A DNA stretch of 38,864 bases from an uncultured Bacilli bacterium (GCA_947627385.1 CANQVV010000001.1:1-38864); one strand, 5' to 3'; shown: positions 1 to 38,864, counted from the first letter of the stretch. The notes: generated from the sequence alone by a model not told the origin. Translations and numbers: made by a program.

Positions 1-28
1 GTAAATTATTATTGTTAATAACTTCCAT
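1..28 (-). CDS. 5' end of an unknown gene running out of the window (MEVINNNNL...)
   Basis: ATG at 28 on the minus strand, preceded by AGGAAGGA at 9 nt spacing and by a consensus promoter at 59-86. Confidence 0.55.
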
Positions 29-58
29 ATTATACAATCCTTCCTATTTTATAAGATA

Positions 59-86
59 ATTATATAATACCCCCCCCCAGTGTCAA
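59..86 (-). promoter_or_regulatory. sigma-A promoter with G9 tract in the spacer
   Basis: Minus strand reads TTGACA-CTGGGGGGGGGTATTA-TATAAT (16 nt spacer). Confidence 0.7.
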
Positions 87-199
87 GATTTCATTTTTAT
101 TTTGTGGAAAATTTATGTGTAATACATTTCTACAAAGATAATCATTGCTTTGATTCTCAGGTTGAAGTTGTTAATGATTTTAAAATCATTAACAACTCG

Positions 200-391
200 C
201 ACCCCGAAGAAGACTATGATGATTTATCTTTCGATGATTTTAAAACTATTTTAATGAAAAAGGATATTGAAATTGCTTGATTAAAAAAAGGTTATCTTGT
301 GAAAGAAGGTGGTATGGGAAAAAAGGTATTCGTTACTTTCTTCAAAAAGAATACGAAGTAATTTTTGATTTATCTTCTAAGTATTCTATTA
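200..391 (+). pseudogene. IS3-family transposase remnant (end of orfA, start of orfB)
   Basis: Reads ...KKDIEIA*LKKGYLVKEGGMGKKVFVT, where TGA is probably a mutated CGA in EIARLKKGY. An A7G slippery run lies at 283-290, and another frame gives KEYEVIFDLSSKYSI, resembling an orfB start. Boundaries are approximate. Confidence 0.5.
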
Positions 392-879
392 ATCCTTAAA
401 AATGAGAATGATTTATCCAATATTAAAGAATATTCTAATCATTTTAAAAAAGAAATATCTCAAAAGGAAATTGTTACTTTTCTTATTAATACCAACATAA
501 CTTTAAAAGCCACTTATGAATGTTATCAAGGGATTATTAATTCTTTAAAATATAAAGATTTTAATAAATTTCTTAATATCATTAATCATCCAAATTATCT
601 TATTTCTGACAAAATGAAGCGTGCTTTAATCCTTTATAAAGAAAATTTAAGTATATTAAAAACTCTTTTGAATATGACATTAACAATGGAGTTATTGAAG
701 GAACTAACAATTTAATCAAATGTATTAAACGAATTGCTTTTGGTTATAAAAGATTTGATCATTTTATTGCTAGAATTTTCTTAATTAAAGGCATTATAAA
801 AGAATGATTTCCATCATTCTTCTACTATTCAATTCTTGTATCAAATTTACTGTTCACCAACACTATTTGACAAAGAACC
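392..879 (+). mobile_element. ISL3-family remnant: frameshifted 3' part of the transposase plus right inverted repeat
   Basis: After a frameshift near 650 the frame reads YIKNSFEYDINNGVIEGTNNLIKCIKRIAFGYKRFDHFIARIFL, the ISL3 C-terminal signature, with a stop at 805-807. 855-879 is the reverse complement of GGTTCTTTGTCAAATAGTGTTGGTG, an ISL3-type terminus. Confidence 0.85.
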
Positions 880-882
880 TTC

Positions 883-3090
883 TTATTCTTCCTTATTTTG
901 ATTATTTTCATTTACATCATCAGGAATAACTGCATCACTTTCAATTTTATCTACTGCTTTATGTTCTTCTTCATATTTTTGATATTCTTGACCTAGATAG
1001 TTGAAATAATCACTTTTAATTGCTTTACTACTCATATCTATTTTTAAGCCTATTTCATTATTTATTTGTTGAATTTCCTCAGTAGTATATGTTTCCGTAC
1101 CATAATATTTAATTTTACTAGTTGAAGCATTATAGAATGCTTTTTCATTTTTCCAAGAACCATCAGCAAATACTACTCTGGAAACATAATCTTCACTTAA
1201 TAAATCAGTTCCCATATATAATCTTGGATCATAATCAAGTCCCATTAAATTAGCCAAGGTTGGTACCAAATTAATATATGAATTATATTCAGTAAATGTT
1301 TTAGGAGTCATTGTTGAATTATAAATAACAAACGGCGTTCTTTCAATTTCATAATCTGATAAATCATGTTTAATCATTTCTGCTACTGATGATTTTGATA
1401 GACCATATGGATAATGATCACCAGTCATAACAATAACTGTATTATCAAGTTCTCCTGCTTCTTCTAATTTATTTAACATAATACCAATAGCATTATCAAC
1501 TACTTTTAATTTAGATAAATATCTACTAACTGCGGCTGAATATCCTTGGGCCATAAAATCTTTTTTATATAATTCACCATATGTTGAATTATTAGTATAT
1601 GGTTGATGACTAGTTACGGTGGTAAGCCATGTCATCCAAGGTTTTTCACTATCATCATTTAAAACAATATCCATTGCCTTGGTAAAGAATTCTTCATCAC
1701 TTGGCCATTCACCATAATAACTAGCAGTTTTAATACCTAAATCATCAGCTCCATAATATCTTTGACTTCCCATATTAGGATGGAATGTTTTTCTTTTATA
1801 ATACCATTGAACAAAATCATGCATACTTGTAGTAGTATAACCTTTATTATTAAATAAATTAAAGATAGCTTCAAAATAAATATTATTTCGATAAACATTT
1901 GTTGTACAAGTATTGTATATTGAATATAAACCAGTCATAGCACTAAATTCATTATTACCAGTCGCACAGCTATTTCTTGGTGAATAATTATTTTCCCAAT
2001 GCCATCCCTCATTATATAATTTAGTAAAGTTTGGAAAATTTACTTCATCAATAATTGCTTCATTAACTGATTCCATTAATATTACTATTACATTTTTTCC
2101 AGCAAACATACCAGTATATTCATTGTAATCTGTTACTTGTTGGGCTGCAAAATATTTATTTAAATTAGCGTATTTAAAACTAACAGTCTCATCATTAGCA
2201 AGTTCTTCTAAAACAGATGAAACTTCTCTTGTTACAGGTTTACTTGCCTCACCACCAACTTGATGATCATAAACATTTTCTATCTCTTCTGGAATAATAA
2301 AACTTTTTAAATCTAAAATACCAAACATTGCTGTACCAAATTGATTAACTGCTACGGTTGGAACATCTGGTGAAATAAATAAATGCACATTACTTTTAAT
2401 TTGAAATTTATTTTGCATAAAAGGTAAAACTAATGTTAAATAATAACATAGTACAGCAACTAAAATTGGCAAAATCCATAATAAACATTTTTTATTAAAT
2501 TTAATTTTATGATATTCTCTTTTTCTTTCAATAATTAAATAATCTACTATGGCCCAAATAAATGGTAAAAAAATAACATAATATAAAAGTTTAAAAGAAT
2601 TTAAATAATCACCAATATAATCTTTAACCGCTCCAAATTGACTAGATGTATTAAATGACATATATACACCTAAATAATTAATAAAGCCTAGTTGTAACCA
2701 AGTATAAAAAGAATATATAAAGATATAAAGTAATATTATAGTATTTCTTAACCATTTATGTTTTGTTAAACTAGCTATAAAAGTAACAACAAATGCTAAT
2801 AAAAAAGTACTTATTAAAATTCTTAATGTAGAATAATCAACAATTGCAAATTCACTAATAGCTTTAAAAATAATTTCTATTAAAAAAGTTGTAATTGTAA
2901 CATAAATTAAATTCTTTAAAAAAGTATCCTTAAAAATACTTTTCTTCTCTTCATTTTCTACTTTTTCTATTTTTTTATTTTCTACTTGTTTTGTTGTTTT
3001 CTCTTTTGTATTTTTTACTTGTTCTGTTTTTTTATCTTTTGGATTATTTTCTTTTTTTATTTTTTGTGTATTTGCTTTCTTTTTAGGCAT
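883..3090 (-). CDS. LTA synthase family protein (membrane-anchored sulfatase/phosphoglycerol transferase fold)
   Basis: Five N-terminal TM segments, then NVIVILMES, catalytic Thr in CATGNNEF, TSHQPY and GDHYPYG. Confidence 0.85.
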   Translation of the reverse strand: MPKKKANTQKIKKENNPKDKKTEQVKNTKEKTTKQVENKKIEKVENEEKKSIFKDTFLKNLIYVTITTFLIEIIFKAISEFAIVDYSTLRILISTFLLAFVVTFIASLTKHKWLRNTIILLYIFIYSFYTWLQLGFINYLGVYMSFNTSSQFGAVKDYIGDYLNSFKLLYYVIFLPFIWAIVDYLIIERKREYHKIKFNKKCLLWILPILVAVLCYYLTLVLPFMQNKFQIKSNVHLFISPDVPTVAVNQFGTAMFGILDLKSFIIPEEIENVYDHQVGGEASKPVTREVSSVLEELANDETVSFKYANLNKYFAAQQVTDYNEYTGMFAGKNVIVILMESVNEAIIDEVNFPNFTKLYNEGWHWENNYSPRNSCATGNNEFSAMTGLYSIYNTCTTNVYRNNIYFEAIFNLFNNKGYTTTSMHDFVQWYYKRKTFHPNMGSQRYYGADDLGIKTASYYGEWPSDEEFFTKAMDIVLNDDSEKPWMTWLTTVTSHQPYTNNSTYGELYKKDFMAQGYSAAVSRYLSKLKVVDNAIGIMLNKLEEAGELDNTVIVMTGDHYPYGLSKSSVAEMIKHDLSDYEIERTPFVIYNSTMTPKTFTEYNSYINLVPTLANLMGLDYDPRLYMGTDLLSEDYVSRVVFADGSWKNEKAFYNASTSKIKYYGTETYTTEEIQQINNEIGLKIDMSSKAIKSDYFNYLGQEYQKYEEEHKAVDKIESDAVIPDDVNENNQNKEE

Positions 3091-3709
3091 TTTTACTACT
3101 CTCCTTTAACAAATCCCTAACCGGTTTATACGTTTTGCGGTACTCTTTAATAATACCATATTTTCGCATTAATTCAAGATGTTTCTTAGTCGGATATCCT
3201 TTGTGTTTAGCAAATTCATATTCAGGATATAGTTTATCTAATTCTACCATTAATCTATCTCTGGTAACCTTAGCAATAACTGATGCGGCAGCAATACTTT
3301 CACTTAAAGCATCACCATGAATAATTGGCAAAGCTGTAACTTCTCGATTTAATTTCATCGCATCAGTTAATATATAATCCGGTTTTATCTCTAAATTATC
3401 AAGAGCAATATTCATTGCTTTTCTTGATGCCTCTAAAATATTAATTTTATCTATTTCTTCATTATCAACAATACCTATGCCAACACTTAATGCATCACGC
3501 ATAATAATATCATAAAACAAATTTCTTTTTTTAGGACTTAATTGTTTGGAATCATTTAAGCCTTCTAATATATAATTTTCAGGTAAAATAACTGCGGCAG
3601 CTACAACCGGACCTACTAATGGTCCCCTTCCTGCTTCATCTGTCCCCGCAATAAATTTATAACCTTGATTATATAATTCTTTTTCGTATTTCAATAAATC
3701 TACTGCCAT
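3083..3709 (-). CDS. rnhB: Ribonuclease HII
   Basis: GTDEAGRGPLVGPVVAAAV, LNDSK and SIAAASVIAKVTRD motifs; follows rbgA. Confidence 0.97.
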   Translation of the reverse strand: MAVDLLKYEKELYNQGYKFIAGTDEAGRGPLVGPVVAAAVILPENYILEGLNDSKQLSPKKRNLFYDIIMRDALSVGIGIVDNEEIDKINILEASRKAMNIALDNLEIKPDYILTDAMKLNREVTALPIIHGDALSESIAAASVIAKVTRDRLMVELDKLYPEYEFAKHKGYPTKKHLELMRKYGIIKEYRKTYKPVRDLLKESSKNA

Positions 3710-4551
3710 ATATCTAATGTGACTCCTTTAATTTTTTCCCCCACTAAATCATTATATACTTTTAAACTAACTTTGTCATATAAAATTTCATTATTTTTAA
3801 AGGCCCCGATATTTTTACCAATAATTTCATACATTTCCATAATATCACTACTATTAATATTATATTTTTCTTTCAATATTTCGGGATAATAAGTAGCTAA
3901 AAAATTTAATATATAAGAACTTATTTCATCCATATTTAAAATTTCTTGTTTTATTCCTCCGGTTGCAGCAATATTTAATGCTACTTTTTCTTCATCAAGT
4001 TTAGGCCATAAAATACCAGGAGTATCTAAAAGAGTAATACCCACATCAGTTTTTAAATAATTCAAATTTTTAGTAACACCAGGTCTATTTTCTACATTAA
4101 CAGTCTTTTTACCAGTAATTTTATTAATTAAAGTACTTTTGCCAACATTAGGAATACCAATAACTAAGGCTCTTATTTCTTTATTATTTAAACCTTTTTC
4201 TTGTCTTTTAGTTTGAATATTTTTAGTAATTTGATGAGTTAAATCAATTATTTTTTTATAATCTTTATTTTCTTTTAAATCTACAAGAATAACATTATAA
4301 CCTTTTTCTTCATAATACTTTACCCATTTATTTGTCATATTTATATCACATAAATCTTTTTTAGTCATAATTAAAATTCTTTGTTTATTTTTTATTATAT
4401 TATCTATATCTTTTATTTTACTTGAATAAGGTATTCTAGCATCAATTACTTCATAAACAATATCTATATTTTTAATTTCATCTATAATCAATCTTTTTGT
4501 TTTGGCCATATGACCTGGATACCAATTGATATTTGTTTTATTATCATTCAT
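3700..4551 (-). CDS. rbgA: Ribosome biogenesis GTPase A (YlqF)
   Basis: INWYPGHMAK, DARIPYSS, GIPNVGKST and LLDTPGILWP motifs; start placed at MNDNK after GGTG. Confidence 0.96.
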   Translation of the reverse strand: MNDNKTNINWYPGHMAKTKRLIIDEIKNIDIVYEVIDARIPYSSKIKDIDNIIKNKQRILIMTKKDLCDINMTNKWVKYYEEKGYNVILVDLKENKDYKKIIDLTHQITKNIQTKRQEKGLNNKEIRALVIGIPNVGKSTLINKITGKKTVNVENRPGVTKNLNYLKTDVGITLLDTPGILWPKLDEEKVALNIAATGGIKQEILNMDEISSYILNFLATYYPEILKEKYNINSSDIMEMYEIIGKNIGAFKNNEILYDKVSLKVYNDLVGEKIKGVTLDIWQ

Positions 4552-4675
4552 TATTATCACCACTGCTTTTACTTTCTTCTATTAACAAATCAAACTTTTT
4601 CTATTTCATTCTAATTAAACTAATTCCATTTTGGAATAAAAAGAGTTTTTATTTTTTAAATTTCTATTAAAAATT

Positions 4676-5650
4676 TTAATTTTGCATTTTTATTTGTTGA
4701 CCTTCTACTAAATTATAACTTATTAATTTTTCACTATCTAAATTTTCTTTATGCATATCAACACCAGTTATTTGGCTATTTTCATAAGTAGTATAATAAT
4801 ATATTCCTTTATCCATATTACAACAAGAACTATAAATAGTTATTTCATATTTGTCTTCACCCATATGTACACATCCTCTTTGTTGTTCAACCGATGTTAA
4901 AATATGGTAAAATTGACTAATACTTTCGGATTCACTAACACCTGATAAGGAATTCATTTTAGTAAATGTTGCTTTCACAAATCTTGAAGCCGATGATAAA
5001 TCACCTGGTAAACCTAAGGCACCCATGCCACGACTATAAATATCAAAATTTAATTTCTTAGAAAAATTATTTTGCGGTGGTTCAATAGATAAATTCATAT
5101 AATTATTTAAATTAAACATATGCATATCAAACGTAGGATTATTAGTTAAAACACCCACCGGATTATCATAAATTTTTAACCCATCTTTAACACTTTCAAC
5201 AGTAATTGAATTATTTTTATCCGCTATTATCCAATGAAGGGGTGAAGCTGGTAATTCATCACTAAAATTAATATTGGCAATATTTATTTTATTAAGTAAC
5301 AATTTAGCTTCATCAATTGTAGCACATTGTGATAATATCCAAGGAATAAACTCAAAAGGAGCTATATTATCTTTATCTTTTTTATCTTCATGATAAAAAG
5401 CATTATTGGGAAAATTTAATCCGGCCATACCAAGACCTTTTTCATTGATTGCATCATAATATAAAGGATAATCACTAGCTACATAAGCCATCCCAATAAT
5501 AGCATAATGTTTCTCAACTGTCTTTACTTCTCTAAATTTAAAGGGATAATTCCTTGGTGTTATAGTCACCGTTTCCATATAAGAATATTCTAAATCCAAA
5601 TTTCTACCAAAATAATGATCTTTTGTTTTATAAGTTATTGCTGTACACAT
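4676..5650 (-). CDS. bsh: Choloylglycine hydrolase (bile salt hydrolase)
   Basis: Ntn-hydrolase N-terminus MCTAITY...FGRNLD with nucleophile Cys2, plus NEKGLG, VLTNNP and GLPGDLSSASRF. RBS AGGAAGG precedes the ATG at 5650. Confidence 0.9.
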   Translation of the reverse strand: MCTAITYKTKDHYFGRNLDLEYSYMETVTITPRNYPFKFREVKTVEKHYAIIGMAYVASDYPLYYDAINEKGLGMAGLNFPNNAFYHEDKKDKDNIAPFEFIPWILSQCATIDEAKLLLNKINIANINFSDELPASPLHWIIADKNNSITVESVKDGLKIYDNPVGVLTNNPTFDMHMFNLNNYMNLSIEPPQNNFSKKLNFDIYSRGMGALGLPGDLSSASRFVKATFTKMNSLSGVSESESISQFYHILTSVEQQRGCVHMGEDKYEITIYSSCCNMDKGIYYYTTYENSQITGVDMHKENLDSEKLISYNLVEGQQIKMQN

Positions 5651-5701
5651 GATAAATACCTTCCTTTCGTACATTTAAACTTTTTATGACATATATAAAA
5701 T

Positions 5702-5710
5702 ATTATAACA
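5702..5710 (-). promoter_or_regulatory. Extended -10 promoter for bsh
   Basis: TGTTATAAT on the minus strand, about 50 nt upstream of the bsh start. Confidence 0.5.
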
Positions 5711-5756
5711 TATTTTAAAATTAATTTAACGAAATAAAAAAATAGGAAAACCCTAT

Positions 5757-6242
5757 TTATTTAACATTACCAAATTTTTTAAATGGATATAATATAAAAC
5801 TAGTTGTTCCTTCAATTTTATTTTTTTTAACAGGACCTAATAGACGACTATCAAGAGAAATTTCTCGATTATCTCCCATTAAAAAATATTCATTTTTACC
5901 AAGTTTTATCTTCTCAAAATCTTTGGTAATACCATAAGCATAAGGATCTGAAACAACTTCATCATTAATATATAATTTATTAGATTTATATTCAATTGTT
6001 TCACCCGGCATACCAATAACTCTTTTGATTAAATTATCACCTTCAAAACTTTTGTCAACCACCACAATATCAAATCTTTTATAATCTTGATCAAATTTCT
6101 TTAAAATCATTACTTCGTGACCATCAAGAGTTGGAACCATACTACTTCCTTCTACTACAATGGGAGTAATCAAAAAAGATCTGATACAAATAATAACGAT
6201 AATAATAACCACATAGGGAATTAATTCTTTAATTATTTTCAT
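5757..6242 (-). CDS. lepB: Signal peptidase I
   Basis: N-terminal TM, VEGSSMVPTL (Ser), LIKRVIG (Lys) and GDNREISLDSR motifs; follows rplS. Confidence 0.95.
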   Translation of the reverse strand: MKIIKELIPYVVIIIVIICIRSFLITPIVVEGSSMVPTLDGHEVMILKKFDQDYKRFDIVVVDKSFEGDNLIKRVIGMPGETIEYKSNKLYINDEVVSDPYAYGITKDFEKIKLGKNEYFLMGDNREISLDSRLLGPVKKNKIEGTTSFILYPFKKFGNVK

Positions 6243-6283
6243 TTTTATTCTCCTTTAAAAGAAAAGAAATTAAGGTTAATACC

Positions 6284-6625
6284 TTAATTTCTTTCTTTAA
6301 CCTTATAACCTTTACGCATTCCTTTAATAAAGTTAAGTTTAGCTCTTCTAACCATTCCTTTTTTAACAACAGTTATTTTGTCAATAGTTGGAGCATTAAC
6401 AGGAAATACTCTGGTAACCCCAACACCACTTGAAGTTTTACGTACTGAGAAAGTTTCAGAAACACTACCACCTTTTTTAGCTACTACTAATCCTTCAAAG
6501 GCTTGGATTCTTTCTTTCTTACCTTCTTTTACCCAAACATCAACACGAACTGTGTCTCCTACACGAAATTCAGGAATGTCTTTGCGTATATGACGGTCAT
6601 TAATTTTATCAACTAAATTAGCCAT
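6284..6625 (-). CDS. rplS: 50S ribosomal protein L19
   Basis: PEFRVGDTVRV, ERIQAFEG, ETFSVRK and VRRAKL motifs; RBS AGGAG precedes MANLVD. Confidence 0.97.
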   Translation of the reverse strand: MANLVDKINDRHIRKDIPEFRVGDTVRVDVWVKEGKKERIQAFEGLVVAKKGGSVSETFSVRKTSSGVGVTRVFPVNAPTIDKITVVKKGMVRRAKLNFIKGMRKGYKVKERN

Positions 6626-6660
6626 CTTTTTATACACTCCTTTCTAAATAAAATTATCTT

Positions 6661-6704
6661 CTGTAATCATTAATAAATAATTTTAACATTAAGCGGATTA
6701 CATG
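6661..6704 (-). ncRNA. L19 leader (ribosomal protein autoregulatory element)
   Basis: In the rplS 5' UTR, stem TGTAATC...GATTACA encloses CCGCT next to the 5' arm, as in Firmicutes L19 leaders. Confidence 0.6.
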
Positions 6705-6723
6705 CCTTTTGGGCTTACTAGTA

Positions 6724-6752
6724 ATTATAGCATATTTAAAAACATTTAGCAA
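6724..6752 (-). promoter_or_regulatory. sigma-A promoter of the rplS-lepB operon
   Basis: TTGCTA-17-TATAAT with extended TG (TGCTATAAT). Confidence 0.7.
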
Positions 6753-6757
6753 TATTT

Positions 6758-7630
6758 TTAGCCTGTAAATATTTGTGTCCAATAAATTCCATATTTTGTT
6801 CCATCTAGTTTCACCATACCAACCCCAATTTTATTAAAATCAGTATTAATCATATTTTGATAATGACCATCGGATTTTTGCCACCCATCAGTAACGGCCT
6901 TGGGTGTACTATAACCACTGGCAATATTTTCACCCATAGTTTGTCCTTTATATCCTAATTCCGAAAGAACGGTATAAAAGCTTTTATTTCCCGGCCTTAT
7001 ATGACTAGTATTATTTGTATATGCCATTTCTAAACTTCTAATTGTAGCAGCAATACACAAATCATAATCTAAGGCAATAGTAGAGATATTAAGTTCTAAT
7101 CGATACATATTAACATAATTAAGTACTTCATTATATTGATTCCAATTAGTTGCCACTAAATCTATGGCTTCTTCTTTTAAAATAGTAGTATTAGCATTAT
7201 ACAAACTTGTATCCATTTTATTATATATAGTTTTTAACTTCTTTACAAAACTCCCATCATTATTATAGGTAACTTCATAACTTTTAACTTCTAAAAATTT
7301 AACACCGTATTTTTCCTTTATAACTGTACTTTCTTCAACTATTTCTGGATTTTCATTATCTTTTTTATTAGATTCATTTTTGATAATATTATTATTTGAA
7401 CCATCATTATTTTCAATTATAGAAGTTTTTTCTTGCTTATATAATTTTTCTTTTGGATTATTATCAACTATTTTAGTATCAAAATCATTAACAACCTTTA
7501 CTTTTACTTTCTTTTTTATTTCTTTTACTTTAACATTATTATTGCTAGCAAAAACTATTTTACCTACTTTAAAAGATATGCTAAATGTGAGTAATAAAAT
7601 ACCCATAATTAAAATAATTTTTCTTTTCAT
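6758..7630 (-). CDS. Secreted CAP (SCP) domain protein
   Basis: Signal-like N-terminus MKRKIILIMG; C-terminal CAP motifs AATIRSLEM, SHIRP, GENIASG, W...GHYQNM and KIGVG. Start at 7630 after GGGGG. Confidence 0.85.
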   Translation of the reverse strand: MKRKIILIMGILLLTFSISFKVGKIVFASNNNVKVKEIKKKVKVKVVNDFDTKIVDNNPKEKLYKQEKTSIIENNDGSNNNIIKNESNKKDNENPEIVEESTVIKEKYGVKFLEVKSYEVTYNNDGSFVKKLKTIYNKMDTSLYNANTTILKEEAIDLVATNWNQYNEVLNYVNMYRLELNISTIALDYDLCIAATIRSLEMAYTNNTSHIRPGNKSFYTVLSELGYKGQTMGENIASGYSTPKAVTDGWQKSDGHYQNMINTDFNKIGVGMVKLDGTKYGIYWTQIFTG

Positions 7631-7639
7631 ATCTACCCC

Positions 7640-9196
7640 CATCATTAATTTGATTTCTATTTCTAACTGGTAATTTTGGAGTGGTATTAGCATCTTCAGG
7701 AGTTAATTGAGATATTTCATTAGGATTTAATACTCTATTACTATTTTTTATTGCTTCGGATACTGTAGGCATATTTACTTTATTTATATCTTTTGACGTT
7801 GGAATTTTAATATTATTCATATTAGTTCTAGTGCCAGTTGGTTTATAATGTTTATCTAAATATTCTTGCCATTTACCTGTATTTTGTGAATATTTATTGC
7901 TTACCTTAGCATATTGGCCTTGTGTAGGGTCTATCCATGCAATATCAGTTAAGTTTACTTCTTTTGAATATACTTTGCCTGTTCCTGAATAGCTTTCAGC
8001 TTCCATTTTAGATGGAGAAACAAATATACCTTGTTCTATTGGATAAGAACTATATACCATTATTTTTCCACTATTTAATGCATCTTTTACCATATCAGCG
8101 TCATAATCAGGATCAAAACCGGTTTCTTCCCATCCTTCCCAATCATTATCTTGTAAAGTTTCTTCAAAAGTTTTTACATCATCAATTTTTCTTATCCAAG
8201 TGTGAAGTTCATCATTAGCAGGATTACTATTTAATATTATATCTAATTGTTTTGCTTTAATGATGTATTATTTTGGCTATTTTGCATAGAATATTTAGTA
8301 GGCAATTTGACATTTTCTTTTGAATTTGTTATATTATTGTCATTAAAAGACACAGAACTGTCAGTTATGGGTTTAGATTTATTATCTACGACCTTCTGAC
8401 CTGTGTCTTTTATTTTGTCCAAATCATAAAAATATTCTTTCCCATTTTTATCAATTCTAGTAATACTATCTGCAGTATATATATTAATATAGCCGTTATT
8501 GTCTGGTATTCCTATTTTTACATCGTAGTGGTTAAAACCACCCGTTGTATCTAAATTACTATGTTTTTTATTAGAACCATCTTTATTGTATAACACATCT
8601 GGTTGATGTTTTTTGTTAGTCATAGTTTCAATTATGTCATTCATTATAGTTACAGCAGGTGCTTTAACTTCAACATAATTATTTTGCCTTTTACCAGGAT
8701 AAGCATATTTTCTTCCTTGGTCTGTTGTAATATGATTAATTTCTAATCCTTTAAAATTATTATTAAAATAATCTTTGATATTTTTTTGAATATTTTCTTT
8801 GGAATTAGTCATATAATTTATGCCATCATATTGAGCTATAGTTCCAATATTTTCATAGTATTGTTTAGAAAATTTTAAATTGCTAATATTTTCATTAATA
8901 TTATTTCTATAAGCTGTTTCCCATTTGTTCTTTAAATCCCTAATAAATAATGATTCATGTGAATTCCCAGTTATTTTATTAGCTAGTGATATTATAGAGT
9001 TATATATTCTTTTAAATACACTAGGTTTTTTTAGTGATAAATTATTAATAAATTCTTGATTACCAAATAATTGACCGGAAATATCGGCTAATACTTCACT
9101 TGATACATCATCAGTTCCATAAGTTGCTTTTAAGTCATTTAATGCTTGATTAAAATCATCATGTTGGCTTGCGTAATCTAAAACTAATTCTTTCAT
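7640..9196 (-). pseudogene. Frameshifted internal fragment of a phage/MGE large polyvalent protein
   Basis: ORFs 8243..9196 and 7581..8093 join through a single-base loss near 8250, restoring KQKQLDIILNSNPANDELHTWIRKIDDVKTFEE...DPDYDADMVKDAL. Motifs EVLADISGQLF..FKRIY, RIDKNGKEYFYDL and VYSSYPIEQGIFVSPS resemble polyvalent-protein domains. No RBS at the ATG. Confidence 0.7.
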
Positions 9197-9225
9197 TTCT
9201 TGTCAATCGTAATTTTAAGATAAAA

Positions 9226-9591
9226 TTATCTTCTTTTATTTTTCTTAGGAATAATTAATTTTTGCTCTAATAAAACTAGCATTTTTATATATTTTTGCAA
9301 GATATTTTTAGGTAAAAAATAATAATATTTATTAATTAATAATTCTTTTAATTCATTAATTTTCATAAGAGCAAGATTACCATCAGATTCTGTACTATCA
9401 TCACTAGTATTAACATCAATAACAAGCATTAATAGATCACGATATTTACGATTAAAATTTTTATCAATTACACTAGCAATTAACTCTTTATCATATAAAG
9501 TTATTTTATGATTTTTTTTATTAAAACTAAACCCCTTAGGCAAATTTAATTCAACTATTTTAAAATCATAATTTACATGCTTAGTCTTCAT
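9226..9591 (-). CDS. Hypothetical protein, translationally coupled to trmD
   Basis: 121-aa ORF overlapping the trmD stop, with GGAG upstream. Confidence 0.7.
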   Translation of the reverse strand: MKTKHVNYDFKIVELNLPKGFSFNKKNHKITLYDKELIASVIDKNFNRKYRDLLMLVIDVNTSDDSTESDGNLALMKINELKELLINKYYYFLPKNILQKYIKMLVLLEQKLIIPKKNKRR

Positions 9592-10258
9592 GATTATTCT
9601 CCATTAAATCTGGACGACGTTTTTGAGTCCTTTTAATACTTTCATCATGACGATACTTTGCAATTTTTTCATGATCACCACTAAGCAAAACTTCTGGTAC
9701 TAATAATCCTCGAAATTCTCTTGGCTTCGTATAAGTAGGATAATCTAATAAATTATTGGTAAAAGAATCTTCCCAAGATGAACTTTCATTAATTACACCA
9801 TCCACTAATCTAGTAACAGAATCCGTAATAACCATCGCCGGTATTTCCCCACCAGTTAAAATATAATCACCAATACTAATTTCTAAATCGACAAATTCTC
9901 TAATGCGTTCATCATAACCCTCATAATGACCACAAATAATAATTAAATGTTTATACTTTTTTAAATCACGAGCCATTTTTTGATTGTATGTTTTTCCTTG
10001 GGGACAAGTTAAAATAACTAAACTATCTTCATCTTTAACACTTTCAATAGCTTTTACAACTGGTTCACACATTAAAACCATTCCTGCTCCCCCACCATAA
10101 GGTGTATCATCTACTTGATGATGTTTTAAAGTAGAAAATTTTCTAAAATCAATTATATTAATAGTAATTTTTTTATCATCAATAGCTCTTTTTATAATTG
10201 ATTCAGATAAAAAGCCATCAAATAGAGCAGGAAATAATGTTAATATATCAATTCTCAT
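9581..10258 (-). CDS. trmD: tRNA (guanine37-N1)-methyltransferase
   Basis: VDDTPYGGGAGMV, CGHYEGYDER and SIGDYILTGGE motifs. Confidence 0.98.
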   Translation of the reverse strand: MRIDILTLFPALFDGFLSESIIKRAIDDKKITINIIDFRKFSTLKHHQVDDTPYGGGAGMVLMCEPVVKAIESVKDEDSLVILTCPQGKTYNQKMARDLKKYKHLIIICGHYEGYDERIREFVDLEISIGDYILTGGEIPAMVITDSVTRLVDGVINESSSWEDSFTNNLLDYPTYTKPREFRGLLVPEVLLSGDHEKIAKYRHDESIKRTQKRRPDLMENNHED

Positions 10259-10749
10259 AATATTAAATCACTTCCTTTATTAGTTACTATTTTTTTATTT
10301 TTTAAATCTATTTCTTGAATATAATAATCAATTTTTGGTATATAAAATATTTTTTGACCTTTTATTTTCAGTAATACATCTTTAATGGTATATGTATAAT
10401 CTATAACTTTTCCAATTAATTTATCATTATCATATACTTGAAAACCAATTAAATCACTAAGTAAATATTCATCACTTCTTAATTTTAAATCTTCTCTTTT
10501 TATATAAATATCTAATCCTTTATATTTTAAGATATCATTTATATTATTATAACCATTTAAAGTAATTAAAAGATTATTTTGATGAATTCTTTTTGTATTA
10601 ATTACTTCTTCTTGTTTATATTCACCAATATAAATAATAAAATCTTTATTAAATACTTTTTCTTGATATTCAAAATTACTATTTACTTTTAACTCACCTT
10701 TAATACCAAATGTATTAATAATTTTTCCTACATATACATAATCAACCAT
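10255..10749 (-). CDS. rimM: Ribosome maturation factor RimM
   Basis: VGKIINTFGIKGELKV and DEYLLSDLIG motifs; directly upstream of trmD; start at MVDY after GAGG. Confidence 0.93.
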   Translation of the reverse strand: MVDYVYVGKIINTFGIKGELKVNSNFEYQEKVFNKDFIIYIGEYKQEEVINTKRIHQNNLLITLNGYNNINDILKYKGLDIYIKREDLKLRSDEYLLSDLIGFQVYDNDKLIGKVIDYTYTIKDVLLKIKGQKIFYIPKIDYYIQEIDLKNKKIVTNKGSDLIL

Positions 10750-11461
10750 TAAATACCTCATACATTAAAATACTCGCGGCAACACCAGCATTTAAACTTT
10801 CACAATTATTATTCATTTTTAAATTAACTTTAACTTCACATTTATCTTGAATCTTTTTACTAACACCATTACCTTCATTGCCAATTACAAGAGCACATTT
10901 TTTAAAATGGATATCTTTAATATTTTGACCATTTTTAACATCCGTAGTTATTTTAGTATAAGTATTATCTAAATTATCTAAAAATTCTTCTAAATTAGTT
11001 CTAATAATATTAATATGAAAAAGCATTCCTTCTGATGATCTAACCACCTTAGGATTATAGCCATCGACTGAATCATTACTTAATACAATAGTATTAAAAT
11101 TAAAAGCCACGGCACTTCTAATAATAGTTCCTAAATTACCTGGATCTTGTAGATTATCTAAAATAATTATATTTCCATCATAATTTTTTTCTTCCATTTG
11201 ATAACATAATGCAATTATCTTACTAGAAGTAACTTGATTTGATATTAATTTCATTATTTTATCAGTTACAACATAAGTTGGTACTTCATAATGACTATTA
11301 TTATTAGTTGTATAAATTTCTTTAACATAACCAGCTTTTAATGCCTCTAAAACTAAATGTTCATCTTCAACTAAAAACATTTTTTCAAGATCACGATATT
11401 TTTTTTGTTTTAATTTTTCTAAATATTTTATTTTTTCATTATTAACACTAGTAATTTCCAT
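10742..11461 (-). CDS. TrmH/SpoU-family RNA 2'-O-methyltransferase
   Basis: LQDPGNLGTIIRSA, GNEGNG and ESLNAGVAASI motifs. Confidence 0.93.
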   Translation of the reverse strand: MEITSVNNEKIKYLEKLKQKKYRDLEKMFLVEDEHLVLEALKAGYVKEIYTTNNNSHYEVPTYVVTDKIMKLISNQVTSSKIIALCYQMEEKNYDGNIIILDNLQDPGNLGTIIRSAVAFNFNTIVLSNDSVDGYNPKVVRSSEGMLFHINIIRTNLEEFLDNLDNTYTKITTDVKNGQNIKDIHFKKCALVIGNEGNGVSKKIQDKCEVKVNLKMNNNCESLNAGVAASILMYEVFNG

Positions 11462-11475
11462 TAGAACCACCACAC

Positions 11476-11508
11476 TTTTAGTATACTAAAACATCCTTAA
11501 TTTGACAA
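11476..11508 (-). promoter_or_regulatory. sigma-A promoter of the trmH-rimM-trmD operon, with a palindrome over the -10
   Basis: TTGTCA-17-TATACT; perfect palindrome TTTTAGTATACTAAAA at 11476-11491. Confidence 0.55.
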
Positions 11509-11517
11509 GAATAGAGC

Positions 11518-11588
11518 AAAAAAAGATTAGAGATTACTCTAATCATTAATTATTGTGTCAAGAAAAAAGCTACATCTCTGTAAGCTTT
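11518..11588 (-). terminator. Two tandem intrinsic terminators after the ylbL-like gene
   Basis: GATTAGAG/CTCTAATC and AAAGCTACA/TGTAAGCTTT hairpins, each followed by a T run on the minus strand. Confidence 0.6.
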
Positions 11589-11602
11589 CCTATCTATATC
11601 AA

Positions 11603-12613
11603 TTATTTATAATTATTTAAATATTCAATTGCTTCTTCTAAGGTTTTAACTTTTACCACTTTAATTTTTAAATTTCTTTTATCAACTACTTTTTTAGCTT
11701 CTTGATAATTTTCTTCTGGACAAAAGAAAATATCTGCTTTTATTTTATTAGCTCCTAAAATTTTATATTTAACTCCATCAATTTCTTCAACTGTTCCATC
11801 ACTATTAATAGCTCCAGTTCCAACAATATTTAATCCCTTTGTTATATCTTCATCAGTTAGGGCATTATAAATTGCTAAGGCCATCATTAAGCCTCCACTA
11901 CTACCAGATTCATTACTTTTCATTTTAACTGATACCGGGATTTCAGTTTCATAATCGTAGGTTGTATTAAAAGCTGCTCCTATCTTTAATGTTTTATCTG
12001 TATCTTCATAAAGATAAGCATATCTTTGATATTCTTTACCATCATGAACTACTTTAATATTAACTTTATCGCCTTTGGATAAAGTATTAACATATGCTTT
12101 TAATTCATCTACTTTACTTATTTTTTGATCATTAATACTAACTATTTCATCACCTATTTTTAAATTAGTTTTAGCTTCTTCTCCTAAATAAATAATTGGA
12201 TATTTTTCATTTTTAATTGTAATACTATAATCTGAGGCATTAAAAGCTGCAATAATAGCATTATCAATTCCTTCATTTAAATATTCTTTACTTATTTCCA
12301 TAGCTTCATCATAATTACCATTATCAATAATATCTTCTACTTTTACTAAATCCCAATCAGGCAAAACATAAGAAAGTAATATAAAAGGTAGTGTCCCTTT
12401 CATAGCAGTAACATAACTCATAGAAAGACTTCCTTCCTCCTTATATTCTTTATCAATTATAACTCGATTATCTAGATTAATAGTTCCTCCACTTTTATAA
12501 ATAACATAAGGAAATTCATAATAAAAAAGAACTATTAATAAAACCATAGCTATGAGAAATTTATAATTTTCCTTTAAAAATTTTTTAATTTTATCATATA
12601 ATTTATTAATCAT
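11603..12613 (-). CDS. PDZ-domain Lon-like (S16) serine protease, YlbL/SepM family
   Basis: N-terminal TM, PDZ region (LKIGDEIVSIN), SGSSGGLMMAL, GTGAI and IDGVKYK; adjacent to ylbJ as in Bacillus. Confidence 0.88.
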   Translation of the reverse strand: MINKLYDKIKKFLKENYKFLIAMVLLIVLFYYEFPYVIYKSGGTINLDNRVIIDKEYKEEGSLSMSYVTAMKGTLPFILLSYVLPDWDLVKVEDIIDNGNYDEAMEISKEYLNEGIDNAIIAAFNASDYSITIKNEKYPIIYLGEEAKTNLKIGDEIVSINDQKISKVDELKAYVNTLSKGDKVNIKVVHDGKEYQRYAYLYEDTDKTLKIGAAFNTTYDYETEIPVSVKMKSNESGSSGGLMMALAIYNALTDEDITKGLNIVGTGAINSDGTVEEIDGVKYKILGANKIKADIFFCPEENYQEAKKVVDKRNLKIKVVKVKTLEEAIEYLNNYK

Positions 12614-12653
12614 TATAACACCCTAATTTATTATAGCACTTTGGAGAACAATT

Positions 12654-13580
12654 ATGAATAGATTTAAAAAATTAATCTTTTTATTTATTTTTTGTGGTAT
12701 TATTTATTATTTATTTAAAAACAACTATTTATTAATAACCTCAGTTAATGATGCAGTTTATTTATGGCTTAATAAAGTATTTCCTTTTCTTTTTATTATG
12801 TTTATTATAAATGATATCATTATTAATACTAATTTATTAGATATTTTAAATGGCTATTTGGCTTCCATTTTTAATAAAATATTTCATACTTCATCATCTT
12901 CGGTAGAAGCCTTTATTTTATCTATTTTTAGTGGTACCCCATCCAGTGCCTTTATAATATTAGAAAAATTAAATAATAAATCTATTAATATAGATGATGC
13001 TAATAAATTAATTGCCTTTACTTTTTTTGTTAATCCCCTATTTTTATATAATATATTAAGTTCAACATTTAATACTTATATAGCTCTTAAAATTATTATT
13101 ATACATTACTTAACCAATATTATTATTGGCCTCTTATTTAGGGGAAAAATAAATAATAATACTAATAATTTCGATAATATTAAAACAAAGGAAAATATTT
13201 TTATTTTACTTACTAAGGCCATAAATAAAAGTTTTAATACTCTTTTAATGATTTTAGGCACTATTACTTTTTATATGATTTTAACTAATTTAATAACTAA
13301 TATCATATCATTTAATAATCTTTCTAATTTCTTAATTAAAGGATTACTTGAAATAACCCAAGCTTTAAATATATTAAACAAAGTAAATTATCCTAGCATC
13401 TTAAAAGAGATGATGGCTATATTTATCATCTCTTTTGGTGGTATGTCTATTCATAGTCAAGTTTTAGCTATTATTAATAATACAAAAATTAAATATTGTT
13501 ATTTTTTAATTGGCCGAATTTTACATGCTTTAATTAGTACAACTATTTATTTTTTTATTACTATTGCTACTTTTAGTTAA
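12654..13580 (+). CDS. ylbJ: Sporulation integral membrane protein YlbJ-like (nucleoside-recognition Gate family)
   Basis: LWLNKVFPFLF, SGTPS, NPLF, GLLEIT and SFGGMSIHSQ motifs; divergent from the ylbL-like gene. Confidence 0.8.
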   Translation: MNRFKKLIFLFIFCGIIYYLFKNNYLLITSVNDAVYLWLNKVFPFLFIMFIINDIIINTNLLDILNGYLASIFNKIFHTSSSSVEAFILSIFSGTPSSAFIILEKLNNKSINIDDANKLIAFTFFVNPLFLYNILSSTFNTYIALKIIIIHYLTNIIIGLLFRGKINNNTNNFDNIKTKENIFILLTKAINKSFNTLLMILGTITFYMILTNLITNIISFNNLSNFLIKGLLEITQALNILNKVNYPSILKEMMAIFIISFGGMSIHSQVLAIINNTKIKYCYFLIGRILHALISTTIYFFITIATFS

Positions 13581-14153
13581 AAAATTATTTAAATCTAAAT
13601 TACTACTATCAGAAGAAAAACTAATTTCCAGATCATCAATAATATTATTATCTTCAACATTATTTTTTTCATTAAAAGGATTATTATATAATTTGATATT
13701 TATTAAGAAATAATATTTATTATTATCATTATAGTAAGTAAATGTATAACATGGATCAATTTCAGCACCTTTCATTTGCCATGAATTTTTAGTACCCTTT
13801 GCTTGTTGATATCTAAAATAATATCTAGTATCATCATCTCCTAATTCATTAGTATAATCTTCTTTATCTGAGGTAAGTATAGAAGAAATATTATTATTAA
13901 AATGAAAAATAATAGTAATTTTATCATTAGTTGAATTATCTTCAACACTAGTTAGTGTATACTTATCTAAATCTGCTTCAATAGTTTTAATAACTTCCAT
14001 CCGATTAATTTGATTATTATAAGCAAAATTATTATTATCAGTTTCATTTTTTAAATCAATAAGTAACTCATATAAAAACATCAATATAGCACTTATTAAA
14101 ATTATACTTACTAAAAGTTCCATTAAACTCATTCCGTGATTATTAAGTTTCAT
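13530..14153 (-). CDS. Type IV pilin-like protein (class III signal peptide)
   Basis: KLNNHG|MSLMELLVSIILIS with Glu at +5. Confidence 0.8.
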   Translation of the reverse strand: MKLNNHGMSLMELLVSIILISAILMFLYELLIDLKNETDNNNFAYNNQINRMEVIKTIEADLDKYTLTSVEDNSTNDKITIIFHFNNNISSILTSDKEDYTNELGDDDTRYYFRYQQAKGTKNSWQMKGAEIDPCYTFTYYNDNNKYYFLINIKLYNNPFNEKNNVEDNNIIDDLEISFSSDSSNLDLNNFLTKSSNSNKKINSCTN

Positions 14154-14155
14154 AA

Positions 14156-15154
14156 TTATCCCTCACGATCAAAGTAAGCATAACAAGTTGTTTGATGATT
14201 ACTAGTTGTAAAACTGTTATTACTATAATATACTTCGGCATTAGAATTATCACATAAATAACCAACATATTTATAACCTGTTGTTGGTATTGAATAAGTA
14301 CGACTATACTTTTTACCAGTTGTATAACCTGAATGGCCAAAATTAGACTCTAACATATAAATTAAATCAGCATTATCACTATTATTATGATAATAAATAT
14401 TACATTCATCATTACTAACAACACTAAATTCTAAACCATTATCACTATTTTTAATAGTACTTCCATGTAGACAAGTATAACTTGCAAAAGAATAATTAAT
14501 GCCAGGAATATTCTCTACTTTACGATATTTTAAAGTCTCAAAACTATAAGTACCAGTTGTATCTTCAACAAATATATTAAGAGTTAAATTATTTTTAACA
14601 AACAATGCTTCACAAACAGTTTTATCTTGGGCTTTGATATCAAACTTACGAGTATTATTATCAAAACTAATTTGGGCATTATTACTACAACTAGAACTAA
14701 TTAACTCATAATCGGTCGTTGGCACACTATCAATCAAAATTTTAGAACTATTTAAATATTCTTTTTGATAAATTTCCAAAACAATATCTGAATCACTAGC
14801 AATAAAATAGGCATAACAAGTATCTTTATTAGTTGCTGCAATTAAGACATTACCATCTTCATAACTAATTTTTGAATTTCCTTTACAATAACTAAAATCT
14901 GGGGAAAAATTATAACCATAAGTTGGTAATTCATCAACTTCTTCATATTCTAATGTATCTTTATTCCAAACCATTAAAATTAAATTAATATCAGCTTCAT
15001 TTTTAGTAGCAAAACCATTTTTGATATCATATTTATATGAAGTTAATAAATTACGATTTTTAGAGTATGAATTAAGTAAAAAAATCATTAATAATAAAAA
15101 CATCAAAAAGAAAGTATATATTAAGCTTGTCGAAATAAAACCATTTTTCTTCAT
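14156..15154 (-). CDS. Minor pilin-like protein with four Cys-pair repeats
   Basis: MKKNG|FISTSLIYTFFLMF (no Glu+5, as in tip/ComGG-like pilins), followed by four repeats of about 65-75 aa. Confidence 0.65.
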   Translation of the reverse strand: MKKNGFISTSLIYTFFLMFLLLMIFLLNSYSKNRNLLTSYKYDIKNGFATKNEADINLILMVWNKDTLEYEEVDELPTYGYNFSPDFSYCKGNSKISYEDGNVLIAATNKDTCYAYFIASDSDIVLEIYQKEYLNSSKILIDSVPTTDYELISSSCSNNAQISFDNNTRKFDIKAQDKTVCEALFVKNNLTLNIFVEDTTGTYSFETLKYRKVENIPGINYSFASYTCLHGSTIKNSDNGLEFSVVSNDECNIYYHNNSDNADLIYMLESNFGHSGYTTGKKYSRTYSIPTTGYKYVGYLCDNSNAEVYYSNNSFTTSNHQTTCYAYFDREG

Positions 15155-15156
15155 AA

Positions 15157-15729
15157 TTACACACTTACCCAACTATAATAATTTTGACAAATATCTTTTT
15201 GACAAGTATTATACTCAACTACTAAAATATAATTACAAGAAATATCTATATAAAGAGTTTTTAAATAATTTAGCATATTATCACTTAAATTCATATATAA
15301 ACCATTACAATTTTCATATTCTAAACAATCTTTATCCAATGAACATTCTAAGGTACAATCTTTTAAATTATCTATTTTATTTTCTTTTAAAATAATTATT
15401 TGAGATACTTCAAAATCCGTAATTAATTTAGAAATAAAATTTTTATAATTTTCATGATTAATAAAAAGATTGGGATATTCCATACCAACAGTTACAAAAT
15501 ATTTATCATTATCATTAACCAATTCTTGGATTGGTAAATCAATATTTACTTCACTCAATCTTTCTTTTAAATAATGAGTACGATAAATATAACTTACATC
15601 ATCATAATCAATTCTAGTTTTTTCAGATTGTAGTACATTAGCAAAAGAAGAATATAAAATTAAAAGAGAACTTGTTAAAACAACAATAGCAACAATAGTT
15701 TCAACAAAGACAAAACCCTTTTTGTTCAT
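15157..15729 (-). CDS. Type IV pilin-like protein (class III signal peptide)
   Basis: MNKKG|FVFVETIVAIVVL with Glu at +5; Cys-rich C-terminal part. Confidence 0.82.
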   Translation of the reverse strand: MNKKGFVFVETIVAIVVLTSSLLILYSSFANVLQSEKTRIDYDDVSYIYRTHYLKERLSEVNIDLPIQELVNDNDKYFVTVGMEYPNLFINHENYKNFISKLITDFEVSQIIILKENKIDNLKDCTLECSLDKDCLEYENCNGLYMNLSDNMLNYLKTLYIDISCNYILVVEYNTCQKDICQNYYSWVSV

Positions 15730-15751
15730 ACTCTTCACTTCCCTATTATTA

Positions 15752-15780
15752 ATTATAACTTAAATAATTACATCTTGCAA
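15752..15780 (-). promoter_or_regulatory. sigma-A promoter of the pilin-like operon
   Basis: TTGCAA-17-TATAAT. Confidence 0.6.
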
Positions 15781-15782
15781 TT

Positions 15783-15812
15783 AAAAAACATTGAAGTTAA
15801 TCAATGCTTTTT
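15783..15812 (-). terminator. Probable terminator after essC
   Basis: CATTGA-6-TCAATG core flanked by A and T runs. Confidence 0.45.
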
Positions 15813-18800
15813 AGTTACCTTTAATATTAAAAATTTCAACTATTTTTACATATTGAGCTTTACCACGTTTAACAACAAAGGCAAAATTATCAGGGACATC
15901 TTCCCGCATTTCCGGAAGTCTTTGTGATACTTTTAAACAAAATTGATCATTTATACCACTACCAAGCCAAATACCATTAGTATTATTAACGTTACTACGA
16001 TACCATGAATCAAGTTCAATTTTCTTAATACCATCAATACTATCAACTAAAATAAAGTTGATAATACCTAAATTTTTACCTTGATTAAATATTTCATCTA
16101 ATTTTAGTTTATTCGAAGAATTTAAAACATTTTTAAATTCTTCAACCCCAATTATTAGAACAGTAATTGGTTTAATATTTTGGAAGATGCTTTTATCAAA
16201 ATTATTATTTTGATATTTTTCATTATTTTCCATCACATAATTATATAAACTAGTAAATATTTCATTTATATTTGTATCATAATATTTATAATATTTTTTA
16301 TTATTCTCATCAATATTAATTTCAACCATATTTAATACATATAATAAACTTTTTTGCAAATAAACAATTTGATTAATTAAAGGATTTAAGAAATTTTCTA
16401 AAATAGAAGTATCTAAACCAGTTACAATAGTAGCATAATTTTTAGTAAAATCATAAGTAACTACTTCTAAATCATTTTTATCGATTCCTACAACTAATTC
16501 ATCACCTTTACCTAAGGCAGAAGCAATATCATTATAACCAACTACTTCCGGTAAAGTTACAATTGGTTTAGCAAAAGTTTTTGATATTTTAGCAATCTCT
16601 AAACATTTTGATTTAACAGTTTTAACTATATCATCACGTTCACAAACAAGAGCAGTTTGAAATTCATAAATATCATCAATTTTTACTAAGCCTCGACCAT
16701 AAATATTAGCAGGATAATTTTTCCGAACATTACCTAAAACTGTTGCATAATCACCTTCATTATTTTGTTGTAATGTATAGAATAAACCAAAGTTTTGTCT
16801 TAGTTTAAATCTAACTCCATTTGGTGAATTAACTGTTATAACAAAATAAATACCATATTTTGTACAATCTCTTGTTAAGATTACCAAATCATCTTCTAAA
16901 TTACTATAATTTTCTTGATAAGCATCAAAATTATTTATGACCACCACAATACTTGGAACAGATAAACCACTATTACGGCAATAATTTAAATAGTCACCAC
17001 CAAAATCAGCAAATAATTTTTTTCTTTCCTCAATAGTTTTATTAAGCATTTTAAATAAATTATAAGTTTTTTCTTCATCATTACTTGCTAATATATCACC
17101 AACAATTGGACAATCTTTAAACATTTTTAAAGTTTCTGCACCAAAATCAATGATATAAAAATTTAATTCATTAGCTGTATAACATAACATTGAAGAATAT
17201 ATAAGAGTTGTAATAAAGTTTTCTTTTCCACTACCACTAGCTCCATAAATAGCAGCATTTCCTTCCATCGTTAGTGGAATAGTTAAAAGTCTTTGTTCTT
17301 GTTCATTTGGAACATCATATTCACCAATAATAGGATTAATAACATAATTTTCTTTTTGATAATTATATTTATTAGCTAAGTCTTCTACTTTAATTAAAGC
17401 AGGAATTTTAGCAAGCCATAAAGGATTACATTTAATATTTTGCTCTTTGGCTAAATTATCCAAATATTTGACAATATTTAATAATTCTTCTCCTAAATTA
17501 ACTGTATTAGTTGCCTTTTTCTCACGAGTTTCCTTAGTTTTAATTGGATAACCAATATTATTGATAAAATTAATAGATGTATCTAATGTTTTATTTACTT
17601 TTTCAGTAGGAATATAATTGCCTCCGGCCCATGCTGCTTGTCCTAAAACAAAAACTTCATTGTAGCCAACTTGAAAATAAAATCTTCCTGTTTGCTTTAA
17701 TAAGGCCGCATCAGGACATTTAATAACATCATTAGAATCAGATTTATCTTGTACTTTTAAACAAACTCTAAAACGAGCATTACTCCAAATTTGAGGGTCA
17801 ACTACACCACTTGGTTTTTGCGTAGCAAGAATTAAATGAACACCTAAACTACGACCAATTCTGGCTGTACTAATTAACTGCTCCATAAATTCTGGTTGTT
17901 GCGTTTTAAGTTCCGCAAATTCATCACTGATTATAAATAAATGTGATACTGGTTCATCAACAATTTTTTCACGATACATTTTTTGATATTTATAAATATC
18001 AATAGTACTTTCACCAGATTTTTCTCTGGCTTTATTAAATAAAGCTTGTCTTCTTTTAAGTTCACTTTCAATACTTGCCAAACTTCTTTTTATTTCATTG
18101 GTATCTAAGTTGGTAATTGTTCCAACTAAATGTGGTAATTTTAAACCTGTACTACTATTTTCAAAAGCACCAGCTAAGCCACCACCTTTATAATCAATTA
18201 AAATGAATTGAACTTCATAAGGATGATAATTTATCGCCATTGATAAAATGTAAGTAATAATAAATTCAGATTTACCACTACCAGTCATGCCAGCAATTAA
18301 GCCATGAGGGCCATGATATTTTTCATGTAAATCAATACTTATTTTTTCACCATTTTTACCATAACCAACTGGGGCAGCTAAATTTAACATAGGATTACTA
18401 TTTGCCCATCTATTTAATGCATTTAATTGTTCTATTTTACCAACATCATACATTTCTAAAAATCTTAATACATCTGGAAGTTGACCTTCATCATTATTAA
18501 TAAATTCAATAGGAATATTAGCCAAAGTTTTAGAAATAGTTTCATAATCTATTTGATAAGAAAAATCTACATTGTATTGAATATTATCTTCAATATTAGC
18601 ATTATTACAAAGTTGAGCTTTTTCACCATATAATTCTATGAAATTATTAATTTGATCAGGCAAATTAGTTACTTTACGATCTAAAATAAATAAACTAAAA
18701 CCTAAATACTTTTTACTTTCTAATATGGAATTAATAATTTCAAAATTTCTAATTTTTTTCAAATCATCAGTAATAATTAAATATAATTTATCATATTCAC

Positions 18801-20439
18801 TATTATCTTCAACTCGATCTTCATTTTCTTTACGTGAATTATAAATTTGCTCTAAATAATAACATATTTCTTTATATTCATCATTATTAGTAGCAAAGAA
18901 ACGCATTCTTTTATCATCAGTAAATGTATGTGGAACATCTTTTAAAAATTTCCATTGATAAGCATTTTCTTCATTAGTTAAAATTATTATTTTTAAATCA
19001 TCATAACTATGATAAGCTAAAAGTTGAACAATTAAACGCCGCATATACTCTCCAGATAATTGTTCTTCACCAACAAGACTACTAATATAATTTTTAATAA
19101 AGGAAAAAGTTATTGGAACACTTGTTAAATTTTTAGGTTCTTGGCCTAATTTTAAAACCATTTCTTTCAAATTATCTTCATCTAATGTAAAGTGTTCATC
19201 GGGATACTTAATATCAATTTTCATTGGACAATTACCAATGCCTAAACTAACTTCTAAAAAATCTTCATCTTGAATTCTTTTTTGCCACAAAGTAACCCTT
19301 TTATTAATAATAATATCAACTATCTCTTCTATTTTGGGATATTTACGGTATAACATAATAGATTGTTCTTTAATAGCATTTGCAATTTGAATTCTTTTGC
19401 TTTCAATATATTCACTGTATTTTTCTTGTCTCTTTTTTTCTTGCTTTTTTTTACTTCTTTTTTCATAAAAACCAATAAATAATGGCCAAATAAATATACT
19501 AGCAAACATTGCTCCGCACATAATTAAAGATGGCAAAGCACGATCCATTGTCGTAGTACCATTCATTAAACCATTAACAGCTGTATACCCCGATACTAAG
19601 GATGTCATTGACATTGTAATCATCGGACCAATAGTTAATATAAAAGGACTATTTTGATTATCAGCCTTAGCCGGCGGTTCATCTATTTGTAATTCCAAAG
19701 ATTTAATTTCACTATCAAAACGTGGTTTCTTATGAAAATATTCTTTTTCATCATATAAAGCATATTCTACTTCTTCTTCTACTTCACTATAATCACATTT
19801 TGCCGGCAATAATTTATTAACTGCTGCTTCCTTAACTGTTATGTCATTTCTTTTTTGAACACCTAAATAAATAACTTGATTAACATTATCTTGAACAGCA
19901 ATAATAACTACTTTTATTCCTTGGCTAAAAATAACATCACCATAATTGACAATCTTTTGTTTATTAACTCTAACATCATTAACATATATTCCTGATGGAA
20001 TATCATAATCATAAACAACTAACTTATTATTTGTTCTTTTAATTAAAAATGTATTAGGAATATTTTTGCAATAAATGAAATTATCAGCATTATTGCCAAT
20101 GGCAATTCCATTGTCAATTAAACCAGATATATTATAATATAAATATTCATTTAAAATATTAGAACAATATAATAAAATAGTTCTATTTTCTTTTTGATTT
20201 TTAATGGTATAAAATTTACCTTCTTCTAAATAAACATATGGAAAACTATAATTATTATTATTAATAATATAAACTTCTTTATTACTTATTAACTTCCATT
20301 TCTTACCTTCGGGCTCAATTAAAATTAAATTTCTACTAATCCCACTAGCATCAGTATCAGAAATCCAATAACTACCAACATAAACATTTGGTAGTAGTAT
20401 ATTTTTAATCTTTTTATTATTGATTATTGATACTCGCAT
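15811..20439 (-). CDS. essC: Type VII secretion ATPase EssC/YukB (FtsK/SpoIIIE family)
   Basis: FHA-like N-terminus and two TM helices. D1 has HGPHGLIAGMTGSGKS, DYKGGG, DEFAELK and GRSLGVHLILATQKP; D2 has GASGSGKE; D3 is degenerate. Confidence 0.95.
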   Translation of the reverse strand: MRVSIINNKKIKNILLPNVYVGSYWISDTDASGISRNLILIEPEGKKWKLISNKEVYIINNNNYSFPYVYLEEGKFYTIKNQKENRTILLYCSNILNEYLYYNISGLIDNGIAIGNNADNFIYCKNIPNTFLIKRTNNKLVVYDYDIPSGIYVNDVRVNKQKIVNYGDVIFSQGIKVVIIAVQDNVNQVIYLGVQKRNDITVKEAAVNKLLPAKCDYSEVEEEVEYALYDEKEYFHKKPRFDSEIKSLELQIDEPPAKADNQNSPFILTIGPMITMSMTSLVSGYTAVNGLMNGTTTMDRALPSLIMCGAMFASIFIWPLFIGFYEKRSKKKQEKKRQEKYSEYIESKRIQIANAIKEQSIMLYRKYPKIEEIVDIIINKRVTLWQKRIQDEDFLEVSLGIGNCPMKIDIKYPDEHFTLDEDNLKEMVLKLGQEPKNLTSVPITFSFIKNYISSLVGEEQLSGEYMRRLIVQLLAYHSYDDLKIIILTNEENAYQWKFLKDVPHTFTDDKRMRFFATNNDEYKEICYYLEQIYNSRKENEDRVEDNSEYDKLYLIITDDLKKIRNFEIINSILESKKYLGFSLFILDRKVTNLPDQINNFIELYGEKAQLCNNANIEDNIQYNVDFSYQIDYETISKTLANIPIEFINNDEGQLPDVLRFLEMYDVGKIEQLNALNRWANSNPMLNLAAPVGYGKNGEKISIDLHEKYHGPHGLIAGMTGSGKSEFIITYILSMAINYHPYEVQFILIDYKGGGLAGAFENSSTGLKLPHLVGTITNLDTNEIKRSLASIESELKRRQALFNKAREKSGESTIDIYKYQKMYREKIVDEPVSHLFIISDEFAELKTQQPEFMEQLISTARIGRSLGVHLILATQKPSGVVDPQIWSNARFRVCLKVQDKSDSNDVIKCPDAALLKQTGRFYFQVGYNEVFVLGQAAWAGGNYIPTEKVNKTLDTSINFINNIGYPIKTKETREKKATNTVNLGEELLNIVKYLDNLAKEQNIKCNPLWLAKIPALIKVEDLANKYNYQKENYVINPIIGEYDVPNEQEQRLLTIPLTMEGNAAIYGASGSGKENFITTLIYSSMLCYTANELNFYIIDFGAETLKMFKDCPIVGDILASNDEEKTYNLFKMLNKTIEERKKLFADFGGDYLNYCRNSGLSVPSIVVVINNFDAYQENYSNLEDDLVILTRDCTKYGIYFVITVNSPNGVRFKLRQNFGLFYTLQQNNEGDYATVLGNVRKNYPANIYGRGLVKIDDIYEFQTALVCERDDIVKTVKSKCLEIAKISKTFAKPIVTLPEVVGYNDIASALGKGDELVVGIDKNDLEVVTYDFTKNYATIVTGLDTSILENFLNPLINQIVYLQKSLLYVLNMVEINIDENNKKYYKYYDTNINEIFTSLYNYVMENNEKYQNNNFDKSIFQNIKPITVLIIGVEEFKNVLNSSNKLKLDEIFNQGKNLGIINFILVDSIDGIKKIELDSWYRSNVNNTNGIWLGSGINDQFCLKVSQRLPEMREDVPDNFAFVVKRGKAQYVKIVEIFNIKGN

Positions 20440-20455
20440 AAGCCCTCTTCCTATT

Positions 20456-20713
20456 CTACATAATTATTATCTTAGTTCCATTATATATTTTAGCATCTTT
20501 TACATAAACATCATTATTATATTCAATGCCTGTCATTTGATCAAACATTCTAACTTCTTCCATTTTACGCAGATATATACCTGCTGATAAATCAGCAAGA
20601 CAATATAAAATATTCTTTTTTATTGTTCCAATTTTTTTATTATTGGGAATATATACATCATATTCACATTCTAGTTCTGGAACAGCCACGGTTACTAAAT
20701 ATTTATTTTTCAT
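20456..20713 (-). CDS. Ubiquitin-like EsaB/YukD family protein
   Basis: 85-aa beta-grasp pattern (YLVTV..YDVYIP...IYNGTKIII) directly upstream of essC; RBS AAGGGG. Confidence 0.75.
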   Translation of the reverse strand: MKNKYLVTVAVPELECEYDVYIPNNKKIGTIKKNILYCLADLSAGIYLRKMEEVRMFDQMTGIEYNNDVYVKDAKIYNGTKIIIM

Positions 20714-20766
20714 AAATTCCCCTTTTTTATTTAATATAGGCAAATAAACTGTTAATAAATAACAGT

Positions 20767-21921
20767 TTATTCAGCATTAGATTCAATATATTCAACTATT
20801 CTTTGATGTTTATCATATTCTTCGGTTTTATCAAGAAGTTCACTGACAATACCACTCTTTTCTTCATTATAGGTATCGTATAACTCATTTACTTTATTTG
20901 CAAAAGCTTGTTTCTCAGCTTCATTATTTGTTCCGTTATTATCAACAAATAATTGTTTATATTCTTGAAATAAAGCATTATCACTATATTTTTTACTAAT
21001 ATCCTCAAATGTTAACTTTTCTACTTCTCTAGCATTTGGATTAGTAAGAATTGGATCTTCTAATGAATAATGTATTCCTGTTTCATCAATATATGCATAT
21101 ATTGGTTTTGTTGGATCATAATTCTCATTTATCAATAATTGCAGTAAATCAACGGATGTATATTTATCTGAATTTAATGTTCTTAAAAGTTCAGTAATTT
21201 CATCTTGAATTTTTTCAATATAAGCTTTATATTCATCATAAGATTTAAAACTTTTTAGTAAATCTTGTAAGCCATTAATGATTAATAAAGTTTCAAGTTC
21301 ATAATTAACATTACTAAGATCTTTATATAACTTTTCTAGTTTATTCTCTAATTTTTCTTGTTCTGCTGGATCTGTTGTTTCTTCTAATAATCTTTTTACT
21401 TCTTCTATCTCATTTTCAATACCAGCAATATTATCTTCTAATGGTTTAGTATCTTGCAACATTTTCATTTTTGCAAACATTTCATCATATGGTGATGGAG
21501 TTACAGTTTGCTCTTCATTAGTAGTTGTAGTTGAACCACCACTGATAATTCCACCTACACTACCTAAACCACCAAAAGCTGATTGAATAGAGCTTGTTGT
21601 TGAATCAACACTTGTAAGATTAATATCATTATATGAATATTGAAAAGTATCTATATCACCAATTGTAGCAACAATATTACGTTCAATTTCTTGAACTTTA
21701 GCAATGTAGTCATCCAACCATTGAATTAACAAATTATAGCATTTTTGTGATTTTTGACAAGCTAAATCAATACCTTCTGTTATTAATAAAGAAACATCAT
21801 TTACATCAGACTTCATATAATTACTAAAAGCAGTATAACCATCATCGAATTTATTTTTTTCTGCGTAAATTTCATTTCTTATTTCTCTTAATTTATCTAA
21901 ATCTATTTTATAATGTGCCAT
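20767..21921 (-). CDS. Candidate T7SS substrate: WXG/LXG-like helical N-terminus, Ser/Thr/Gly linker, coiled coil
   Basis: MAHYKIDLDKL start, amphipathic helices, low-complexity linker STTSS...GGSTTTT; located in the WXG operon. Confidence 0.55.
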   Translation of the reverse strand: MAHYKIDLDKLREIRNEIYAEKNKFDDGYTAFSNYMKSDVNDVSLLITEGIDLACQKSQKCYNLLIQWLDDYIAKVQEIERNIVATIGDIDTFQYSYNDINLTSVDSTTSSIQSAFGGLGSVGGIISGGSTTTTNEEQTVTPSPYDEMFAKMKMLQDTKPLEDNIAGIENEIEEVKRLLEETTDPAEQEKLENKLEKLYKDLSNVNYELETLLIINGLQDLLKSFKSYDEYKAYIEKIQDEITELLRTLNSDKYTSVDLLQLLINENYDPTKPIYAYIDETGIHYSLEDPILTNPNAREVEKLTFEDISKKYSDNALFQEYKQLFVDNNGTNNEAEKQAFANKVNELYDTYNEEKSGIVSELLDKTEEYDKHQRIVEYIESNAE

Positions 21922-21936
21922 ATATACTCTCCATTA

Positions 21937-22410
21937 TCACTTAAAACCAAACGCATTAAACGGAAGCAAAGTATTTAATGTAGATTCAATGCTTCTTTGT
22001 TTATTTTTATAATTTATTAAATTATGAGAACTTGTAATACAAAGATTATTATAATATCTATAATAATACATAGAATCTTCATCATTTTTACCAATATATT
22101 GATCTCTCATTCTCTTGTAACTAGCCACATTATTTTCTTCCATGATTATTTTAGGATTTAAATCCTGCCACTTAGCAATTTCATCACAAATTGCCAATGC
22201 ATCACTAAGACTTATTTTAAAATTATTTAAAAATTCTAAATTTTTACTTAGACCTTCCATAAATGTTGTCTTAGCTAGTGATGAATTCCAATATGCTTCA
22301 CCCCCTAAGGCTTCTGAGGCATTAATTAACGATTCATAATTTATATTATTCATTAAGTTTGTGATTGCAGATTTTAATCCTGCTACATTTACACCACTAT
22401 AATACATCAT
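21937..22410 (-). CDS. Divergent WXG100-like protein with helical extension
   Basis: Central YWNS...AKTTF in place of WxG, helix-turn-helix pattern, strong RBS. Confidence 0.55.
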   Translation of the reverse strand: MMYYSGVNVAGLKSAITNLMNNINYESLINASEALGGEAYWNSSLAKTTFMEGLSKNLEFLNNFKISLSDALAICDEIAKWQDLNPKIIMEENNVASYKRMRDQYIGKNDEDSMYYYRYYNNLCITSSHNLINYKNKQRSIESTLNTLLPFNAFGFK

Positions 22411-22432
22411 ATTTCCTCCTATTAAAAATCAT

Positions 22433-22849
22433 TTAAATTTCCGGGTTTTTAGGTCCGCCAATTCCACTGCCAGGTGTGTAAGAATTAAAATCATTTTGAG
22501 CATAATTTTCTTCTGGAGATAAACTAGAAGAATCCACAAAATTAGCATCAGCCAAATCATTTACACCAGCCATAGTAGAATTGTCTACACTTTGATAATT
22601 TTGAAACATTTGTTGCAATGCACTGGCAGCTTCATATAACCCTCTAATATTTGGGTCATAGTGATTAATGTCAGCAAAAGTAATGGTTGCAAAATGACTA
22701 GCTGCTTGTCCACACCAATTGGGATAATCTAATTTTCTATAAATATCTTTAACAGAATTCAAATTATCTTCAATATTTTTAGTAAAATTATGGATCATTT
22801 CAACTTGTTCATATGCAATTCCATAATCACTTATATCAGTTTGATTCAT
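22433..22849 (-). CDS. WXG100 family protein with disordered acidic tail
   Basis: WCGQAA at the centre; YQSVD motif. Confidence 0.75.
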   Translation of the reverse strand: MNQTDISDYGIAYEQVEMIHNFTKNIEDNLNSVKDIYRKLDYPNWCGQAASHFATITFADINHYDPNIRGLYEAASALQQMFQNYQSVDNSTMAGVNDLADANFVDSSSLSPEENYAQNDFNSYTPGSGIGGPKNPEI

Positions 22850-22864
22850 AAATTTTCTCCTTTA

Positions 22865-23209
22865 CTATGCACTACAATTTTTAGCACCAAATTCTTGATC
22901 TAAACTTTCATAGTAATTTTTAACAATTACTAAATCATTGGCATGTTGATCAATTCTTGATCTTATATGATCCAGATTATACAATAAAAAATTTGAAGTT
23001 GATATAAAATTATCAGCATCTGGACCTTTCCATATATTAAATAATGTAGTATTTATTGCATAATCAATTTGGCCTTTATATTCTTGTAAGCTTTCTGATT
23101 TTACATTTAAATTTTCAATTGACGTTTGTATTACATCAGTGTCAATTTCAATTTTTCCTAAATTTACTCCTCCATCCATATTAGAGACAATATAATTTTG
23201 TCGAGCCAT
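22865..23209 (-). CDS. WXG100 family protein
   Basis: WKGPDADNF; YESLD motif. Confidence 0.8.
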   Translation of the reverse strand: MARQNYIVSNMDGGVNLGKIEIDTDVIQTSIENLNVKSESLQEYKGQIDYAINTTLFNIWKGPDADNFISTSNFLLYNLDHIRSRIDQHANDLVIVKNYYESLDQEFGAKNCSA

Positions 23210-23289
23210 TTTTTCACCTCTCTCCCAAAAATAATTATTTAATTATATTTGGGACAAAGTCCCTTTATAAATAAAGGGAAATAATTTTA

Positions 23290-23601
23290 TTATAATCCTG
23301 ATACAGCATTTTGAGATGCTTTATCAACTTTTTGATAGTTTTCAGATGCTGTTTGAATATATTTTGCATAACTTTCAACAGCTTCATTAAAAACATGGAA
23401 AGTACTAGCAAAAGAATCAAATTTTGCTCTTACTTCACTAGCAGCAGTTCCATCAAAAATACCACTACCATTATTAATTTCAGAAAAATAACTTTTTAAA
23501 GAATCAAAAGTTTCTATCATTTTTTGAGATTCTGTCAATAATTCAGCAGCAATTTGAGCTGCTCTATCATAATTTATATCAGTCATCATACCATTATTCA
23601 T
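23290..23601 (-). CDS. WXG100 family protein (FxG variant)
   Basis: 103 aa, central FDGTAA, YQKVD motif, RBS AGGAGGTG. Confidence 0.78.
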   Translation of the reverse strand: MNNGMMTDINYDRAAQIAAELLTESQKMIETFDSLKSYFSEINNGSGIFDGTAASEVRAKFDSFASTFHVFNEAVESYAKYIQTASENYQKVDKASQNAVSGL

Positions 23602-23624
23602 AATGTTTATTCACCTCCTAATTT

Positions 23625-23915
23625 TTATCTGTGTACCATACTTCTATTAGTATCTTGGGCATTTTGATACTCATTAGCAGTATTATGCATATAAGTTCCA
23701 AGTTCAGTTAATGTTTTATGAAATCTATTCATTTCCTCAGCTTGTTCATTAACTTTTGCAGAATAACTATCGATATCGCTACCTTTCCAAACTGTTTTTA
23801 ATTCAGCATTTTCATTAATTATTTTGTCTAAACTTGTTCTAAAATCAGCTGTACTAGATTCAACTTTACTAGCTAAACTGTGTAATGCTGATGAGTCAAC
23901 AACTAAGTTTGCCAT
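23625..23915 (-). CDS. WXG100 family protein (EsxA-like), first gene of the operon
   Basis: 96 aa, central WKGSD, RBS AGGAGGTG. Confidence 0.85.
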   Translation of the reverse strand: MANLVVDSSALHSLASKVESSTADFRTSLDKIINENAELKTVWKGSDIDSYSAKVNEQAEEMNRFHKTLTELGTYMHNTANEYQNAQDTNRSMVHR

Positions 23916-24013
23916 TAAATTTCACCTCCTTATTTTTATATTCTAACACTATCAACACTTTTCTATTCTTGCATTTAAGTGTCAAAACACTTCTTCTATC
24001 CTCCTATAATAAA

Positions 24014-24043
24014 ATTATAACGCGTGTTAATTTCTTTTGTCAA
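24014..24043 (-). promoter_or_regulatory. sigma-A promoter of the T7SS operon
   Basis: TTGACA-18-TATAAT about 100 nt upstream of the first WXG100 gene. Confidence 0.65.
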
Positions 24044-24059
24044 TTATTTTGCATTTTAT

Positions 24060-24480
24060 ATGTCAAGGAACAAAAGCAAATTGAATAAATTAATATTTAT
24101 TTTCATTTACTTTGATAAGCCTCACGGCTTATCTTTTCTGGTTCATAGGATTTCTCTCCTCCACAGACCATATTTCCGACAGTCACTGCCATACTTTTTT
24201 GATGTTTAATTTTTTTATTAATGTTTAATTTTGATATTTACCTTTATAGTACAATTAACACTTTTATCATATCATAACTAGTAAGTTTAGAATTATCTTT
24301 CTTCTTACTTAGCATTATATTATATACAAGTCTTGAACAACCTATTGTATTATTTATTAATTCTTGTTGTTTTAAACTTGGATACATTCTAAATTTGTAT
24401 GCACGATTAACTAACGTAACCATAACCTCCTGAACAATACAATCATATCATACAAACGAATGTATTTGTAAGTGCTTTTA
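24060..24480 (-). mobile_element. Internally deleted IS200/IS605- or IS607-type tnpB element
   Basis: Retains the tnpB 5' part and a 3' segment TATGGCAGTGACTGTCGGAAATATGGTCTGTGGAG...ATGAACCAGAA typical of tnpB 3' ends, followed by hairpins. Exact ends were not determined. Confidence 0.7.
24244..24423 (-). pseudogene. tnpB: Truncated TnpB (N-terminal HTH_OrfB_IS605 region only, 59 aa); not in the ORF track
   Basis: MVTLVNRAYKFRMYPSLKQQELINNTIGCSRLVYNIML...; RBS AGGAGG; no RuvC or Zn finger. Confidence 0.85.
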
Positions 24481-24525
24481 ACCAATTTTTTAACTTTCTT
24501 TATGATAAAAAAGGTATATTAGATT

Positions 24526-26304
24526 TTACTCTAATATACCTTTAATTCTTCTAACACCAGCACTTGATGATTCTTCTTTTACTATTTTAAAATGACCTAA
24601 TACACCAGTATTTTCGACATGAGGTCCGCCACATATTTCTTTGGACAAATTACCAATAGTATAGACTTTAACAATATCACCATATTTTGAATCAAATGTA
24701 CCATGAGCTCCTTCTTTTTTGGCTTGCTCATAAGGAATTTCTTCAAAAGTAACAGGGGTATTTGTCACAATCATTTCATTTACCCGATCTTCAACTTTTC
24801 TTTTTTCTTCATCTGTTAATTTATGATCACAATTAAAATCAAATCTTATTCTTTCACTAGTTATATTGCAACCCTTTTGCATAACATCAGGACCATATAT
24901 TTCTTGTAAAGTAGCTAAAAGTAAATGGGCCAAAGTATGATATTTAGTTGATTCTTCTGAATTATCAGCAAGACCACCTTTAAATGAACCAGCATCAATA
25001 GTTCTAGATTTTTCTTGATGTTCTTTAAAAGCTCTTTCAAATTCTTCTACATTAACTTCTAAATTATTTTCTTTGGCAAGTTCGATAGTCATTTCAATTG
25101 GAAAGCCAAAAGTATCAAATAATTTAAAAGCATCAGTACCACTAATAACATTACCTTCTAAATGTTTAATAGTTTTATAAAATAATTTTTCGCCATCTTT
25201 TAAAGTTTTACTAAACTTATTAAACTCATTAGTCATTTCTCTAAATACTACTTCTTTATTTTTAGATAATTCACTATAAACGCCTTGATATTCATCAATA
25301 TATATTTGAGCTAGTTCTGGTAAAACATTATCTGTAATATTTAATTTCTTTAAATGTCTAATCGTTCTTCTTAAAAGTCTTCTTAAAACATATCCAGCCC
25401 CAACATTACTCGGAGTTATACCATGATCATCTGCTAAAATAAAAGTACTTGTTCTTACATGATCCATAATAATTCGCATGCTTTGCGCATTTTCTTCATA
25501 AGAAACATTAGATAATTCCTCTAATCTTTTCTTAATCCCTGCAAAAATATCTGAATCATAGACACTAGGTAAACCATTTAATACACTAATAGTTCGCTCT
25601 AAGCCCATTCCAGTATCAACATTTTGTTGTTTTAATTTTGATAAAGTGCCATCTTCACTTTTATAATACTCCATAAAAACGTCATTCCAAATTTCTAAGT
25701 ATTTACCACAATCACAAGCGGGATTACATTCAGGTGAACATTTTTCTTTGCCAGTATCATAAAACATTTCTGTATCGGGACCACATGGACCAATACCACT
25801 ACCTAAAATCCAAAAATTATTTTTCTTTGGTAAATAAAATAAATGATCTTCTTCGACTCCTAAACTTTGCCAAATATTATATGATTCAGTATCTTTTGGA
25901 AAATCATCATCACCAGCAAAAACTGTAAAATATAATTTGTCTTTGGGAATATTTAAGTATTCTTCACTTGTCAAAAATTCATAACTATAAGTAATTGCTT
26001 CTTTTTTAAAATAATCACCTAATGACCAATTACCTAACATTTCAAAAAATGTCAAATGAGAAGCATCACCAACTTCATCAATATCACTAGTTCTAATACA
26101 TTTTTGGACATCGGTAAGTCTTTTACCCGCAGGATGACTTTCACCAAGTAAATAAGGCACTAATGGATGCATACCAGCTGTGGTAAATAATACCGTTGGA
26201 TCATTTTCTGGTATTAGAGATGCTGATGGAATAATTTTATGATCTTTTTCTTGATAAAAATTTAAATATAATTCTCTCAACTGTGCTGCACTAATCTTAT
26301 TCAT
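24526..26304 (-). CDS. alaS: Alanine--tRNA ligase, short (592 aa) form
   Basis: DPTVLFTTAGM, HLTFFEMLGNWS, DTGMGLER, editing motifs HTLAH and CGGPH, and AGVRRI; no C-Ala domain. Confidence 0.97.
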   Translation of the reverse strand: MNKISAAQLRELYLNFYQEKDHKIIPSASLIPENDPTVLFTTAGMHPLVPYLLGESHPAGKRLTDVQKCIRTSDIDEVGDASHLTFFEMLGNWSLGDYFKKEAITYSYEFLTSEEYLNIPKDKLYFTVFAGDDDFPKDTESYNIWQSLGVEEDHLFYLPKKNNFWILGSGIGPCGPDTEMFYDTGKEKCSPECNPACDCGKYLEIWNDVFMEYYKSEDGTLSKLKQQNVDTGMGLERTISVLNGLPSVYDSDIFAGIKKRLEELSNVSYEENAQSMRIIMDHVRTSTFILADDHGITPSNVGAGYVLRRLLRRTIRHLKKLNITDNVLPELAQIYIDEYQGVYSELSKNKEVVFREMTNEFNKFSKTLKDGEKLFYKTIKHLEGNVISGTDAFKLFDTFGFPIEMTIELAKENNLEVNVEEFERAFKEHQEKSRTIDAGSFKGGLADNSEESTKYHTLAHLLLATLQEIYGPDVMQKGCNITSERIRFDFNCDHKLTDEEKRKVEDRVNEMIVTNTPVTFEEIPYEQAKKEGAHGTFDSKYGDIVKVYTIGNLSKEICGGPHVENTGVLGHFKIVKEESSSAGVRRIKGILE

Positions 26305-26828
26305 TATTCTATTCCTTCCAAAAATTTAAATACTTTTTCTTTTAATGATTCTTTGGTATCATTGACTAAAATATAATCAAATTCATCATAATTTTCCAAA
26401 GCTGTTTCAGTAATATGTGATTGTTCTTCAAGCGTTAATTTACTTTGCGCAAATTGATTTTCTATATATATTGCATAAACATTATCATAGTTTAGCTTTA
26501 CATCTTCAATTTCTGCTGGAAGTCTTACTCCACTAATTACTAAATTATCGGTATATTCAGCATAAATTTTAATATCATCAATCATATTATTGATAAAATA
26601 TTTTTCATCAATGCTTCTAATTTTATCTCCTAATTCTTGCATATACTTTCTTGGCTTTGTATTAGGATTACCATCCCAATCAGTAAGTTCCATTGTAAAT
26701 GTTTTTAAAGTTTTACTATATTCTGTTATTACACATTTTTCTAACTTATAAATATAGTATTCTTTAATAAGTTTGGCTACCTCAGTTTTGCCACTACCAG
26801 CTTTACCAGCAATTAAAAATATTCTCAT
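26304..26828 (-). CDS. P-loop kinase, dNMP-kinase/phosphomevalonate-kinase-like
   Basis: GKAGSGKT, RKYMQELG..IR and SHITETAL motifs; stop overlaps the alaS start (TAATG). Confidence 0.6.
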   Translation of the reverse strand: MRIFLIAGKAGSGKTEVAKLIKEYYIYKLEKCVITEYSKTLKTFTMELTDWDGNPNTKPRKYMQELGDKIRSIDEKYFINNMIDDIKIYAEYTDNLVISGVRLPAEIEDVKLNYDNVYAIYIENQFAQSKLTLEEQSHITETALENYDEFDYILVNDTKESLKEKVFKFLEGIE

Positions 26829-26849
26829 CTAAATTCCTCTTCTTTCTAA

Positions 26850-27035
26850 AATAAAAAGAATGATTACCAAGGAGTCATTTACGACGGTACCATCCTTTTA
26901 TTTACTTAATTTTTTTAACGACTTAAAATGCCGATTAATCTCCAAAAGTAGCAATATTTAATCACTCTTATTAGTTTGCACCTGCCACTAACTCTCTTTT
27001 AAAGAACAATTAAATACCTCTTTCTTCATCAATTA
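26850..27035 (-). ncRNA. T-box riboswitch, Ala specifier
   Basis: Stem I with AGAGA and GGTGCAA loops, specifier GCT (26950-26952), antiterminator AAGGA-TGGTACC-GTC..GAC-TCCTT (bulge region 26885-26897), T run downstream, extended -10 TGTTATAGT at 27043-27051. Confidence 0.9.
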
Positions 27036-27075
27036 CTTTTTAACTATAACATACTTTTAAATAATTTTAAAGTCT

Positions 27076-28197
27076 TTATAGATTAAATTTTTCTCTTGTA
27101 AATTCTAAAATAACTCTTAAAATTGTTAAAATAGGTGTGGCTAAAACCATTCCTAAAATACCAAAGAAATGGCCAAAGACAAGTAAAGCAATAATAATTA
27201 TTACAGGATGAATATTACTTGCCTTACTCATAATAACTGGTTGTAATATATAATTTTCTACTATTTGTACAATTACGCAAACCACCAAAGTAGCAATTCC
27301 AATTAATGGTGATTGGGTAAGACCCACAATGACAGCAGCTGCACCACCAATGTAAGGACCAATAAAAGGAATTAAATCAGTAATACCACAGAATAACCCA
27401 AATAATAAAGGAGCTCTTAATCCTACAACGGCAAATAAAATGGAATCACAAACTAATACTGCTAAGGCTACTAAGAAAGTACCATTAACACATTTTCTTA
27501 CTTCTTCACTCATTTTAGCACATAAATGATTTACATCTTTTTGCATTTTATCTGGAAATATTTTTTTAAAATGACGTTCAATATTATCATAATCAATTAA
27601 CATATAAATACCAATAATTAAACCCATTGCAAATGTTCCGACACCACTAAATAATGCTACTACAAAAGAAATAATGGTATTAGGTAAATTTTTAACAATA
27701 TCCGTTCCAAACATCGTAATATTTTCTAATAATTTCTTTGGAAAATCTCCCAAATTTAAACCATTAGCTTCAAAATTTTTAAAAATATTATTAATATTAG
27801 CCGTTATTCTTTCAATCCACGTTGGCAGTAATCCTACAAGTTCGTTAACTTCATCATAAACTGTTGGAATAAATGTATATAATAAAATAAATAATACTGA
27901 TACAAAAACTGAAAAAACTATTAAAGAACTAATTGTATTATTTTTTATTTTATTATTTAATTTTTTGACAATTGGTTTTAAAAGCCAAGCTAAAACAAAA
28001 CCGATAAAGAAAGGACTAATAACACCTAAAAAGTCTAAGATAATATTTAAAATATTAAGTTTTTGAACAGCTATAATGATAGTTAAAACTAAACAAGCAA
28101 TAAAGACAAAATATAATATTTTTAAGATTTTTTTAGATAACCCAATAACTTCGTTCAATTCTTTGGTATCTAAATCTTTTTCTAATTTACTTTTCAC
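27076..28197 (-). CDS. AI-2E family transporter (YrrI-like)
   Basis: Multi-TM protein with LIPFIGP, ENYILQP and IHPV..GMVLATP motifs; upstream of alaS as in Bacillus. Confidence 0.9.
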   Translation of the reverse strand: MKSKLEKDLDTKELNEVIGLSKKILKILYFVFIACLVLTIIIAVQKLNILNIILDFLGVISPFFIGFVLAWLLKPIVKKLNNKIKNNTISSLIVFSVFVSVLFILLYTFIPTVYDEVNELVGLLPTWIERITANINNIFKNFEANGLNLGDFPKKLLENITMFGTDIVKNLPNTIISFVVALFSGVGTFAMGLIIGIYMLIDYDNIERHFKKIFPDKMQKDVNHLCAKMSEEVRKCVNGTFLVALAVLVCDSILFAVVGLRAPLLFGLFCGITDLIPFIGPYIGGAAAVIVGLTQSPLIGIATLVVCVIVQIVENYILQPVIMSKASNIHPVIIIIALLVFGHFFGILGMVLATPILTILRVILEFTREKFNL

Positions 28198-28273
28198 TTT
28201 TTCACTTCCTCTTCTCTTTAATTATACTATATTTTTTTTAAAATACATCATTTTTAGAAAGTTTAATGTAAAG

Positions 28274-28298
28274 AAAAAGCACTTTTTAGTGCTTATTT
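28274..28298 (-). terminator. Intrinsic terminator after the small ORF
   Basis: AAGCACT-4-AGTGCTT hairpin with a T run on the minus strand. Confidence 0.65.
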
Positions 28299-28451
28299 AC
28301 TCATTTTATTAGTCATAGTATTAGCTTTATCTAACATATTATTAATAAGTTTATCAGCTTTACTTTTAGTTTCTTTATTAAGTAATATATAAGTACCTAA
28401 GCCAACAGAAGCCGCCATCATCATACTCATTGCTATTCCCATTTTTTTCAT
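28293..28451 (-). CDS. 52-aa small protein, YrzQ-like by synteny; not in the ORF track
   Basis: MKKMGIAMSMMMAASVGLGTYILLNKETKSKADKLINNMLDKANTMTNKMSK; RBS GAGGTGG; followed by a terminator. Confidence 0.75.
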   Translation of the reverse strand: MKKMGIAMSMMMAASVGLGTYILLNKETKSKADKLINNMLDKANTMTNKMSK

Positions 28452-28492
28452 ATTTTTCCACCTCATTTATATTATGGAAAAAATACTTAATA

Positions 28493-30688
28493 TTATGTAT
28501 TAAAAAATTTATTTTTTAAATGATCTTGTAATGTCGTTTTACGTAGTTCACTATATTCATTAAAGATAGCTTTATAAAAACAATTAGCATCTCCTATTAA
28601 AATTAAACTCTTTTTTGCCCGACTTACACCCGTATATAATAATTTATTATAGAGCATATTACCATAATGCATTGTAATAGGCATAATAACATGATCAAAT
28701 TCACTACCTTGACTTTTATGAATAGTAATAGCATACGCATGTCGAATATTTTTTAAATCTTTTTTGGCAATGACAATAATATTGCCATCAAAATCAATAG
28801 TAATCATTTCTTTTTGGTATGGTTTATTAATTAAAGCTATATTTTGAATAAAACCAATATCACCATTAAAAACATTATTATCCGCATCATTTACAAGTTG
28901 TAATACTTTATCTCCCACTTTATATATTGTATCTCCATAATTTATTCTTTTTTGGCCCTCATCAGGATTAAAAATATCACAAAGCATTCGATTTAAATTA
29001 TCTATACCATTTTCACCTTTATACATTGGCGCTAATATTTGTAAATTATTTTCATCAAAACCTTTTTCTAAACCGGCTAAAACAATTTTTTTAATTACGC
29101 CTTTAATATTTTTAGAATCAGTTATTATAAAATTATAGTCATCTTTCTTTTCGGTAAATTCTTCCGATAAATCTCTATTTTTTATTTCTCGGGCTAAATA
29201 TGGAATATATGAATTTTCACTTTGCCGATAAATATAATTAAGAGGAATAAAATCAAATAAGTCACTATTAATTAAATCTTTTAAAACTAAACCTGGTCCT
29301 ACGGATGGTAATTGATTAACATCACCTACTAAAATTAATTTAACATAACTATTAATCCCTTTTAATAAAGCCGTAAATAAAGCTTCATCAATCATACTAA
29401 CCTCATCAACTATAATGAGTTTTTGATAATTTTTATTATTTTCATTAATCATAAATTCATTAGTATCTTTATTCCATTTTAAATAACGATGAATAGTTGA
29501 AGATGGCATATTAGTAGCTAAACTCATTTTTTTACTAGCTCTACCCGTCGGAGCTAATAAAGCAATTTGTTCAATAATATCTAAATTAGTTAAATGATTT
29601 TCTGCAACATATAATTTAACAATAGCATTAATAATAGTTGTTTTACCAGTTCCAGGTCCACCAGAAATTATCGTAACATTATTATTTAAAGCTTTATTAA
29701 TGGCCATTTTTTGGGTATCGTTATAAGTTATATGTAAATTTTCTTCTAATTTGGCTATCTTATCACTATAATCTTTACTTTTGATATTTTTATTTGCAAT
29801 TTTATATAAAAGTTCAGCAATATCTATTTCATTTTGATAATTTTCTTGTAAATAATAATTATTATCATATTTTACTATTAATAATTCATCTTCTAATTCT
29901 CTTAAATATTCTATATATAAATCATAATCAATACTTAAATTAAATAATTTTAATAATATTTCATAAATATAATCTTCACTATAATATATATCCCCTAAAT
30001 TACTAGAAATAGTTTTCATACTTTCTAATATACAAGCCTTAACTCTTCTTTTATCAAAACGATCATTATTATTTAAAAATATAGCATCTAATCTTTTAAA
30101 ATCAACTATTTCATTTAATAAATATATATTATTATCTAAAATATCAACTATATTATCTTTATATTTAGTATATATTTTACCTGCTTCTTCAATAGAAAAA
30201 CCTAAATTTTTTAATTTTATTATAACATCAGAACTTTTAGAATAATTAATAACCGAATTATATATTTTATCTCTTTTTGATTCATTCATACCATCAATAT
30301 TATCCAAAGCAAATTTATTTTCTTTAATAATATCAATACTTTTATCACCATAAACCTCTACAATTCTTTCAGCTGTTTTTTTACCACAACCTTTAATAAA
30401 AGGACTACTTAAAAAATCTATTATTGCCTCTTTTTCACTTGGTATTATATATTCATAACTTTCTACTTTAAATTGTTTACCAAATCTTTCATGTTCAGTA
30501 AATTCTCCTTTAATAGTAAGTAATGATTCTAATTTTAAATCTAAAAAATTGCCAGTAATAGTAATAGTTTTTTTGACATATTCTTTATTCTCTTCATCAA
30601 CTTTTGAAACACGAAAAAGAGCAACTAAATAATTATTTGCTTCATTATAATATATCGTACTTTTTATTTTTCCTTCTAAAATGCTCAT
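28493..30688 (-). CDS. recD2: ATP-dependent RecD2 DNA helicase
   Basis: HhH region, GGPGTGKT, LAPTGRAS, VDEVSM, GDVNQLPSVGPG and TIHKSQGSEF motifs. Confidence 0.96.
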   Translation of the reverse strand: MSILEGKIKSTIYYNEANNYLVALFRVSKVDEENKEYVKKTITITGNFLDLKLESLLTIKGEFTEHERFGKQFKVESYEYIIPSEKEAIIDFLSSPFIKGCGKKTAERIVEVYGDKSIDIIKENKFALDNIDGMNESKRDKIYNSVINYSKSSDVIIKLKNLGFSIEEAGKIYTKYKDNIVDILDNNIYLLNEIVDFKRLDAIFLNNNDRFDKRRVKACILESMKTISSNLGDIYYSEDYIYEILLKLFNLSIDYDLYIEYLRELEDELLIVKYDNNYYLQENYQNEIDIAELLYKIANKNIKSKDYSDKIAKLEENLHITYNDTQKMAINKALNNNVTIISGGPGTGKTTIINAIVKLYVAENHLTNLDIIEQIALLAPTGRASKKMSLATNMPSSTIHRYLKWNKDTNEFMINENNKNYQKLIIVDEVSMIDEALFTALLKGINSYVKLILVGDVNQLPSVGPGLVLKDLINSDLFDFIPLNYIYRQSENSYIPYLAREIKNRDLSEEFTEKKDDYNFIITDSKNIKGVIKKIVLAGLEKGFDENNLQILAPMYKGENGIDNLNRMLCDIFNPDEGQKRINYGDTIYKVGDKVLQLVNDADNNVFNGDIGFIQNIALINKPYQKEMITIDFDGNIIVIAKKDLKNIRHAYAITIHKSQGSEFDHVIMPITMHYGNMLYNKLLYTGVSRAKKSLILIGDANCFYKAIFNEYSELRKTTLQDHLKNKFFNT

Positions 30689-30751
30689 AAAATAATTATA
30701 CTCTATTAAAGAAAAAAAGACTAGAATATTCTAATCTTTTAACTAACAATT

Positions 30752-32434
30752 TTAACGGAAACCGCCGCCTCCGCCGCCTCCACCGAAGGAACCACCGCCT
30801 CCGCCAGATGATGAGAATCCACCACCACCAGAGGAATAACTTTCTGCTCGTGATTTTGCCACACTAGCAGCATGGACACCTTCATATGAAATTGTATGAA
30901 TAAAGATAATATCATTATAATAGTCTTCGGTTATAACATCAGGATATAAGCGTTTAAATTCTTTGGCTACTTCTTTGGCAATACCGAATATTTGGGCATA
31001 CATTAAATATTCATCCCATATTTTCACTTCAATAGCTTCTCTATTTTCAATATTAGAAAATTCTTTTAAGAAATTTTTTAAGCCTGCCATTTGCATTGCT
31101 TGTTCTCTCATATTTTCGGATACATGATAAACAGTACTAAATGTTTTCTTTTCTTCTTTAATTAATCCTTCTTTTACATATTCATCAGTTACATCATCTA
31201 TAACTGAATTAAACCATTTTAATATTTTATTATAATTATCTTGACACCAATCTTTAAACTCATCACGTTCTAATACACCATCTTTGGCTGCTTTAAACAT
31301 CATATCATACAATTCTATTTCTCTTTCATTTAAATTATCATTTTTGATTAATTTTAAAGCCATATCTTTTTCATTTATTTTAGCATTTTCTATATTGCCA
31401 AATTTTAACCATTTAAGAAGGATAGCTCCTAGAAAATCAGTTTTATTCTTGACAAGATTATATTGACAAGCTACCCAATAAGCTTTAAAAATGTCTTTAT
31501 TACAAGGAATATCTCGAAAAAATGGAGCATTTTTTAAATCTTTTTTAGCCTTTGGTGGGAATTTTAAATTTTTGGTTCCATAAGCATTGGAACTATTTTT
31601 TATAGCTATAATAGGAATAATAAAAAATAATGAATAGAAAATTAAATTAAAAATCATAAGAAAAAAATTAATTATAGTTGAGCCTTTACTGGTCGAACTC
31701 TCATGATAAACATCTGCTCCGCTTTGAGCCATATCTAAATAATAATCAAAATCTTCATCAATAGTGGAATTAGTATTAAATGTTCCTTTGGGAAATTTTA
31801 CTAATACTGTCATATATTCATCACTAGCAAGAGAACCTTCCTTAGTCATTTCAATATAACCGTCATAAACATAAGCATAACCTTCATTGTTGGCATCACC
31901 ATAGCCATATCCCCATACATCTAAGGTATCACTATATGCAAAATCACTATGAATTTTAATATAAACATATTCTGGTTTATCAGATAAATCATAAGGTATT
32001 AATTGCCAATAAACCATATCGGCATCAGTTAGTCTAGATACAAAATTAGTTATGGTATATTCTAAGGTATAAGTATTATTACCATATTCAGATATTCCAA
32101 AACATAACTCATATCCATCATCAATAGCATTTATACCTGATTTATAACTTTTTTCTTCAAAAGAAGCATCAATATCCCAAAAACTTTTACTAGTGAATGC
32201 TTGACCATTCATTTTAACTTTAAAATTAGTAATATCTGAGGTTCCTAAATTATAATAAGGTTTATATCCCTCAGTTCCACTAGTTAGATTAGCTTTCCAA
32301 ACTTCTTCAACTTGGGCATTGCCATTTTCATCAATAAAAATATCCATTGTTATACTTTTTATATCATTAGCATATACCTTAGCATTAAAAAATATAGTTA
32401 CTAATAAAAACATCAGATAAGAAAATTTTTTCAC
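30752..32434 (-). CDS. DUF2207 family membrane protein
   Basis: Signal peptide, extracellular domain, TM, GLKNFLKEF..WDEYLMYAQIFG and a Gly-rich C-terminal tail; follows lemA. Confidence 0.85.
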   Translation of the reverse strand: MKKFSYLMFLLVTIFFNAKVYANDIKSITMDIFIDENGNAQVEEVWKANLTSGTEGYKPYYNLGTSDITNFKVKMNGQAFTSKSFWDIDASFEEKSYKSGINAIDDGYELCFGISEYGNNTYTLEYTITNFVSRLTDADMVYWQLIPYDLSDKPEYVYIKIHSDFAYSDTLDVWGYGYGDANNEGYAYVYDGYIEMTKEGSLASDEYMTVLVKFPKGTFNTNSTIDEDFDYYLDMAQSGADVYHESSTSKGSTIINFFLMIFNLIFYSLFFIIPIIAIKNSSNAYGTKNLKFPPKAKKDLKNAPFFRDIPCNKDIFKAYWVACQYNLVKNKTDFLGAILLKWLKFGNIENAKINEKDMALKLIKNDNLNEREIELYDMMFKAAKDGVLERDEFKDWCQDNYNKILKWFNSVIDDVTDEYVKEGLIKEEKKTFSTVYHVSENMREQAMQMAGLKNFLKEFSNIENREAIEVKIWDEYLMYAQIFGIAKEVAKEFKRLYPDVITEDYYNDIIFIHTISYEGVHAASVAKSRAESYSSGGGGFSSSGGGGGSFGGGGGGGGFR

Positions 32435-32466
32435 TATATCACCTACTTAAATTTTTTTCTAAGATA

Positions 32467-32487
32467 AAAGGCATTTAATAATGCCTT
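32467..32487 (-). terminator. Hairpin after lemA
   Basis: AAGGCATT-4-AATGCCTT followed by T residues. Confidence 0.5.
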
Positions 32488-33034
32488 AAAATTTAACTTT
32501 TACGTTTTCTCTTTCTGATTCACTTGCTGCAAAATATTCCCGTTTTTTAAAATGGAACATACCAGCAACTAAATTAGATGGAAACATTTCAATTTTATTG
32601 TTTAATTTTAATACTGAATCATTGTAGAAACCTCTGGCATAAACTATTTTTTGTTCAATTTCTGAAAGTTCTCCTTGTAGTTGCATAAAGTTTTCATTTG
32701 CTTTCAACTCTGGATAAGATTCAGCAAGAGCAAATAATTTATTAATAGCATTAGTAAGTTCACCATCAGCTTTTAATTGTTCACCCATACCATTAGCACT
32801 AGCATAAGCATTACGGGCATTAACTACTCCTTCTAAGGTTTCTTTTTCATGTTTAGTATAACCTTTAACAGTTTCAATTAAATTAGGAACTAAATCAAAT
32901 CTTCTTTTTAATTCAACATCAATTTGACTGAATTGATCATCTACTTTGTTTTTTAATCCTACTAAACCATTATAAACACTTACAATGTAAATAATTAATA
33001 GAACTACAATAACTACTGGAATTATCCACCACAT
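32486..33034 (-). CDS. lemA: LemA family protein
   Basis: IDVELKRRFDLVPNL and AESYPELKANENF motifs. Confidence 0.95.
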   Translation of the reverse strand: MWWIIPVVIVVLLIIYIVSVYNGLVGLKNKVDDQFSQIDVELKRRFDLVPNLIETVKGYTKHEKETLEGVVNARNAYASANGMGEQLKADGELTNAINKLFALAESYPELKANENFMQLQGELSEIEQKIVYARGFYNDSVLKLNNKIEMFPSNLVAGMFHFKKREYFAASESERENVKVKF

Positions 33035-33088
33035 AATATCACTCTCCTTATTTAACTTAATATTATCACAATTATATTATTTTGACAA

Positions 33089-34069
33089 TTATCTTTTTGT
33101 AACTTTGACAGCTAATTTTCTTACCATTGGTTGCACAAACTTAGGAGTAAAACTATGAGCTATAATTAAAGATTTTAATAAAAATGGCGATGAAGCAAAA
33201 AATTGTTGAGCTTTTCTTAATTTTTCACTAGTAAACTTAGGATCAACTATTTCTAAGCAAGCTTTAAATTGTTCATAATCAGGATGAATATTACTATCCC
33301 AAGGTTTTATTTCAAATAAACTAGTACCATGTAATATAATTGGCTTTTTCATAGCATTTTCAATTTCACTACTACTAGTATTTAAATGAAAAGTATCAAA
33401 ATATATTTTTCGATAAATACCTGTTAAAAACCGATCAACTGCTAAAAGATTATAATTTAAAGGCAACCTAGAAATTTCACCAGATAAAGCAAAATTTAAA
33501 GTATCTTGATCAGGAAATACTAATGGTATGGAAGTGCTTTGTAAATAATTTACAATTTTAGCTTCCATATTTTTATCTATCCAATTACAAACATTAAAAT
33601 ACAAAACTCCCGAATTAAAATAAGGTGAAGTTTTAGTTCTAATATAATGAGCTCTTTGCATAGATTCCTTAACAGCATTAATGGCATTAGCACTATATTC
33701 TTCTAAACCAGATAAATTATCGACCACTAAGGTATCTGCATCTAAATATAATAAATTATTTATATCATCTAAACTATTGCCCAAAATACTTTGAAAAAAT
33801 AATCTAGCATTAGCGACTTGGGTATTACGCCATTCTGGTAAATTATATTTTTCAATATTAAATTCTCTAATATCATAAAAATAAAATTCAATATTAAATA
33901 ATTCTAAAAATTTAGCTACTTTCTTATAATCTTCTAATTTAAAATCACTTGTTATAATAAATATTCTTAAATTACTGACTTCTCCATTAGTGATAATTGA
34001 TAAAATTGACGCTAGCATAATATCAACATATTTATTATTAATCGTATATAATACATCTAATTTTTCCAT
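33089..34069 (-). CDS. Glycosyltransferase family 8
   Basis: LYLDADT, YFNSGVL, DQDTLN and H..KPW motifs. Confidence 0.9.
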   Translation of the reverse strand: MEKLDVLYTINNKYVDIMLASILSIITNGEVSNLRIFIITSDFKLEDYKKVAKFLELFNIEFYFYDIREFNIEKYNLPEWRNTQVANARLFFQSILGNSLDDINNLLYLDADTLVVDNLSGLEEYSANAINAVKESMQRAHYIRTKTSPYFNSGVLYFNVCNWIDKNMEAKIVNYLQSTSIPLVFPDQDTLNFALSGEISRLPLNYNLLAVDRFLTGIYRKIYFDTFHLNTSSSEIENAMKKPIILHGTSLFEIKPWDSNIHPDYEQFKACLEIVDPKFTSEKLRKAQQFFASSPFLLKSLIIAHSFTPKFVQPMVRKLAVKVTKR

Positions 34070-34125
34070 AATAAATCCCTTTAATAGCCATTTATTATAT
34101 ATGCATTTTTCAATTTTTACAAGTT

Positions 34126-34482
34126 TTATTTTAATGCAATACTAACTTGCGTTGCAACATCAGATTTTAAAATAGTAGCAAGCATAGCTACACCTTGTTC
34201 TGTAAATACACGTGGTAAGTATTTTCTATGTGTTCCTCTACCATTTTTCGGAGTTTTTAAGGTCGAAATTTTCGACCTTAAAAAATTCCATTCATCATCG
34301 GACAATAACCAAGAAAATCTTTCTGGAAATTTTTGAGGATTATTTCTAACAGCTTCATTAATTCTTTTTGTTTCTACTCCATAAAGCTTTGCTAAATCAG
34401 AGTCCAGCATTACCTGTTTTCCTCTTACTTCATAAATCATATTTTCAACCTTTTCTTCTTTAACTAATGTATTTGTATTCAT
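34126..34482 (-). pseudogene. ORF6N-domain DNA-binding protein, probably C-terminally truncated
   Basis: IYEVRGKQVMLDSDLAKLYG and PRVFTEQGVAMLATIL motifs; stops abruptly at VSIALK. Confidence 0.75.
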
Positions 34483-34550
34483 ATAAATTCCCCCTTACTT
34501 TGCTTGTAACTAAAATATGCCAAACATTCGTTTTTATGTCAATTCTTGTT

Positions 34551-35639
34551 TCAATTGTTTTTAGAAATATTTAAAAGTATACCAATACTTGCCATACTAA
34601 CTAGTAAACTACTACCACCATATGATAAAAAAGGCAAAGTTACACCAGTAACTGGAATTAATCCCACTACTACCATTAAATTTAAAGCAGCTTGCACAAT
34701 AAGACCAAAAGCAAGACCAAAAGCCAAATATTTGCCAAATAAATCATTAGTTTTTAAAGATATTTTAATACCTCGATAAAAGATTACAAAAAATAATGAT
34801 GCTACAATTAAGATACCTAAAAAGCCTAATTCTTCACTTATAATAGAAAAAATAAAATCAGTTTGAGGCTCTGGTAAATAAAAATATTTTTGTCTAGATT
34901 TTAAGAATCCTTGGCCAAGAAGACCACCAGGACCAATGGCATATAAACTTTGTAAAATTTGATAACCAGAACCTAAGGGATCACTCCAAGGATTTAAGAA
35001 GCTAACTATTCTTTTCATTCGGTAAGGAGCAGCAATAATGATACCGACTATCCCTACTAAACCTACTAAACCAATTTTGACAAAAAATGAAATTTGGACA
35101 CCACTAATAAAGATTAAAACAACCAAAGTTAAAACTATAACCATAGATGTTCCAAAATCTGGTTCTAACATAATTATTAAAAAGAAAAAGCCAATTACTC
35201 CTAAAATGGGAATTACACCTTTTACAATATTTTTCATTATTCGACTATTATTAGTTAAATATTTAGAAACATAAATAATTAAACCAATTTTTGCAAATTC
35301 TGATGGTTGAATACCCAAAGAGCCTATACCAAACCAACTACGACTACCATTTCTAATACTACCAATACCTGGTATTAATACTAAAATTAAAAGGATAGCA
35401 CAAATTAATAAAATAAGATTAGCTTTTTTATAATATAAATGATAATCAATTTTAGATAAAAAATACATTATTATAAGGCCAATAACTAAAAAAATACCTT
35501 GCATTTTGGCAAATTTAAAAGCATCATTAAATTTATATTCTGCCCAGACAAAACTAGCTGAATAAATCATAATAACGCCAAAAATAGCAATAATAATTAC
35601 GGCAATTAATAAAGGCTTATCAATTCCCTTTTTAATAAT
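34551..35639 (-). CDS. spoVE: SEDS protein SpoVE/FtsW; probable ATT start at 35639 or 35636
   Basis: IQPSEFAK, EPDFGT, GYQILQS, YLPEPQTDFIF and SYGGSS motifs. The frame is open 23 codons upstream of the ATG and encodes the first TM helix. Confidence 0.85.
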   Translation of the reverse strand: MIKKGIDKPLLIAVIIIAIFGVIMIYSASFVWAEYKFNDAFKFAKMQGIFLVIGLIIMYFLSKIDYHLYYKKANLILLICAILLILVLIPGIGSIRNGSRSWFGIGSLGIQPSEFAKIGLIIYVSKYLTNNSRIMKNIVKGVIPILGVIGFFFLIIMLEPDFGTSMVIVLTLVVLIFISGVQISFFVKIGLVGLVGIVGIIIAAPYRMKRIVSFLNPWSDPLGSGYQILQSLYAIGPGGLLGQGFLKSRQKYFYLPEPQTDFIFSIISEELGFLGILIVASLFFVIFYRGIKISLKTNDLFGKYLAFGLAFGLIVQAALNLMVVVGLIPVTGVTLPFLSYGGSSLLVSMASIGILLNISKNN

Positions 35640-35662
35640 TTAACCCCCCTTTTTTTCTTTAT

Positions 35663-36664
35663 TTATAACCAAACACCATAAGTAATCGCAGCCATTGCTA
35701 AAAGTAAGCCCGCAACATAAAATAGTTTAACTATGTCACTTTCACTCCATTTTAATTCTTCAAAATGATGATGCAATGGTGCTTTTAAAAATACTTTTTT
35801 ATTAAATTTACGAATACCTATTATTTGGATAAAACTACTTAATGTTTCTATAACAAAGACACCACCAATAATAGCTAGAGATAATTCATGTCTTGTTAAT
35901 ATGGCAATAGTAGCTAAGGCACCACCTAAGGCCAAAGATCCCAAATCACCCATAAAAACATGAGCAGGATGGGAATTATAAACTAAAAAGCCAAGTAATG
36001 CTCCGACTATTAAGAAGCAAAAAATAGCTATTTCTTGATATCCTTCTAGCCAGCCGCAATTCCAAGAAATAATACCATAAGCTAAAAAGGCAATTGCGGA
36101 TAAGCCAGCACATAAACCATCTAAACCATCGGTAATATTAACGGCATTAGTTGTACCTACAAGTAAAAATAAAATAAAAATGCCAAAAGTCCAACCCAGA
36201 GGAATAACTAAATTCAAAGCTGTAAATTTTAAAATATTAGAGCCACCACTACGCATAAATAAATAGAAAAATACTAAGGCTATAATCATTTGAATTAAAA
36301 ATTTTGTTACAATCGATAAACCAGCATTATTTTTATATTTAATTTTTAAAAAATCATCAATGCCACCTAAAATTGCATAGGCTAAAAAGACAAATATTAA
36401 AATAATTATATTATAACTTATTTCAATACTGCCATTAATATATAGTAATATTAAAGAAAGAATTACTGGAAAAATAAAGATAATTCCTCCCATTGTTGGT
36501 GTGCCTTCTTTTTTTAAATGTCTTTTATTTATTTCGCGACTAACCATTTGTCCTAAATGAAATTTTTTTAACATAGGAATAAAAACAAGTCCACTAGCAA
36601 TTGCCAAAGTAAAACCTAACATCATTGCCATTGCAGCCTTAGCTAGAATTAACATATAATCCAC
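35663..36664 (-). CDS. mraY: Phospho-N-acetylmuramoyl-pentapeptide transferase
   Basis: KEGTPTMGG, NAVNITDGLDGL, VFMGDLGS and APLHHHFE motifs; GTG start. Confidence 0.97.
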   Translation of the reverse strand: MDYMLILAKAAMAMMLGFTLAIASGLVFIPMLKKFHLGQMVSREINKRHLKKEGTPTMGGIIFIFPVILSLILLYINGSIEISYNIIILIFVFLAYAILGGIDDFLKIKYKNNAGLSIVTKFLIQMIIALVFFYLFMRSGGSNILKFTALNLVIPLGWTFGIFILFLLVGTTNAVNITDGLDGLCAGLSAIAFLAYGIISWNCGWLEGYQEIAIFCFLIVGALLGFLVYNSHPAHVFMGDLGSLALGGALATIAILTRHELSLAIIGGVFVIETLSSFIQIIGIRKFNKKVFLKAPLHHHFEELKWSESDIVKLFYVAGLLLAMAAITYGVWL

Positions 36665-36736
36665 CTCTTTAAATTATTATACACCACCAAATACTGCATC
36701 TTTTAGCATGAAACTTAATTTTTACATATTTTTACA

Positions 36737-38864: not shown

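Follow-up and report, generated by a model that had tools for sequence, protein, structure and literature searches.

To our knowledge, the ATPase of every type VII secretion system (T7SS) that has been studied experimentally, whether of the T7SSa or the T7SSb type, requires membrane partners. Variants that lack EssB, designated T7SSc to T7SSj, were published in 2024 by Garrett, Higginson and Palmer, who name Neobacillus sp. 114 as the carrier of a T7SSe cluster (PMC11217815), and a cryo-EM structure from Bacillus subtilis shows the ubiquitin-like YukD touching YukB at its FHA and DUF domains and at the first of its ATPase domains (PMC12637312); what we say of these two papers concerns the sections available to us. 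Here, we analyze a self-contained 8.7-kb type VII secretion gene island within a stretch of 38,864 nt (hereafter, the window), for which the best-fitting explanation, with a probability of roughly two in three, is a complete core-only T7SS of the T7SSd/e lineage in which an EssC hexamer serves both as motor and as channel.

All eight ORFs of the locus are on the minus strand and are separated by gaps of at most 80 nt, forming the one co-oriented operon that a preliminary description of this DNA had recognized. The promoter proposed in that description, a putative sigma-70-type site at 24014..24043 on the minus strand (TTGACA, 18 nt, TATAAT) identified by its match to the consensus, is the only 12-of-12 match within 13000-24600 (at 24043-24014), in a region where promoter-like sites overall are not enriched relative to shuffled sequences (103 vs. 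99). The terminator that had been placed after essC is less clear-cut. On the minus strand at 15783..15807, we could read by eye a weak terminator-like hairpin followed by T6 (GCATTGA, 6 nt, TCAATGT), but its 7-bp stem has two G-C pairs and is under the threshold of our computed scan, which did not report it. A Kyte-Doolittle scan found transmembrane (TM) segments within the operon in EssC alone, which agrees with the earlier view that EssC is the only membrane component of the locus. Likewise, Pfam, NCBIfam, Atlas, and PDB-fold searches recognized no toxin or immunity families in the locus, where no such pair had been seen before.

The essC gene itself (15811..20439, minus strand) had been correctly identified. 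The 1542-aa EssC/TsxC scores 1006 bits against TIGR03928 (cut-off 778), with a match spanning positions 4-1295 of the 1296 in the profile, and consists of two N-terminal FHA domains, two TM segments, a DUF, and three FtsK-type ATPase domains. Profile matches of the N terminus are to FHA domains, B. subtilis YukB (9qks_G), and Geobacillus EssC (5fwh). Walker A motifs are found at residues 717 and 1066, and the Walker A of D1 and the DEFAELK block are without variation in an alignment of 31 EssCs. As read by eye in the alignment, the second FHA domain (FHA2) in the window has G-N, lacks S-x-x-H, and has lost the phosphothreonine-binding residues. The S-x-x-H phosphothreonine motif is retained by several EssCs of the same bacterial family, and that of another family locus (L042) has G-R and N-G in addition to S-x-x-H.

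Next to essC in all 28 family loci is the gene for TsxB, an EsaB/YukD-like protein (20456..20743, minus strand), which is probably 85 aa long and starts at the ATG at 20713. TsxB has no match in Pfam or NCBIfam, the Pfam YukD family included, but its predicted fold is a ubiquitin-like beta-grasp (pLDDT 93.2), which Foldseek aligns with ubiquitin-like proteins at TM scores of 0.7-0.78, such as the Ubl domain of ESX-5 EccD (7npt_D8). The prediction and the conserved position next to EssC therefore support the presence of the esaB gene claimed previously. In addition, phmmer connects the B proteins of the family, the window's among them, with their counterpart in a T7SSe-like locus, with E values of 1e-13 to 1e-20 for the best family matches printed. 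The C terminus of TsxB (KIIIM) has no Gly-Gly.

The preliminary description also counted six WXG-like genes, which is an overcount. Two of these genes, all of which are on the minus strand, are solid: 1) a 96-aa TsxA/EsxA-like WXG100 protein (23625..23915), scoring 34.9 bits against PF06013 (cut-off 27.3) and matching TIGR03930 at E 2.3e-10, and 2) a second, TsxA2-like WXG100-family protein of 103 aa (23290..23601), slightly under the PF06013 cut-off at 26.0 bits but matching NF035934 (ESAT6_2) at E 3.6e-11. A small helical protein of 114 aa (22865..23209) is WXG-like by profile only, with a 95.7% hhalign match (E 9.6e-9) to a profile that we built from 27 family WXG100 proteins, W-K-G at the WXG position, and an E value of 7.7e-4 against TIGR03930; it is possibly a Lap-like targeting partner. 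The likeness is weak for a 138-aa protein (22433..22849) with W-C-G at the same position (hhalign 27%, E 6.7e-4; PF06013 E 0.02). Finally, it has no sequence support either for a 157-aa protein (21937..22410; hhalign 6%), to which no family could be assigned since it has no Pfam or NCBIfam match and no usable Atlas match, or for the N terminus of a species-specific 384-aa putative effector (20767..21921; hhalign 2%). The latter protein is organized as an N-terminal helical hairpin, a Gly/Ser/Thr linker, and a C-terminal domain; its AF2 model (mean pLDDT 74, about 90 in the C-terminal domain) predicts helices at residues 8-37 and 42-97 and disorder at 83-140. A comparison with PDB folds gave nothing at E ≤ 0.001, and only three of 5.8 billion proteins matched its sequence at that threshold, its own entry included; of the named Atlas clusters, LXG/WXG100 come closest (0.80), which we take as a lead only. 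The universal T7SS core is thus complete in the island: a membrane EssC with three ATPase domains, WXG100 proteins, and a ubiquitin-like protein. To this core are added genes on the cargo side, encoding one to three of the small helical proteins and the 384-aa putative effector.

Are the T7SSb partners really missing? The host genome (G000) is metagenome-assembled, 71% complete, and in 66 contigs, and its EssC exceeds the cut-off of the NCBIfam model 'T7_EssCb_Firm', which would fit a canonical T7SSb with essB, esaA, and essA on unassembled parts of the genome. However, YukC/EssB (PF10140) is over cut-off in none of the genomes that we searched, be it the host itself (0/1), its genus (0/42), or its order (0/301, with 299 of these genomes at least 90% complete), whereas 10 of the 42 and 143 of the 301 have an EssC that exceeds its cut-off. 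The EsaA N terminus (TIGR03929) is over cut-off neither in the host (0/1) nor in the genus (0/42). As positive controls, YukC was over cut-off in all 12 EssC-positive genomes from other families in a class sample, and a canonical control locus (L024) yielded EssB at E 4.9e-43 and EsaA at E 9.6e-14. Furthermore, canonical loci of the class keep the partner genes contiguous with essC, while the island is bordered by housekeeping genes, and EssCs from Neobacillus, at 1116-1132 bits, and from Enorma, at 838 bits, exceed the TIGR03928 cut-off too, so that this model is not specific to T7SSb. A canonical T7SSb with an unassembled essB is therefore refuted for practical purposes by the absence of YukC across the 301 sampled genomes of the order, and we give it a negligible chance. 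The reported absence of EsaA, EssA, and EssB hence holds for EssB and EsaA, which are undetectable in the 71%-complete host and in its genus, but is less informative for EssA because the profile is insensitive: TIGR03927 gave only four weak matches outside the locus (E ≥ 0.01) and failed to pick up EssA even in the canonical control, where EsaB escaped the profiles as well. EssA, TseH, and TseK, each small and with a single TM segment, go undetected by profiles.

The EssC phylogeny points in the same direction. In a tree of 65 rows, computed with a short search, with SH-aLRT as the only support, and without references from the published subtype lists, a single clade comprises the 11 canonical EssCs and is sister to a group of 20 EssCs from other taxa, L042, and a separate family clade (SH-aLRT 100 for both). 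The 27 family EssCs, including that of the window, make up a clade of their own, and the wider clade of the window EssC contains EssCs from Neobacillus, Bacillus, Acetobacterium, and Acutalibacteraceae (again, SH-aLRT 100 for both). Best-segment identity of the window EssC is 38-40% to three Neobacillus EssCs, over nearly the full length, and 24-28% to the 11 canonical ones. The Neobacillus loci encode YukD, DUF6382+FHA, PP2C, and Pkinase+TPR proteins. These findings show that the window EssC belongs to the T7SSd/e lineage, outside T7SSb, and that, among cultured relatives, the nearest ones come from T7SSe-like loci of Neobacillus. Since this EssC groups apart from those associated with EssB, there is no reason to expect T7SSb parts to begin with, and the frame of the preliminary description, a T7SSb that is short of its partners, has to be abandoned. 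Its notion of a stripped-down and possibly undescribed variant fares better: the locus is indeed reduced, although the lack of EssB alone had already been described for T7SSc to T7SSj (PMC11217815). None of the subtypes in the sections of that paper available to us is composed of A, B, and C components only.

What is novel is a lineage without the T7SSe accessories in addition to the T7SSb partners. Profiles for the D, F, and J components matched proteins other than EssC in one of the 28 family loci, which retains accessory remnants, compared to 16 of the 20 loci from other taxa. There is no kinase (TseD) in the island, and the TseF (PP2C) profile matched in none of the 28 loci. Our own profile of the TseJ N terminus (DUF6382) found nothing at E ≤ 1 among host ORFs, and PF19909, the Pfam model for DUF6382, found no host match at E ≤ 0.001 and was over cut-off in a single order genome out of 301 (G315), the Neobacillus controls being positive. 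Proteins resembling TseI, TseH, or TseK were not recognized in the island, TseH and TseK being without a usable model. The Big_2 TM proteins of ~760-780 aa from loci of other taxa have no phmmer counterpart in the family loci, and what they match elsewhere in the host are generic Big_2 proteins only. Among 330 neighbors, WXG100 (24) and DUF4176 (8) are the only recurring secretion-related Pfam families. Gene order in related genomes, which it had been proposed to compare, is conserved for TsxB and EssC, while genes on the cargo side (WXG100, DUF4176, and LXG-like) diversify next to this core. Throughout a large family of gut bacteria with small genomes, a core-only layout is therefore the norm.

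Alternatively, the system might not be minimal, its partners being located outside the island or too small or divergent to be recognized. Candidates would be single-TM proteins of the TseH/TseK/EssA kind, a housekeeping Ser/Thr kinase-phosphatase pair, and Ig-like surface proteins conducting cargo through the wall. Consistent with this, profiles miss small TM components even in a canonical locus, and the host encodes, outside the island, a PP2C-kinase pair (C3:33857-36384) with its single kinase and three Big_2 surface proteins, all of which could act in trans. Moreover, a zinc-ribbon+TM protein of 70-80 aa is encoded directly upstream of TsxB in four of the 28 loci (L017, L018, L047, and L048), which are included in the closest EssC clade of the window, so at least one subclade has an extra membrane part. 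The phosphothreonine motif kept by L042 and some other family EssCs would also fit partners of this kind. However, the host's match to the zinc-ribbon protein is marginal (E 9e-4) and on another contig, FHA2 in the window has no phosphothreonine-binding residues, and besides EssC no membrane protein recurs across the 28 loci. In addition, the operon is a discrete insertion since the flanking genes abut in two EssC-less congeners (G022 and G014), where the three pilin-like genes that follow essC in the window are found ~70 nt after alaS; parts specific to the T7SS would be expected to travel with it. We thus consider hidden partners unlikely.

It might also be argued that the island is the decaying remnant of a T7SSe-like system in which secretion has ceased. 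Accessory genes have been lost, the FHA motif has degenerated in the window, a TnpB fragment is present at the island border, and the distribution is patchy, with 10 of 42 genus genomes positive. In contrast, the catalytic motifs are invariant, cargo genes are still diversifying, and among the full-length EssC matches listed for the family (~1500-1600 aa), nearly all are open reading frames, a stop interrupting only three of them (G253, G110, and G174). In six pairs, dN/dS was 0.03-0.22 for EssC and 0.03-0.19 for TsxB, rough estimates with dS near saturation (0.9-3.6) but well under 1, indicating that both proteins are under purifying selection in the family. Decay is, in our opinion, very improbable.

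In the core-only system that we favor, an EssC hexamer with two TM helices per protomer would be both motor and membrane channel. By analogy with YukD on YukB, TsxB might dock on the FHA/DUF region and fix the N-terminal domains, while the two WXG100 proteins, and the effector together with its small helical partners, would be exported upon recognition by the C-terminal ATPase domains. Regulation by phosphorylation through FHA, ancestral to the lineage, would have been lost from the window copy. That EssC is the sole channel former is something we infer. More tentatively, EssC and one ubiquitin-like protein could be a sufficient T7SS translocon in a walled, spore-forming monoderm. If so, EccB/D/E, EssA/B/EsaA, and TseD/H/I/K would be regulatory or envelope add-ons rather than channel parts, and the family, with the system in 143 of the 301 genomes sampled, would be where to find a natural minimal system for proof. 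The reduced island could be a natural minimal model of the type VII machine.

How does the island compare to named T7SS types? With T7SSb, as in Staphylococcus aureus (Ess) and B. subtilis (Yuk), it shares an FHA-bearing EssC, a ubiquitin-like EsaB/YukD, a WXG100 protein (EsxA), and cargo of the LXG type accompanied by helper proteins, but its host has no detectable EssB or EsaA, and its EssC is only distantly related. T7SSg (Acetivibrio and Paenibacillus), the simplest form described in the sections available to us, has two WXG100 proteins, TsgB, TsgC, and one more component, and adjoins type IV-type pilus genes, much as the window essC adjoins pilin-like genes (PMC11217815). However, TsgC, which is not in our tree, has no FHA, and T7SSg has a DUF5050 beta-propeller protein, TsgL (PMC11217815). 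The pilin adjacency in the window results from where the island happened to insert, as congeners carry the pilin genes without a T7SS. T7SSd, an actinomycetotal close relative of T7SSe found in Olsenella uli for example, has five components, with a kinase, TsdH, and a large TsdI but no ubiquitin-like protein in the sections available (PMC11217815), of which the window island is the reverse; the EssC of the actinomycete Enorma phocaeensis is in the same large clade as that of the window. With T7SSe, the island shares the EssC/TseC lineage, FHA region included, two WXG100 genes, and a discrete, sequence-homologous ubiquitin-like TsxB (PMC11217815), as well as LXG-like, DUF4176, and small helical cargo types. 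It is without the membrane kinase TseD, the PP2C TseF, the DUF6382-FHA TseJ, and the Ig-like TseI, and its FHA2 has lost the phosphothreonine-binding motif conserved in TseC (PMC11217815), while the family EssCs stand as a clade apart. In our reading, the locus is an offshoot of the T7SSd/e lineage that retains only the core.

The best-supported reading takes the island for a core-only offshoot of the T7SSd/e lineage of type VII secretion systems (T7SS), the core parts being TsxA (WXG100 protein), TsxB (ubiquitin-like, EsaB/YukD-like protein) and TsxC (EssC-type ATPase). The operon consists of eight minus-strand ORFs running from 23915 down to 15811, with intergenic gaps of at most 80 nt. The region's only 12-of-12 sigma-70 match (24043-24014) lies upstream of it, and a weak hairpin with a T6 run, below the calling of our terminator scan and read in the sequence, follows the essC stop (~15783-15807). 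EssC (15811-20439, minus strand, 1,542 aa) ends the operon, scores 1006 bits against TIGR03928 (cut-off 778), carries Walker A motifs at residues 717 and 1066, and is the only product with a membrane segment in a hydropathy scan. The preliminary description counted six WXG-like genes, and this stands for three of these minus-strand genes: the 96-aa protein is over the Pfam WXG100 cut-off, the 103-aa protein is slightly below it (ESAT6_2 E 3.6e-11), and the 114-aa protein is WXG-like in profile comparison (95.7%). WXG-likeness is weak for the 138-aa protein (27%), and neither the 157-aa protein (6%) nor the N-terminus of the 384-aa protein (2%) is WXG-like by sequence.

The T7SS operon is an insertion, since the genes that flank it abut in congeners without EssC. 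In two of these (G022 and G014), the alaS-like gene is followed after ~70 nt by the three prepilin-like genes that come after essC in the window; this junction holds one unrelated gene in a third congener and seven genes in a fourth. When aligned with congeners, the window rejoins the shared sequence immediately past the essC hairpin. The upstream border lies between the strong hairpin terminator of the alaS-like gene (24543-24510 in the terminator scan) and the T7SS promoter, where we found the 59-aa N-terminal HTH of an IS605-family OrfB/TnpB (24244-24423, minus strand; PF12323, 57.8 bits, E 7.7e-16), the remainder of the gene being missing. The 3' ends of essC (~15811-15830) and the alaS-like gene (~24540-24560) carry the same 10-nt string, ATTAAAGGTA, just ahead of their stop codons, so that each border of the 8.7-kb insertion has a copy; this could be recombination microhomology or chance in AT-rich DNA. 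Given this insertion site, a within-genus identity of 38-46% for EssC vs 72-87% for AlaRS, the dispersal of the genus's EssCs across the family clade in a 65-EssC tree, and the two EssC copies in some order-sample genomes, the island behaves as an exchangeable accessory module.

The three prepilin-like genes (13530-15738, minus strand; 193, 338 and 207 aa) encode an N-terminal methylation-motif transmembrane (TM) segment and have weak matches (the 193-aa protein to ComGF/ComGE, the 207-aa protein to PF07963 at 20.9 bits). They are found next to alaS in four congeners, the middle gene varying from 127 to 414 aa across species, and we rejected them as part of the T7SS because they adjoin alaS in congeners that lack one. 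On the other side, the alanyl-tRNA synthetase-like gene (24526-26304, minus strand) encodes only 592 aa, with the catalytic core and the second additional domain, and its product is ~589-598 aa in five congeners too; bacterial AlaRS is usually longer.

Since the window's own genome (G000) is only 71% complete, we also searched relatives' genomes for T7SSb partners. EssC was over the cut-off in 10/42 genomes of the genus and in 143/301 genomes of the order (299 of them in one family, and 299 at least 90% complete), while YukC/EssB was found in 0/42 and 0/301, and the EsaA N-terminal model was over the cut-off in 0/42 genus genomes. In a class sample of 200 genomes, all 12 genomes of other families with EssC over the cut-off also had YukC/EssB over it. 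The 13 weak YukC matches in the order sample correspond to the TM part of the profile, and 12 of these are in EssC-less genomes. The absence of EssB and EsaA proposed in the preliminary description is thus borne out, but its headline of novelty through the missing EssB is not new, since EssB-less T7SS variants are already in print, as the available text of one survey makes clear (PMC11217815). Although an incompletely assembled T7SSb might be suspected from the completeness of this genome, it is hardly credible next to the counts in its relatives.

Canonical (EssB-associated) T7SSb loci elsewhere in the class have the textbook gene order EsxA-EsaA-EssA-EsaB-EssB-EssC. In one of these used as a control, EssB (E 4.9e-43) and EsaA (E 9.6e-14) were detected but EssA and EsaB were missed by the profiles, so that absence of EssA is beyond the reach of a profile search; EccB, EccE and Pfam YukD profiles had no match in the 71% of G000 that is assembled. 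Small TM partners are therefore possible, and the main rival explanation is that the T7SS needs partners, unrecognised or host-encoded, which we regard as unlikely but worth taking seriously. To our knowledge, no T7SS characterised experimentally does without several membrane partners, which differ between subtypes.

What surrounds essC in 28 loci of this family of small-genome gut bacteria (the window, 7 others of its genus and 20 of other genera) bears on the same question. The ubiquitin-like gene adjoins essC in 28/28 loci, and a WXG100 BLAST cluster was found in 19/28. In a Pfam tally of 330 neighbours, taken up to six genes away from essC, WXG100 (24 proteins) and DUF4176 (8) were the only families related to secretion that recurred, with no recurring kinase, phosphatase, FHA protein, AAA+ ATPase or YukC; four neighbours have a zinc-dependent phospholipase C domain. 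In five loci (L037, L040, L044, L050 and L054), all embedded in conserved housekeeping synteny, there is just essC, the ubiquitin-like gene and a single small WXG protein, except that L037 and L044 also have a second small helical protein, likewise conserved. One sub-clade has a candidate small membrane component: four loci, those with TsxB ahead of essC (L017, L018, L047 and L048), encode directly upstream of TsxB a conserved protein of 70-80 aa that has a zinc ribbon (CxxC...CxxC) at its N-terminus and a TM helix at its C-terminus. The window EssC is sister to this sub-clade; the window has no such protein, and there is only a marginal match elsewhere in G000.

Relatives of the window EssC, sought by conserved EssC motifs with one genome per species, point to the origin of a core-only offshoot. 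Full-length relatives in cultured bacteria come from three Neobacillus species (best segment 38-40% identity), two Bacillus strains, Clostridium cibarium, Acetobacterium, Ruminococcus flavefaciens and the actinomycete Enorma phocaeensis (31%), and the 11 canonical EssCs from its own class are just 24-28% identical to it. The Neobacillus loci encode a YukD-family protein, two WXG100 proteins, a DUF6382+FHA protein, a PP2C phosphatase and a TPR-repeat membrane Ser/Thr kinase, which is the composition of T7SSe in the available text of Garrett, Higginson and Palmer, where such a cluster is named in Neobacillus sp. 114 (PMC11217815); our subtype labels are based on gene content and this one named genus. 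Our trees are quick searches. The main one (65 EssCs; IQ-TREE short search, LG+G4, SH-aLRT only) has its root on six EssC-like proteins without FHA domains from a different family and includes the canonical L057 and L061, which a Walker-motif filter had left out of the first tree. In it, all 11 canonical EssCs fall into a single clade (support 100), whose sister (support 100) comprises 20 other-taxon sequences, the family member L042 and a separate clade (support 100) of the 27 other family EssCs, including the window's. The first tree's placement of the family clade as sister to canonical T7SSb is an artefact of within-class-only sampling and is superseded. The NCBIfam T7SSb model (TIGR03928) has no power to separate these lineages, the EssCs of Neobacillus (1116-1132 bits) and Enorma (838 bits) all being over its cut-off.

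Two further sets of loci emerged. Bacillota-type EssC contigs in bins labelled Muribaculaceae, Bacteroides and Succinivibrio (L091, L102, L108, L109, L118 and L135; mostly 26-35% GC, L135 58%) were probably mis-binned or wrongly labelled, which is likelier than a transfer to Gram-negative bacteria. In another family of the same class, L025 and L067-L071 have a different EssB-less arrangement of two or three WXG100 genes, a ~610-aa protein, a one-TM 643-710-aa protein, a ~80-aa protein and an FHA-less EssC-like ATPase (1,185-1,301 aa; TIGR03928 249-405 bits, under the cut-off); no YukC turned up in 15 genomes from that family.

Profiles made from the kinase, the phosphatase and the DUF6382-FHA protein of Neobacillus loci had non-EssC matches in 16/20 other-taxon loci vs 1/28 family loci, the exception being L042 (G315:C1, ~808514-828300). 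There, essC, TsxB and two WXG genes are followed by accessory remnants, a 228-aa DUF6382-like protein and a 260-aa soluble Ser/Thr kinase domain without TM segment, and the EssC groups with T7SSe-like EssCs of Acutalibacteraceae, apart from the family clade. L042 is an intermediate form kept by one family member. Pfam DUF6382 was over the cut-off in 1/301 order genomes, that of L042, in the gene beside its essC (control genomes were positive), and a DUF6382-region profile had no match in G000 at E ≤ 1. G000 has one PP2C gene and one kinase gene, which overlap on a contig other than the island's, as is usual for a housekeeping pair. Read by eye in the alignment, the second FHA domain of the window EssC has lost its phosphothreonine-binding motifs, L042 keeps all three, and several family members keep S-x-x-H. 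Some other-taxon loci encode Big_2 membrane proteins of ~760-780 aa that look like TseI. Family loci encode nothing equivalent to these, and their only matches in G000 are to generic Big_2 surface proteins in other parts of the genome. Clostridium cibarium was rejected as a cultured core-only case because it has three DUF6382 genes elsewhere in its genome. T7SSe-like loci of Acutalibacteraceae and Acetobacterium (L104, L142, L151 and relatives) encode 500-710-aa proteins with a Mbeg1-like/lipase-3 domain, which fit the 'reverse lipase' cargo mentioned for Neobacillus T7SSe in the text available (PMC11217815).

The small protein beside essC has no match in Pfam or NCBIfam, and the TsxB sequence profile recovered nothing significant in the PDB, not even YukD, so its fold was taken from structure prediction. 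A model from 28 homologues is a beta-grasp (pLDDT 93.2) resembling ubiquitin-like proteins (TM-score 0.7-0.78), including the ubiquitin-like domain of ESX-5 EccD; the C-terminus is without Gly-Gly. By phmmer, family copies, the window's included, are linked to the small protein of a T7SSe-like locus (E 1e-13 to 1e-20 for the best family matches printed), and the Neobacillus counterpart barely attains Pfam YukD (27.3 bits). On this predicted fold and these sequence links, the window protein is the TsxB/EsaB/YukD component.

The 384-aa protein, a putative effector, had only three matches at E ≤ 0.001, one of them the window's own, among 5.8 billion sequences. In its model, a helical hairpin at the N-terminus is followed by a disordered linker of Gly/Ser/Thr and by a C-terminal domain predicted with confidence, and the model, this domain included, had no Foldseek match in the PDB at E ≤ 0.001. 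Its closest named Atlas clusters are LXG/WXG100 (score 0.80, a lead only), and the 157-aa protein had no usable Atlas match. Complex prediction for the 384-aa N-terminus with the 114-, 138- and 157-aa proteins scored 0.81, but a control came to 0.70, and the score counts neither for nor against a complex. From the modelled architecture and the gene position, we suggest that the 384-aa protein is a polymorphic effector which, like those of other T7SS, has small helical partners. Such fast-changing, species-specific cargo on gut islands would point to a role in competition between close relatives.

Might an island with so few parts be a dead remnant? In six pairs of family loci, dN/dS was 0.03-0.22 for EssC and 0.03-0.19 for the ubiquitin-like protein, values that are rough because dS is near saturation; the D1 Walker A and the DEFAELK block do not vary across 31 aligned EssCs; and almost all full-length family EssC frames are open among the matches listed. 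Such decay is very improbable beside this conservation. Four gut DNA runs of a second study contained only short, low-depth pieces of the contig, the longest full-length one listed being 510 nt (85-99% identity). We also rejected a wall-less cell as the reason for missing envelope parts: there are five PBP transpeptidase genes in G000, and genes for Mur ligase, amidase and sporulation lie near family loci. These are walled cells, so a wall-less life style does not explain the loss.

In a core-only T7SS, EssC hexamers would act as the motor and also form the channel, the FHA/DUF region of EssC would be held in place by the ubiquitin-like protein, and WXG100 dimers and the effector would be the exported cargo. 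The role of the ubiquitin-like protein is proposed by analogy with YukD, which contacts the FHA, DUF and first ATPase domains of YukB in the available text of the study (PMC12637312). Such a system bears on the question of which parts make up the channel and which serve only for its regulation or anchoring. Widespread, selectively maintained, with only three universally conserved parts and packaged as a portable 8.7-kb island, it would be suited to reconstitution and structural work.

Automated annotation ('EssC, T7SSb') masks the subtype diversity of uncultured gut lineages, which lie outside the reach of RefSeq-based surveys: the published T7SS survey was built on RefSeq (PMC11217815), which is largely without these genomes. 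In the literature searched, we found no description of a T7SS of TsxA, TsxB and TsxC only, or of any T7SS in the window's lineage. Ten subtypes are described in the available text of that survey, none of them made of these three parts alone, and the simplest, T7SSd and T7SSg, have five components each (PMC11217815), in contrast to the island's core of TsxA, TsxB and TsxC.
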